Origin: a virus
Direction: 5' to 3' (one strand)
DNA: 64,000 nucleotides
IMG/VR virus record: IMGVR_UViG_3300045988_122383
Coordinates: 24,896 to 88,895 of that record
Both the position numbers and the translations under genes were made by a program. Every line of letters begins with the position of its first letter. Within the stretch, counting starts at the first letter, position 1. This document shows positions 1 through 64,000 of this stretch, in pieces. Below the pieces are notes generated by a model. It ran no database searches. It saw only the letters and a program-made list of their open reading frames with translations, and was not told the DNA's origin.

Positions 1-1816
1 CATCCTTGATAGCATTACGATTGGCAAACTTATTTACTTTACCAGTCACAACAAAAGTCATTCCCGTAAGATCAACAGCAGATTCTTTCTTGCTTTCTGG
101 CATTTCAAATTCAAGTTCTTCGGCTAATTTCTCAACCATTTCAAGGTTTTCTTTGAAATAATCATCCATTGACAATGAAGTATTGATACCAATACCATCA
201 ATATGTCCAAAATATTTTCTCTTTTTGATTCTTTCGATAAACACATCATATGGATTTTCGTTATTCGATAGAGAAATCTTATCAATAAGCTTGCAAATAT
301 CCTTTGCCGTTGACTTCCCAACAAGTTCAATGCCAAGTGCTGTTACGAAATTAACCAGTTTACATCTGCGACTTTCCTCGATACTATTTAATAAGGAAGA
401 AACACTTTTTGCACCAAATCCATCAAGGTTCTTCATCTCAGTTTTATGCTCTGCTAAATTATAAATATCTGTATAATCTTTTAGCCATCCAAGATCAATA
501 AATCTTTTCAGAGTTGCTTCGGATAAACCTTGAATATTCATTGCATCTCTGGAAACAAAGTTTACAAACTTGCTTAATAGCTTTGCCTTGCAATCAGGAT
601 TCATGCATTTCAGAACCTTACTGCCATTCTCGTTGATGATTTTTGCTGCGCCACCGCAGGTTGGACAAGTATCTGGAATCTTAAATGTATTGCTTCTTGT
701 CAGATTATCGTGTACTTTTGGGATTACCATGTTGCTTCGATAAACCTGAATCGTATCACCTGCACCAAGTTCCAATCCTTCAATATAACTTACATTATGT
801 AATGTAGCTCTTGTAGTTTCTGCACCATCAAGATCAACTGGATCGAATACTGCGACTGGATTAATCAATCCTGTGCGAGATGTATTCCATTCAATATCTC
901 TGATCGTTGTTTCGTAGAGGTCGTCGATCCACTTTAACGCCATCATATTTAATGGATGATGTCCTGTTGTTCCAAGTGATTTACCATACTGATAATCGTT
1001 ATAAGTAAAAATCAAACCATCAACAGGATATTCATATGCCTCTGGATCAAATTTCTCAATATATTCTTCGACATTATCTCGATTAACAATCTGATGTTCT
1101 ACAACGTCAAATCCCTGCTCTGCAAGATATTTAAAACTATCAGCAATACTTGACATTTCTTCTTCAGATACGCCATCAATTTTGACTAACTCAAATGCTT
1201 TGTAAGCAAGTTTTCTTTCCTTTGCTACATTCGCATCTAACTGCCTGATTGTACCTGCTGCCAGATTTCTTGCATTCTTGTATTTACCATGCAACGCTTC
1301 ATTGATTTTCTGGAAATTTTCATAACTAATAACTGATTCGCCACGTATCTCAATACTACGCTTGTCAGGAATCTCAAGAGGTAAATTGAAAATCATACGT
1401 GCTGTATGAGTCACATCTTCTCCAATTTCGCCATTTCCCCTTGTAATTGCTTGTTTTAAGCGTCCTTTTTCGTACCTTAGTACCACCGTCAATCCGTCAA
1501 GTTTCCACGATAAAACACCAATTTTATCCGCAAGAAATTTTTTGACCTCATTGACATCCTTCGTCTTCTGAGCTGATAACATTGGGCGTGTATGCTTTAC
1601 TTTAGCCAGAGAATCAATTATAAATCCTTGAACGTGGTGGATGGGCGAATTATTCAAAACAACGCCAGAATCTCTCTCAAGTCGTTCTAAAGCAGCGCAT
1701 AAATCGTCAAATTCTTTATCTGAAATGAGCGGATTATCCTCTGCGTAGTACGCATATGAAGCATCATTGATTCTGTCGATCAAGACATTCATTTCTTTCA
1801 CATATTCAGTTTTCAT
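1..1816 (-). CDS. ligA: NAD-dependent DNA ligase (LigA). The 5' end is in the window; the C-terminal ~50-65 aa (BRCT region) run off the left edge.
   Basis: Minus-strand ATG at 1816 opens a frame that stays open to position 1. The translation gives MKTEYVKEMNVLIDRINDASYAYYAEDNPLISDKEFDDL..., the adenylation motif SWKLDG, the TRGNGEIGEDVT motif and the Cys4 zinc finger CPTCGG...C..PDC, all hallmarks of NAD+ ligase. No ORF of 60 aa or more is reported in any other frame across 464..1767. Confidence 0.85.
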   Translation of the reverse strand, partial: MKTEYVKEMNVLIDRINDASYAYYAEDNPLISDKEFDDLCAALERLERDSGVVLNNSPIHHVQGFIIDSLAKVKHTRPMLSAQKTKDVNEVKKFLADKIGVLSWKLDGLTVVLRYEKGRLKQAITRGNGEIGEDVTHTARMIFNLPLEIPDKRSIEIRGESVISYENFQKINEALHGKYKNARNLAAGTIRQLDANVAKERKLAYKAFELVKIDGVSEEEMSSIADSFKYLAEQGFDVVEHQIVNRDNVEEYIEKFDPEAYEYPVDGLIFTYNDYQYGKSLGTTGHHPLNMMALKWIDDLYETTIRDIEWNTSRTGLINPVAVFDPVDLDGAETTRATLHNVSYIEGLELGAGDTIQVYRSNMVIPKVHDNLTRSNTFKIPDTCPTCGGAAKIINENGSKVLKCMNPDCKAKLLSKFVNFVSRDAMNIQGLSEATLKRFIDLGWLKDYTDIYNLAEHKTEMKNLDGFGAKSVSSLLNSIEESRRCKLVNFVTALGIELVGKSTAKDICKLIDKISLSNNENPYDVFIERIKKRKYFGHIDGIGINTSLSMDDYFKENLEMVEKLAEELEFEMPESKKESAVDLTGMTFVVTGKVNKFANRNAIKD

Positions 1817-1900
1817 AATTTTTGGATTTTCCTTTTCTTGTTTATATTGTTTAGTTAATTATTTTAATTTGTGTTTTCTATGTCTTTCAGTAACTGCCAA

Positions 1901-2539
1901 TTACTTCACTACATATATTTTTCTGTGCTGTTGCACATTTATTGTTTCGGAATGTGTTGATTTGAACACGTCTACATGCATTCCTTTTACTTTGCCTCCG
2001 CAATCTTCTGCCACAAAGATTGTGTCACCGTATCCCTCAATCTTAACTCTTGTTCCATAAGGGATAATGTTTTTATCAACCGCAATCGTATGATATGGTC
2101 GAGCAAATTTATGCCCTGCATGATTCCAAGCAATCTTAGATCCATATCCTTCAGAACATTCATAACATGGACAATATGCCGTGATCAAAAATGTTCCAAG
2201 TGAACTCTTTTCAAGTTCTCGCTTTCGCTTCAGCCGCTGTCGTTTAATTCGCAATCGTTTCTTTCGAAGTTTTTCTAATCGAATCTGTCTTGCTTGCTCT
2301 TCATCAGCTTTCTTACATTTCTGATAATGCTCATGAACGTCTTTTAATTCAACGCTTTGACTGATTGGATTGTTTGAAATCACATTGCCTTGCTTATTTT
2401 CCGCAACAGTTGTCTCTGTTGATAAGGTTGAAGTCTCCACCGAGGGTCGCTCCTCTGCTTTAACTGTGTGAGTCATAAAGCCTGAACACATTGCTAAAAA
2501 ACTAAACGAAATAACTTTCATTAAAAATCTTTTTCTCAT
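1901..2539 (-). CDS. Secreted 3D-domain protein (MltA-like cell-wall-binding/lytic-transglycosylase fold, YuiC/YabE-like).
   Basis: Signal-peptide-like N-terminus (MRKRFLMKVISFSFLAMCSGF) followed by a 3D-domain segment ITAYCPCYECSEGYG...IPYGTRVKIEGYGDTIFVAEDCGG...HVDVF. The start was moved to the ATG at 2539, which has an AAAGGAG ribosome-binding site; the track's first ATG sits at the predicted transcription start. Confidence 0.7.
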   Translation of the reverse strand: MRKRFLMKVISFSFLAMCSGFMTHTVKAEERPSVETSTLSTETTVAENKQGNVISNNPISQSVELKDVHEHYQKCKKADEEQARQIRLEKLRKKRLRIKRQRLKRKRELEKSSLGTFLITAYCPCYECSEGYGSKIAWNHAGHKFARPYHTIAVDKNIIPYGTRVKIEGYGDTIFVAEDCGGKVKGMHVDVFKSTHSETINVQQHRKIYVVK

Positions 2540-2569
2540 TTTTGCATCTCCTTTCATTAACATATTGGT

Positions 2570-2607
2570 ATCTTATCATACTTCTTGCACCCTGTCAATA
2601 GGTGCAA
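2570..2607 (-). promoter_or_regulatory. Sigma-70-like promoter (-35 TTGACA, 17-nt spacer, -10 TAAGAT) with the -35 embedded in a 23-bp palindrome TTGCACC-N9-GGTGCAA. This is copy 1 of a duplicated promoter-operator.
   Basis: Read directly from the sequence. A near-identical copy lies at 44170..44207. Both copies sit immediately upstream (on the minus strand) of a gene start. Confidence 0.5.
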
Positions 2608-2616
2608 AGAATAAAG

Positions 2617-4890
2617 TTAATTTTTTAAGCTTAACCAGGTGCGCCTCTTATTATGATTTGTCATAATACATCTCTTAAACGCTTCTGGCTCTGCAAGGAG
2701 TGCAAATCTTTTCTTAGCTCGTGTCAACATTGTATATAACATACAGTTATCAAGCAATTTGTAATGTGTATTGTCAATAATACCGATCACAGTTTGCGCA
2801 GCTGATCCTTGAAGTTTATGCGTGGTTAATGCATATGCTAATTGCAGTTGTCCTAACTGAGCGAAAGAATATTCAATCAGCTTTTCTTCAATATTTGCAT
2901 TCATAGACACCAAACATATTTCTTTTTCTTTGTCAATCTCTGTAATGTATCCAATATCACCATTGAATACATCTCGCTCGTAATCATTTGAAGTCTGTAA
3001 TACCTTATCTCCTAAATAGTATTTACGATCTTTGAATTCAACAAATGGTTTGTTACTACTAGCAAATAATTCTTTCTGTACTGCTTTGTTCAATTCATCT
3101 GTGCTGTTCGTACAATTACTTCTTCGTGGAGAAATAATCACAACATTGTCAAGCCCTTCCTCTTTGACAGATTTGATATACTGCTTTACTGCCATATTGA
3201 ACAATGATTCTCTATTCTTCCTGAACAAATAAAACATATCATTTAGTTCACCATGAACAATTTTTAATTGTGGGCTATCCAATGGATTAATCCCTCTGCG
3301 AATCTTTCTTGCATCCGTTAAAATACCAGATTTTTCTGCTTGTCTCATCGGTTTGGTAAGCTGTACACTATTTAAACCTTTCTTTTTCAACAGATCCGAG
3401 AAAATATTACCAAATCCAATCGGTGGCAACTGCATATAGTCACCACAAAAAATTAATCGTGTTCCTGGTCGAATTGCCAATAAAAAATTATAGAAAAGGC
3501 TCGCATTTGTCATGCTACTTTCATCCATGATTACTACATCAGCAGGTAATGGGTTATCTTGGTTATAACAAAAACTATCAATACCTTCTGCTACAAGTAA
3601 CCTATGAATAGTCCGTGAGTCTAAGCCTGTTGCTTCTTTAATTCTTTGGGCTGCTTTTGCAGATAAAGCACACGCAACAATGCTATTATTTCTTTTTTGG
3701 TAGCATTTAATAATTGGTTTCAGAATTGTTGTTTTACCAGTTCCAGCTTCTCCAGAAATAAACACAACTTGGCAATTTAATGCTTTGTTAACTCCTGTAA
3801 TTTGTTCTTCTGAAAACATAAACCCTTCTTCATCTTCAACTTCAGAAATCGTCTGACTAATCTCACTATCTGTTATTGGTTCGTAATCTGTTGTATTTCC
3901 AAATGAATATTTCTCCATATCTTTAATAAATTCGTAAATATCCATTTCAATTTTATAATACGATTTCAGACCAATTTTATCTCCAGATGTATATAAATAA
4001 TTTGGTAATTTTTTATCTGATTCTTCATCAAACCATTCGTCAAATATAGGTAAGCATTCAGACGCTGCATTACTAATATTGCTTCTTAAATTTTTGATAT
4101 ACACATATGTATGTCCATCATTATCACCAACTTGATGCAAGTCGTAGGAAATAAATGCGTTTAACCGTTGATTTGAGCATCGCAATTCTGGTTTTAATTT
4201 GAGCGCAATATCATCAACTCGTTTAAAGCCCATGCCCTTTACCCTAGTTAGTATATATGGATTTTGTTCAATCTGTTTTTTTAAAACACTTGGATTAGGT
4301 TCGGATTTCAATAATCTTTCAATCGTTGGTAACGTAACCCCATATGGTTGCAACATTACAACAATATCAGAAATCACATAGTTTTTAATAATTTTATCTC
4401 TAAGCTTCTTCCAAGTTTTATCTCCTAGTCCTTTGATTTCTGAATGGTCAATCATCTCTAACTGACCATTCATTACATCTTCAACAACATTAGGATATTT
4501 CGCAATTAACTGATCTGCGATCACTGCGTTCGTCTGTGTTTTTAAAAATACCTTTTGTGCTTCAAAAGTTTTAGGAACTTCAGCAACTATAGAAAGTGGT
4601 TTATATTGGTATTCATTGTATTTCTTAGAATATGTCATATTGGCTTTAACCTTATATTTCGTTCCTAAATACAACTCCTGCATATTACCAACCAATTTGC
4701 CACATTTATTCATTTTTTTATCGGATAAGTCATCAAAATCATTATTATTATATGGTTTACATTCTGGTAAATCTTCTGCTGTACAGAATGTGTAAATCCC
4801 AAATAAAGATTCTTCATTATAATAAATCTGATATAATGGGACAATCTCAAACTCATATTCTTTTGTACTATCCACCACTTTAGGCGACAA
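2617..4890 (-). CDS. RecD-like SF1 DNA helicase with an N-terminal domain of unknown function.
   Basis: Walker A VFISGEAGTGKTT and Walker B VIMDESSM, plus a C-terminal RecD/TraA-like motif LAYALTTHKLQGSAAQTV. The ORF is 757 aa. Confidence 0.75.
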   Translation of the reverse strand: MSPKVVDSTKEYEFEIVPLYQIYYNEESLFGIYTFCTAEDLPECKPYNNNDFDDLSDKKMNKCGKLVGNMQELYLGTKYKVKANMTYSKKYNEYQYKPLSIVAEVPKTFEAQKVFLKTQTNAVIADQLIAKYPNVVEDVMNGQLEMIDHSEIKGLGDKTWKKLRDKIIKNYVISDIVVMLQPYGVTLPTIERLLKSEPNPSVLKKQIEQNPYILTRVKGMGFKRVDDIALKLKPELRCSNQRLNAFISYDLHQVGDNDGHTYVYIKNLRSNISNAASECLPIFDEWFDEESDKKLPNYLYTSGDKIGLKSYYKIEMDIYEFIKDMEKYSFGNTTDYEPITDSEISQTISEVEDEEGFMFSEEQITGVNKALNCQVVFISGEAGTGKTTILKPIIKCYQKRNNSIVACALSAKAAQRIKEATGLDSRTIHRLLVAEGIDSFCYNQDNPLPADVVIMDESSMTNASLFYNFLLAIRPGTRLIFCGDYMQLPPIGFGNIFSDLLKKKGLNSVQLTKPMRQAEKSGILTDARKIRRGINPLDSPQLKIVHGELNDMFYLFRKNRESLFNMAVKQYIKSVKEEGLDNVVIISPRRSNCTNSTDELNKAVQKELFASSNKPFVEFKDRKYYLGDKVLQTSNDYERDVFNGDIGYITEIDKEKEICLVSMNANIEEKLIEYSFAQLGQLQLAYALTTHKLQGSAAQTVIGIIDNTHYKLLDNCMLYTMLTRAKKRFALLAEPEAFKRCIMTNHNKRRTWLSLKN

Positions 4891-7800
4891 CCCCCTTCAC
4901 TTTCTTAATATCTTCTAGCCATTGTTTATATGGTTTAATTTTCTTTGCGATAACCTTCTCTTCTGAATCTTTTCTGCATAACATCGCAATCTGATTTCCT
5001 TTGGTAATCATATCTTCATATTCTTTTAATTGCGAATGCCAGACGATTGCCTCAGTCAATCCAAAACTAGAATATAAATTCACATACGCAAATGTCTTTT
5101 TATTTTTGTCTTTCTTTTTATCAACTTTAGCGATCACTGCAACCACAGTACAATCATCTCCATTTTCAACATCTTGAAATTGTTTTGACATATACTTGTA
5201 TGCCTGATCAAATGGGTTATCGTTGATAAAGATTTGCAATGCTTCAAATTCCCAAAAATCTTCATTCTCAAGATATTTTTGATTCTGTGCGATAAATTTC
5301 TGAAATCGTTCTTTTTCCTTATCTTTGTACAATTCATACTTTTTATCGTTATAAACTTTCAATATTGCATCTTTGTCGTAATCATATTTCTTCTCACCTA
5401 TACGGTAATCTTCAGCGTCAATATCCCATTTAATAAGTAATTGTTTGTAACTCGGTGCTTTTGCAACTGGCTTGAATGTTGTTGGCTGATACATAGATTT
5501 CAAATACTGAATTAAAGTTTTACGCTTATTCTTTGTTGGAATTGCACCTGCTTTGATCAACTGAATAACCTGTGATTTACTTGGATTAATACGTTCGCAA
5601 AAGTTTTCAAATCCTATGAATTTACCATTTTTATCACGGTCTTCAAGAATTACCTTTGCAATTTTTTCTCCAATGCCACTGATAGCCGATAATCCAAACA
5701 ATATATACACATCGTCAATACTGAAATTCATCATTGATTTGTTTAAGTTTGGTGGTAACACTTGAATCTTAAACGCCTTAGCATCAAGAATATATTTATT
5801 TACCATTCCTGCCTTATCTTTATTGCGATTCAATAATGCCTTAAAAAAACACAACGCATAATGTTTCTTTAAAAACGCTGTTTGTAAGCATAATACAGCG
5901 TAGGAGTACGCATGACTTTTGTTGAATAAGTATCCCCCTTTTTGGGATAATGTCTCGCTAATCTGTTTTGCAATTTCTTCGGGGTATCCATTCTCAATAA
6001 TCTCGTAATAAAGCTTTTTAGATTCAGACTTTACAAGTTCAATATTCTTCTTACCAATCGCCTTACGGAATAAGTCAGCTCCTCCATAACTTCGACCACC
6101 AAATTTACGAACAATATCAAGTAATTGCTCCTGATAAATCATACATCCATACGTTTCCTTTAAGATTGGCTCCATATCTGGATGGATATATGCAATTTTC
6201 TCTGGATGATGTTTATACTCAATGAATTCTTCTAAGACATCCATTGCATCTGGTCTATACAGTGCTAATACAGCTGCCAACTCTTCCATGTTTGAGACTT
6301 GTAACCTAACCAGCAAATCCTTCATACCAGCACTTTCGACCTGGAAAACACCATTCGTCATTGCACTACGCAATAATTCATATGATCCTTTATCCATTTC
6401 AAACTTTGGATTGTTAATATTTACATCAAACTCAGTTAACCCTGCGTCAATTTCGGCTTCTTTTACAGTGTTCAATGTAGCAACACCCAAAATATCAAAT
6501 TTAATAATCCCAATCTCTTCAACGATACGTTTATCTACTTGGATGACGTGTTCTCCATCAGTTCCAAGTTTCATTGCCATATAATCGCTAATATCTGTAT
6601 CTACAATTCCAACACCACCTGCATGAGAAGATACTGTTTTTACTCTACCTGCAAGATGAGATGCAACGTCAAAAAGCTCTTCATATCTTGGATTCTCTGC
6701 TAAATCTCTGTTATTCCATAAAGATTCTTCAATCGTGTCATATACAAATTTTTTACTTAGTTTGTCCATCTCGTGATAATTGAACCCTAAAACCTTGCCA
6801 ACATCTTTGATTGCCACAATTGGAGTAATAAAACTGAAATTGATAATCTGGCATACTCTGTTTTCGCCATACTTATCGATCAAATATTGGATAATCTCAT
6901 CTCGTGTACCAACATCTGTATCTGTATCTGGCATTGAAATTCGTTCTGGATTTAAAAATCTTTCAAAAATCAGTCCATATTTGATAGGATCTAAGTCTGT
7001 AATTGTAATCGTGTAACACACCAAACTACCTGCACAACTACCTCGACCAGCACCAATTGGAATACCATTTTCTCTTGCAAAATTGATAAAATCCCAAACG
7101 ATCAAGAAGTATCCATCGAATCCCATTGAATGAATAATATCTAACTCATAATCAATTCTTTCTTTTCTGAGTTTCTGCTCATCTTCTGGTAATTTATCGA
7201 ATCCTCGTTTTACCCACCCTGTATCAATCAGATACTTTAAATAAGAATAATTATCTTCAAATCCTTCTGGTAATGGGAAAGATGGTAACTGAGGTGCCTG
7301 AAATGGCATGTGAATTTCATCAATTAAATCTGCAATCCTATCAGTTTCTTCAAGTCCTTTAGTTACTGCGTCTTCTCCAATTTGGTTATCCATAATTGCA
7401 TGAATTTCATCGTCAGATTGTAAATAACATCCTTCATAAATTTCTGCTGCGGTTTCAGTATCGTGAGCAAGCTTTACATGCCAGTTCTGATAATACAGAT
7501 CTTCTTTTCTAGCAGCGTGACTATCAGTTGTGATAATGTATGGTGTATTAGTGTCTACTGAAAGCCGTAAGATTTTCTGATTATATACCATTTGATCCTG
7601 ATGTGAATGTGACTGCATTTCTAAATAAAAATGTGGAAAAATCTCTTTGTATTCAAGAACATATTCAACACATTTCTGATAATCTGGCTCTCTGGCAAGT
7701 TTAGATGCTAAACAAGCACTACTCACAACCAGATCCTTAGCATATGGTTTCAACGCATTCAGATCAATTCGTGGCTTGTAGTAAAATCCATGAAAATTTG

Positions 7801-8113
7801 AATCAGTTACCAATTGATTAATTGCTTTTCTACCATTCTCATTCTTTGCCAATACAATTAAATGGAAATATTTGCTATCCTTATTCTGTTCTGTCATATC
7901 AAAGCATTCATAAAATTCAACTCCAAAAATCAATTTAACACTTGGATATTTCTCATGAAGCTTATCATAATAGCACCAACTATACTCATTGCCATGTTCT
8001 GTGATAGCCAGGGCTTTTAGTCCTATCTCTTCTGCTCTTTGTAAGTTTTCTTCAGGTAATGCATATCCATCTAACAATGAATAATGCGAATGTGTATGTA
8101 ATGAACTGCTCAC
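4880..8113 (-). CDS. dnaE: DNA polymerase III alpha subunit (DnaE-type replicative polymerase).
   Basis: N-terminal PHP domain (HTHSHYSLLDG) and the polymerase active-site region GRGSCAGSLVCYTITITDLDPIKYGLIFERFLNPERISMPDTDTD. The ORF is 1077 aa. Confidence 0.85.
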   Translation of the reverse strand: MSSSLHTHSHYSLLDGYALPEENLQRAEEIGLKALAITEHGNEYSWCYYDKLHEKYPSVKLIFGVEFYECFDMTEQNKDSKYFHLIVLAKNENGRKAINQLVTDSNFHGFYYKPRIDLNALKPYAKDLVVSSACLASKLAREPDYQKCVEYVLEYKEIFPHFYLEMQSHSHQDQMVYNQKILRLSVDTNTPYIITTDSHAARKEDLYYQNWHVKLAHDTETAAEIYEGCYLQSDDEIHAIMDNQIGEDAVTKGLEETDRIADLIDEIHMPFQAPQLPSFPLPEGFEDNYSYLKYLIDTGWVKRGFDKLPEDEQKLRKERIDYELDIIHSMGFDGYFLIVWDFINFARENGIPIGAGRGSCAGSLVCYTITITDLDPIKYGLIFERFLNPERISMPDTDTDVGTRDEIIQYLIDKYGENRVCQIINFSFITPIVAIKDVGKVLGFNYHEMDKLSKKFVYDTIEESLWNNRDLAENPRYEELFDVASHLAGRVKTVSSHAGGVGIVDTDISDYMAMKLGTDGEHVIQVDKRIVEEIGIIKFDILGVATLNTVKEAEIDAGLTEFDVNINNPKFEMDKGSYELLRSAMTNGVFQVESAGMKDLLVRLQVSNMEELAAVLALYRPDAMDVLEEFIEYKHHPEKIAYIHPDMEPILKETYGCMIYQEQLLDIVRKFGGRSYGGADLFRKAIGKKNIELVKSESKKLYYEIIENGYPEEIAKQISETLSQKGGYLFNKSHAYSYAVLCLQTAFLKKHYALCFFKALLNRNKDKAGMVNKYILDAKAFKIQVLPPNLNKSMMNFSIDDVYILFGLSAISGIGEKIAKVILEDRDKNGKFIGFENFCERINPSKSQVIQLIKAGAIPTKNKRKTLIQYLKSMYQPTTFKPVAKAPSYKQLLIKWDIDAEDYRIGEKKYDYDKDAILKVYNDKKYELYKDKEKERFQKFIAQNQKYLENEDFWEFEALQIFINDNPFDQAYKYMSKQFQDVENGDDCTVVAVIAKVDKKKDKNKKTFAYVNLYSSFGLTEAIVWHSQLKEYEDMITKGNQIAMLCRKDSEEKVIAKKIKPYKQWLEDIKKVKGVVA

Positions 8114-8124
8114 TAACTTTCACC

Positions 8125-9873
8125 TCAATCCCAAATATCTTCGTCTAATTCTTCATCTGTTGTAATGCTCAGAACATTAATATCATCAACCGCAATTTGA
8201 TATTGTCTAATTCCGTTAAAGATATTAGTCTGTGCAGTTCCTACTAATTCAAATGTAACTGTGCCTTCGTCAGAAAAATCATTCATAATCCAATCATAAA
8301 TCTTATTTTTTTCATTACATCTAAACATCACGCATGGAATATCATTAATCTTGAATTGCATTGTATCCATTTTCTTACCAACAACATTAATTTCTTCCTT
8401 ATTTAATGTGATATTCTCGACAGCAATCATCGGATCATCAATGCCCTGCCCGCGAATATCATCCAATTTAGACATTTCCTGTAGTAGTTCAAACTCTAAT
8501 CTACAAGCATCTACAATGAAATCAACTCTATAAGTTGAATCATATTTAATATCTTTCAGCTTGTCGTTTAATTCTGTGAGTGCTCCAGAGATATTATCTG
8601 TCGAACATCCAAATGCATTGGCGTGACCTTTTGCCCATAAAAATGAATTTGTTTCGGATATCACATCTTTCAAACTATCAATCGGGCTATGGTCTACATT
8701 TCTTGCACTACCACTCATTTCTACTAATCCTGTTTCTGGATTAATATGTTTTCGTAATAACAAACATGGTCTGTTCATATCTTCAGCAATCTTAATGGCA
8801 ACCAATCCTGTCAAACTGCTATCTAATGTTTCTGTAACATCAAGAATAGTAATCTTACTATCTTTATCTTTTTCTGCCTCTTTCATAATAATCGGAACCA
8901 TCTTTTTCTTTTGACGATCCTGTTTGCCTTTAGCATTTTTGCATAATCGAGCGGCACGATCGTAAATATTCTCTTTGATTACTTCCGCAGGGTTGTTTTT
9001 TGTTGCTCTTTTCTTATAGTCAAATACCTCATAGTCTTCAATAAATGCTCTAAAAACTAATTCTTTATCTTTCAAAGAACCAAATCGTACCATACCATTG
9101 ATAATTGGAACGATATACCACTGAACATTATGGATATTAACAATACTGTGCATTGAATAGTCTTGTGCATTGATCAGCGCTTTGAAGCATTTATTCTGAA
9201 GATTCTGAATCCCTTTATCCACTAAACGACGTGTCTCAAATGATCTCATATCCATGACATCACCGATATTCGCTAATGCACATAAATCTAAATAATCATC
9301 AGCATAATTGATCCATAATTCGTCATCCATTGCTTGCAAAAATCTATAAACAACGCCTGCCCCACATAAGTCTTTGTTCTTATAGTGTGGACTGCACTGG
9401 TTATTTACAATTACAACTTCCTCTGGCATTTTAATTTCAGATTCTTCTTTTTCATGGTGATCAAGAATTACAATCTGTACGCCACGACTTACAAGTTCAG
9501 TACACTGTGTTACATCGTTGGTGCCTGCATCTGGAATTATTAAAAGTTTTACGTCTTCAGGTATAGTAATATCTTCACTTAATCCGTGAGCTTTTGCTTT
9601 TTTATGCAATAAGTAACAAATGTTACTCTTGCTGTCATAAAGTTCATTATTAATGCGATTTAAGTACATATATACCATTGAAGCTGAGCAAAATCCGTCT
9701 ACGTCCTCGTCAATTAAAATACCGATTTTATGTCCATTTTCAAGTGCAAAAATCGTTGTATTTACTGCGTTTTTAATACCCTCTAAATCGGCATAATCTT
9801 GAATTACGCTATCATCAAGGTTCAAATACGTTTCATAATCATCAATCCCTCTATTTCTTAAAATTTCTGGCAC
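8125..9873 (-). CDS. RecJ-like DHH-family single-strand DNA exonuclease.
   Basis: DHH motifs ILIDEDVDGFCSA, IIPDAGTND and ILDHH, plus a DHHA1-like GHANAFG. The N-terminus has RecJ-like architecture. Confidence 0.7.
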   Translation of the reverse strand: MPEILRNRGIDDYETYLNLDDSVIQDYADLEGIKNAVNTTIFALENGHKIGILIDEDVDGFCSASMVYMYLNRINNELYDSKSNICYLLHKKAKAHGLSEDITIPEDVKLLIIPDAGTNDVTQCTELVSRGVQIVILDHHEKEESEIKMPEEVVIVNNQCSPHYKNKDLCGAGVVYRFLQAMDDELWINYADDYLDLCALANIGDVMDMRSFETRRLVDKGIQNLQNKCFKALINAQDYSMHSIVNIHNVQWYIVPIINGMVRFGSLKDKELVFRAFIEDYEVFDYKKRATKNNPAEVIKENIYDRAARLCKNAKGKQDRQKKKMVPIIMKEAEKDKDSKITILDVTETLDSSLTGLVAIKIAEDMNRPCLLLRKHINPETGLVEMSGSARNVDHSPIDSLKDVISETNSFLWAKGHANAFGCSTDNISGALTELNDKLKDIKYDSTYRVDFIVDACRLEFELLQEMSKLDDIRGQGIDDPMIAVENITLNKEEINVVGKKMDTMQFKINDIPCVMFRCNEKNKIYDWIMNDFSDEGTVTFELVGTAQTNIFNGIRQYQIAVDDINVLSITTDEELDEDIWD

Positions 9874-9940
9874 AACATTAGAGGTATCATTTGTGCCACC
9901 TTCATATAATTTATATTTTATATGTATAACCTGCCTGTTC

Positions 9941-10969
9941 TTATTTAAGTGTATACAAATAGTTATTTAACAATAGTTCCCATTTTTTAGGGTCATCAGT
10001 AGGTGATTCTTTTTCGTCAAGGATTCCTTCTTTTGAGTTATCCATAATGTATGAAATCGGAACTCCATCAATAAAACGATCGCCAAGCTTTTGAATCTCT
10101 TCTAACTCAACATCTTTGTCAAAAATAAATACTATTTCAACTCCGAGTCTTGTTAACATGTCAATTTGCTGTCTTGAAACTTGCTTGCCGCCAGTCGCCA
10201 CAACATTTTGATATCCGTATGACCATAGCTGCATGACAGCTTTTTCTGCTTCAGCAACATATACTCTTCCAGCCCTTTCTATATAAGGTAGAGTTTTATT
10301 CAATCCGTATAAGATTCTTTGTCTAGCGCATGGCTCAATATATAAATATTTCAAATCATGTTTGTCTAACTCTTTCTTGAACAATCGTCCTTTAACACCT
10401 ACCAAATCGCCAATTTCAGAAAAAATAGGTATTGTAATTCTGTTGGTATCTTCGTCATAGCCAATATTAAATTCTTTCTGTGTTAAATAAGTAATATGAT
10501 CTTCATAAAACAGATCATTAACATAGTCCTTATAATAAGAAAGAATTCGTTTTGAAATTGGTTTGACTGGTTTATCTTCTTCGGTTTCTATATTTTCTTT
10601 CATATCATGAATCAATTGAGTGATCTGCAAACTTTCTGGCAATTGCTCATTAAAATCATGATAATAATCTATACCAATCAAATTGGCTAGATATTTTAAA
10701 CCGTCTGGGAAAGACAGACTTTTTGTAAAGCATACCAAGTCAATTAAATCTGTCTGTCTTTCTTTTACTGTCATTTTTCTTGTATAATTTGTGCAATTTA
10801 GGTTTTCGTTGTTATATGTAATAACTGCGGATTCATTATCCCCATCTTTATTTGCACAGCTCCAATATCCAGACGAATGATATTTAATATGATGACAGCC
10901 TATATCTTTCAGAATATTTTCTACATAATTATTGTCGTATATATATTCTTTTAGCTGTGCTACATCCAT
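9941..10969 (-). CDS. DNA primase (DnaG-like, Toprim domain).
   Basis: Toprim-like segment VYVAEAEKAVMQLWSYGYQNVVATGG...VFIFDKDVE and an N-terminal Cys/His-rich region. The gene sits between the RecJ-like and DnaB-like genes. Confidence 0.55.
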   Translation of the reverse strand: MDVAQLKEYIYDNNYVENILKDIGCHHIKYHSSGYWSCANKDGDNESAVITYNNENLNCTNYTRKMTVKERQTDLIDLVCFTKSLSFPDGLKYLANLIGIDYYHDFNEQLPESLQITQLIHDMKENIETEEDKPVKPISKRILSYYKDYVNDLFYEDHITYLTQKEFNIGYDEDTNRITIPIFSEIGDLVGVKGRLFKKELDKHDLKYLYIEPCARQRILYGLNKTLPYIERAGRVYVAEAEKAVMQLWSYGYQNVVATGGKQVSRQQIDMLTRLGVEIVFIFDKDVELEEIQKLGDRFIDGVPISYIMDNSKEGILDEKESPTDDPKKWELLLNNYLYTLK

Positions 10970-10972
10970 AAC

Positions 10973-12526
10973 CTACGCTCCGTTTTTCTCTCGTTTTATG
11001 ACATATCCTATTTCGTCCCAAGTATTTAAATCCAAATTGATTTCAAAAATTGGAATAACATTCTTGTTACCGCCTCGGTTTTTATCAACCTTAATACAGA
11101 AATATGTCTTGTCCTTTTTTAGATCGTGCGCCTGTGGCTCTCCCCAATCACTAATTGATATATACTGATATTTATAATATTCGTCAGGATGTAATCTTTT
11201 ACCAAGCATTAAGATGTCAGCAACGTGCTTAATCTGTTTTGCATTGGCAATATTATTACTACTTAGTTGGAATATATCTGTATACACCGTATCATCAGTT
11301 AACTGGAATACAGAAAAGCAAAACATATGGATCTCTTTCATAAGTTCTTTAATTTTTGTGGCTGTCTGTTTCACTGTTTGCCAATCATCAATACGATAAC
11401 CTTTTAATGTATCATAACCACAATATTTCACATCATATAACATACGATGTTTTCTAAATTCAAACTCTAATGCCGAATCTGAGTAGTCAGAGCCAACATC
11501 TTTGAAATATAATTTCCCTTGACGTTTCTGATCAACCCATTTTGCAACTTGCATAACTTTCTGGAACTCATCTGACGTAGTAGCCACTCTATGTTTGTAC
11601 TCATCTTCTGTTTCAATAAAGTCTCCATTTTCATTTGTTTTTCTTTCAATCACATTGCCATTGTTATCTCTGTAAATACCAAGAACTATTTCTTCTTCTG
11701 GTTTTTCAATATCAATACCATGAAGCTCTTTGAAGCATTTGTTGTTAATCACTGTAACGACTAAGCAATTTCGTAAATCGTCCTCATCCATCTCATTACT
11801 GAGCAATAAAAATTTCTCGTCCATTGCCAATACGATATATGCAATCAACAACATCATATTTCTTGATTTTCCTTCATTACTTAAGAATCCATTAAAAATT
11901 ACTTTTCCAAGGCGACATCCTCTGAACATCTTATTGAGAATCGCCCAAGGTAACGGAATCCCTAAATCTGGTTTTGATAAAAATGATTCAACCTGTGATT
12001 CAACACCACTATTCAATAAGACAGAATCTTCACCTGCGCTAATAACAGTATTAATTTTGTCTGCCTGAGATCGAATCACTCTATAAATATCTTTTGCTTC
12101 CCATTTTTCAAATAACCTATGGTTTAAAATTCGTTGAACAGGATATCCATTTCTGTCATACTCTCTTACAAGAGAATATTTCTTAACGAGATTATAATAT
12201 TTTTTAAAATCATCACAATCTGCAACCTGCATCCATGATGAAATTGTCTTCCACCCTTTGTATCTTTTGTATGTCCTAAGTCTTTCATCTGATTGACTCA
12301 TAAACATATTTACCTTATCTTCCTCAATCGTCTGAGTAAATGTTTTGTACATAATCTCAAACATATCATAGAAAAATTTACATGCCTCATCACTGAAATC
12401 ATACTGACTTCTCATATATCCACCATAAGAAACATATAAATCTGGTTGTTTATACAAAGCACCGATAAACATCATTTCACTCTGAATGTTAGTTACACTT
12501 TTACGTTCTACTGTTTCTTCTGTCAA
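10973..12526 (-). CDS. DnaB-like replicative DNA helicase.
   Basis: DnaB-like N-terminal region, a degenerate P-loop GFLSNEGKS and the C-terminal KNRGG motif (DnaB H4 K-x-RNG). The ORF is 517 aa. Confidence 0.6.
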   Translation of the reverse strand: MTEETVERKSVTNIQSEMMFIGALYKQPDLYVSYGGYMRSQYDFSDEACKFFYDMFEIMYKTFTQTIEEDKVNMFMSQSDERLRTYKRYKGWKTISSWMQVADCDDFKKYYNLVKKYSLVREYDRNGYPVQRILNHRLFEKWEAKDIYRVIRSQADKINTVISAGEDSVLLNSGVESQVESFLSKPDLGIPLPWAILNKMFRGCRLGKVIFNGFLSNEGKSRNMMLLIAYIVLAMDEKFLLLSNEMDEDDLRNCLVVTVINNKCFKELHGIDIEKPEEEIVLGIYRDNNGNVIERKTNENGDFIETEDEYKHRVATTSDEFQKVMQVAKWVDQKRQGKLYFKDVGSDYSDSALEFEFRKHRMLYDVKYCGYDTLKGYRIDDWQTVKQTATKIKELMKEIHMFCFSVFQLTDDTVYTDIFQLSSNNIANAKQIKHVADILMLGKRLHPDEYYKYQYISISDWGEPQAHDLKKDKTYFCIKVDKNRGGNKNVIPIFEINLDLNTWDEIGYVIKREKNGA

Positions 12527-13218
12527 TCAAGTCCCTCACCAAAAATATCACTTAAAATGTCGTCCATGTTATCGTCTTGTGTGGCTGTTACTACAGTTTT
12601 CTGAGTTGTGATATTATTTGTTTCAACAAAAGATTTTGCAAATTTTTCATTATTCTTTTTGTCTACTTCATTTAATTTCTGTTTCTCTTTCCATCGTAAA
12701 TAACTATCATACTTTCCTACTAAAACTGCCAAATCATAATTAACCTGGTGTGTTGGATTATCTTCATCCATCGTTCCTTTTTGTATCAAAAATGTTCGAT
12801 TTTTCTTAAGATATTTCATTTGACGCTTCCACATATCTAAAAGATCACTTGGTGGAATTGGTTTCGCCAGACCACGATATGTACCTTTATAAATACTTTT
12901 CAATTTTGTAAAAACATATGCTGGTACAGAACCAATGTAGTTATAATTATCAAGAATAAACCGATATACTTTGTCTTCTAACAATCTTGGTTCAAGTAAC
13001 ACTCGTGCTTTCTGATTATATTCATCAATCTTAGACAATGCAGATAACCATTTGTCATGTTTAGTATTTTTAGATAATAATTTTGCTTCACACATTTTGC
13101 GGAAACATTCTTTGTGATAATAACTATTGTCATATTTAACAATCTCTTGCACTTTATCTAAATCAAGTTCAATTACTTCTTTGCAATAAGCGCATTTTAC
13201 TGTTAAAACATCTGCCAT
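12523..13218 (-). CDS. Hypothetical protein with an N-terminal zinc-ribbon-like CxxC...H..C segment.
   Basis: ORF of 231 aa; KCAYCKEVIELD...YYHKECF. It overlaps the downstream gene by 4 nt. Confidence 0.5.
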   Translation of the reverse strand: MADVLTVKCAYCKEVIELDLDKVQEIVKYDNSYYHKECFRKMCEAKLLSKNTKHDKWLSALSKIDEYNQKARVLLEPRLLEDKVYRFILDNYNYIGSVPAYVFTKLKSIYKGTYRGLAKPIPPSDLLDMWKRQMKYLKKNRTFLIQKGTMDEDNPTHQVNYDLAVLVGKYDSYLRWKEKQKLNEVDKKNNEKFAKSFVETNNITTQKTVVTATQDDNMDDILSDIFGEGLD

Positions 13219-13297
13219 ACTACAGTTACTCCTCGTCTAATATCAAAGGATTAGGTAGCCAAAATGGCTACCATATAAACCCTTTTATAATTTCACC

Positions 13298-14512
13298 TTA
13301 TCCTTCCTGATCTTCTTTGATTTTTTTCACTAAGATTTCTTCTATCTTCTTTAGCTGATCAAGATCATTAAGACGACTAAAGGCGGTAGGTAATCCTTCT
13401 TTGGCGAGCTTATCTTTCATTTCCTGTCTTTTTGGAGGGGCTAATTTTTTAATTCTATCAGAAATTCGTTTTTTTACATCCTGAACAGAATCTTTTTTGC
13501 TAGATGAGCCACTGGATAACACACCAGATTCTTCTTTTTCTGCTTCCTCTTCGGAAACTGGTTTACCTGCTTCTCCAAGAATTTCTCTCTTATAGATTTT
13601 CTGTTCGACATCTACTGCTTTTGTAAGAGCATTACCAAGTGTAAACTCTTTGTTCCCAACAGAATTATCAATAACTTTCTGCCAAGCTAACATCTGTGGA
13701 TCTTCTACAATCTCGTTCTTTTTATATGTATGTGTTCTATCTTTCAATATCTGAGCACAAACCATATCAGTTTCACTATCAACGAATGTACGAATTACTG
13801 TTTTGGCGTTATAATCCATACCTTTAAATCCGTCAATAATTTTACGACCTGTTGTAACAGTTTCTCTTTTACCATCAATCATCTTAGATTCTGTTTCATC
13901 TTTTTCTCTTGCTGTTACAACACAATGTGCTCCAGAAGCTAATAAATCAAGAATTAAATCCTGACCTTTGAAATTTACAGTCTGGTAATCTTTTAATTCC
14001 ATACCTGCACCTTCAATCTTGACAAGTCTGGCTTCACCTGTCATATTTGCAGCATCCGCTTTTACACGATTTCTTTTCTTAGAGAACTCAATCAATCCCT
14101 GTTTTGTAGTCAGATTTAAGATTGTTGATCCATCTACAACAATTGCATCAGCTCTAAATGGAAGACCATCTGCATCTAAAACTACATCATCAGTTTCTTC
14201 TCCATCGTCATCAAGCTCGTAGAAGTCACCGTTTGTTTTAACTGTATCAATATAATGTCTTACTTCTCCTAAGCTCTGAGTGTAAACAATGTAAATGTTT
14301 TCGAGATTTACACCATTTTCCTCTAATTCTGGTAAATAATCATCAATACTTCCTGATTCAGAGTCTAAATATAAGACTCTGAAAGGTTTCCCATCTGGGC
14401 GTTTAAAATACGCTAACTGCATTGCCAGTGTACTTTTACCAGTAAAAGGTTCTCCATAAATAATAGTCATCAATTTACTCTGTGTTTTTGCTGCTTTTCT
14501 TGCTTTTGCCAA
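13298..14512 (-). CDS. AAA/RecA-like ATPase, possibly a phage AAA_24 (Sak4-like) protein.
   Basis: Walker A YGEPFTGKST and an acidic, lysine-rich C-terminal region. This is the typical position next to the SSB in phage replication modules. Confidence 0.55.
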   Translation of the reverse strand: MAKARKAAKTQSKLMTIIYGEPFTGKSTLAMQLAYFKRPDGKPFRVLYLDSESGSIDDYLPELEENGVNLENIYIVYTQSLGEVRHYIDTVKTNGDFYELDDDGEETDDVVLDADGLPFRADAIVVDGSTILNLTTKQGLIEFSKKRNRVKADAANMTGEARLVKIEGAGMELKDYQTVNFKGQDLILDLLASGAHCVVTAREKDETESKMIDGKRETVTTGRKIIDGFKGMDYNAKTVIRTFVDSETDMVCAQILKDRTHTYKKNEIVEDPQMLAWQKVIDNSVGNKEFTLGNALTKAVDVEQKIYKREILGEAGKPVSEEEAEKEESGVLSSGSSSKKDSVQDVKKRISDRIKKLAPPKRQEMKDKLAKEGLPTAFSRLNDLDQLKKIEEILVKKIKEDQEG

Positions 14513-14577
14513 ATGTAAAACTCCTTTATGTATATATTGTTTTTGTTATTTATTTGTGAAACGATTTAGAATTGCTC

Positions 14578-15690
14578 TTACCAAACATCGCCTTCAGTAT
14601 CATCTGAAGAATCATCAAAACCAGATCCCCATTCATCATCTGTAGAAGAACTACTTGTCTGTTTATCATCAGACTCACCGAAATCACTTCTTGCTGCTTC
14701 TGCCTTTTTAATAGCTTCAATCGCTGCATCAATTGCTTCTCTGGTGTATGTTTCTGAATCAATACTGTCTTTGCTTGCGCCAGTGATAATAAGTTCTTTT
14801 CTTGCAGAATTTACGACTCTCTTTGTAGGATCTGCTTCTCCCCATCCATCATCTTCTACTTCAACTTCTTCTGTCTGAATTTCTGTCTTAATATGTCCCC
14901 AAACTTCAATAGATGAATATGGCTTCACATTTTTCTTAAAAGTTTTTGCTAATTTCTTATTTGTCATATAGAATTCAGCGTCATCAACAGATGAATAACC
15001 AATAATCTTTCCATAAACGATAAAACGTCCTGTTGGCACATCATTTTCTTTTTCCTGTTCGATATTTGTGAATACCATTGTCTGTTTGAAATCAGATCTT
15101 ACTTTACGTTCTTCATCATCAAGATCAATTTCTTTACTTGTTAAACTAATCTGTGTTGGAGACATTCTTGACCACTGACGTTTAGTACCGTCTTCCCCAG
15201 TAAAACTTCCATATTCAATATCTCCTTTGATGAATACGCTCTGGTTGTCTGCCATATGTTCTGAAGTATATTTTGTTAAATCAAATGGATCTAAGACAAC
15301 TTTCTTATTAACAACCTGTCCTTTATCATTGGTCTCTTTTTCAAGACCTGCTCTTGAACCAATAATTGCCCAACCTTCGCCAAGTCCTAATTCTTCAGCC
15401 GATTTAAAACGATCCGCCCAAGGAATTTTTTTAGTTTTGTATGTACCGTCTTTCTCTCGTTTGATAAAACATACTGTAGGTTTTTCAAATGCCTGAATTT
15501 TACATCCAACTTTTACATCGGGTTCTACTTTAACTCCGAAAGATAACGTTCGTTTATCTTTGCCTTTCTGCGTTTTACCTTCCTTATAAAAGTCGTCTTT
15601 TGCACAATCAGTGATTAATCCTTCTAACTGAAATGTACCTTTAGTTTCTGGTAAGTTGAAAAGTCTTTTAGATTTTGTGTTTTCTGCCAA
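14578..15690 (-). CDS. Putative single-strand DNA-binding protein, inferred from its strongly acidic C-terminal tail.
   Basis: ORF of 370 aa that ends DDEWGSGFDDSSDDTEGDVW, an acidic tail with a hydrophobic tip of the SSB type. The gene order follows the AAA ATPase. The function is only inferred. Confidence 0.35.
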   Translation of the reverse strand: MAENTKSKRLFNLPETKGTFQLEGLITDCAKDDFYKEGKTQKGKDKRTLSFGVKVEPDVKVGCKIQAFEKPTVCFIKREKDGTYKTKKIPWADRFKSAEELGLGEGWAIIGSRAGLEKETNDKGQVVNKKVVLDPFDLTKYTSEHMADNQSVFIKGDIEYGSFTGEDGTKRQWSRMSPTQISLTSKEIDLDDEERKVRSDFKQTMVFTNIEQEKENDVPTGRFIVYGKIIGYSSVDDAEFYMTNKKLAKTFKKNVKPYSSIEVWGHIKTEIQTEEVEVEDDGWGEADPTKRVVNSARKELIITGASKDSIDSETYTREAIDAAIEAIKKAEAARSDFGESDDKQTSSSSTDDEWGSGFDDSSDDTEGDVW

Positions 15691-15899
15691 ATAAATTTAC
15701 CTCTTTCTGTTATTAAATTTGTTTAGTTAGTTTTTAGTTTGTAAATAAGTCATCAATTTATATCCACTGTCAACTCTGCCAAAGTCAACAGGAACAAAAA
15801 ATAATTTTATCTGATCGTCTTATATTGTTATAATCGTTCTAGCACGTTTATAACAAATGCGTCAAAAAAATAATAAAAGTTGTTTGCGTTATTCAACTT

Positions 15900-16442
15900 T
15901 TATAATCTGGAAAATGTTGTTGATCGCATTCTTTTAATCTTTTGTTGTATCGCTTGAAATGATGTACCAAACATTTTTGCGATTTCTTGATATGTATAAC
16001 CTTTTGATTTTAAATCAACAATCATTCTGTCCTTATTGTTTAGTGTGTAACATTTATCTTGAAAATTCAACTTGAAAATAATATTTTTTTCAAAATTTTC
16101 TTCATCCTTTAAAAGAAATGAATTTTCATTTTTGTCTTCATCCCAATCATCTAACATATGATTATATGAAATAGTATTCATATCACCCTTTCTTCTCTGC
16201 CGAAATCTGTATTTATTATATACCGTTATTTCATTTTGTATACATAAATACGCATATGTCGAAAATGATTTAGATCGTGTTTCATCATAATCAATTGCTG
16301 CCTTACACAACCCAATAGCAGCGAATCCATAATAGTCATCAAAATCTTGTCTGCGGATACCGCATTTTGTCATAGCAGAGTAAATCAAATTATGATTTTG
16401 TTCTACTAATTTTCTCTGTTCATCATTTAATTTCAACGACAT
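15900..16442 (-). CDS. Phage RNA polymerase sigma factor (sigma-70 family), paralog 1.
   Basis: Region-2-like FSTYAYLCIQNEI and a region-4 HTH YTYQEIAKMFGTSFQAIQQKIKRMR. The N-terminus LNDEQRKLVEQN is shared with the paralog at 22556..23089. Confidence 0.7.
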   Translation of the reverse strand: MSLKLNDEQRKLVEQNHNLIYSAMTKCGIRRQDFDDYYGFAAIGLCKAAIDYDETRSKSFSTYAYLCIQNEITVYNKYRFRQRRKGDMNTISYNHMLDDWDEDKNENSFLLKDEENFEKNIIFKLNFQDKCYTLNNKDRMIVDLKSKGYTYQEIAKMFGTSFQAIQQKIKRMRSTTFSRL

Positions 16443-16471
16443 TTACTCCTTTATTTACTTGTATTTATGTA

Positions 16472-16708
16472 TTATCCCTTGTAAAAAGGTTCCCATTGCT
16501 TAGGTGGAAACTGGTTTAATTTCCAGTCATCAGGATAATTATAGGAGATATGACATATTTGCCTAGCTCCCCCGTCCCACAATTCTAAAAACGGACATTT
16601 ACTACTACAACCACAGCTATCTTTGTTAATAGAACAAATATCTTGAATTGTTTTTAGCGCAACAGCCACTGCTTCTTCTGTATACTCTCCATAATTTTTC
16701 TCATCCAT
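16472..16708 (-). CDS. Small Cys-rich protein, paralog A (possible zinc-binding regulator).
   Basis: ALKTIQDICS...CGCSSKCPF...C motif, 78 aa. It is paralogous to the next gene. Confidence 0.5.
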   Translation of the reverse strand: MDEKNYGEYTEEAVAVALKTIQDICSINKDSCGCSSKCPFLELWDGGARQICHISYNYPDDWKLNQFPPKQWEPFYKG

Positions 16709-16721
16709 AAATATTTACCTC

Positions 16722-16946
16722 CTACTTTCTAAATGCTCGCCACGTAGTATCTGGATCATCATCAATCTCCCAAACATAAGGATCAGAATCTCTAATCGTG
16801 CAACTTGGTGCCCTCCCTGTCATTGTACATAATGGGCATTTTTTGCAATCTTCATCATTGCCATGAAGATAATACTCACATGTATCCTGAATTACATGCA
16901 ATGCATTTAAAATCTCTTCAGGTGTATGTAATTTACTTTTCTCCAT
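16722..16946 (-). CDS. Small Cys-rich protein, paralog B.
   Basis: Start moved to the ATG at 16946, which has an AAGGAG ribosome-binding site. ALHVIQDTCE...CKKCPLC...C aligns with paralog A. Confidence 0.5.
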   Translation of the reverse strand: MEKSKLHTPEEILNALHVIQDTCEYYLHGNDEDCKKCPLCTMTGRAPSCTIRDSDPYVWEIDDDPDTTWRAFRK

Positions 16947-17439
16947 TATATTTCTCCTTAATTGTATCAATTGCAAACTGCAACGCCTCATCTTGAATTG
17001 TTGTATAATCATTTATGGAAATCATATCATTTAATACATGGATGTACTGTGCCGCATTGGTTTTAGTAGATAGTAGCTTTTCGGAATCTCTATTCTCTAT
17101 GTCGTTCACAGTCAATGTATCGCACACATTAATACACGAATTCACCAATTCGTTCCATAACGAAAAAACAAAATATCTCGCTGCAATCGGCTGACATTTT
17201 AGTTCATCAACTAGCGGTTTCGTCAGTTGAAACGTATCAAGTAAACTACATATATTATAATATTTTCGAAGTATATGATCTTGTTTATTTGATTCAACAT
17301 CATTCATTGGAAGTGTTAAACTATCTCTTAATTCTTCTAACTGCCCGTATGTAAACACTTTATTATTTTCTTTCTTCACTCTGTCTTTCCCATTCCTTTC
17401 TCCAATAATCATCTTCTTTGATATTGCCAAGTTTAACAT
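16933..17439 (-). CDS. Hypothetical protein.
   Basis: ORF of 168 aa in the co-directional minus-strand array with no recognized motif. The true start may be internal, since it overlaps the upstream ORF. Confidence 0.45.
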   Translation of the reverse strand: MLNLAISKKMIIGERNGKDRVKKENNKVFTYGQLEELRDSLTLPMNDVESNKQDHILRKYYNICSLLDTFQLTKPLVDELKCQPIAARYFVFSLWNELVNSCINVCDTLTVNDIENRDSEKLLSTKTNAAQYIHVLNDMISINDYTTIQDEALQFAIDTIKEKYNGEK

Positions 17440-17782
17440 ATTGACTGGGCTTGATTTCTCCTAAATCAATCATATCAGAACCATAAACAGATAACATCTG
17501 CCACGCCAAATCTTCATCACTATAAATAATCAAGTAAGCGTCTTCGTCGTCATCAATCAATTGCACCACATCATATTCAAACTCATTTTCTCTACCTGTT
17601 GATCTACAGATAGACTCTGGCTTAATTTGACATCCGTACATATTAGCATTATCTTTTTCTTCTGATCCATATCCTTGGAATAACAACCACTCATTACCGA
17701 TATATGTTCCGACAAACCATTTATTATCACAGTGGTTTTGTGCTCGACAATACATTCCATTGTCTTGATAAAGCTTGTTCAT
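17363..17782 (-). CDS. Hypothetical protein.
   Basis: ORF of 139 aa in the minus-strand array. Confidence 0.45.
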   Translation of the reverse strand: MNKLYQDNGMYCRAQNHCDNKWFVGTYIGNEWLLFQGYGSEEKDNANMYGCQIKPESICRSTGRENEFEYDVVQLIDDDEDAYLIIYSDEDLAWQMLSVYGSDMIDLGEIKPSQYVKLGNIKEDDYWRKEWERQSEERK

Positions 17783-17789
17783 ATTTCAA

Positions 17790-18185
17790 TCACTCTCCTA
17801 ACTCAATTCCACAAATTTCTTTCGCCAGTTCTCTTACTGCAATACGCTCTTCCCAAACACAATATCCATCATCTTCATCAATTGTAAGATTGTTGTTATA
17901 CATGAATTTCAGCAAGTCCTCCAACGTATGAATATCTTTCTTAACTTCATTCACCTTGCCATAAAACTCTCGTTTTAAAACCGATTTTATTTCTGATTCA
18001 GTGCGATATATCTCTTCTAAAAGAACCATATATAAACCATGCGTTATACTGTCTTGTATCATTATATATATTAGATCGCCAAGGCATTTAATCTCCGTAA
18101 TAATTCCAGATTTAACAGTATATGGTTCATCGTACCAAGCAAAATACACTTCGTCTCCAACTTTAAAATCGCCCATCTTTATCAC
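17790..18185 (-). CDS. Hypothetical protein.
   Basis: ORF of 131 aa. Confidence 0.45.
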   Translation of the reverse strand: MIKMGDFKVGDEVYFAWYDEPYTVKSGIITEIKCLGDLIYIMIQDSITHGLYMVLLEEIYRTESEIKSVLKREFYGKVNEVKKDIHTLEDLLKFMYNNNLTIDEDDGYCVWEERIAVRELAKEICGIELGE

Positions 18186-18191
18186 CTCTTT

Positions 18192-18398
18192 CTAACACCA
18201 AGCCCACAAAATTACTCCAATTAAGCATACTACATGTAACATAATCCATAAGAAAAATGTCCTATAATATTTAGTCCAATTCCAATTGTCCGAGTCATCA
18301 CGAGCAGTAATTATGAACCAAACCCAAGCAGCTACATACAACAATACGCACACAGCAATTGAAAATATTCTGATTGTTAATTTAACATTATCTATCAT
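18192..18398 (-). CDS. Small membrane protein (two predicted transmembrane helices).
   Basis: 68 aa with hydrophobic stretches IFSIAVCVLLYVAAWVWFII and FFLWIMLHVVCLIGVILWAW. Confidence 0.4.
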   Translation of the reverse strand: MIDNVKLTIRIFSIAVCVLLYVAAWVWFIITARDDSDNWNWTKYYRTFFLWIMLHVVCLIGVILWAWC

Positions 18399-18407
18399 TG
18401 CATCCTA

Positions 18408-18947
18408 CTATTCATTGACTTCAACTGGCTCTAATTTGTCTTTATTTTTAACAAAATCCAACATGACTTCTTCTTGTATATCTTCATATAATTTGTCATA
18501 GTATGTTTTCTTTAATTTAAAAAATGCTACTTTCAAATCTTCACAATAAAACCTACCTCTTTGCCCATTTTTAATTTGCCGATAAGGATTTTCAGGGTGC
18601 TCGTACACAACAGAAATTGTTCCATCTCCATCATATGTAGTCTCCATCGAAATACTACCATTCTTAAGAGCATGATACATAACCTGATTATCTTCAATAA
18701 AACCATATGGATGCCACTCATAATCATCAGGAATAACAGTTGGTTCAATAACATCAAAATATTTTTCCAATTCATCTCCTGACATCACGCCAAGATGTAC
18801 TCCATCTACACCAAATCTAAAATTAATAACATTTTCATCTGTATCAATCTTAACAATCTCACATACCTCGCCAAGATTATCGAAGCATCCCATTGGTTTC
18901 TTTAATTTAATCTTATGATCTGTTGTCAATTCATTAATATTAATCAT
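18408..18947 (-). CDS. Hypothetical protein.
   Basis: ORF of 179 aa; overlaps the upstream gene by 4 nt. Confidence 0.45.
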   Translation of the reverse strand: MININELTTDHKIKLKKPMGCFDNLGEVCEIVKIDTDENVINFRFGVDGVHLGVMSGDELEKYFDVIEPTVIPDDYEWHPYGFIEDNQVMYHALKNGSISMETTYDGDGTISVVYEHPENPYRQIKNGQRGRFYCEDLKVAFFKLKKTYYDKLYEDIQEEVMLDFVKNKDKLEPVEVNE

Positions 18948-19978
18948 GCTGCCACCTTACCTTTCTTACTAAAATGTTTATTCCATGCATCAACCGCTTC
19001 TTGTTGATCGGCAGTTAGAGGATCATTGAATCTTTGCAGTGCTTGTACGATTCGTCCATTTTGTATTTCAATCGTCACTAACGATTTGTTTGGTTCTTTT
19101 ACTCTTCTCAAGAACATAATATGGCATTCGCCATCAATGACTCGATCTATGTAACTTGCCACACAATTATTTTGCTGCACCGCTTCGTCTTTAATGTCTT
19201 GAGTAGAATCTGGATAAAAGAATCTCAGTCCTTTATATGTAAATTCGTATTCTTTGTTAATACGGTTCTTAAAGACTTCTTCCGAAAATTCTTTTTGCAA
19301 TCTTTTGTAATTTCTTGTGACAATATCCATTGTTGTTTTGAAATGTCTTGGATATCTATCAAATTTATGACTGATTGCGTCCATCATACGGGCATAATCA
19401 CGCAATTCTCCGAGTAACCAATTTATACTATTGGTAGCAGCTTCAAATGTAATTATTCTATCTATATAAACAAACACATCTGCAAGATTATAGCCATAAT
19501 CCTGATTTAAAGCCTCCAAAATTTTTGTGAAACGATATCTATGATTATCCTCGAAGAAATTTATTAAATATTCTTTAGTTAATGTCATATACTCTGTCTG
19601 CAAAATCGTTTGTACATAATCTGGATACATCTTATAAAAATCAACAAAATCATTACTTAACAATCGTCTATTCTTCACACCAAGACAATAATTCCTTAAC
19701 CATTTTGGTACTTCATTGATTGAATATTTAAAATCTTCTGTGACTTGTTTATGTGTAAATCCTATAGCAAAGAACTGCTCACATACCGAATATTTACTTG
19801 CATATTTAAACAATGTTCCTAAATTATAATCAATGAAGCCCCATGTAGTTCTTCCCATTTCACAATTTTTTCGCCAGTTTACATATTTTAAAAACTCTGC
19901 ATAATGTGGATCGGACACAAATAATTTATCCAATTCATCAGCCGAATGCCCAGACAGAATATTATTTAAAGCTTTCAC
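18944..19978 (-). CDS. Hypothetical protein of about 344 aa.
   Basis: The track starts this ORF at a GTG. The same frame stays open upstream for about 35 codons to a TGA without any ATG, so the true start is uncertain. Confidence 0.45.
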   Translation of the reverse strand: MKALNNILSGHSADELDKLFVSDPHYAEFLKYVNWRKNCEMGRTTWGFIDYNLGTLFKYASKYSVCEQFFAIGFTHKQVTEDFKYSINEVPKWLRNYCLGVKNRRLLSNDFVDFYKMYPDYVQTILQTEYMTLTKEYLINFFEDNHRYRFTKILEALNQDYGYNLADVFVYIDRIITFEAATNSINWLLGELRDYARMMDAISHKFDRYPRHFKTTMDIVTRNYKRLQKEFSEEVFKNRINKEYEFTYKGLRFFYPDSTQDIKDEAVQQNNCVASYIDRVIDGECHIMFLRRVKEPNKSLVTIEIQNGRIVQALQRFNDPLTADQQEAVDAWNKHFSKKGKVAA

Positions 19979-20139
19979 TTTCTTACCACTTTTGCCATAG
20001 CAATCACCATTTGATAAATCATATTTGCAAGTTTTACCATCATCCAGATGGAAAATAATACACTTGCCTTGTTTTTCTGCCGTGATAATGTTTCAACTCC
20101 TTTCATTTCGCCTCAAATTCCTATTTTATATCATTGCAT

Positions 20140-20613
20140 TTACACCCATGCTCGAATACTACAATGACCCATCTTAAGATAAAAATCATATATATATGTA
20201 CATAATTTTTTCTCATCGTCAAATATCTTGTCAGACATTTGCACCCACCAAGCATGTAATCTTTTCTTTTCTGTATTCAAAACCAGTACAGGAATATGAC
20301 GTTCATATGCAATTGCAATCTCCATAGATGTACCAATGCTTTTCGGATCATTCGCATTTACTACAACAAGATCACTATTTCTAACAAAATTTGTATCAAA
20401 TCTCATTACTTCTTTTTCTGTATCATGCAACTCTGTTTGAAAATTGTAATAATCAACAGGGTTAATAATATTAACTTCTTTCATATTAACATTAAGAATC
20501 CTACGCATAGTAATAATTTGATTGCAAATTCTTTCTCTCCAAGCATTCTGCTCTTCAAACGATAAATCCTGCATACCGCCAGCCAAATAAATCTGAAATA
20601 TATTATTTTGCAT
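20140..20613 (-). CDS. Nucleoside 2-deoxyribosyltransferase-like (NDT/Rcl-fold) protein.
   Basis: N-terminal IYLAGGM and a catalytic-region-like SIGTSMEIAIAYERHIPVLVL, matching the NDT pattern YFAGxxF...D.GxxxExGxA. Confidence 0.55.
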   Translation of the reverse strand: MQNNIFQIYLAGGMQDLSFEEQNAWRERICNQIITMRRILNVNMKEVNIINPVDYYNFQTELHDTEKEVMRFDTNFVRNSDLVVVNANDPKSIGTSMEIAIAYERHIPVLVLNTEKKRLHAWWVQMSDKIFDDEKKLCTYIYDFYLKMGHCSIRAWV

Positions 20614-20941
20614 TTAATTTCTCCTCCACTTTCTTCGTTAAATAATCCAAAATATCTTTATCTGTTTTAAATGCCTGAGTATCTTTCATAATCCTCTCAG
20701 CACTGAGAATACATTGATTCATCTTTTTAAAATTATCCACTGTAATATGTGAGAAGAATCTGGAATCTTCTTTAACAGAGGCAGGATTCTCACCTATCTT
20801 TGTATAATGAAATTCTTCACAGATCAGTAGCATATCTTTACTACTTGGGACTCCACCCATTCTAAATGAAAAATTAACCACATGCTGAATTACTTTTGGA
20901 TTACATTTATTCTGCCAAAAATCTCCAATATGTATATCCAT
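20603..20941 (-). CDS. Hypothetical protein.
   Basis: ORF of 112 aa. Confidence 0.45.
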   Translation of the reverse strand: MDIHIGDFWQNKCNPKVIQHVVNFSFRMGGVPSSKDMLLICEEFHYTKIGENPASVKEDSRFFSHITVDNFKKMNQCILSAERIMKDTQAFKTDKDILDYLTKKVEEKLNAK

Positions 20942-21453
20942 TATTTTCTTTCTCCTTTCACAATATAGGACTCAATCAATCCTTTTCTTAAGCGATCATT
21001 CATGTCCTGAATGGCTTCCTCAATTGTTTTAAATTTACATGAACAAATATGCTCTTTTGTCAAATTAACAAATGAATATGTGCCATCGGATTTGTTCTTA
21101 AAAATAACAACTACTGATTCTTCTCCATTTGGTTTTTTGACAATGAATCGAAGTGAACCTTTTGCTGCTTTATTCGGCTTCTGTTTTTGATATTCAATAC
21201 AGATATTATAATCCGTTCTTGAGCCTCTACGGACTGCATATGCCTTTTTAATCTTATAATCTTCATTGTCTGATGCAACATAATATCCTGCCGTATCATA
21301 TTCTAATTGTTCAATACGCTTCGCATTATCATAAATATTGATATATCCCCAATCCCCAACTCTTGTTTGCATCATTTCTTCAATAAATTTTTTAACGGTA
21401 TATTCCTTGTCAAATTTTACATCACTTTTCAACAAATTAAACATTTCTGCCAC
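20941..21453 (-). CDS. Hypothetical protein.
   Basis: ORF of 170 aa. Confidence 0.45.
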   Translation of the reverse strand: MAEMFNLLKSDVKFDKEYTVKKFIEEMMQTRVGDWGYINIYDNAKRIEQLEYDTAGYYVASDNEDYKIKKAYAVRRGSRTDYNICIEYQKQKPNKAAKGSLRFIVKKPNGEESVVVIFKNKSDGTYSFVNLTKEHICSCKFKTIEEAIQDMNDRLRKGLIESYIVKGERK

Positions 21454-21706
21454 CTACTTTCTTATCAAATGTTTCTTGCAAATTTAACCAGAACTGACCA
21501 TCATCAGCAAACCCATAATGGTCTGCCATTGTTTTCGCAAATTCTTTTGTAACACTTTGTGATCCGTCAATCAACCCTTGAACATAATCAACATCCATGC
21601 CAATTTTACTCGCAAGCTGATAAGGAGTCATCCTGCAAGATTCAACAAATTCTTCTAAGCATTCGCCAGGATGAAAAGCAATTTCGTCTCCAATCTTTAC
21701 ATACAT
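21437..21706 (-). CDS. HigA-family (XRE-type) HTH protein.
   Basis: 89 aa with an HTH segment TPYQLASKIGMDVDYVQGLIDG and the HigA-hallmark C-terminus FGFADDGQFWLNLQ. Its start abuts the stop codon of the nucleotidyltransferase gene. Confidence 0.55.
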   Translation of the reverse strand: MYVKIGDEIAFHPGECLEEFVESCRMTPYQLASKIGMDVDYVQGLIDGSQSVTKEFAKTMADHYGFADDGQFWLNLQETFDKKVGGRNV

Positions 21707-21708
21707 TT

Positions 21709-22542
21709 TTACACCATTCCTCTCACAATTCGTTCATTTGTTGTCATCAAGAAGTTATTGATACGATCCCAGTCTGGTTCGTCTGGCAAATCAGTATTCA
21801 TATAATCATAATCAAATTGATAAAGTAATCCTTCAATAAAAACATCGTATGACTGATTTGGGAAATATTCTGTATGCTCATTGTGTTTGCCAAATCTATA
21901 TGTTTTATGCGTACTATTATATCCTTCTTTGATCTTTACAAGATCTTTTCCTATGTCATCCATAGATCCTAACATTGTTCCGTTATGCAATAATTCAATG
22001 CCCTGTAACAATAATCGAACTGCGTGCATCATTGATTTATTAGCGTATCGTTCCGCCTTTTGCTTTTCTTTCTCTGAATCTTTATTTTTATAATACTTAA
22101 AACTCGTTCGAGTCAGGCAATCACATATATATCCTTTATATGCATGATAAACTCTCTTAGATAAGAACATATCTCTATTTTTGATCAACTCCATACCAAT
22201 ATCGGATACACACAAATAACGGTCTGGCGCAAAATACAACAGTTCTAAATATGTAGGGTTACCTTTTGCAAGCATGTTAATCATCTTAATATGCGAATGT
22301 AACACAGTATCAACATCTTTATGATCGTCTGTCTTTTCAAGATTATTTGGATTATTATTCAACAAAATCTCTCTTTTATCACTAAGGAAAACACCACGTA
22401 AATCAATATCAGAATCCTCTGTATTTGTTCCGTAGGCATAACTTCCACCTAGCGTGAGAAAAGCGATTTTGTGAGGATAATCTCGTAAAAAGTCATACTC
22501 TGGAGACGAGTTTATGTAATCTTTTACTTCTTCAATTGTCAT
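21709..22542 (-). CDS. Pol-beta superfamily nucleotidyltransferase.
   Basis: hG[GS]x9-13Dh[DE]h motif GGSYAYGTNTEDSDIDLRGVF with a downstream acidic KDVDTVL. The start was moved to the ATG at 22542, which has an AGAGGTGAG ribosome-binding site. Confidence 0.55.
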   Translation of the reverse strand: MTIEEVKDYINSSPEYDFLRDYPHKIAFLTLGGSYAYGTNTEDSDIDLRGVFLSDKREILLNNNPNNLEKTDDHKDVDTVLHSHIKMINMLAKGNPTYLELLYFAPDRYLCVSDIGMELIKNRDMFLSKRVYHAYKGYICDCLTRTSFKYYKNKDSEKEKQKAERYANKSMMHAVRLLLQGIELLHNGTMLGSMDDIGKDLVKIKEGYNSTHKTYRFGKHNEHTEYFPNQSYDVFIEGLLYQFDYDYMNTDLPDEPDWDRINNFLMTTNERIVRGMV

Positions 22543-22555
22543 GATCTCACCTCTT

Positions 22556-23089
22556 TTATCCACATAATGCTTTCTTAAACTGTACAATATTTTGACTAAC
22601 CCACTGATGAGTGATTCCAAGCTGACTTGCAATTTGTCTTTGTGTTAAACCTTTCTGCTTTAACGTGATAATCTTTTTATTTCTCGGTGCCAATTTATCA
22701 AACTCATTTTGAAAATGTACCTTTGTAAACACCTCATCCTCTACATTATCTTTACTCATCAGTGTTGTTCCGATTGTAATATCATCTTCTGGTTCGTATC
22801 CTGCCAATGGTGTATCTAACGATTCAGCATTCCTATTCATTTTTTCTGTTAGTCTGTGCCATTTTGTATAATATTGATTCACTTCTGAACGTAATACCCA
22901 GAAGAGATATGTACCAAAAGTTCCTTTAGACTCGTCCCATTTTAATGCTGCTTTACAAATTGCCATACGACCAAGATCCATATATGTATCAAAATCTGTA
23001 AACTTTGTAAAATATTTTTCATGTAAATGCCAAATCAAAGAGTAATTATCTTCAATCAGCCTTCGCTGTTCATCATTTAGTTTCTTCAC
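22556..23089 (-). CDS. Phage RNA polymerase sigma factor (sigma-70 family), paralog 2.
   Basis: N-terminal LNDEQRRLIEDN, a region-2-like FGTYLFWVLRSEV and a region-4 HTH LTQRQIASQLGITHQWVSQNI. Confidence 0.7.
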   Translation of the reverse strand: MKKLNDEQRRLIEDNYSLIWHLHEKYFTKFTDFDTYMDLGRMAICKAALKWDESKGTFGTYLFWVLRSEVNQYYTKWHRLTEKMNRNAESLDTPLAGYEPEDDITIGTTLMSKDNVEDEVFTKVHFQNEFDKLAPRNKKIITLKQKGLTQRQIASQLGITHQWVSQNIVQFKKALCG

Positions 23090-23858
23090 ATCTCTTTGCC
23101 TCCTGTTCTTTAATGAATTTTTGTACTTCCTCTACATAACTTAATTCAAAATATCTTTCAATATACCCGCCCATTGGAACTCCAGTATATTTAAAATTAG
23201 GAATAGTTTCTTTTAGTTGACCACAAACCTCAGATCTAAATGTGTTTGTATATTTTTTCAAATCATTCATGGAATATGTTTGTTTAAAATGTGGCATATC
23301 AAGAGTGTTAAATAGTCTCCATAAAAAATTACTATTTCTATACTTTGTTAATTTAGCATCACGTAATTCATCCATAAAATCTCTCATAAATCGGATTATC
23401 TTATCAACATCTTTTGATGCTAATTCAAATACTAAATTTTCTGATTCATCATAATATGTATAATCATCATATTTTGTATTTGAATAAATCTTGTATACTT
23501 CATTTTTGCCTGATAGATTTGCTGATATATTATCAACATTCAAAACTTTGCCATTTTTCATAACTATTTCATCACTACACAATATCGCAGGAGATGTTAT
23601 AGAAAACTTATCCAATAAAACATATTGAGGGCTCAGATTAAAATGTGGATTATGATCGTCAAAATTACAAAACATCTCCGCTAACTCAATATGATCCTTG
23701 TTTCTCAATGAATTAATTTCTGTCCATTCATCACCAAGACAAATACCACGTACTGTTTTTAAAACCCTTTTTCCATAAATCTCTACATCGGCTTCCCAAT
23801 CTGGGTCTCTATGTTTACTAAAAGCAAGTTCAAATTCTCTTGTATTTTTCCTTGACAT
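23073..23858 (-). CDS. Hypothetical protein.
   Basis: ORF of 261 aa. Confidence 0.45.
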   Translation of the reverse strand: MSRKNTREFELAFSKHRDPDWEADVEIYGKRVLKTVRGICLGDEWTEINSLRNKDHIELAEMFCNFDDHNPHFNLSPQYVLLDKFSITSPAILCSDEIVMKNGKVLNVDNISANLSGKNEVYKIYSNTKYDDYTYYDESENLVFELASKDVDKIIRFMRDFMDELRDAKLTKYRNSNFLWRLFNTLDMPHFKQTYSMNDLKKYTNTFRSEVCGQLKETIPNFKYTGVPMGGYIERYFELSYVEEVQKFIKEQEAKRCEETK

Positions 23859-23861
23859 ACA

Positions 23862-24815
23862 TCACACTCCTAACACATACTTATCACTTCTGAACCCAGC
23901 TGCATTTGGATGACCACCGCCACCATATTTCACAGCAAGCTCATACACATTTACTTTATCCTGTTCTGCGGATCGCAACTGATATTCCCACATACTTCCA
24001 TTGAACGAAAAACCAATGAACATATCATATTTAGAAGCATCAATAGATTCAAAGAAATCATAATTGATTAATGCTCGGTTGATTGCATAGACTTTATGTC
24101 CCTCAAATATGGTTTCAAAACCATATGCTCTAAGATATTGTTCTGCATTTGCTGCTAAATACTCAATAATTGATAAGCCATCTGCTATCATATCACCAAT
24201 AATTTTTGCTGCTTCATAAATTCCTTGATCTTTATTTAACGTGTTTAGCAATGGACTTAACGCATCAAAATCATACGATTCAAATGCATAGTGAAATGCT
24301 TTTACGAATTGTTTTGACGTTTCACCAAAATAAAATGTATCCCACATGGCTGTATATTCTGCCAGTTTTGGATAATCTGCTTTATATTTATATATATTGA
24401 GTAATCTTTTTACATTTTTCTCATCCGTCCTCTCAATTTGCTCCCAATTTTCATCACACATATATTTAAAATATAACCATGCCAAATTCGCTCCTGAAAT
24501 ACCCGCTCCAGTAATTCTGATTCCTTTTACATCACACTTGAAATCTTTATACGCTTCAATCGTAGACTGATGATGGTCGATCCAAAATACATTCTTTGTA
24601 ATACTGAGCAACTGCCACATCTCTTCTGGCTCAATACTGTAGTCTACAATAAACACAAATTCATCCTGCTCAATGTCATGAAACGGGAATTTCATGCCGT
24701 AATTAATTTTTCGGAAGTCTTCTGGTTTAAACTCTAAACCTCGCTGTTCGCAAGCTTTTCTGACATAGAAACCAGATACGATGCCGTCCTGATCAACATG
24801 ATAAAAACATTTCAT
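23862..24815 (-). CDS. DHH-DHHA1 phosphoesterase (NrnA-like oligoribonuclease / pAp-phosphatase family).
   Basis: 317 aa with DHH motifs HVDQDGIVSG, DHHQS and the DHHA1 GGGHPNAAGF. The size matches NrnA. Confidence 0.65.
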   Translation of the reverse strand: MKCFYHVDQDGIVSGFYVRKACEQRGLEFKPEDFRKINYGMKFPFHDIEQDEFVFIVDYSIEPEEMWQLLSITKNVFWIDHHQSTIEAYKDFKCDVKGIRITGAGISGANLAWLYFKYMCDENWEQIERTDEKNVKRLLNIYKYKADYPKLAEYTAMWDTFYFGETSKQFVKAFHYAFESYDFDALSPLLNTLNKDQGIYEAAKIIGDMIADGLSIIEYLAANAEQYLRAYGFETIFEGHKVYAINRALINYDFFESIDASKYDMFIGFSFNGSMWEYQLRSAEQDKVNVYELAVKYGGGGHPNAAGFRSDKYVLGV

Positions 24816-24821
24816 TCTTCT

Positions 24822-25235
24822 TTACCCCTTTCGTTTATTCATTAAGTTAAGAAAATCTGCAACATCCTGCATAGCATGTACGCCAGAATATACTTTAATA
24901 CGATTTTCTTTCAATAAATTTTCGACTGCTTTTAAACTGTGGCTCATCTGCTTAGATTCTTTATTCTTTTGTTCCTGATAGAGATTAAGAAAGATCACTT
25001 TATCTGGTCGCTTATGAGAATCATCAACTACTTCTGCAATACTGTATACTCCTTTAATACCATTCGTAATGCCATACAGAACATAGTCAGATTCTTCTCT
25101 TTCCTTGACTTCCCGCAGTCGGTCTTCTTCACTCCAATTTTTTACGATTGGATTATAATAATCACAATCCAACATCTTCTGTAGCTGGTCTCTCCACTTC
25201 CATCCAGAGCATGTTCCGCCTAAAAACACTTTCAT
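24822..25235 (-). CDS. Small NDT/Rcl(DNPH1)-like fold protein; the assignment is tentative.
   Basis: N-terminal KVFLGGTCSGWKWRD resembles the Rcl YFCGSIRGG motif. The ORF is 137 aa. Confidence 0.35.
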   Translation of the reverse strand: MKVFLGGTCSGWKWRDQLQKMLDCDYYNPIVKNWSEEDRLREVKEREESDYVLYGITNGIKGVYSIAEVVDDSHKRPDKVIFLNLYQEQKNKESKQMSHSLKAVENLLKENRIKVYSGVHAMQDVADFLNLMNKRKG

Positions 25236-25531
25236 TCTTCTTTCTCCTTCACCTTTGCTTTTGATTGATTTGGCTTTTTAACCGATTCAACATATATTTC
25301 CCAGTCATCTGCATATACATCTTCCGCAAGAGGTATCCAAACTTCTGCGTTTTCTTTATCAAATAAAAAAATAATTGAATCTGGCTTATATTCACCCATA
25401 TCATTACACTCAAAATAAACATTAGTTAATTCTGACGAATAAATTTTCAAATACTTTTCCTTTCCCCAAATGCCTCTTCTTATAGTAGTTTTGTCTTTTT
25501 TTATTGCGATCATTGCTTTTATAAAATTCAA
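25232..25531 (-). CDS. Hypothetical protein.
   Basis: ORF of 99 aa. Confidence 0.4.
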   Translation of the reverse strand: MNFIKAMIAIKKDKTTIRRGIWGKEKYLKIYSSELTNVYFECNDMGEYKPDSIIFLFDKENAEVWIPLAEDVYADDWEIYVESVKKPNQSKAKVKEKEE

Positions 25532-25539
25532 TTAATTAT

Positions 25540-25851
25540 TCACCTCTTCCTTTTACTGTTAAAATCCCATCCTTGCTCAACCCAATCATTTGCGAAAATA
25601 TCCTCTTGTGTAGGCAACCATCCCAATGTTATAACTCCATTTTGGTCTCTACATAAGAGTGGTTTCATTTTATATTTTTTATCAAATGGAATAATCTCAT
25701 TTAATTCTTCTTCGCACATCATAAACACATAATCATAAGTTGTTCGTGTCTTCTTCCACGAACTACGACGATACAATTGTCTTGGATTAATTTCCATATT
25801 TTGCATCATCATTTCAAACGACATTCCTTGTTTCTTTTTTGCCATTGGCAT
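25540..25851 (-). CDS. Hypothetical protein.
   Basis: ORF of 103 aa. Confidence 0.4.
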   Translation of the reverse strand: MPMAKKKQGMSFEMMMQNMEINPRQLYRRSSWKKTRTTYDYVFMMCEEELNEIIPFDKKYKMKPLLCRDQNGVITLGWLPTQEDIFANDWVEQGWDFNSKRKR

Positions 25852-26156
25852 TATTTCTCCTTTACAATCTTAACTTTATAACCAAGTTCCTTTTCAATTT
25901 CTGCAACCGTCATTTCTTTTGGCGGTGATAAACTCATATTTAAACTATCAATATCAGATTCCATATTCCAAACGCTTCTGTAGATCAATCGTCCCGTCAA
26001 AATACAAATTGCTTTCTTAACTTCGTCTGCCGTCGGTGGATAATGATCTAATGATGAAATAATATGTTTGTAATTTTCTTCATTCAATAAAACACGTTTA
26101 GAATCGAGGGATGTATTCTCTTCTTCCCGTGATTCAATATATAAGAAGTTGTTCAT
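25851..26156 (-). CDS. Hypothetical protein.
   Basis: ORF of 101 aa. Confidence 0.4.
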   Translation of the reverse strand: MNNFLYIESREEENTSLDSKRVLLNEENYKHIISSLDHYPPTADEVKKAICILTGRLIYRSVWNMESDIDSLNMSLSPPKEMTVAEIEKELGYKVKIVKEK

Positions 26157-26160
26157 TATA

Positions 26161-26334
26161 TCTCTCCTTTCTCAATTTCTTCTTTAATAATTCTATATGC
26201 AAGAGCCTCATCAGACTCTTTGTCATTAATTCCATTTCTTTCTAACAGCCTGTCCAATTCACTGGGACTCAGCCGATCAAAGAATCGTTTTATTTCCTGT
26301 TTACGTTCTTGTCTTGTTTTCATTTTTTGTTTAA
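26161..26334 (-). CDS. Small hypothetical protein of about 58 aa, below the track cutoff.
   Basis: ATG at 26334 with an AAAGGAA ribosome-binding site. Its stop (TAA) overlaps the ATG of the next gene (ATAATGAAC coupling). The translation begins MKTRQERKQEIKRFFDRLSPSELDRLLERNGIND... Confidence 0.35.
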
Positions 26335-26529
26335 ATTCCTTTAGTTCTGTTATTTTTTATAGTTGCCAAACCCCCAAATAACATAAATCCGACAAAATAA
26401 CATAGATTTTAGTGAGTGCTATAACAAACCTCACTTTTGGCGTACTCAAAAACTATTTGAGCAGAATATTTTTATATTCCAAAAACACACCAAATATTTT
26501 AAAATTTTTATTTTGTTTCTTGGTCATAT

Positions 26530-26715
26530 CTACTTCACTTCCTTACCATCTGGCATTATAAATTCCCAATATCCATCACTATTTTCAACTTCTTTTGGTT
26601 CTTCTTTTTTCATTTTCTCCATCAATTTCCGACCTCGCTCAATATCTTCTTTTGTCCAATTTTCTACTTCGTCAATCAAACCTTGCAAAAACTTCAATGA
26701 TTCTTGTTTACTCAT
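26530..26715 (-). CDS. Small hypothetical protein.
   Basis: Start moved to the internal ATG at 26715 (GGAAGG ribosome-binding site), which removes the overlap with the J-domain gene. Confidence 0.4.
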   Translation of the reverse strand: MSKQESLKFLQGLIDEVENWTKEDIERGRKLMEKMKKEEPKEVENSDGYWEFIMPDGKEVK

Positions 26716-27028
26716 GAGTCTTACCTTCCATTTCTTCATATAACTCTCTGAATTTTCTAAAATCATCTGCACTGCCACCATTATCTGGATGACTTTTCTT
26801 CATTGCATACTTCACTGCGTCCTTAACATCTGAACGAGTTTCTTCCTTATTATATGTATCATTTTCTTTGTTGTTAGCATCAGCCATAAACGACATCTTA
26901 TCTAAGATCAAACTTACATTTACCTGCCTCATCCGATCTAACTTTCTTTCGTATCTCAGAAATACAATCGCTCCAACGATACAAAATCCAATCGCATAGC
27001 CAATGACAAACTCAATATTTGCTCCCAT
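26708..27028 (-). CDS. Membrane-anchored J-domain (DnaJ-like) protein.
   Basis: N-terminal transmembrane segment IEFVIGYAIGFCIVGAIVFL and a C-terminal J-domain signature KKSHPDNGGSADDFRKFRELYEEM containing the HPD tripeptide. Confidence 0.5.
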   Translation of the reverse strand: MGANIEFVIGYAIGFCIVGAIVFLRYERKLDRMRQVNVSLILDKMSFMADANNKENDTYNKEETRSDVKDAVKYAMKKSHPDNGGSADDFRKFRELYEEMEGKTHE

Positions 27029-27061
27029 GTCTAATCACCTCCCGTAAATAAAACTCAGATT

Positions 27062-27370
27062 TTACATTTCACTCAGTAATCCTTTTACGATTTCTTTATC
27101 TTCATCTTTAACTTTTTTTGATTTCGTTGTTGCCATGAACTCTAGCCACTCTTTTCTCATTTTCTTTTCATCATCATTTAGGTGTTCGATGACAATTAAT
27201 TGCTTAGGATTAAGTTTGTCGTGACTAGAAATATAGTTATTCCATCCGTCTTTCCAAAACAGCTTGTTTGAGATAACTAATGCATATCCCATCAATGTTT
27301 CTCCATTTACCATTCTTGATCTAAAACACAGATTTCCATTTTCAATGGGATTATTTCTCATATCTTTCAT
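27062..27370 (-). CDS. Hypothetical protein.
   Basis: ORF of 102 aa. Confidence 0.45.
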   Translation of the reverse strand: MKDMRNNPIENGNLCFRSRMVNGETLMGYALVISNKLFWKDGWNNYISSHDKLNPKQLIVIEHLNDDEKKMRKEWLEFMATTKSKKVKDEDKEIVKGLLSEM

Positions 27371-27549
27371 TTTTCATCACCCTCTTCTGGTCTTAACATA
27401 ATGCCAAGACCTGTGCACATACCCGTAAGTTTCTTATCCATTGCCTTAATTCTTTTGTAATTGTAATAGGTCATATATGGTACTCCAATTCCAATTGCTA
27501 CGATTACCATAAACGCCAATACCCAAATTATGTAAAACAAAACGTCCAT
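27367..27549 (-). CDS. Small membrane protein.
   Basis: 60 aa with the hydrophobic segment FYIIWVLAFMVIVAIGIGVPY. Confidence 0.4.
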   Translation of the reverse strand: MDVLFYIIWVLAFMVIVAIGIGVPYMTYYNYKRIKAMDKKLTGMCTGLGIMLRPEEGDEK

Positions 27550-27572
27550 TTTATCTTTCTCCTTTTCTACGA

Positions 27573-27893
27573 CTATTTCCTAAAATCAAACCACCATACT
27601 GTGTAAAAATTCTTCTGAAAATATGTATCGTCTCCATCATCAAGTTCTGTGAAATATTTTCTGCCTCGTTCCTTGACATCGTCTTCATTGAAATAACTAT
27701 ATGCCCATGCAGGAATTGTATAAGATTCTTTATCTTCTAAGCAGAGATTCAACAAATCTTTGACCATCATCTGCAATTCTTCTTCATCATATCCCTGTGT
27801 CATTACGTCAAAATATGGGATATATGCCATATATGGAACTGAGTCATTCTCATCTTTTAGAACTACGACAGGAAATGTTAGATTATAATTCAT
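27573..27893 (-). CDS. HicB-like (UPF0150) protein.
   Basis: Start moved to ATG 27893 (AAGGGAG ribosome-binding site). MNYNLTFPVVVLKDENDSVPYMAYIPYFDVMTQGYDEEELQMMVKDLLNLCLED fits the HicB N-terminal pattern. Confidence 0.35.
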   Translation of the reverse strand: MNYNLTFPVVVLKDENDSVPYMAYIPYFDVMTQGYDEEELQMMVKDLLNLCLEDKESYTIPAWAYSYFNEDDVKERGRKYFTELDDGDDTYFQKNFYTVWWFDFRK

Positions 27894-27993
27894 ATCAGCC
27901 TTACTCCCTTGAACTGTAAATATTATTTTTTCTTCATCGGTTGTATCGTCAGTAAGCGCAAATAGCGAAACATCTCTAAGTGCGTATCTAATA

Positions 27994-28191
27994 TCATTTA
28001 CCCTCTTCCTTCTTATGTTTTTTCTTTTTATATGGTATACAATAATCAGCATAAACCCACAACCATCTATCATCTATATATATTAAGAACGATGCAACTG
28101 CTTCCCCCTCTACGTTGGCAAGATCTCTCCCAGTATGTTTTGTATGTGTTCCATACACTTTGTATGGCTTACCTCTATATAAAACTTTCAT
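27994..28191 (-). CDS. Small hypothetical protein of about 65 aa.
   Basis: ATG at 28191 preceded by GAGGTGGA. It is basic and lysine-rich at the C-terminus. It is not convincingly HicA. Confidence 0.35.
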   Translation of the reverse strand: MKVLYRGKPYKVYGTHTKHTGRDLANVEGEAVASFLIYIDDRWLWVYADYCIPYKKKKHKKEEGK

Positions 28192-28192
28192 A

Positions 28193-36221: not shown

Positions 36222-36818
36222 TTACTCATTGATTACTTCAATCTGGCACATCTTCATTGCTTCGAGTGCATTCTTGTGACTCTCTGGTGTTACACCTGCA
36301 CAACACGATGCATCTACAAGAATCTTTGCCTCTGGCAACGTTGCTTTTAGCAACATTGCATTTGAGATTACACAAATATCTGTACAAAGACCAATTAAGG
36401 TAATTTCAACATCTTCTGGATGAGACCTACCATCTTCACCGAATTCATCAGAACAATCGTCCATAAGTTCTAATGACCCAAATGTTTCTTTACAATAGTT
36501 CTCAAGAAGCCAAATAGCATTTTCTTGCTTGTCATTGCGACAAAACATCTCTGACGATAATAATGCCTTTCTAACTTCTTCATTTAAATGCCACCCATCT
36601 TCTCCGCAGATGCAATGCTTTACTGGAAGATTCTTTCCTTCCTGTGTAGATAAATAATTTTCATCGTGTGTGTCCATTGTTGCAACAATAATGCCATCAA
36701 AATTTTTAATTTTCTCAATTACTTTGGGAACAATTTCCTGTGCTTCTTTGGTTCCAAGGCTTCCGTCGATAAAATCATTCTGCATATCGACGACAACCAA
36801 TAATTTATTAACGTCCAT
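36222..36818 (-). CDS. Isochorismatase-family cysteine hydrolase (nicotinamidase PncA-like).
   Basis: VVVDMQNDF ... conserved Lys ... GLCTDICV catalytic Cys pattern. The ORF is 198 aa. Confidence 0.6.
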   Translation of the reverse strand: MDVNKLLVVVDMQNDFIDGSLGTKEAQEIVPKVIEKIKNFDGIIVATMDTHDENYLSTQEGKNLPVKHCICGEDGWHLNEEVRKALLSSEMFCRNDKQENAIWLLENYCKETFGSLELMDDCSDEFGEDGRSHPEDVEITLIGLCTDICVISNAMLLKATLPEAKILVDASCCAGVTPESHKNALEAMKMCQIEVINE

Positions 36819-36849
36819 TGTTTTCTCCTTCCATTAAATTACTGTTTTA

Positions 36850-37317
36850 TTAATCAAATAATCCATACCCAAAGTGCTGTCTCAGTTCATCATTCCAACT
36901 ATTAATCGATTCAACTTTTGGCTCTTGGACAAGCTTATATCGAAAATCTTCAGGCATAGACAGTGCGATAAAATTCATAATAAGTTTTGCACAATCTTTC
37001 CTTTCTTCGATATAATACACGCCATCTTCTTTATAGAAATCAACCTCTTTAAAACACCCAGAATTATTTAAAATTTCAAATGCTGTTTCGCTCATTTCTG
37101 ATTCTTGATACTCTGTCCAAATCAGTCTCTCACTTCTATAACCAAGACCTAGACCCGTATAATCTTCATTGTAATTAAAAGCTACTCCTAGCTTTTTACA
37201 ACTGTCTTTATACGCTTGTCGAATTTTATGAATATCATAGTTACAATCAAATAAAAAACTTTCTGATATTTTATGCCCATCTTCCGACCAGTCGCCTAAT
37301 TCTAATTTATAAATCAT
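36850..37317 (-). CDS. Hypothetical protein.
   Basis: ORF of 155 aa. Confidence 0.45.
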   Translation of the reverse strand: MIYKLELGDWSEDGHKISESFLFDCNYDIHKIRQAYKDSCKKLGVAFNYNEDYTGLGLGYRSERLIWTEYQESEMSETAFEILNNSGCFKEVDFYKEDGVYYIEERKDCAKLIMNFIALSMPEDFRYKLVQEPKVESINSWNDELRQHFGYGLFD

Positions 37318-37337
37318 TCCAGTCTCCTTTCTTTAAG

Positions 37338-37367
37338 CACCCACCCGTCAAATTTGACGGGTGGGTG
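37338..37367. repeat. Perfect 30-bp GC-rich palindrome (stem-loop): CACCCACCCGTCAAATTTGACGGGTGGGTG.
   Basis: Read from the sequence. It lies in the 5' UTR directly before the ribosome-binding site of the 36850..37317 gene. It is a GC island in an AT-rich genome and lacks a U-tract on the minus strand. Confidence 0.5.
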
Positions 37368-37374
37368 TATTCTC

Positions 37375-37764
37375 TTAATCTTCTAACGAATCAATCATTG
37401 CACGTAATTCTGCTTCTGACATCTTCTCAATAGCCTCATCCTGTTTCTTGGAAAGAGCATCAATATATTTTCTCTGTGTCAGTTTCTTATTAATACGTTC
37501 CTTCTCAGCAAGTCTCTCATTACGTTTTGTTGTAAAGATATACTTCACAATACCAATCGCAGCCGTTAATCTTGGATCAACATTTGCATCATCCAACAGA
37601 CTTTCTTCTGAAGATTTAACTTCCTGATCTTTCAGATTTTTATAAACCACGTCTAAATCTTTATCAGATAAATCCCATAAATCTTCTACGGATAATTCTC
37701 CCTTTGTTGATGGGAATCTCATTTTGTTTCTAGTTGCCATTTCAAATAAGTTTTCTGTTGTCAT
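37375..37764 (-). CDS. Hypothetical protein.
   Basis: ORF of 129 aa. Confidence 0.45.
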   Translation of the reverse strand: MTTENLFEMATRNKMRFPSTKGELSVEDLWDLSDKDLDVVYKNLKDQEVKSSEESLLDDANVDPRLTAAIGIVKYIFTTKRNERLAEKERINKKLTQRKYIDALSKKQDEAIEKMSEAELRAMIDSLED

Positions 37765-37786
37765 AATTCAATCTCCTTTGTCTATA

Positions 37787-39856
37787 TTAAAATTTAATTT
37801 TAAAAACTCTTTCTGTTGCACCCTTGATTTTAACGATCACATCATCTCGTTTTGTAGAACTGAAACCAATTCCTGATAGCTGATTTGGGTCATCTGCGAC
37901 ATGCATCTTACTTCCTAAAGCCTCGAATACTCTCTTGTGCTGTACTAATTCCTGCTTCAAAAACTCATTGAAGAATCCATTTGGAGTATCTTCATTCACA
38001 CATCCGTTTAACATGAACAGATAATGTTTATGCCCAATACCTGTCTGTTCGTCCCAATAGTTAGGTGAATAACACATTACTGTTACTGGCACAAACTGAT
38101 TTGTATTGATACCCCAAATTTCTCTTGAAGATGTTGTTGATGGAAGTTTTTCTTTGATTGTGAACACACCATCTTTTAATGTAACTGTAGCTACTGGAAC
38201 ATCTTCGTTCTGACGTAAAGGCTTATCATATTCAAATTCATAAATCTGTCCATCAAATTCAATCTCTGCTGTAAATCCAGAAACTCCATTTCTATGAGCA
38301 AAATTTCTTACGAAAAATTCATATTCTCCGTCAACCATTTTGGATTTATCTGCCCATGTAATATTTTCTACGGCAGGCTCTCCTCTATGTGGATGAGTTA
38401 CATCAACATCAAGGCTTCCACCAGTTGCATAATCATGCATTGAAGCATAATAGATATGATGACGTGGAGTTCTGCAATGTGCATCAAAATCGTCCTGATT
38501 CCAATCTGTATTTGCATTCCACTGAATTGAGAATCTTAAAACTCCATCAACTGCACCACCTGCGTTCTTAACTCTTTCTTTCATTTCACTGTCTGTCATA
38601 TTTCCTGAATATGCCCAGCTGAAAGGATTACTCCACTTCATCATGTTCTTAGCATCTTTATTTACAGGTGCGATCAGTGAAACCATATTCTTCTTGTGAC
38701 GATTTTCAAACAGAACTTCTAATTCTTTTGCCGTTGGAAGTACATCTGATACGAATTTCTCTGCACTGATTTCTTCGACTTTAGAGAACTTCTTAGGATT
38801 TACTGCGACTTCCTTACTCATTTCATCAAAAATATCTAAGCCACCTTGAATACGTGGTGCTGCATCACGATTACAAAACAGAATATTGTTTACTGTAATA
38901 TCGTCAAGTCTTGCAAATCTACGCTGTAATGAATCCATATATCCTAAATCGGTTACAGTTTTCTTTGCATCCTCAAGCATCTTCTTTGTAAAGATTGCCT
39001 TTGGTCGTTTGTAATTCGCAGGAGCTACGACATTTTCATAGGCTTTTACTGCATTATCTAAGTCCATGCCTTCGCTGATATTCACAAGTAATGTACCGAT
39101 GCTATGATTTCTAATACGACCAATTACATCTCCGATGGTCATGGCTTTTGTCCATGTATATGTATCTTTTTCTTCATCGGATAAACCATTGTATTCTCGC
39201 TGATATTTTCTAAAGTCCTTTAAGACTCTTTCCCACTCCTGTCCTCTATAAAGAGTATTTGAAGCGATCAGCTCTAACACTGTATCAACAGCTTCTTCTG
39301 TGATTTCATCAAGTGATCTTTTAAACACATTCTTTCGATCTCTCACTTTTGCTTTTGCTGTAGGAATATCGGATTTTCTTTCTAGTAATCTCTCTGGAAT
39401 CGGTGTATACATATGAGTCCATTTGATAATCTGCTTATCTTCTGTATACTCATTTGTGGTTTTTGTACCAACTGTATTTGTAAAATGTCTCCAAATATCT
39501 TTGATCGGCTTTGATTCTACATATGTTCGTAAAGCATCAACTACTGGCTGAAATACGGCATCCTCAGTATCAATTTCCCAAATTGTATGAATCTTGCCGT
39601 CAACAATTGCCACAGCTCCACCGATTGTTTTAATAAAGTTACGGCAATGACCACAGTCATATTCTCGTCGCTTGCGATACATCTTATTAGTTCCTTCAGG
39701 AAAACTGCTCAGATATACTTCCCACAGCACATCTTTATCAATATCAGTTTCATACAATGTAGAATTGTTTTTCTCTACATAGTCGAGCATCTTATTTAAA
39801 CGCTCTGACAATTTGTTTAAAAAATTGCTCCAGTTTTCATTCATTGGTGTGCACAT
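37787..39856 (-). CDS. Large hypothetical protein (689 aa).
   Basis: Long ORF with no motif I can name. It contains YDCGHC and His-rich stretches. Confidence 0.5.
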   Translation of the reverse strand: MCTPMNENWSNFLNKLSERLNKMLDYVEKNNSTLYETDIDKDVLWEVYLSSFPEGTNKMYRKRREYDCGHCRNFIKTIGGAVAIVDGKIHTIWEIDTEDAVFQPVVDALRTYVESKPIKDIWRHFTNTVGTKTTNEYTEDKQIIKWTHMYTPIPERLLERKSDIPTAKAKVRDRKNVFKRSLDEITEEAVDTVLELIASNTLYRGQEWERVLKDFRKYQREYNGLSDEEKDTYTWTKAMTIGDVIGRIRNHSIGTLLVNISEGMDLDNAVKAYENVVAPANYKRPKAIFTKKMLEDAKKTVTDLGYMDSLQRRFARLDDITVNNILFCNRDAAPRIQGGLDIFDEMSKEVAVNPKKFSKVEEISAEKFVSDVLPTAKELEVLFENRHKKNMVSLIAPVNKDAKNMMKWSNPFSWAYSGNMTDSEMKERVKNAGGAVDGVLRFSIQWNANTDWNQDDFDAHCRTPRHHIYYASMHDYATGGSLDVDVTHPHRGEPAVENITWADKSKMVDGEYEFFVRNFAHRNGVSGFTAEIEFDGQIYEFEYDKPLRQNEDVPVATVTLKDGVFTIKEKLPSTTSSREIWGINTNQFVPVTVMCYSPNYWDEQTGIGHKHYLFMLNGCVNEDTPNGFFNEFLKQELVQHKRVFEALGSKMHVADDPNQLSGIGFSSTKRDDVIVKIKGATERVFKIKF

Positions 39857-39878
39857 AATTTATCTCCTTTTCATTTTG

Positions 39879-41219
39879 TTATTTAATTGCTACGAAGATT
39901 TCATAACTCTTATTGTCATTGATATAAATTTCTTTGCCCTTGAGTTCTGGGAAATACTTCTTAGCAAGTTTCTTAAATTCCTTAATCTTTTGACCATTCT
40001 CGTCCTCATATGATTCTTTAAGTGGATCAAACATTAATTCTTCTTTCTTTACGACAAAGAATTTTGCATGAGGTAAACCTTTGCGTTCCTCTTCTCTGTG
40101 CTTATCATTCTCGATGATCTCTTCCAGTTTGCATAAATTTTCTGTCACTTCAATGCAGCTACTTGGATATTTCACATATTTGTTTGTCCAAAAATCAACT
40201 GCATCATGAGCACCTGCGTTACCAAACAGGTATTTTAATACACAAGTCTTGAAACCTTCTTCTCTGTTAAATCTGTCGAATCTGCTTGTATAAGCAACAG
40301 TTTCAGTACCACAGTTCCAAACCACCTTAACCATACCTCTGTAAAATTTAGCCTTAGTTACTGGTTTACCACCTCTTTCGAGTGGCTTACCATTACTATC
40401 TAAAACAGGTTCCCTAACTGTCATCTCTTTGTCTACATAAATAACTTTTTTGATTTTGTCTTTTAATTTTTCTGTATTCATATCTTTCTCCTCTTCGTTT
40501 CCTGTAAGTTCACTCATGATTTCATCCAATTTTTCTGACGCAAATGTTAAAGTTGCACTCATTTCACCATTCCAATCAATATGTGTTGGTGCATAAGGAC
40601 TCAACCCACGGTCGTCATGTATCATCCATGATTTCCCTGTGGTTGAAAGCTCACCAGCCTCATTCTTTATTGGTTCTGACGTTGCAGTAATTGGTTTTTG
40701 TTGATAGTGTGACAGAGCAGACACTCTTCTTTCTGAAAGTGACGGTAGGGTTAATGTATTAACCTTTATTTTGTCGGCTGAAATCGTACCTGTCTTAATC
40801 TCAATATCTTCATTCATTGTTTCTTTTCTTGTAATTCTTCTGATTATAATAGTTGCCTCTGTCGACTTTATACTTTGTAGTCTATATCGCAGTTTTTCAT
40901 ACCAATATGGAACAATAATATTTACTTTACCATCTCTATACACATCCATTTCAATCGACTCAGCATCATCAAATGTAATATCGTGCCAAGGTTGCGTTGT
41001 TTTAGCAACTTTGGTATGTGGCTTTATCATATAAGTTTCGGTTATTGGAAGATCTCCTTTGAATTCTACTGTTTCAATTTTAAACATCGCATATACATCA
41101 TTATTCTCTACCTCAACAACATCTCCTACATTAAATGGCGCCATACCATCTCGTGGATTATATTTAACTTCTTTACCATTCATACAGCGTACCCAAACGC
41201 CCGTTTTATTTTCATCCAT
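39879..41219 (-). CDS. Large hypothetical protein (446 aa).
   Basis: Long ORF with no recognizable motif. Confidence 0.5.
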   Translation of the reverse strand: MDENKTGVWVRCMNGKEVKYNPRDGMAPFNVGDVVEVENNDVYAMFKIETVEFKGDLPITETYMIKPHTKVAKTTQPWHDITFDDAESIEMDVYRDGKVNIIVPYWYEKLRYRLQSIKSTEATIIIRRITRKETMNEDIEIKTGTISADKIKVNTLTLPSLSERRVSALSHYQQKPITATSEPIKNEAGELSTTGKSWMIHDDRGLSPYAPTHIDWNGEMSATLTFASEKLDEIMSELTGNEEEKDMNTEKLKDKIKKVIYVDKEMTVREPVLDSNGKPLERGGKPVTKAKFYRGMVKVVWNCGTETVAYTSRFDRFNREEGFKTCVLKYLFGNAGAHDAVDFWTNKYVKYPSSCIEVTENLCKLEEIIENDKHREEERKGLPHAKFFVVKKEELMFDPLKESYEDENGQKIKEFKKLAKKYFPELKGKEIYINDNKSYEIFVAIK

Positions 41220-41414
41220 ATAATTCTCCTCTCTAATGTATCAATTTGTTACTTTACATTTTCACGGTATTGATATTCATCGACACTCAATACCTGCGTA
41301 CCCATCTCTAGTACCAAGACGGTACTGGAATTTATCTCCTTTCTAACATAATATTTACATTTTAATTTTGCACAAATGCCTGTGCGAGTCATTACATATA
41401 ATAAGGAAGAAACT

Positions 41415-42065
41415 CTACCCAATTATATTCTGGATAAGCTCATAATACTTTGTCCTGCCGACATACGACTTATGTTCTGCATCTTTTAATTCTTTCTTCA
41501 AAGTACATATATCTTTCTGATTATCCATGCAATTCTGCATCACTTCTATGTATCGAATACAATTCTTGATCTTTCTATGCAATTCTTGTAAGGTTTTAAG
41601 ATACCCAACAATCACTGCACGTTTCGCAGCATCAATCTTTTTAAACTCAATCGCATGAAGAATATCACTTCTGGCAGAATCGGCATATGATAATGCCTGT
41701 TCTAATTCAAACTTCTTTTCTCCTAATTGATCTGAGTCATATGCTAGAAGTCCTACTATAGCTCTTTCCTCAGTCTCTATATTGTCGATCAATGTATTAT
41801 CACATTCCCAATCCATAAAGCAATTTCCATTACCTTTACGCATTATTTCACTAGATTCCATAGGTTTTCCAACTTTACCTAGCTCAATTTCTCTGGCATG
41901 AAATCCGTCTTTCATCCACGTATATTTATGCTTCAAACCTAAAATGTGCTTTGCTTGCTTAGAGGTAAATTGAGTAGCTTCAGACTTACGATTATCACGA
42001 ACGTATTTATTTCTTGCATGATCTCTTTTCACATAGAACTCTCCATTCGTAATTATGTATTTCAT
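41415..42065 (-). CDS. Hypothetical protein.
   Basis: ORF of 216 aa. Confidence 0.45.
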   Translation of the reverse strand: MKYIITNGEFYVKRDHARNKYVRDNRKSEATQFTSKQAKHILGLKHKYTWMKDGFHAREIELGKVGKPMESSEIMRKGNGNCFMDWECDNTLIDNIETEERAIVGLLAYDSDQLGEKKFELEQALSYADSARSDILHAIEFKKIDAAKRAVIVGYLKTLQELHRKIKNCIRYIEVMQNCMDNQKDICTLKKELKDAEHKSYVGRTKYYELIQNIIG

Positions 42066-42111
42066 ACATCACTCCTGTATTTAATTGTAGTTTTTTGGAA
42101 AAATTTTCATG

Positions 42112-42140
42112 TTGACGAACATGTTTAGAATTGTTATAAT
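42112..42140 (+). promoter_or_regulatory. Near-consensus sigma-70 promoter on the plus strand: TTGACG, 17-nt spacer, TG-extended TATAAT.
   Basis: Read from the sequence. It lies in the intergenic region between two minus-strand genes and points away from any plus-strand ORF. Confidence 0.45.
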
Positions 42141-42146
42141 GATTTT

Positions 42147-42243
42147 AAGGATAATAATATCCTTATCTATTAAACAATTCTAAATATCAAATTCGATTTT
42201 CTATCGTGCTGCCAACACGGTAGATTCAAAAAATCTTTTTTTG
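42147..42243 (+). ncRNA. Candidate small RNA of about 95 nt transcribed from the orphan plus-strand promoter.
   Basis: The predicted start is followed by hairpin AAGGATA-ATAA-TATCCTT and hairpin TCTATCGTG-ctgccaa-CACGGTAGA, then ...AAAAAATCTTTTTTT. It contains no ATG. This is an inference only. Confidence 0.3.
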
Positions 42244-42258
42244 TTATCTATGATTTGT

Positions 42259-42624
42259 TTAGTTGAAATTTTTAGTTTGTGTGAAAGTAGAAGTTTTACC
42301 AAAGACTTCTGCTTTCTTTTTTATTGTCTGTATTTTTATTCCAACATTGTATCTCTCTTTGTATGTAAATTGCAGGCATTTGATTATGTCAAATATGTCG
42401 TCCTGCCTAATATGAGAGAACAAATTCTCATCTTGAATAAATTCGATCCAATGATATGAAAGATCTTTATCTTTGCCATAGATCTTCATCTTTCTATCAT
42501 CTGCTCGAATCTTATATTCACTCAGAAACCACGATGACATTTCTGATGAGTGTAAATCAAGTACATCAATATGCATTTGATTTGATTGATTCGCTACCAA
42601 TGTTTTTAATATTTGATTGTCCAT
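42259..42624 (-). CDS. Hypothetical protein.
   Basis: ORF of 121 aa; last gene of the operon that begins with the MazF-like gene. Confidence 0.45.
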   Translation of the reverse strand: MDNQILKTLVANQSNQMHIDVLDLHSSEMSSWFLSEYKIRADDRKMKIYGKDKDLSYHWIEFIQDENLFSHIRQDDIFDIIKCLQFTYKERYNVGIKIQTIKKKAEVFGKTSTFTQTKNFN

Positions 42625-42638
42625 ACATATACCTTCCT

Positions 42639-43667
42639 TTATTCTGTCATAATTTGATGTACACGATAATTCTTATAGTCCTCATCTTTATATAAATAAC
42701 CAATAGTTTTACCAATTACAGTTTGACGATCACTAAATTGTTTCTTTTTTAATCTATATGATATATAATAATTATAATAAAATTCAATTGCAATTTCACT
42801 AAATTGACGTGCGATTATAGATCGTGCGATTCCTTCTTTTGATTTAATATAATATAAATCTGCAATTGCCTTGATATCCATTTTAGATTTTAAATATTGT
42901 ATAAAACCAGAATTAATAACATCAATGGTTGTCAATTTCTCATAAGATAAAGTGTTACCAGTTAATTCTAATTGAGACTGCACATTGTTATATATCCTCT
43001 TTTGCTCTGCTTGATATTCTTCTATATTATTACATTTTTTTCGTGGTATTAATACAAAATCATCATATATATTCGTATCTCCCATTTTCAATTTATATTC
43101 ATTCAATGTCTCGATAAAATCTTTGGAGACTGGTTTCCCAAAAATTGTTAAATCATTTTGATTAATATCTGAGAATTTTAGATTTCTTAACTCCTTTCCA
43201 TTTATCCCATTATATAAACTCACAATATGAAATCTAGTATTCAATTTGGTATCGGCTGATGCATTGCACGACATCAGATTCGAAATAAACGCATTTATTT
43301 TATCTGGTGTAACATAATTAACATTAACTCTATTTGAAAAATATATATCAACTGCTAATTGCAAGTTTATAAATTTATCATTAACAAATGGATTATATTT
43401 AATGTAATTTTGTTCATATGCATAAGTATATAGTTTAACGAGCTGGTCATATCTTTTTTTAATAGAATTCATACTTTTGGTTTTTTTACCTCTAGTATCT
43501 GATAATATAGCCTCTTGGATTGTACCTGGTGCATACGTTAACCCAGATTCATTGTCGTCCGCAATATCAGAATCTAACAACCAATTCCATGTTGGGCGAC
43601 GTGATTCTGATACGTGAGAATCTATATAATTTTGTATCAATTCTTTATTATTCATAATATTCTCCAT
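42639..43667 (-). CDS. Hypothetical protein.
   Basis: ORF of 342 aa. Confidence 0.45.
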   Translation of the reverse strand: MENIMNNKELIQNYIDSHVSESRRPTWNWLLDSDIADDNESGLTYAPGTIQEAILSDTRGKKTKSMNSIKKRYDQLVKLYTYAYEQNYIKYNPFVNDKFINLQLAVDIYFSNRVNVNYVTPDKINAFISNLMSCNASADTKLNTRFHIVSLYNGINGKELRNLKFSDINQNDLTIFGKPVSKDFIETLNEYKLKMGDTNIYDDFVLIPRKKCNNIEEYQAEQKRIYNNVQSQLELTGNTLSYEKLTTIDVINSGFIQYLKSKMDIKAIADLYYIKSKEGIARSIIARQFSEIAIEFYYNYYISYRLKKKQFSDRQTVIGKTIGYLYKDEDYKNYRVHQIMTE

Positions 43668-43669
43668 TT

Positions 43670-44119
43670 CTAGGATGCCATTGCATTCATGTACGATAAC
43701 ATGCCGTTTTGTATTAAAATGCCATGTCCTATTTTTAACATTAAAGATAGATCAGATATTCTTCCCCAATACTCTAAAAGATTATTCTTTGGAATTGTTC
43801 TTCCTTGCTCTAAATACACCTGTGATACCATTTTTAATCCATTACTGGTATTTGGATAAATGGTTACATGTGTCGGTATCCAGTTCCTTAATTTTTTTGT
43901 AATTGGATACACGTTAATCTCTGTGCTCGTATTATTACAAATATTATTAGAATATACGATGACTGGTCTTTTCCCATGCAAGATATGACTACCTTCAATT
44001 TTCGGCAAATCTGCAAAATATATTCCCCAAACTTGAGGATTTTGATATTTGCCATATACATATTCTTTTCTTTTTCTGTTATCGTTTCCTTTTCTTTCTT
44101 TGTTAGTATATCCGTTCAT
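43670..44119 (-). CDS. MazF/PemK/EndoA-family endoribonuclease (toxin-like mRNA interferase).
   Basis: VWGIYFADLPKIEGSHILHGKRPVIVYSNN...VYPITKKLRNWIPTHVTI...SQVYLEQGRTIPKNNL aligns block-for-block with Bacillus EndoA (VYFADLSPVVGSEQGGVRPVLV...KLPTHVEI...LEQIRTIDK). The start was moved to ATG 44119, which has a GAGGGA ribosome-binding site. There is no upstream antitoxin ORF. Confidence 0.7.
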   Translation of the reverse strand: MNGYTNKERKGNDNRKRKEYVYGKYQNPQVWGIYFADLPKIEGSHILHGKRPVIVYSNNICNNTSTEINVYPITKKLRNWIPTHVTIYPNTSNGLKMVSQVYLEQGRTIPKNNLLEYWGRISDLSLMLKIGHGILIQNGMLSYMNAMAS

Positions 44120-44169
44120 TTTTACGTCCCTCAACTTTCCCCAGTTGCATTTTTTGTTTTCATGAATTA

Positions 44170-44207
44170 AATATACCATACTTTTTGCACCCTGTCAATA
44201 GGTGCAA
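44170..44207 (-). promoter_or_regulatory. Promoter-operator copy 2: -35 TTGACA, 17-nt spacer, -10 TATATT, with the -35 inside the same TTGCACC-N9-GGTGCAA palindrome.
   Basis: About 60 bp are near-identical to 2570..2628, including an A/T-rich block upstream of the -35. Confidence 0.5.
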
Positions 44208-44279
44208 GAAAGAAAGTTAATTTTTGTTGTGAACAAAGAATCTCTACATTTCTTATTATAATGCTACCATAGAACAAAA

Positions 44280-44600
44280 TCAAGATATTTTTCGAACAGA
44301 TGTTCTCTTTTTGTTCGAACACTTTACTTTGTGCTTACTTGGAAGGGGGAAATACTGTCTAACTTTATGAGGCTTATCCAGTTTCCATTTCTTTTCTTCA
44401 AAATCATAGTCACAAAAATCAAGCACTTCGTCCACACATCCATCATTATATTTGTAATCCACAATAACAGGATATGTTTTATACCTCATGTAACGTGATG
44501 CATTATCTGGTTTTAATGGTGGAATCTCTGCTGAAATCCACATAAGATTCTGGTTTGCTTTCTTTTCTTCCTTATTTTGTCTAATCGTATTTATCTTCAT
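44280..44600 (-). CDS. Hypothetical protein.
   Basis: ORF of 106 aa. Confidence 0.45.
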   Translation of the reverse strand: MKINTIRQNKEEKKANQNLMWISAEIPPLKPDNASRYMRYKTYPVIVDYKYNDGCVDEVLDFCDYDFEEKKWKLDKPHKVRQYFPLPSKHKVKCSNKKRTSVRKIS

Positions 44601-44611
44601 ACAAAATTCTC

Positions 44612-45358
44612 CTATAAAATCCTAATAATTTGTTCGTAAATTGCAATCGCATTATCTTCTGGAAAGTTCTGGTTCACATGCATATGCCCAAAGAACCATT
44701 TTTGATAAATCACTTTGTCTTTTATTTGCTGTAAATAATCCGTTAACTTGTCAGATTTGTACACTCCTGATCCTTGATCCATTTGTCTTAAAACAGATGT
44801 GTATGGACTATGTGTAATAACGTAATCTACTTGGAAGTCATTTTTCTCTAAATTCATCACACCTTCTGCCATCTCTTTATCAGATGGCAATTCTTCTTTC
44901 CACCAGCTCACATGATTAATCCTAAACATTTTGTCATAATCTCTGTACCATTCATTAATTCTTGGATCGTCTGGCTCTAAAATTCCATCTTGCACATCAT
45001 GGGAACTGGCACCGCCAAATGTAAAGAATTTCTTTCCTTGAATTTCAAACACCTGTCCACGCATAAGATGAAATACAGAGTCTTTGATCTTGTGAATCTT
45101 TCCGCCACACCATTTCTCTACAGGATATTGATATAAGCGGTCGTAATTTTCATGATTCCCACATACAAACAATGTAGTAAATGGCTTGTTATCTAACCAT
45201 TCCAGATTATATCGTTCTTCTTTTGTGTCATGCCACAGTCCAAAATCTCCGCAGATAATCACATAATCATCTTTGGTTAACTCAACTCCCTCTGGGAAAG
45301 AACGACTGTTTAATCGAGTCATCCAATCCCCATGTGTATCTCCTGTTACAAATATCAT
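44612..45358 (-). CDS. Calcineurin-like metallophosphoesterase.
   Basis: Motifs GDTHGD, GDFG and GNHE. Confidence 0.7.
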   Translation of the reverse strand: MIFVTGDTHGDWMTRLNSRSFPEGVELTKDDYVIICGDFGLWHDTKEERYNLEWLDNKPFTTLFVCGNHENYDRLYQYPVEKWCGGKIHKIKDSVFHLMRGQVFEIQGKKFFTFGGASSHDVQDGILEPDDPRINEWYRDYDKMFRINHVSWWKEELPSDKEMAEGVMNLEKNDFQVDYVITHSPYTSVLRQMDQGSGVYKSDKLTDYLQQIKDKVIYQKWFFGHMHVNQNFPEDNAIAIYEQIIRIL

Positions 45359-46305
45359 ACAATTACTCCTTCCAATAACTCTTCTAATGCCTGCATATTA
45401 TCTTCATGTACTCTATCATCTTGATCTGCATCATCTTTGCCAGTCTTATAAGCAAACTTGATAATCTCCATAACTCTATCATAACTCACATTAACAACAT
45501 TTTCCTTCAATCCGTTAAAAGCCCCACTGATAATTTCCTTGTATGTCTGCGCAATATCATCAAACAATACATGAGTTTCTTCCTCTGTGATTGTTGCATA
45601 CAGAAATGTCATTGCAGGGCTACTATGATTCAATAATCTCATAAGTGTATACAATACGTTCTGATCATCTTTATGATCGACAAGTGTCCAATACACAAAG
45701 TTCTTTCGTAATGTATGCGTACCAATATTGTCCTCAATTCCAACTGCTTTAGCACCTTTTTTAACAAAATCCAAAGCATTTGCTTCAGTCATGTGTCCTA
45801 ATCCAGACTTACATGTTCCAAAAACATAATCATCCATTGGCACTTCGCCATCAATCTTGACATCATATTTAGTTCCTGCAACAGCTTCAAAGAAAATATC
45901 CACTGCTTCAGTTACCAAATCGTTAAAGTATACCGTTCTGAATTTCTTTGTTTTCTTTTCCTGCTTACGAGTCTTATCGTCTAATAAATCGCCCCATTTG
46001 AGTCTGACGATATCAGAGATACGATATGCTGTATTGTTTCCAACTGCAACCAAAAGATTGTTTCTGGCAGCTACATATCGTTTGTACTCTGTGTACGATT
46101 TATCAATCTGGTCTCTAAAATATGCATTAAAGGCTGCAAATTTTTCTTTGTTCTTAATTGGATACACTAAAGATGATACGCCTTTTTGTTTATTAGATCG
46201 AGTCCATTTAGGATTTCCGTCCTTACGTCTTTTGATCTTTGCTTCAGGTTCTTCTGCGTTATTATTGTTTGCTGTTTTAATAACTTCAAATTGTGTTGCT
46301 GCCAT
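45355..46305 (-). CDS. Tyrosine site-specific recombinase (phage integrase/Xer family).
   Basis: Catalytic Arg (AYRISDIVRLKW), His-x-x-Arg (GTHTLRKNF) and a C-terminal LLNHSSPAMTFLY containing the catalytic Tyr. Confidence 0.7.
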   Translation of the reverse strand: MAATQFEVIKTANNNNAEEPEAKIKRRKDGNPKWTRSNKQKGVSSLVYPIKNKEKFAAFNAYFRDQIDKSYTEYKRYVAARNNLLVAVGNNTAYRISDIVRLKWGDLLDDKTRKQEKKTKKFRTVYFNDLVTEAVDIFFEAVAGTKYDVKIDGEVPMDDYVFGTCKSGLGHMTEANALDFVKKGAKAVGIEDNIGTHTLRKNFVYWTLVDHKDDQNVLYTLMRLLNHSSPAMTFLYATITEEETHVLFDDIAQTYKEIISGAFNGLKENVVNVSYDRVMEIIKFAYKTGKDDADQDDRVHEDNMQALEELLEGVIV

Positions 46306-46331
46306 GATAATCTCTCCTCTCTTAATTATTC

Positions 46332-46664
46332 TTACACTCTCTTAATTACTTTTTCTATTTCCTGTGCCAACAGAAAATCATTTATTGCATTTTCATCGTC
46401 AGTAATCAATGTATATTTCCATACTGGGGAACCATGATATGATATATCTTCAACCTTAAATAATGCTCTTTTACCAGTGTTATTTTCTCTATGATCTGAC
46501 TCCAATAACTCTGTATGAATTCCCCAACTATCATATAGATGTCCATCGTATAGTATTTGAGCCGCAGCTATTAATATATTATATTTACTCACATCAACCT
46601 CTGTATTCACTGTTCCGTATAATTTCATTGTTCCAATCTCCTCTCTAATTATTGCACTGTTCAC
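46332..46664 (-). CDS. Hypothetical protein.
   Basis: ORF of 110 aa. Confidence 0.45.
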   Translation of the reverse strand: MNSAIIREEIGTMKLYGTVNTEVDVSKYNILIAAAQILYDGHLYDSWGIHTELLESDHRENNTGKRALFKVEDISYHGSPVWKYTLITDDENAINDFLLAQEIEKVIKRV

Positions 46665-46730
46665 GTACTTCTGGTCTAATTTCTACTTCGATTAATTCCA
46701 TAATTCTTACTCCTATTCTCTAAATTTAGG

Positions 46731-46757
46731 CAAAATAAAAAGAAGCCATAAGCTTCT
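46731..46757 (-). terminator. Rho-independent terminator.
   Basis: Hairpin GAAGCTTATGGCTTC followed by TTTTTATTTTG on the minus strand. Confidence 0.55.
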
Positions 46758-46781
46758 CAATCTCATTCTGTTATTCAATTT

Positions 46782-47246
46782 CTACAATGGTCTAATAATA
46801 TCAGGATTCATGATCAGAATACTATCACAATCCCAACCGTAAAGCTCATAATATAACTCATAATCACCTTTGGATAAATTAAGCTTAATTGCATCAACTC
46901 CATCTTCGACCATCTTCTCAAAATCTGGCACAACGCCCATTGTATCAAATAAATATTCTGGGAGATATCCCGATAGATCTTGCGTTGGAACCTGCTTTAA
47001 ATCGGCTTTCGCTGTCCATTCAACAATATTTGCCGAATCATCCAATGTAAATTTAAAGTTTTTGTCTAGTTTATCAATTCTAAAATCATTATCAATACAC
47101 CATTTCTCCCACGGCTGATCCGCCTTTATATCCGATGCCCATAAACCTCTAAATGGTTTGTTAATCATGTTTCTGTTCACAATTGACATAAACAACTCTT
47201 TCTCAAACTTATCACTTCCGTAGTGAATATAAATATTTTCTGACAT
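46782..47246 (-). CDS. Hypothetical protein.
   Basis: ORF of 154 aa. Confidence 0.45.
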   Translation of the reverse strand: MSENIYIHYGSDKFEKELFMSIVNRNMINKPFRGLWASDIKADQPWEKWCIDNDFRIDKLDKNFKFTLDDSANIVEWTAKADLKQVPTQDLSGYLPEYLFDTMGVVPDFEKMVEDGVDAIKLNLSKGDYELYYELYGWDCDSILIMNPDIIRPL

Positions 47247-47267
47247 TTTTCCATCCTTTCGTCAAAC

Positions 47268-47990
47268 TTATCCTGTCATCTGCTTCTCAAACAACTGTCT
47301 TTCCAACGCACCAAAATCATAATCACGATCACATTCCAAGTGTGCAAGGTTCGTTACCTTTGGCTTTTGTTTAGCGTTCTTCTTAGCCTGATTTCGTTCC
47401 CAGTTTCGTACTGCTGCCTTCCAGTCTTGCATCTTGCTATTGCCCATCATCCAATCTTTGGCTGTGTAATAATCCACAAACTCTTCTGGATCAATCCCAT
47501 TGTTTCTTTGTTGACAATATCTGGAGACTTGCTCGCAATCAGGCGGTGTGAATCGCTTTATATTATTATTATTATATTTATTATTATTCTTTACTTTCTT
47601 TTTATGTGTCGCTTCTGCGTCGTTTTGGTGTCGTTTCTGTGTAGCTTGTTCGTCTACAAAACCTTGATAAACACTGTAATTTACTATGGTTATGACCGTC
47701 TTTTTAGTGTCGCTTTTTACATGTATGATACTGTCGTTTTCCAGTGTCTTTAAAAATTTGATAATCTTTGAATTACTCCACCCCCATCGATCACACAATC
47801 TTCTGATCGAAGTAACCATCGATCCTCGCTCGACTATTTCTAAGTTTCCATCAACATACTTAGGTTGATTATTATAACCTGCGAGAATAAGTAAGTCAAT
47901 CATTGCTTGTCCTCTGGCAAATGGTTTGTCTTCCCATAGCCAATGATCTGTAATTTTCCGATGGAGTTTGATCCATCCTGTGTTACTCAT
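47268..47990 (-). CDS. Phage replication initiator / replisome-organizer-like protein (winged-helix N-terminus).
   Basis: N-terminal WIKLHRKITDHWLW...ARGQAMIDLLILAGY...WGWSNSKIIKFLKTLE resembles phage replisome-organizer N-domains. There is an internal Asn-rich low-complexity stretch. The call is tentative. Confidence 0.4.
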   Translation of the reverse strand: MSNTGWIKLHRKITDHWLWEDKPFARGQAMIDLLILAGYNNQPKYVDGNLEIVERGSMVTSIRRLCDRWGWSNSKIIKFLKTLENDSIIHVKSDTKKTVITIVNYSVYQGFVDEQATQKRHQNDAEATHKKKVKNNNKYNNNNIKRFTPPDCEQVSRYCQQRNNGIDPEEFVDYYTAKDWMMGNSKMQDWKAAVRNWERNQAKKNAKQKPKVTNLAHLECDRDYDFGALERQLFEKQMTG

Positions 47991-48028
47991 GGCATCACTC
48001 CCCTCTATATATGGAGATAAAATTCTCC

Positions 48029-48278
48029 TTTCACTGTTTTAAATGCTTACCTGTTAATTCATCAATTGCATAATGTGTCATAAATTCATCATAACTCATT
48101 ATACGTTTACCACAGTCACAGCATGTCATACATTTATTATATGTACAGCATTCAATAATTTCTTCATCTTGAAAATGTCCATCAAAACTATATATATATC
48201 GGTTCCAGTAGCTTTAAACCTAACAGCCATTCCACGATCACTTCCGCAGTGCGGACATTTTGTTATTGGTTTTCTCAT
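48029..48278 (-). pseudogene. Small zinc-ribbon ORF split by a frameshift in a (TA)n run.
   Basis: ATG at 48278 overlaps the upstream stop (ATGA). The first frame gives MRKPITKCPHCGSDRG... and the other frame continues ...ECCTYNKCMTCCDCGKRIMSYDEF... after TATATATATA at about 48196..48206. Confidence 0.3.
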
Positions 48279-48661
48279 TTAGCACCTTCTTCTAATTCTA
48301 TCTCTTTAATTTCATTCTGTTTAATCCAACGATCAGAAATTTCCGCTAACATATTAATATACGAGATAGGGAAATTTCCATTATAAATTTCTTTTCGTTC
48401 CTTATAAAATTTCAACAACTTATCATCGCTCCAGCTTTTGAACTGATTACTCACGATATTTTCTTTCTTCATATTTTCATGTTCTCGAATCCATCGCTTG
48501 CCGATTTCTTCCAAGACTATATATTGTTCTAAAAAAGTTCTATCGTCTCTTATTCCATGTGATCTTACCTGAATGTCTAACTTTCCCTGCTCCAACAGTT
48601 CATCATCTGTATATTCAAACGTACATTTGTGATCATTCAAATCCACCATTCGTACCACCAC
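48275..48661 (-). CDS. Hypothetical protein.
   Basis: ORF of 128 aa. Confidence 0.45.
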   Translation of the reverse strand: MVVRMVDLNDHKCTFEYTDDELLEQGKLDIQVRSHGIRDDRTFLEQYIVLEEIGKRWIREHENMKKENIVSNQFKSWSDDKLLKFYKERKEIYNGNFPISYINMLAEISDRWIKQNEIKEIELEEGAK

Positions 48662-48677
48662 CTATCAAATTTTCGTT

Positions 48678-49406
48678 TTATTCTTCATTAATCTCCATAT
48701 GATTTACATCAACAGGGTTCTCTAATTTGAGAATATCTTCTTTCTGTTCTACTAAAGCCTGTTGAGCAATCGCATTAATTTTATTCTGTGCAAAAGCTTC
48801 TATTTCGCCTTTAGCTTCTGTAATTGTTTTATCCATTTGTTCTTGAAACTGATCGAAAATAAATTTTGATTCAGATTCCATTGATTTGGTGATCCTTCCT
48901 AATTTTTTAAGAATCATTTCTTTGTCACCCTTACTAATAGATTTCTTTGTGCTAAAAAGCTCCTTTACTTCATCATAAAATTCCTGTGCGTCGTTCATAT
49001 GATCATTCATAGAATCTTTAAATTCATTAGTAATCTGCTGTCTTTTATTAATAAAATCCGCTTCATCAATGTGTCCTTTGCCTTGTATATATTTAATAGT
49101 ACAAGGTACACCAGCATCTACATTCATTGAGGTAATAACTTCTGCAAATTGAGACTGAGACATTGCAACTTCAATAATTTCATGTCCACCAACATACCAG
49201 TCTTCATTTAATCCTCTAGTAACTTTTCCTTCTCTTAATACCATGTGGATGGTATCATTATGTTGAATACTACTACCAAACAAATTACTGTGTCCACCAT
49301 GAGTACGCCTAAATGACAACATGCCAAATGATGGGTGTTTATATGATGTTCCAAGTGCATTTTCTGAGATTTCATAATCTCCTTCTTTTTTGATATTTTC
49401 TTCCAT
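48678..49406 (-). CDS. Hypothetical protein.
   Basis: ORF of 242 aa. Confidence 0.45.
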   Translation of the reverse strand: MEENIKKEGDYEISENALGTSYKHPSFGMLSFRRTHGGHSNLFGSSIQHNDTIHMVLREGKVTRGLNEDWYVGGHEIIEVAMSQSQFAEVITSMNVDAGVPCTIKYIQGKGHIDEADFINKRQQITNEFKDSMNDHMNDAQEFYDEVKELFSTKKSISKGDKEMILKKLGRITKSMESESKFIFDQFQEQMDKTITEAKGEIEAFAQNKINAIAQQALVEQKEDILKLENPVDVNHMEINEE

Positions 49407-49426
49407 TTATTTCCGTTTCCTTTCTA

Positions 49427-49930
49427 TCAAAGTTTCATTTTATCTATACGATCGTCACATTCCCATACCGCTTCATAGCAGACATCTAACATATCTCTTA
49501 CGATTTGTTTCCTTTGACTTAACTTTGCTTCTGTTTTTTCAATATCCTCTTTATCACGCAATAAATACATATATTTTTGATACGGCATGTTTGTATCTGC
49601 TAGTTTTTCTTCTATGGCGATCCTTTCATCAATTACTTTTCTTAGTTTATTACCTAATTCCTTATTCTTATCTTTAAGCGCTTTGATAATTGTATATCCA
49701 TACATTCTTTGATATTTAGACTCAAATTTTCCATCTTTGAATTCATAACGATCCTCAACCTTGCAGGCATCTAAAATCTTATCTCCGTTTTCTCTGCACT
49801 CATTTAACAATTCTAATAAACTCTGTTCATTATCAAATGTCGCATAGCCAATACCATCTTCTTTTGTTTCGTAAACACACATATATGGTTTTTCTGATGT
49901 ATATGCTTTAGATTTTTCCATTTTAATCAC
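49427..49930 (-). CDS. Hypothetical protein.
   Basis: ORF of 167 aa. Confidence 0.45.
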   Translation of the reverse strand: MIKMEKSKAYTSEKPYMCVYETKEDGIGYATFDNEQSLLELLNECRENGDKILDACKVEDRYEFKDGKFESKYQRMYGYTIIKALKDKNKELGNKLRKVIDERIAIEEKLADTNMPYQKYMYLLRDKEDIEKTEAKLSQRKQIVRDMLDVCYEAVWECDDRIDKMKL

Positions 49931-49945
49931 TCCTTTTTAATTCCT

Positions 49946-50302
49946 TTATTCCTTACAAGCTACAATGCAAGTTAGCTCTTTAAAGAACGGTTGATCTTTA
50001 ACCTGATTTAATAAATAATATACATCCAAATTGATCATATCTTTTTCGGATTTATCTATACTATATATTATTAAATATTCCAGTTTGTCACTCCAATTCT
50101 CAACAATTCCTAAATATTTTTCCATTTCCTCTTTAATGCTCTGCGAATCATCTAAAATAAAATTATCACATCTTGAAAACAGACTGCGAGAAATGTTTTC
50201 ATCTTCAAATATGATTACAAAACATTTTTCTGATCGAGAACTATCAATAAAATCACTGAGAAATTTAGATTTTCCGTTCCCTTTTAATGTTAATATATTC
50301 AT
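49946..50302 (-). CDS. Hypothetical protein.
   Basis: ORF of 118 aa. Confidence 0.45.
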   Translation of the reverse strand: MNILTLKGNGKSKFLSDFIDSSRSEKCFVIIFEDENISRSLFSRCDNFILDDSQSIKEEMEKYLGIVENWSDKLEYLIIYSIDKSEKDMINLDVYYLLNQVKDQPFFKELTCIVACKE

Positions 50303-50340
50303 TTTTCTATCACTCCTTCTGATCGAATATTTGTTTTATT

Positions 50341-50610
50341 TCAATATCCCATATTGGTTTCTTTTGTAATTTTTGTTGCTACAGAATCTAATACCTCATA
50401 TTTTTCAATAATATTAGATACTTCTTCTTTTGTTAGGAGTCTCCATTCATCAGTTCCATTCTTTTTAAACTCTAGTGTATGAGAGCCACGATCTACCCAT
50501 ACAGGAATACCAAATGTAATTCCCACGTATTTATCCATTAAAGCTAAACATTTATCAACTAATTTCCTATATTCTTTAGCTTCTTCTTTTCTCTTTTCTA
50601 ATTTATTCAT
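50341..50610 (-). CDS. Hypothetical protein.
   Basis: ORF of 89 aa. Confidence 0.4.
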   Translation of the reverse strand: MNKLEKRKEEAKEYRKLVDKCLALMDKYVGITFGIPVWVDRGSHTLEFKKNGTDEWRLLTKEEVSNIIEKYEVLDSVATKITKETNMGY

Positions 50611-50659
50611 TTTGAGACAACTCCTTTTTCGTTTTGTGTCATAATTATATCACACCTCT

Positions 50660-51754
50660 CTATTCTTCTGAAATAATTTCCACCGCTGCTTCGTAAAATC
50701 TGTTGTACAAAGTTGCATTAGTTTTAATAAGCTGAGATTTAGACAACCCATGAGCATATTCATCCCAGTTAACTCCATTCTCTGTCATCTTAGTGTAGAT
50801 TTTCCGATAAACAGACGTTCCACCTTTAGACTTATTTCCAATATGATTAGCATAATTGGTAATCTTGATCTTCATTTCTTCCCAATCAGGCTGTGCATTT
50901 TCTTTTCTGAACTGTCGCAGAAGTTTTTCCAATGAATTAACTAGCAGATCAGGGTATTTATCATAGCAAAGGTCAATTGTTGGGACATTACCTCTTTCTC
51001 CAATATTATACTTCTCTTTGTATTCTTTTCGATCCTGTTCCCACACAATCCCATATGTGTTAGTAAGATACCTGTATGCCTCTCTAAGAATATCTCTAGT
51101 AGTGGTTCCTAGTTCGTCAGATTCTTTTAGAATATCATTAATGATAGAATATACGTTGGATTTCCATTCGTTAAGTTTGTATTCTGCAATAACACTTTCA
51201 ATATCTACTACTGGAATATCTTTCGTAGGTTTACCGATCTGCTTATATAATTCTTTCCGTTCGGCTTTCATCTCTTTTACAATGTCTGCCAACTGATTGA
51301 AACCTTTGATAGTAACATTGTATAGGCGTTCATTGTTTCTTTCCATCTGCCTCATAAGTTCTGTCTGTTCTGTAAGAAATTGCTCCACTGTTGTTACGGG
51401 AGTTCCTGTTCTTAAATTTCCATGACGATAAGAGGAAATCACGTCCCAAACCCAATCCATGAAGGCGTTTGCCTTTGGCTGTCTGCTCCATCTACAAATT
51501 TCCATCACGCCACGTTCATTATAGAGTGTAGTGTCATACTTCTTGTTATCAGTAGCCCCCAGTTTGAGGGTAACTGAATATTTATCCAGTCTATCTCTAT
51601 ATCTATTGTGCAAATTATCAATTGCTTTCTGTGGATCTCCATATTCCAGTGCCTCTCCGATCTGCTTTCTTGTCATCCAAATATCGTCCTCGGCACTATA
51701 AAAATCACACGCTATATCATTAAAATTTTCCGTTTTTACTAACTGTAGGTTCAT
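50660..51754 (-). CDS. Bro-N domain antirepressor-like protein.
   Basis: FYSAEDDIWMTRKQIGEALEYGDPQKAI...NERGVMEICRWSRQPKANAFMDWVWDVI fits the Bro-N/KilA-N pattern. Confidence 0.65.
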   Translation of the reverse strand: MNLQLVKTENFNDIACDFYSAEDDIWMTRKQIGEALEYGDPQKAIDNLHNRYRDRLDKYSVTLKLGATDNKKYDTTLYNERGVMEICRWSRQPKANAFMDWVWDVISSYRHGNLRTGTPVTTVEQFLTEQTELMRQMERNNERLYNVTIKGFNQLADIVKEMKAERKELYKQIGKPTKDIPVVDIESVIAEYKLNEWKSNVYSIINDILKESDELGTTTRDILREAYRYLTNTYGIVWEQDRKEYKEKYNIGERGNVPTIDLCYDKYPDLLVNSLEKLLRQFRKENAQPDWEEMKIKITNYANHIGNKSKGGTSVYRKIYTKMTENGVNWDEYAHGLSKSQLIKTNATLYNRFYEAAVEIISEE

Positions 51755-51789
51755 TCTTCATCTTCCTTTCTAAACTGTCTTATTTTTCT

Positions 51790-51960
51790 CTACACTCATT
51801 ATTTTTGTATAACTGTATTCCGTAAACCAATAGGAATAAAATCAACATTTAATTCCAACTATTAGTGTGCCAATCCTAATAGAAACCTATTCTATTCCTA
51901 TTAGCTCTCTATGTATTAACACCCTATCCTATTAACAATTCTATGTCTAGTTAGTTATTA
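51790..51960. promoter_or_regulatory. Regulatory region upstream of the Bro-N gene, with inverted repeats CCAATAGGAATA / TATTCCTATTAG and CTAATAG-N-CTATTAG.
   Basis: Read from the sequence. The arrangement is operator-like. Confidence 0.35.
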
Positions 51961-51973
51961 GTTTGTATAATAA

Positions 51974-52054
51974 ATTTGACAAAGAACCGACCTGCCAAAT
52001 CGGTTCCTGTCAAATGTTTTCGCAAAATAAAAAGAACCTTCTGCTCGGTTCTTT
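51974..52054 (-). terminator. Two tandem rho-independent terminators.
   Basis: AAAGAACCGAGCAGAAGGTTCTTT followed by TTATTTTG, and GAACCGATTTGGCAGGTCGGTTC followed by TTTGTCAAATTT, both on the minus strand. Confidence 0.5.
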
Positions 52055-52074
52055 GCCAAAATTATTATATGGAA

Positions 52075-52320
52075 TTAAATCAGTTGGTAAACGAGCATTC
52101 CGAAGTCCACAATAACCCATAATGTCGTGATTACTTTCATAGGCTTCATAATAGCCTCTAATATTTCTTCTGATATGACTATATACTTCTTTAAATATAC
52201 TTGATTATATTCATGGTCAATTTTTCTTAATAAAATCCACGTCAAGAAAATAATCACATATAATACAAAAGATATTCCGCAGAACTGTTCAAAGAAATGA
52301 ACAACTTGTTCTAATTCCAT
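52075..52320 (-). CDS. Small membrane protein.
   Basis: 81 aa with two hydrophobic segments. Confidence 0.4.
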   Translation of the reverse strand: MELEQVVHFFEQFCGISFVLYVIIFLTWILLRKIDHEYNQVYLKKYIVISEEILEAIMKPMKVITTLWVIVDFGMLVYQLI

Positions 52321-53675
52321 ACTTCATCATCCTCATCTTCATTATCATATAAATTTTCCACTGGTGCTGTCTGTTGGAACATATCTGTTGGAGATAGGTT
52401 TCTAGCTTCACACATTGCACAAAAGACTTTCAGTACCTTATCCCATTCATGCTCCTGAATCCACTGTAGAAATGGTTTCTTTCCACGTTTCTTAACATCA
52501 ATCTGATATTTATATTGCAAGTTCTTATAAAGCTCGTTCCACATAACAGAGAATTGCGTTCCTGTTACCGCAGCCAACTTCCTAATCCCAGCGTTCATCT
52601 TATTGCGATCATCCCATGTTAAAATTTCCGCTGCTAATAGCTTATTATCATTCTGTAACTTCTGGTTCTCTTCTTTAAGTTCTTTATTCTGTGTTCGTAG
52701 ATCGGTTACCATAGCAAGCTTGACATCCTCAGAAAATGACGGGAAGTAGTGTTCAATGAACTGTGACTCTTTCCCAAAGTCAACCGCACCGCCTGTCTTA
52801 CGAATGTTTTTAAGATATTCTTTAATCTGTTTCTTCATCTGCTTTGCAATCGGCTTACGTGACTGCATACACACTTCATAGAGTCCATCTTCTGTGAGGA
52901 ACCAAAATGGAACTTTAGTTTTTCCATTAGCATCAAGCTGACCTAAATTTTGTACGTTAACATTATTAACGGTCAAAATTTTGGTCTTATATTTTTCCTC
53001 GCTATCAATAGTATTGATCATTTGACTAATCTGCCTAGTTCCGTCAGGACGTTTACTATAATCAATCCATTCTGCTACATCCTTCGCCAAAAATAACGGA
53101 TCTTCAATACTTCTGTATAAGTCAATTCGTCTACCTAAAATTTCCGTTGTGTCAACAAGTTTAACGCCTGCCTCTACCTGTTCTTGTTCTCTCTGTTCTT
53201 CTATCGTGATATAATCATTAATGAAAACATAATATCTTACGCTCTCGGCAAGCTTTGAAGTTTCCATTAGTAAAGATAATCTGATCAAACATTTAAGAGT
53301 AAACACCTTAGCACCTTTATAGCCGAATGAGATATTTAATCCGTTCGGATACGTTACCATGATTCTTCCCTTCTGTTTTTCCGTTGTTGCGTCCTGACCG
53401 TCAATGATCTCCTGCACCGTCTTAACTTCCATTCCATCTGCTAAAAACTCTTTACGATACTTCGTACACAGCCTCTTAACCTCGTCAACATCTCCGTCAA
53501 AGAATCGTGCTACCTGTTCCGTAGTAATATAATCTCGTCCAGGAAGCCACGGGATCGGCTTGATTGTAACCTGTTTTAAAAGTTCTGTGTTCTGCACCAA
53601 CTCATCCCTCTTTTCTTTGTCCAAAATTGGATCGCAAGGGATTTCCATTTCGTTTAGATTCATAATCAATTCCAC
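52311..53675 (-). CDS. Antirepressor-like protein with a central Bro-N-like domain and a KilAC-like C-terminal region.
   Basis: LFLAKDVAEWIDYSKRPDGTRQISQMI...WFLTEDGLYEVCMQSRKPIAKQMKKQIKEYL matches the Bro-N pattern. It is a paralog of the previous Bro-N gene. Confidence 0.6.
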   Translation of the reverse strand: MELIMNLNEMEIPCDPILDKEKRDELVQNTELLKQVTIKPIPWLPGRDYITTEQVARFFDGDVDEVKRLCTKYRKEFLADGMEVKTVQEIIDGQDATTEKQKGRIMVTYPNGLNISFGYKGAKVFTLKCLIRLSLLMETSKLAESVRYYVFINDYITIEEQREQEQVEAGVKLVDTTEILGRRIDLYRSIEDPLFLAKDVAEWIDYSKRPDGTRQISQMINTIDSEEKYKTKILTVNNVNVQNLGQLDANGKTKVPFWFLTEDGLYEVCMQSRKPIAKQMKKQIKEYLKNIRKTGGAVDFGKESQFIEHYFPSFSEDVKLAMVTDLRTQNKELKEENQKLQNDNKLLAAEILTWDDRNKMNAGIRKLAAVTGTQFSVMWNELYKNLQYKYQIDVKKRGKKPFLQWIQEHEWDKVLKVFCAMCEARNLSPTDMFQQTAPVENLYDNEDEDDEVWN

Positions 53676-53756
53676 CTTTCTTATGTAAAAATTTGTATTA
53701 AAAAAGACACTCTGGAATTTTCCATAAGTGTCCTAGTTACCTATATTAATTTGTAT

Positions 53757-54296
53757 TCACTCTAATTCTAGTTCATCAATTTCTGGCGTATCGGAATGAT
53801 CCATTTCCCTTAGTTCCTCGATACTTGTTCCAAGCAAAGTAAGAGCCGACTTAAATCGTTTAGGATCAATATATCCTGTAGGTCTATGCCAAAAGTTTTT
53901 AGCAAAATCGGGATCTTCTTTTTCCCATTCATATGCTATGCGATCGGCTTCATCGTATAATAGCCTTGCTCGTGTTGGCAGTTTCATTGGATCATGCCCT
54001 CTGCTCTGCTGTCTGTAATCTTCTATTATATTATCCCAGCTAAGATCATCAGGAATCTTTTCTATTATATATACTTCTTGCAAAGCTTCTTCTGGTACAT
54101 CAGGATAATGAATCAGAGCATACCTCTCTTTTCCATTCGTAACATATTTGTATACTTCATGTTCAAGATCTGGAAGTGCTACATATTCGAATCCATTTTT
54201 CTTTAGTCCCTCTACCCAGTTTGTTTCTGTAAATGTTTGAACCCATACGTCTTTTCCATAATGCTTGCATTTATTCATGTCCGTCACTCCTTCCAT
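53757..54296 (-). CDS. Hypothetical protein.
   Basis: ORF of 179 aa. Confidence 0.45.
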   Translation of the reverse strand: MEGVTDMNKCKHYGKDVWVQTFTETNWVEGLKKNGFEYVALPDLEHEVYKYVTNGKERYALIHYPDVPEEALQEVYIIEKIPDDLSWDNIIEDYRQQSRGHDPMKLPTRARLLYDEADRIAYEWEKEDPDFAKNFWHRPTGYIDPKRFKSALTLLGTSIEELREMDHSDTPEIDELELE

Positions 54297-54330
54297 ATAT
54301 AATCTGCTTTCTTAAATAATATTTTCCGCC

Positions 54331-54501
54331 CTATCTTCCGTTCCAAAGATCGGAAAAGAACTTATAAATCCCATACAGAATAGCAACAAATGCTATAATC
54401 ATTAAAATTCCATAACCACCACCTAAGATAGCTCCTAACATATATTCCAAAGTGTCCTCTGGAACGATAAATATAATTATTAATAATAAAACCAACGGCA
54501 T
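54331..54501 (-). CDS. Small membrane protein of about 56 aa, below the track cutoff.
   Basis: ATG at 54501 with an AAGGAG ribosome-binding site; MPLVLLLIIIFIVPEDTLEYMLGAILGGGYGILMIIAFVAILYGIYKFF... Confidence 0.35.
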   Translation of the reverse strand: MPLVLLLIIIFIVPEDTLEYMLGAILGGGYGILMIIAFVAILYGIYKFFSDLWNGR

Positions 54502-54609
54502 AATTTACTCTCCTTTGTTCCATTCTTTAAGTTTTTCTGATCATCTGGTATCTCAACCAATATGTATATATTATCATTTTCTCTGACTGTAGTACACAAT
54601 CCTTGAAAA

Positions 54610-54804
54610 TTACACTTCACTTTCCTCTACCTCACTTGCGAATAACTCATACTCATAGTCGTAGCCACCGCCATCACAAGGAATATCAATATCTCCTGTA
54701 TTAATCTTTTCCGCTACAATATTTCTTGCTTCATTCTCTGTTTCTGCTTTGATTTCCACTGATCTCTTATATGTTTCTACAACATCTATTATGTATTTTT
54801 TCAT
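54610..54804 (-). CDS. Small hypothetical protein.
   Basis: Start moved to the ATG at 54804, using the GGATGGAAATTTAC-ATG context. Confidence 0.4.
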   Translation of the reverse strand: MKKYIIDVVETYKRSVEIKAETENEARNIVAEKINTGDIDIPCDGGGYDYEYELFASEVEESEV

Positions 54805-54843
54805 GTAAATTTCCATCCTTCCTACAATAAAATTGACATTTAA

Positions 54844-55377
54844 TTAGTTAATAGATCCATCTGCGTTGACAAGTTTGTTTTCCATTTCTGCATTATCATC
54901 TGCAATATTCTGTAATACATGGAACAGCGGATCATCTATCATAGATAAATTTCCAATACTTTTAGTCAGCATTTCCATATCCTCTCTGTAGTCATCAACA
55001 GAGCTATCATAATCCATATCTAAAGACATATTAAATAAAATATTTGCAATTCTCTCTTCTTCTGATCCGCTAATAAGACTTATAACATTATCAATGTCAT
55101 AACATTCTGTAATATAAGGATAACACTTTTCTTTCCATACAAAAGACGTTTCATATGGTGTTACATGACTATGCGAATCTACAATATCGCATATATAACC
55201 TTCTTTTTCCAATACACCTGCCCAAACTGGAATGTCAGTATTGTTTGTATATGCTTTACAGCTTTCTACTTCTAACGCTTTCAATCTTTCCACAGGTGCG
55301 TTTGTTCTAAAAATAACTAACTCTCCATCCATTCCAGGACTATCAGATAAAGTAATTAATCTTGTTTTATTTTCCAT
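54844..55377 (-). CDS. Hypothetical protein.
   Basis: ORF of 177 aa. Confidence 0.45.
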   Translation of the reverse strand: MENKTRLITLSDSPGMDGELVIFRTNAPVERLKALEVESCKAYTNNTDIPVWAGVLEKEGYICDIVDSHSHVTPYETSFVWKEKCYPYITECYDIDNVISLISGSEEERIANILFNMSLDMDYDSSVDDYREDMEMLTKSIGNLSMIDDPLFHVLQNIADDNAEMENKLVNADGSIN

Positions 55378-55414
55378 TGTTCGTCACTCCTATTCATATG
55401 ATAAAACTTTTCTT

Positions 55415-55897
55415 TTACATAAATCCATGTGCTAACCGATAGGCTATATCTTCATCTACTGGTAACGGATTATATATATCTTTTGCATTTGGATTAGGTC
55501 TATATACATGAAGAATATTCCCATCGTTCAAAATGTATCCTGTAACAAGTCTACCATTAGATAATAACGTAATTGATTTTGCTCCTTTTGGTATTTCATC
55601 TAAGCTCCAAAATGAATTACTATCATCAATGTCAATATTGACTGAATATCTTTTCCATGTACCACACTCTTTGTTTAAGGCTTCTTTTTCTTCTTCTAAA
55701 CTAATTTCTACACCACAATATTCACACCATTTTTTAAATGCTTCATCTGTAGGAAATTCCGCAAAATACCACATCCAATCTCGATGTACAATAACTTTTG
55801 ATCTATGAAAAGGTCTCCAATCTGTTTTATCTCTATCTTTCCATATTGTATCTGCGTTATCTACTACCGTTACATACATTTCCTTCTTACTATACAT
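55415..55897 (-). CDS. Hypothetical protein.
   Basis: Start moved to ATG 55897, with GAGGTGGAAATT-ATG. Confidence 0.45.
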   Translation of the reverse strand: MYSKKEMYVTVVDNADTIWKDRDKTDWRPFHRSKVIVHRDWMWYFAEFPTDEAFKKWCEYCGVEISLEEEKEALNKECGTWKRYSVNIDIDDSNSFWSLDEIPKGAKSITLLSNGRLVTGYILNDGNILHVYRPNPNAKDIYNPLPVDEDIAYRLAHGFM

Positions 55898-55936
55898 AAT
55901 TTCCACCTCTATTCTTTCTTCCAAATCTGCATTTTA

Positions 55937-56224
55937 TTATCCGACCAGTTCTAAGTATCCAGCTTTCACAAGATCTTCTTTTTGTGATAGTGGTTGCGGT
56001 ACATACTGCATACCCTTTTCTCGATCATAGTCGTAATACCACACTCCGTACTCTTCAATCGGTTCCAGTATATGAATTGCAAGGCTAACTTCCATCACGT
56101 TAACTGCATCAACGCAAGCGTTCTTCATATCTTCTAAGCTACATAATGTGTCATATTGTGGTTTTAATTTTTCCACAAAGTCCTCAAAATCTAATCTTTC
56201 GTACTCTTCTTTACTAACTTTCAT
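55937..56224 (-). CDS. Hypothetical protein.
   Basis: ORF of 95 aa. Confidence 0.4.
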   Translation of the reverse strand: MKVSKEEYERLDFEDFVEKLKPQYDTLCSLEDMKNACVDAVNVMEVSLAIHILEPIEEYGVWYYDYDREKGMQYVPQPLSQKEDLVKAGYLELVG

Positions 56225-56315
56225 TCGTTCTTACCTCGTTTCTTTCCATCAAAAAAGGAAGATACATTTCTGCATCTTCCTAGATTACTTTGTTTTTATT
56301 TAATTTTCCGTTAGT

Positions 56316-56594
56316 CTATAAACAATAATTAATCAAATATTCTTTTCCATTATATTCTACAAAACTATATCCACTCATCGGTTTTTTAGTTTCAAGCATC
56401 TTCTTATATGCTTCAATTCCTTCCTTGTCTTCTTGCCAATCTTCCATAAACTGACCAAAATGTTCTGTAAAATCTTTCAATTCATATACTACTGTGCTAT
56501 TTTTTAACAATCGTTCCGCTTCTTTTCGTGTACAACGATCTTCCATTAAAATTTCCACATTCTTTTCAAATTCTTTTCTTTCATAATCAAACAT
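56316..56594 (-). CDS. Hypothetical protein.
   Basis: ORF of 92 aa. Confidence 0.4.
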   Translation of the reverse strand: MFDYERKEFEKNVEILMEDRCTRKEAERLLKNSTVVYELKDFTEHFGQFMEDWQEDKEGIEAYKKMLETKKPMSGYSFVEYNGKEYLINYCL

Positions 56595-56604
56595 AATTTA
56601 CCAC

Positions 56605-57357
56605 CTACATTCCCTTCTTGATCATATTTTCCGCTACTATTCTAACCAACCATGAATATTTCCAGTGCATATTAAGGTAGTCATTATAAGCATTTCTGAT
56701 AATCTCATCTGCCCTATCTTTATCATAATTTTCTTGAGTCCATTCAACGTCCCACTTTTCTGCATCGGTTGATAATAGCCAATCTTCAAAATCCATTGCA
56801 TGATCACGATTATCTTTAATATCTGCGACAGCTTTTTCCATATCATCATCCATGATTTTTACTATAAGATTTCCGTTGTCGTCAACAATATTCCACCATT
56901 CTTCTTCAAATTTTCCGTAATAATCACGTTGTACTAGTATCTTGATCTTGTCGTATTTTTTCCAATCGTACTTAGTGCTTGTCACACATAAACTTCCGTC
57001 AGAACTCTTCCCGTAGTACCAATCACAGTTATATTGATTTAATTTGATTGTATAACCATGATAAGTGATTTTTGTAAATCCATCAGGCATTTCAGGAATC
57101 TTATGGATCTCAAAGCACTCAGGATATTTAATATATTCAAATAAAAGTGTTTCGATTGTGTTTCCATATTCCATAACATCAAAGTGATCAATTCCACTCA
57201 TAATATCATCATTAAGGTTTTCATAATCATTCTCGCTATACCCATACTTCATCATAAGATTACTTAGATAATCAAAGTTCTTGAACTCTTCATTCTCATA
57301 AAGCACCGTTTTCTTTCCAGTAGATTGTTCTGTCATAATAAGTTCTTTGTACTTCAT
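56605..57357 (-). CDS. Hypothetical protein.
   Basis: Start moved to ATG 57357, with GGTGGAAATT-ATG. Confidence 0.45.
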   Translation of the reverse strand: MKYKELIMTEQSTGKKTVLYENEEFKNFDYLSNLMMKYGYSENDYENLNDDIMSGIDHFDVMEYGNTIETLLFEYIKYPECFEIHKIPEMPDGFTKITYHGYTIKLNQYNCDWYYGKSSDGSLCVTSTKYDWKKYDKIKILVQRDYYGKFEEEWWNIVDDNGNLIVKIMDDDMEKAVADIKDNRDHAMDFEDWLLSTDAEKWDVEWTQENYDKDRADEIIRNAYNDYLNMHWKYSWLVRIVAENMIKKGM

Positions 57358-57452
57358 AATTTCCACCATCCTTTTTAGGAACTGACTGCCTTGCGGTCAG
57401 ATTTTAAGTTAACTGTTCTCTTATATTATACACGATAATTTCCATCGTGTGA

Positions 57453-57510
57453 AGTGGCGGAGTGGAAATTGAACCCACCGATAAAAGCACTCTTTTATCT
57501 ACCATACGCC
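57453..57510 (-). ncRNA. tRNA-like mini-structure (acceptor-like stem, 8-bp hairpin, T-arm-like GTGGG-TTCAATT-TCCAC) that lacks a D arm. It is not a canonical tRNA.
   Basis: Read from the sequence. Flanked by three TTTCCGTT direct repeats spaced about 41 bp apart (57521..57612). Confidence 0.2.
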
Positions 57511-57664
57511 ACCGTTTTTCCGTTCCAATACGTCACTACTAGCAATCAGTAGTACAGTCTTTCCGTTCATTTAAAGTAACTATTAGCTTCAATAGTCCAG
57601 TATTTCCGTTAGGGTGTATACTCATATCATCATGAGTAGTAAAAGCCTTTAATTGGCTATGTAA

Positions 57665-57907
57665 CTAAATAAGTTTTGACGGATCTTCTTTTAAAATTTC
57701 CGTCATGCCATTAATTGCTTCTTCTTGCGTTTTATATTTCTGAAAAATTCCGAACGTGTTCTTGAATAGCAAGAAATATTTATAACCATGTAAGCTATCA
57801 TCAATTCCAGCGTTCGGAGGATTTTCCGTGTAGTACAGTGTGTTGTACTTTCGTTCAATGTGACACGCTAATGCTTCCATAGTCGTTCTGCGACTCATTC
57901 TTTCCAC
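57665..57907 (-). CDS. Hypothetical protein.
   Basis: ORF of 80 aa. Confidence 0.4.
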   Translation of the reverse strand: MERMSRRTTMEALACHIERKYNTLYYTENPPNAGIDDSLHGYKYFLLFKNTFGIFQKYKTQEEAINGMTEILKEDPSKLI

Positions 57908-57914
57908 CTACTTT

Positions 57915-58091
57915 CTATTTATAATAAACATCTACGTTGTTCTTATCATCGTGTGACCAACTAGATCCAACGTATTTTCCACTGTTACCGCAATCTTCAA
58001 GATCGTATTCACAACATAAGTCGTTATACTCGTCAGGTGTATCACAGAAAATTTCCGTTCTACCGTCAGGATATTCATTTCTTACTATCAT
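57915..58091 (-). CDS. Small hypothetical protein.
   Basis: Start moved to the ATG after GGTGGAAATT. Confidence 0.35.
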   Translation of the reverse strand: MIVRNEYPDGRTEIFCDTPDEYNDLCCEYDLEDCGNSGKYVGSSWSHDDKNNVDVYYK

Positions 58092-58107
58092 AATTTCCAC
58101 CTTCCTT

Positions 58108-58380
58108 CTATAATCTTTCCATCAGTTCTACAGCTAAGATATATGCTACATATTTCCACACGTTCACATATCCGTTCAGATCTTCTAACTTACATTGTAA
58201 AGCTGTATGAATCATTCCATCGCAGAACCCTTTGCTTTTAAGTTCTGCGATAAGATCTTTCTTTGCGATCGGTGGCAAGGCTGCGACTTTGATTTTTCCA
58301 ATATCAAAAGTGTTACGTTCTTCCTTTTCGATTGTCTGTATCACTACCATGTTTGTTTTTGTCATCTTTAAAATTTCCAT
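58108..58380 (-). CDS. Hypothetical protein.
   Basis: Start moved to ATG 58380 (AAGGAG ribosome-binding site). Confidence 0.4.
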   Translation of the reverse strand: MEILKMTKTNMVVIQTIEKEERNTFDIGKIKVAALPPIAKKDLIAELKSKGFCDGMIHTALQCKLEDLNGYVNVWKYVAYILAVELMERL

Positions 58381-58402
58381 TTGATATACACTCCTTTGCT
58401 TT

Positions 58403-58741
58403 TTAATTTTCTTTATTTTTCCATTCTTTAGAACAACGAAACACAAAATAAAATGACGTTCCATAGTCCTCGATAGAATCTTCTGTTCTTGTCAATCCAT
58501 AATTTCCAGCAACCTTGACAACATTGTTTACAACTTCTTTCCGTGCTTTAAAATAATTTTCTAAAGTAATTGAAATATCGTATGTTGCTAAGATAATAAC
58601 TTGATATATGTTGCTATAAAATCCATCAAGATCAAATTCTATCTTTTCAACTCTGTCAATTTGTAAGAGTTCTTTTTCCAATGCTTGACATTTATTTAAA
58701 ATGCCGAACTTCTGTGCCGTCTTTAATTCTCTTTCTTTCAT
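58403..58741 (-). CDS. Hypothetical protein.
   Basis: ORF of 112 aa. Confidence 0.4.
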   Translation of the reverse strand: MKERELKTAQKFGILNKCQALEKELLQIDRVEKIEFDLDGFYSNIYQVIILATYDISITLENYFKARKEVVNNVVKVAGNYGLTRTEDSIEDYGTSFYFVFRCSKEWKNKEN

Positions 58742-58758
58742 CTTCCAACACTCCTATT

Positions 58759-59070
58759 CTATGCCGTTTCTAATTCTTCTTTCTCATACTCTTCACGATC
58801 CTTATAATAAGCATCATAGAGTTCTTTATATTTCTCATAGCTGTCTGTCATGTACAGTTCGTTGACACTAGACCATTCATTCAAGCCCTTTTCTAAGATC
58901 ATCACGTACTTTCTTAGTTTGACTCTGCCCCATCTCATGTTACTATTTCCAATATCAAAGAAATAGTTATCCAGCATACAACCTTCAAAACTATCTTCTA
59001 AGTAATTATTTAAAGTCGTGCAAAACATTTCTACTGTATCACTATCAATAATCGTTCTATAATCTTTCAT
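58759..59070 (-). CDS. Hypothetical protein.
   Basis: Start moved to ATG 59070 (AGGTGTGGAAATT-ATG). Confidence 0.4.
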   Translation of the reverse strand: MKDYRTIIDSDTVEMFCTTLNNYLEDSFEGCMLDNYFFDIGNSNMRWGRVKLRKYVMILEKGLNEWSSVNELYMTDSYEKYKELYDAYYKDREEYEKEELETA

Positions 59071-59088
59071 AATTTCCACACCTTCTTT

Positions 59089-59697
59089 CTATCTGATTTT
59101 TCCATTGTCTGCCACGGCTTCTACATCATCACAGTAGCTATTGCAAGGATTCCATATGCAATAACTTGTTACGTGTTTGCCCTTGCGTACACGCTTGTTA
59201 TACGCAATGTAGTAGTTTTTTCCATATGTTCCATGCTTACCACCAGCAGAAACACTTTTAATAATTTCCACATAAATTGTATGCCGTGTGGCACGTTCAC
59301 GGATCATTTTAGGCGTTAGTTTTCCAGTGCTGATATACTTTACCTTATAGGCGTTTAGATCGTAATTTCTACGTATATAATCGTTTACAAGCTGGATATT
59401 TTTATTCTTTGCTGTGATCTTTGCAATACTATCATCGAGCTTGTTTCTAGTGCCGTGAGTATTGAATTTTACAGTTACAACGGTAGTCTCTGGATAGGCA
59501 TATGATTCCTTGCGTACTTTCCAGCAATAGCCATCTGCCGTATCAATTGTGCCGTCACTGTTATAAATGCCGTTTATCGTTCTGTACGTGCTTCTTTTTG
59601 TCTTTGCGTGTACAGTATTTCCAAAGATTAAAAAAGCCGTAAACATGAGTGCTACGGCTAATAAGATCTTAATTGTTTTGTTCTGTTTTGTTCTCAT
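59089..59697 (-). CDS. Secreted or membrane-anchored hypothetical protein.
   Basis: Probable start MRTKQNKTIKILLAVALMFTAFLIFGNTVHA (signal peptide). The body is basic and Tyr-rich. Confidence 0.45.
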   Translation of the reverse strand: MRTKQNKTIKILLAVALMFTAFLIFGNTVHAKTKRSTYRTINGIYNSDGTIDTADGYCWKVRKESYAYPETTVVTVKFNTHGTRNKLDDSIAKITAKNKNIQLVNDYIRRNYDLNAYKVKYISTGKLTPKMIRERATRHTIYVEIIKSVSAGGKHGTYGKNYYIAYNKRVRKGKHVTSYCIWNPCNSYCDDVEAVADNGKIR

Positions 59698-59716
59698 TGT
59701 GTTTTTACCTTCTTTC

Positions 59717-60118
59717 TTAATATTCAAAATTCGGAAATAGTTCGTATAAATCTTCTTCATCTATGTATTTTCCATTAATTGTGATACTAACGGCATAGGA
59801 TACAAAATATTTTCCATTATCATCTTCTAAACCATCATCATCTTCTTGTTTCCAAAAAGAAAAGCAACTACCACAAATACAAATATCTTTTGCTTCTAAA
59901 TTGTTAATAAAATGCTGATTGATTTCATTAAGAACGAATTGTTCAAAATTGAAATTTTCCGCTTTTGCCAATGTGGATTTTCCCGTTAACCAGTCTGCAT
60001 CTTTTCCACGTAAAGGATCAATAAGTTCTCCGTGTTCATTCTCTTGAAATATGTCGGCAGAAATCCCATGCAATTTAATTGTGTCAAGTTCTCTATATTT
60101 TTCAAAATTCATAATCAT
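59717..60118 (-). CDS. Hypothetical protein.
   Basis: ORF of 133 aa. Confidence 0.45.
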   Translation of the reverse strand: MIMNFEKYRELDTIKLHGISADIFQENEHGELIDPLRGKDADWLTGKSTLAKAENFNFEQFVLNEINQHFINNLEAKDICICGSCFSFWKQEDDDGLEDDNGKYFVSYAVSITINGKYIDEEDLYELFPNFEY

Positions 60119-60130
60119 TTACCTTCTTTC

Positions 60131-60322
60131 TTATTTTGTATCTGTATCATCATCAAAAAATCCAACGCAAGCAAGCATATAGACAGCGGTAATCATTACC
60201 AACAACGCTTCTAATATAAAGGCTTGCGGGATCTTGATAAACGTAATAATAGCCATTGCGATTCCTACAAGTGCAATGACTATATCTATCGGTTGTGGTT
60301 TATGTAATTGTATTTTTTCCAT
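60131..60322 (-). CDS. Small membrane protein.
   Basis: 63 aa; IVIALVGIAMAIITFI and LLVMITAVYMLACVGFF. Confidence 0.4.
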   Translation of the reverse strand: MEKIQLHKPQPIDIVIALVGIAMAIITFIKIPQAFILEALLVMITAVYMLACVGFFDDDTDTK

Positions 60323-60337
60323 TGTTCTTTCCTCCTC

Positions 60338-60589
60338 CTACTCGTCAACTCTTTCTATCATAAAATTACCACCGTGATATAAGTTGAGTCCGTGATTTCC
60401 ACCAGTGATATATGCATCATCAGTGATCCCATCACGTTCTATATCTTCATCTGTAATGAATACACCCATATTTCCATCAGATTCTAGTTGATCGATCGCA
60501 AGATCTAAGATTGCATCATAATCCGTTGTAGGTTCGTCAACTGTTACAAGTTCGCTAAAATAACCGAAAATCACTCTGTATTTTGTCAT
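60338..60589 (-). CDS. Hypothetical protein.
   Basis: ORF of 83 aa. Confidence 0.4.
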   Translation of the reverse strand: MTKYRVIFGYFSELVTVDEPTTDYDAILDLAIDQLESDGNMGVFITDEDIERDGITDDAYITGGNHGLNLYHGGNFMIERVDE

Positions 60590-60632
60590 ATCTTTCCTTC
60601 TTTCTGCCCTTTACGGGACTTTCTTTTTTTAT

Positions 60633-60661
60633 AAGTTCAACAAAATAGACAAGCCGTGTTT
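60633..60661 (-). terminator. Rho-independent terminator.
   Basis: 9-bp stem ATAGACAAG / CTTGTCTAT followed by TTTGTTG on the minus strand. Confidence 0.45.
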
Positions 60662-60683
60662 TGACTTGTCTATAATATTCGAC

Positions 60684-61037
60684 TTATAAAAACTGTATTA
60701 AGTCAATTGTATCTGTTAGGTTGGTTAGTTTTTCGTGTTCCACGTTCTCAAGTTCTTTTTCAGTGTCTACCCAACTAATGCCGTCAAAAACCTTTGTACA
60801 TTCTTGTAAGATATATTCTTTGTAGAGTGCTGGAAGTTCTGCGACTGTCAAGTGCATTTTGTCCTTTATACTGAATGGATATAAAAGACTTCTTTTTAGT
60901 AAGTCATACATCCATGAATCAAAAGTAGATCCATTTTCCTTATCTTGCGACTTGTCAAAAAGTTCTACAAGTTGTTCTTTGGAAAAAACTTCTATTTCAT
61001 CGGATTCAATTGACAAGTAAAAGTTTTCTATTTTCAT
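60684..61037 (-). CDS. Hypothetical protein.
   Basis: ORF of 117 aa. Confidence 0.45.
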   Translation of the reverse strand: MKIENFYLSIESDEIEVFSKEQLVELFDKSQDKENGSTFDSWMYDLLKRSLLYPFSIKDKMHLTVAELPALYKEYILQECTKVFDGISWVDTEKELENVEHEKLTNLTDTIDLIQFL

Positions 61038-61052
61038 TTTAAAACACTCCTT

Positions 61053-61268
61053 TTATTTAATATCGTTTAGTGTATATGGTTTATCGTTAATATAATCTTG
61101 TGATTCTAACCCTTCTTTACAATTATGGTAATAATTTAACAACATTACTATTTCATGATCGGGTATACACATTTCATTATCGTCATGACCAAACCCTTTA
61201 ACAAAAATCCCGTTTGGCGTTTCTTTGATTGTAAATAAACTATCGTTGTTTGTATGTATTATTTTCAT
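61053..61268 (-). CDS. Hypothetical protein.
   Basis: ORF of 71 aa. Confidence 0.4.
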   Translation of the reverse strand: MKIIHTNNDSLFTIKETPNGIFVKGFGHDDNEMCIPDHEIVMLLNYYHNCKEGLESQDYINDKPYTLNDIK

Positions 61269-61281
61269 GATTAATAACCTC

Positions 61282-61680
61282 CTAAATAATAATATTACTT
61301 TCTTTTTTAAGTAGCTTTCTAAACTCCCTAAAGCAAAGATAATCCATTAAGTTTGCCGTTTCTTCCACGTCAACAACTTCTCTTCCAGTCCAGTCTTTCA
61401 TGATAATACTTGATACTCTTTCATCATCTTTGTATAGACAATAAATATCAGCACCAAAACCACGCAACCCCATGTGGAAATGTTTCCACTTTTCAAAGTT
61501 GGTGTATTTATCATAAATACCGCCGTTGATTTCATCTGTTATGATATTCCAGTAAGTAAGAAAAGGACTGTTTTCACAGTCCTTTTTATCATACTCGTGT
61601 GCTTCTAACCAATCTTTGATTGATTCCGTTAAATAGATTCTGATTTTTTTGTTGATTTCTTTGTTATATGTAATACTCAT
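61282..61680 (-). CDS. Hypothetical protein.
   Basis: ORF of 132 aa. Confidence 0.45.
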   Translation of the reverse strand: MSITYNKEINKKIRIYLTESIKDWLEAHEYDKKDCENSPFLTYWNIITDEINGGIYDKYTNFEKWKHFHMGLRGFGADIYCLYKDDERVSSIIMKDWTGREVVDVEETANLMDYLCFREFRKLLKKESNIII

Positions 61681-61700
61681 AATATACCTTCTTTCTAAAT

Positions 61701-62063
61701 CTAATTATAGAAAATAGCATGAACTAATTCTTGTATGCCTCCATTTGTTGTATCTTTTGCACCAATTAATGGATACCATGACACATAAAAAAGATCTAGT
61801 CCATAGATTTCTTTGAAAGTTTTTTGTAATCGTTTAAACCATTTACTTTCTCGTTCTTCACTCTTATGAGTGCTTACTCGATTATAAGTATTTTCATTGT
61901 TTGTAAGCATTAAATTCCTATTAGCTAATCCACACAAACGATAATAAGAATTCATTATTTTACGTGCTTCTTTATAATCCGCTGGTGTTGGGTTGCTAGT
62001 TTTATAACTAATTAATATATCTAGTTCTTTTTCTCTTCTTTCTGCGATTGTTAGTTTTTTCAT
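61701..62063 (-). CDS. Hypothetical protein.
   Basis: ORF of 120 aa. Confidence 0.45.
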   Translation of the reverse strand: MKKLTIAERREKELDILISYKTSNPTPADYKEARKIMNSYYRLCGLANRNLMLTNNENTYNRVSTHKSEERESKWFKRLQKTFKEIYGLDLFYVSWYPLIGAKDTTNGGIQELVHAIFYN

Positions 62064-62162
62064 AATAATATACCTTCTTTCTTAAGTTACCCTACATAAA
62101 AGCGGGATTTTAAATAGTTACAAATAAAAAAGACACAATCTTTTTTAGATCGTGCCTTTGGT

Positions 62163-62852
62163 TTACTGGTTACAATGGCAAGATACCCAACAATTCGGTT
62201 GATTGCAAGGGTGTAAACCTTTACCGCCGTTATTCTCCGGGCAATGTTCACAATTGCCAATGTTATTTTCAGAGTACATAAATTTTATATACTCATTTTG
62301 TGTAAAGCTAACACCATACACGTTTCTTGTATATGGGCTGTATGCTTTATATACTTCCAACATACCGTAGTAGGCTTTTACACCTACTCTACCGATATTT
62401 CTTTTTTCTGAAGGACTTAAAAATAAAGATCCTTCATTGTTTAATTTGTTTTCAAACAATCTTACAACTTTTGTGTTTTCACTTTCTTTTTCATGATTCT
62501 CAAAATAATCTAATGGCAAAGATTCAAATGCTGTATACATTTCAATATCGTATTCATGCGTTTCTTTCCCATATGCTTCTAGCTTCATGGAAATTGTATC
62601 ATCTAACCAATGACCAGCATTAAGACAATACTCTTTCTCATCATCATTTTCTAAGAAGAAATAAATTACAACTTGATTGTTTTTCATCAAAGGGATCTCA
62701 TAGATTTCTGCATTTGATGGAATATTAACCATGTCCATCAATGTTCTACAAAGATTTAACAGTTCTTTACCATCTTCTTCTGTGCGATCTAGTGCTGAAG
62801 GTGGGAAAGAACAGATTTTTTCAACAATTGGCATAAAATTATTTTTATTCAT
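62163..62852 (-). CDS. Hypothetical protein with a Cys/His-rich C-terminus.
   Basis: Start moved to ATG 62852 (GAAGGA ribosome-binding site). The C-terminus is CEHCPENNGGKGLHPCNQPNCWVSCHCNQ. Confidence 0.45.
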   Translation of the reverse strand: MNKNNFMPIVEKICSFPPSALDRTEEDGKELLNLCRTLMDMVNIPSNAEIYEIPLMKNNQVVIYFFLENDDEKEYCLNAGHWLDDTISMKLEAYGKETHEYDIEMYTAFESLPLDYFENHEKESENTKVVRLFENKLNNEGSLFLSPSEKRNIGRVGVKAYYGMLEVYKAYSPYTRNVYGVSFTQNEYIKFMYSENNIGNCEHCPENNGGKGLHPCNQPNCWVSCHCNQ

Positions 62853-63145
62853 AATTTCCTTCTTTCTACTTATCAGACTTGATAAGATTTTAAAATTTAA
62901 TAGTTCTATAATGCCGATTAAAGCGGTATGCAAGACAGTGAACAATGTTCATATAATTTGTATACAAATTACTAACTACTATGGTACAAGCCGTTGGCGT
63001 TCATTTATAAATACAAATATACTACTAATTGATATACTTGCCATTGTGCTATAATCAGCACTAACAACCATTAAAAAGTTGTTTAAAGTTTGAACCATGT
63101 CTTTTCTACTCTAAGACAAGAAAAGAGTTGCTACAATTTGTTACA

Positions 63146-63180
63146 AAAAACAGAGTATCAAAAAATGATACCCTTAAGTT
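63146..63180 (-). terminator. Rho-independent terminator on the minus strand, inside the long non-coding region.
   Basis: GGGTATCA-TTTTTT-GATACTC followed by TGTTTTTTGT. There is no annotated minus-strand CDS upstream of it. Confidence 0.4.
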
Positions 63181-63739
63181 TAGATCCGTTCAATGTTAAG
63201 TTGTTAACTTCACATATAACAAATATATGAAGGTTTGCCAGTCGTACCCTTTACCCGTTATCCTATGATTGCGGTTTATTCCCTACTCTGCCACACGGCG
63301 ATTACTCATCACGTTTACACCTTTTTATGGTGCTTCTATGTATACCCTGGAAGCTTTACCCTCCGTTATCTAGGGTATACAATCCTATCATGATAAAGGA
63401 CTGAAATCATTCAATTTTTCGCCGTTCGTGGGAGATTGTCAAAAGAATTATTGACAATAAAGAATAATATCTGATATACTTTAGTTGCGAAGTAAAGGTA
63501 TATCTTATATCTTTAAAGGCTTGCTGGAATCATCACGACTTTAGCAAGTCTTTTTTCTTTGCCTAAATAACCTATATCATCATAGGTAATGTGTTAAATT
63601 GTATAATTGTTTATTTTTTATCATCTCCTTTTATAAAGCTTAATTTACAAGCTGTAAGTTAATTGAGATTTTAAAACTCTGCGGATCAATCAAGATCGTT
63701 TGTTTTACTACTCTTTTAACTTGTCTTTATTATATCATG

Positions 63740-63895
63740 ACTAGTATTGTTATGTCAATACTTTTTTCAATTTTTTTGATTTACTTTTTTGAGTAAATCG
63801 TGATATAATAATATCAATCGGATTGGACTTGTATGTCTTATCCTTTTGACAGTTATAATTATACAATACTAGTATTGCTATGTCAATACTTTTTT
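63740..63895. promoter_or_regulatory. Two copies (63740..63767 and 63868..63895) of a 28-bp operator-like repeat ACTAGTATTG(T/C)TATGTCAATACTTTTTT, each holding the inverted repeat GTATTG-N6-CAATAC. Copy 2 overlaps a TTGACA-N17-TAGTAT promoter upstream of the rightward edge gene.
   Basis: Read from the sequence. An extended -10 promoter (TGATATAAT) lies between the two copies. Confidence 0.4.
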
Positions 63896-63919
63896 GAATA
63901 AATTTAGGAGTAATTTTAT

Positions 63920-64000
63920 ATGTATAATATTGTAAAAAATCAAGATGATCTTATCTTGCAGATCAAACATTATATGCTAGATAATAAGTTAAAGCAAAAA
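63920..64000 (+). CDS. Start of a plus-strand gene (MYNIVKNQDDLILQIKHYMLDNKLKQK...), truncated by the window edge.
   Basis: ATG at 63920, 9 nt after an AGGAG ribosome-binding site. Confidence 0.4.
   Translation, partial: MYNIVKNQDDLILQIKHYMLDNKLKQK

Follow-up and report, generated by a model that had tools for sequence, protein, structure and literature searches.

MazF toxins are normally paired with small MazE antitoxins that are encoded upstream. In the toxin-first type II modules HigBA, MqsRA and HicAB, the DNA-binding protein encoded by the second gene represses the operon through palindromes in its promoter. The imm regions of lambdoid phages combine a regulator gene with several operators, and these elements are swapped between related phages as a specificity cassette. 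Annotations reading 'MazF-like growth inhibitor' abound in phage genomes and to our knowledge nobody has explained them; our literature search found no functional study of a phage-encoded MazF. The ribonuclease RegB of phage T4, whose fold is that of RelE/YoeB-like toxins, is made from an early promoter, acts in the infection programme by inactivating mRNAs and has no known antitoxin (PMC3014915).

Here we describe a predicted MazF-family gene located within a 64,000-nucleotide stretch of viral DNA (hereafter the window). An initial annotation of the sequence had proposed that this gene encodes an antitoxin-less endoribonuclease, that it leads an operon under a promoter-operator shared with another gene, and that it is controlled transcriptionally. 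Comparison with related phages suggests that the locus is probably a non-canonical, toxin-first MazF-regulator pair and not a lone toxin, because MazF always travels with a fast-evolving 338-aa protein and with matching promoter repeats. The features of the locus are collected in the table.

Table. Sequence features of the MazF locus and of the distant repeat copy (positions in the window).
Feature	Position	Strand	Remarks
MazF/PemK-family endoribonuclease gene (predicted)	43670..44119, stop codon included	-	149 aa including a basic 31-aa N-terminal extension
Shine-Dalgarno GAGGGA of the MazF gene	44127..44132	-	7 nt 5' of ATG 44119; sequence reading; kept in relatives
Promoter P1, TTGACA + 17 nt with TGn + TATATT	44170..44198	-	11/12 consensus match with TG, sigma-70-type
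Putative second promoter P2, TTGATT + 17 nt + TATAAT	44255..44283	-	10/12 consensus; overlaps the stop codon of the 106-aa gene
Inverted repeat copy 2, TTGCACC-N9-GGTGCAA around the -35 hexamer	44185..44207	-	candidate allele-specific operator
Inverted repeat copy 1	2585..2607	-	exact 23-mer match; promoter 5' of peptidase gene 1901..2539
338-aa partner gene	42639..43655	-	likely start MNNKE at 43655, GGAG Shine-Dalgarno; mechanical ORF start 43667
121-aa gene, third of the operon	42259..42624	-	in all lineages; outside the exchanged cassette
Convergent small-RNA candidate just past the operon	42112..42245	+	own promoter, two hairpins, T-run terminator

The mechanical open reading frame of the MazF gene extends over 43670..44179 on the minus strand (169 aa). 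The true start is the ATG at 44119 (MNGYT...); of the alternatives, the ATG at 44179 falls inside the promoter, and that at 44150, though in frame in relatives, is not in frame in the window. Assignment of the product to the MazF/EndoA-like proteins was borne out by family and structure searches. The Pfam profile PemK_toxin (PF02452) matched residues 51-143 of the 169-aa frame with 57.2 bits, well above the curated family cut-off of 23.1 bits, thereby answering the profile search for which the initial annotation had called. Further matches were obtained to phrog_1936 ('MazF-like growth inhibitor'; 3.7e-15) and to solved structures of MazF, PemK and EndoA (E = 3e-10 to 2e-8, query residues 32-144), and the motifs originally quoted as evidence of the family do align. 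In alignments to 4hke and 7bxy, residues R51 and T74 correspond to Arg25 and Thr48, on which catalysis by Bacillus MazF chiefly depends (PMC7354611). R51 is invariant among the homologues, while T74 is a threonine in 11 of 12 and a serine in the other. The dN/dS ratio of the gene (0.06-0.16) indicates purifying selection. Judged by these alignments, the gene is a genuine member of the PemK/MazF family with both predicted catalytic residues intact. One detail of the earlier description has to be reversed, namely a C-terminal extension of about 30 aa: the approximately 31 extra residues sit at the N-terminus, where they are basic and kept in relatives, and alignment to MazF chains of 116-120 aa covers query residues 32-144 of 149, leaving no room for an extension at the other end. 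The carrier of the gene is a large gut phage, and no near DNA match was found among sequenced phages.

Upstream of the gene, the hexamers of P1 (TTGACA, 44198-44193; TATATT, 44175-44170) end 50 nt before ATG 44119, in agreement with the spacing of about 50 nt first reported for the promoter-operator. TTGAC and TGnTAnnnT of P1 are kept in all lineages, as are TATAAT of P2 and a short repeat that follows it. From its sequence, P1 is a strong host-type promoter located in an early/replication region, and the 5'-most gene behind it is that of MazF. The 23-nt inverted repeat that surrounds its -35 hexamer, TTGCACCTATTGACAGGGTGCAA, occurs exactly twice in the window (44185-44207 and 2585-2607), with zero occurrences expected by chance. 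The gene that follows the other copy (1901..2539) matches L-Ala-D-Glu peptidase families. Thus, the proposal that MazF is the lead gene under a shared, repeat-bearing promoter holds, at least one other gene having the same promoter repeat.

The upstream gene for an AbrB-, RHH- or PemI-type antitoxin that characterizes canonical MazEF/PemIK loci is absent. Matches to the MazE, AbrB, RHH, PemI and Phd families of Pfam were sought among 55 small minus-strand open reading frames throughout the window, including a 51-aa frame spanning the promoter, and none was found; the original observation that no MazE/PemI-like frame precedes the gene was therefore correct and extends to the whole window. PADLOC and NCBIfam searches of MazF and its neighbours returned nothing relevant. 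A type III (ToxIN-like) RNA antitoxin was excluded by the absence of tandem repeats between 41000 and 47000 and of Rfam matches. The next gene upstream encodes a 106-aa protein which, as had been stated, is basic (pI 9.6), unrelated to any family searched and separated from MazF by the promoter. It was rejected as an antitoxin on the grounds that promoters intervene, that it is basic, that it is missing in the L004-L007 lineage and that it lies outside the exchanged cassette (see below). The description 'antitoxin-less' is accordingly right in that the window holds no canonical antitoxin, but it overlooks the coupling of MazF to the downstream 338-aa gene in every lineage.

In every relative the 338-aa gene lies directly 3' of MazF, either across a gap of 2-15 nt or overlapping it (at least eight lineages; the overlap is found in L073). 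The initial annotation had suggested as a second option that an inhibitor is encoded elsewhere; an inhibitor or regulator is more likely to be encoded by this gene directly downstream, a frame that the annotation had itself named for co-expression. The 338-aa protein is restricted to the clade, with a profile search of representative proteins recovering two full-length representatives among 1.84 billion proteins. It gave a weak integrase signal against phrog_1 (4e-10, residues 6-214). Phage_int_SAM_5 was detected in four of eight family members, at E about 0.003 and below the cut-off, and Pfam Phage_integrase reached threshold in none (one of the eight at E = 0.02). The catalytic residues of tyrosine recombinases (R-K-H-R-H/W-Y) are not present; by our reading of the family alignment, the position of the box I Arg is unconserved and the HxxR position reads D..N. 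Comparison by hhalign with the neighbouring family of true integrases detected no relation, and the family profile found no match among PDB sequences. An AF2 model of the protein was unreliable (pLDDT 56), and a Foldseek search with it gave a probability of 0.96 (E = 1.1) to 2kob, which we take to be an integrase N-terminal domain, and of 0.44 to the Tn1549 integrase, neither of them significant. The integrase-like assignment is thus weak. With pI values of 8.8 and 7.8, respectively, the 338-aa protein and the 121-aa protein encoded by the third gene of the operon are not acidic, and neither of them resembles a known antitoxin; the AF2 model of the latter was likewise unreliable (pLDDT 48).

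Comparison of phage backbones showed that the promoter repeat, the MazF gene and the 338-aa gene have been swapped as one sharply bounded unit. Identity of the window to L017 and to L063 falls from 92-99% to 49-81% in precisely the interval from about 44300 to 42700, and just outside this interval the 121-aa protein is 92% identical to its L017 counterpart, compared with 70% for MazF. L013 and L016 have 338-aa proteins that are 99% identical, MazF proteins that are 94% identical and the same repeat, with integrases that are only 75% identical. The reverse is seen for the window, L017 and L014, where the integrases are 92-95% identical, the 338-aa proteins are 56-66% identical and the repeat arms differ. 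Altogether, seven alleles of the 338-aa protein correspond one-to-one to seven matching sets of repeat arms. Joint divergence and exchange with the operator is how the genes of a cognate toxin-partner or immunity module would be expected to behave.

The arms also follow the cassette at a distance. In five of five IMG/VR genomes carrying an L017-type cassette, L017-type arms were present at the peptidase promoter, which in the window lies about 41.6 kb from the MazF promoter; the peptidases of these five genomes are 95-98% identical to that of the window. This co-variation at the distant promoter is demonstrated for only two cassette alleles; IMG/VR scans found no L014-type or L004-type repeats, and a 14-nt pattern proved too unspecific for finding other cassette alleles. 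Within window-type genomes the arms are nearly invariant: of about 50 MazF loci, two have a single-base change in an arm. Since the arms change with the cassette allele at both the MazF and the peptidase promoters, the repeat is best read as a candidate operator for a cassette-encoded factor, most plausibly the 338-aa protein, and the dedicated transcriptional control envisaged at the outset gains support. One feature speaks against the operator reading: the spacing between perfect arms varies by allele from 9 to 19 nt, a range that is unusual for a single DNA-binding family.

According to the model that we prefer, to which we would give an even chance, a mobile cassette of two genes begins with that of a predicted functional MazF endoribonuclease, followed directly by the gene of its partner, the 338-aa protein. 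The partner would be a DNA-binding protein of integrase-like type that lacks a recombinase active site and binds the repeat as an operator, thereby autoregulating the MazF operon and co-regulating at least two other promoters. The same protein, possibly together with the 121-aa protein, would also restrain MazF, giving a toxin-first module that resembles a toxin-antitoxin or immunity system. Active MazF may cleave RNA of the host, and perhaps of the phage, in the service of host takeover, exclusion of rival phages or phage retention; the predicted role in host shut-off or inter-phage conflict is plausible. We regard as unlikely a more far-reaching version of this model, in which large gut phages carry a mobile specificity module whose catalytically dead tyrosine recombinase-like protein acts both as an allele-specific repressor of at least three promoters with repeat operators and as the MazF antidote, so that closely related phages with different alleles would lack immunity to one another, each being able to kill or exclude the other.

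The main competing explanation, which we consider possible although on balance doubtful, is that MazF is a truly antitoxin-less phage RNase that is expressed from an early, operator-controlled promoter and degrades host or early phage mRNA in the manner of RegB. Control would then be transcriptional and temporal, with the 338-aa protein acting only as a transcription factor that makes no contact with MazF. The absence of any antitoxin family from the window and the strong host-type promoter in an early/replication region fit this explanation, as does the distribution of the gene: a search of 185,579 bacterial and archaeal species genomes (GTDB) yielded no relative of this MazF, and hence no prophage copy. 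In many other phages MazF-like genes occur with no antitoxin that can be recognised; a phage MazF may thus do without one, and T4 RegB provides the precedent of an early-promoter RNase with no known antitoxin (PMC3014915). However, an independent RNase does not account for the fact that MazF, and not just the regulator and its operators, has diverged and been exchanged as part of a sharply bounded unit with the 338-aa gene, nor for the translational proximity or overlap of the two genes in every lineage. Moreover, UACAU, the Bacillus-type MazF motif, is not avoided on the sense strand (116 observed, 100 expected; clear depletion was seen only for CCWGG and GGACC), so that a MazF of similar specificity would leave the mRNAs of the phage itself exposed.

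Two further explanations are each improbable in our estimation. One holds that the MazF-like protein is not a toxin but a sequence-specific processing or regulatory factor for phage transcripts, either read-through RNA or the neighbouring small RNA, with its basic N-terminus aiding RNA binding. Its appeal lies in the conserved basic extension, found in this clade alone, in the narrow targets, such as tRNA or rRNA, that MazF family enzymes can have (PMC4756823), and in the conserved, structured small-RNA gene directly past the operon. Across 12 sequences the promoter of this candidate (11/12 consensus with TG) is invariant and its stems show compensatory changes at 5 of 13 pairs; it has no Rfam match. 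The predicted duplex between the small RNA and the start region of the MazF mRNA is unremarkable (-18.6 kcal/mol, where all start regions average -20.5), by which an antisense regulator of MazF translation was rejected, and in its catalytic core the protein agrees with the classical toxins. The other, equally improbable, takes the repeat for a mere cis-acting hairpin, in RNA or DNA, or for a promoter duplicate homogenised by gene conversion, and the cassette for a recombination hotspot; the repeat would then say nothing about a partner of MazF. The variation of arm length and loop size among alleles agrees with this, and the promoter copies within one genome are similar over about 45-52 nt, i.e. 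beyond the arms; both copies in the window are located just 3' of the end of the preceding gene. Independent hairpins, however, would not share and jointly switch their arms at two or three loci separated by about 41.6 kb or more, and the hairpin is not followed by a U-tract. An argument against frequent homogenisation comes from window-type genomes, in which the arms are fixed but the spacer and flanks have varied independently at each of the two sites.

Under the preferred model of a MazF-regulator cassette, the locus is a concrete, testable case of a conserved phage MazF that is apparently controlled by an unrelated and much larger protein of a DNA-binding type. If true, the range of possible partners for MazF toxins would be wider than known, related phages would have a way to diversify regulatory and toxic specificity, and several natural allele-operator pairs would be available for specificity studies.

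The proposed cassette combines features of several described systems. With MazEF/PemIK (Bacillus EndoA-EndoAI; PDB 4ME7, 4HKE, 7BXY) it shares the toxin fold and family, the catalytic Arg and Thr, an inverted repeat over the operon promoter and a closely linked second gene whose evolution tracks that of the toxin. It differs in that an AbrB- or RHH-type antitoxin is replaced by a clade-restricted, weakly integrase-like partner of 338 aa, the toxin comes first and bears a basic 31-aa N-terminal extension, and the candidate operator is also found at other, unrelated promoters. Phage MazF-like proteins of PHROG 1936 and 35650 (e.g. Lactobacillus phage ATCC 8014-B2, Blautia/Faecalimonas NatCom phages and Enterocloster phage PMBT24) likewise have a PemK/MazF domain and no annotated MazE; however, they are only 26-44% identical to the present protein, have neither the N-terminal extension nor the 338-aa partner, and are encoded in other contexts, for instance after a helicase and a 162-aa gene or in a tail/lysis module. 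T4 RegB resembles this MazF as a toxin-fold phage RNase with an early promoter and no known antitoxin, but its fold is RelE/YoeB-like with no sequence relation to MazF, it requires ribosomal protein S1, and no co-evolving partner cassette is known for it. HigBA, MqsRA and HicAB are alike in placing the toxin gene first, whereas their toxins belong to other families and they rely on small HTH, zinc-finger or RHH proteins as antitoxins; at the present locus, neutralisation by the product of the second gene is a prediction. As in lambdoid imm regions, a regulator and its operators appear to be exchanged together. In contrast to those regions, the cassette also holds a MazF RNase and its regulator is not an HTH repressor, such that a mobile specificity module of this kind would, if it exists, amount to an 'immunity region with a built-in toxin'.

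The gene was called mechanically as a 169-aa ORF, and its assignment to the PemK/MazF family in the initial annotation was borne out by an HMM check (Pfam PemK_toxin, 57.2 bits against a cut-off of 23.1). The ORF also matches phrog_1936 'MazF-like growth inhibitor' (3.7e-15) and solved MazF/PemK/EndoA structures (E = 3e-10 to 2e-8). A sigma-70-type promoter with a TG extension (P1; 11/12 consensus) spans the first start codon, such that ATG 44179 falls inside it. ATG 44150 is in frame with MNGYT, the N-terminus common to all relatives, in those relatives but not in the window, because of one extra A. We therefore place the conserved start at ATG 44119, which is preceded by GAGGGA and yields a 149-aa protein. 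A C-terminal extension of about 30 aa had been proposed but does not exist: query residues 32-144 align to MazF chains of 116-120 aa, and the 31 extra residues are N-terminal, where a basic stretch rich in K, R and N precedes the conserved motif Y-x-Y-G-[KR]-[YF]-x-x-P-x-V-W (segment pI 9.9). In Bacillus MazF, Arg25 and Thr48 are essential by mutagenesis (PMC7354611); they align with R51, invariant in 12 homologues, and T74, a position held by Thr in 11 and Ser in one. Family identity and an intact active site are established by these matches and alignments, and the retained catalytic residues together with a dN/dS of 0.06-0.16 (against six relatives, where computable) indicate a maintained MazF-family RNase that is probably active.

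Coordinates of features in the window and in related phage sequences
Feature	Position	Strand	Remark
MazF ORF, mechanical call	43670..44179	-	169 aa
MazF gene, conserved start	43670..44119	-	149 aa
338-aa gene	42639..43655	-	
121-aa gene	42259..42624	-	
Upstream 106-aa ORF	44280..44600		
P1	44170..44198	-	
Inverted repeat at P1	44185..44207	-	
P2 (promoter-like)	within 44236-44283	-	TTGATT, 17 nt, TATAAT
Second repeat promoter	2585-2607		upstream of peptidase gene
Third repeat promoter	L300 9341-9363		outside window
Tyrosine integrase	45355-46305	-	
Small-RNA gene candidate	42112-42245	+	
NAD salvage genes	33905-36207	-	
Rfam tRNA model match	30238-30376	-	43.8 bits, 139 nt
Consensus promoter pair	63729-63886	-	
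Divergent promoter	63451-63480	+	near consensus pair
Phd/YefM-YoeB pair	L004 982-1491		
Phd/YefM-YoeB pair	L016 1732-2241		
IS605 OrfB/TnpB gene	L013 3498-4610		

The statement that no MazE/PemI-like antitoxin precedes MazF, and that its neighbour is an unrelated basic protein set apart by a promoter, also held. The upstream 106-aa ORF (pI 9.6) has no family match in Pfam, PHROGs, PADLOC or NCBIfam, is split from MazF by one or two promoters, and is absent from the L004-L007 lineage of related phages. None of the window's 55 small minus-strand ORFs matched the MazE/AbrB, RHH, PemI or Phd families. An upstream AbrB/RHH antitoxin was sought and is absent, so the locus does not qualify as a canonical MazEF operon. 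A type III toxin-antitoxin system was rejected, since neither tandem repeats nor an Rfam match were found at the MazF locus and a ToxI-like RNA antitoxin is thus absent, too.

Downstream of MazF lies the gene for a 338-aa protein, most likely starting at 43655 (MNNKE, with a GGAG Shine-Dalgarno sequence). From this start it is separated from the MazF stop by 14 nt, compared with 7-22 nt in the relatives examined and a 23-nt overlap in the most distant one. MazF homologues range from 42 to 94% identity; in the twelve contexts examined (56-94% identical to the window's MazF) the core gene order was always the same: a well-conserved tyrosine-type integrase (316-329 aa), an optional metallophosphatase, an optional 106-aa protein, MazF, a 338-347-aa protein and a 106-128-aa protein. 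The 338-aa family occurs in this phage clade only: an indexed search gave seven relatives, and a complete profile search through 1.84 billion representative proteins gave no more than two full-length representatives. Residues 6-214 give a weak integrase-type signal (phrog_1, 4e-10), Phage_int_SAM_5 matches weakly in four of eight family members (E about 0.003), and Foldseek, run on a poor model (pLDDT 56), returned the Tn1549 integrase and 2kob, which we take to be an integrase N-terminal domain, at non-significant E = 0.4-1.1; structure models of both the 338-aa and 121-aa proteins are unreliable. As we read the alignment, the family conserves neither the box I Arg nor the HxxR motif of recombinases, and a profile comparison with the true integrase encoded nearby gave no similarity. 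Tentatively, we take the protein to be a DNA binder that is integrase-like but lacks recombinase chemistry.

The neighbouring integrase ranks among the region's most conserved genes (73-95% identity, dN/dS 0.03-0.14), and the residues R...HxxR...H...Y are retained in it. A normal N-terminal core-binding domain is missing, since the catalytic domain begins near residue 75. The phage carrying this integrase was not found integrated in any species genome. In one relative, L013, the integrase and metallophosphatase genes are split by an inserted IS605 OrfB/TnpB (Cas12f-like) gene.

Comparison with the related phages L017 and L063 revealed nucleotide identities of 92-99% on either side of a block within which identity falls to 49-81%. 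The drop is bounded exactly, from about 44300 in the promoter region to about 42700 at the end of the 338-aa gene, leaving the 106-aa and 121-aa genes outside. Between the relatives L013 and L016, the integrases are 75% identical, MazF 94% and the 338-aa proteins 99%, with identical promoter and repeat; between the window and L017 or L014, the integrases are 92-95% identical, MazF 68-70% and the 338-aa proteins 56-66%, and the repeat arms differ. These pairwise identities confirm that the cassette moves between backbones as a unit, the promoter repeat, MazF and the 338-aa gene being exchanged as one block.

The operon adjacency and a promoter carrying an inverted repeat are likewise established. 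Inverted repeats of at least 6 bp around TTGAC are uncommon in the window (9/139 sites). The 338-aa protein has seven alleles across lineages; each goes with an arm set of its own, the distance between arms varying: TTGCACC/GGTGCAA (window type), AACTAAAC/GTTTAGTT, TTATCT/AGATAA, TAAAAA/TTTTTA, TATTGaCACT/AGTGgCAATA, CTTTA.../...TAAAG and ATTACCAATCCA/TGGATTGGTAAT. A second copy of the repeat promoter lies upstream of a gene for a secreted-type L-Ala-D-Glu peptidase, encoded at 94-100% identity by 52 IMG/VR loci. Here, L017-type arms were found in 5/5 genomes with an L017-type cassette, and window-type arms in every locus examined from window-type-cassette genomes; arm set and cassette allele thus agree at the MazF promoter, and for two alleles they do so at this distant promoter as well. 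Window-type genomes show hardly any variation in the arms, while the spacer bases, the -10 hexamer and the flanks upstream change independently at the two sites, which argues against simple homogenisation by gene conversion. A third TTGCACC...GGTGCAA copy in window-type genomes (e.g. L300 and L256) fronts a 132-aa ORF and a 287-aa protein, the latter with weak replication-initiator or regulator similarity, so the regulon would have at least three promoters. The simplest explanation is that the arms are operator half-sites read by a cassette-encoded protein; of the cassette's two products, the one that plausibly binds DNA is the 338-aa protein. A promoter-like site (P2) about 85 nt upstream of P1 is followed by a short repeat, AAGAA...TTCTT; both are conserved in all lineages, and P2 transcripts would carry the operator repeat as an RNA hairpin.

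According to our model, the 338-aa protein would bind the repeat and so control two or more further promoters besides the MazF operon; MazF itself would also be restrained by this protein, and possibly by the 121-aa protein too, making the locus a toxin-first, non-canonical TA-like or immunity-like module. We give the 338-aa protein roughly even chances of being both regulator and restrainer. In the main alternative, MazF would work without any inhibitor, in the manner of T4 RegB, an early-expressed phage RNase of toxin-type fold with no known antitoxin (PMC3014915), the 338-aa protein being a transcription factor only. Other phages widely carry MazF-like genes that lack a recognisable antitoxin, which fits this view. 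It leaves unexplained why MazF co-diverges and travels with the regulator inside sharp boundaries. We consider it less likely than the partner model.

Directly after the operon, on the strand opposite all protein genes, lies a small-RNA gene candidate. Its promoter (TTGACG, 17 nt, TATAAT) is invariant and has a short repeat of its own across the -35; the candidate further comprises two hairpins and a terminator with a T-run. It has no Rfam match and is present in 22/22 sequence variants examined, with compensatory changes in 5/13 stem pairs. The candidate runs antisense to the leader of the gene that comes next; a Bro-N/ANT anti-repressor follows this gene or, in some relatives, is the gene itself, an arrangement that recalls P22 sar and P1 c4.

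All credible genes of the window (G+C 33.7%) are on the minus strand, and their content marks the window as the part of a large phage given to early functions, replication and nucleotide metabolism: a DnaD-like loader, DnaB-like helicase, primase, RecJ-like exonuclease, DNA polymerase and exonuclease V/Dda-like helicase, together with Bro-N/Ant-type anti-repressors. Anti-defence-type cargo comprises an NAD salvage pair (nicotinamide phosphoribosyltransferase and ribose-phosphate pyrophosphokinase) and two small ORFs matching the Thoeris anti-defence Tad2-like domain (1.3e-11). No near DNA match was found among 50,697 sequenced phages, and no MazF relative in 185,579 bacterial and archaeal species genomes; two or three large metagenome data sets account for nearly all of the 54 IMG/VR loci (contigs 82-169 kb) at which the same MazF gene occurs. 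Canonical Phd/YefM-YoeB pairs lie a few kb upstream of the cassette in L004 and L016, so related phages host classical toxin-antitoxin modules in the same early region. The tRNA-model match, for which ARAGORN made no call, may be an intron-containing or atypical tRNA. On the sense strand of the whole window CCAGG and CCTGG are strongly depleted (6 and 5 observed, 25 and 14 expected), as is GGACC (0 observed, 8 expected), a pattern that points to avoidance of restriction sites of the CCWGG and GGWCC types. In two promoters that match the consensus perfectly (12 of 12), a palindrome, CAATACTAGTATTG, lies between -35 and -10, imperfect in the second (CAATACTAGTCATG); with the divergent promoter nearby, this looks like a separate early control region with an operator type of its own.

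By sequence and catalytic residues the phage protein is a member of the PemK/MazF family, and its locus differs from the canonical MazEF operon in its missing upstream AbrB/RHH antitoxin. Toxin-first type II modules and lambdoid immunity cassettes resemble it in organisation only. Phage 'MazF-like growth inhibitor' proteins form an annotated group, of which no study was found in the literature searched; the window's MazF differs from this group by its N-terminal extension, its dedicated partner and its dedicated operators.
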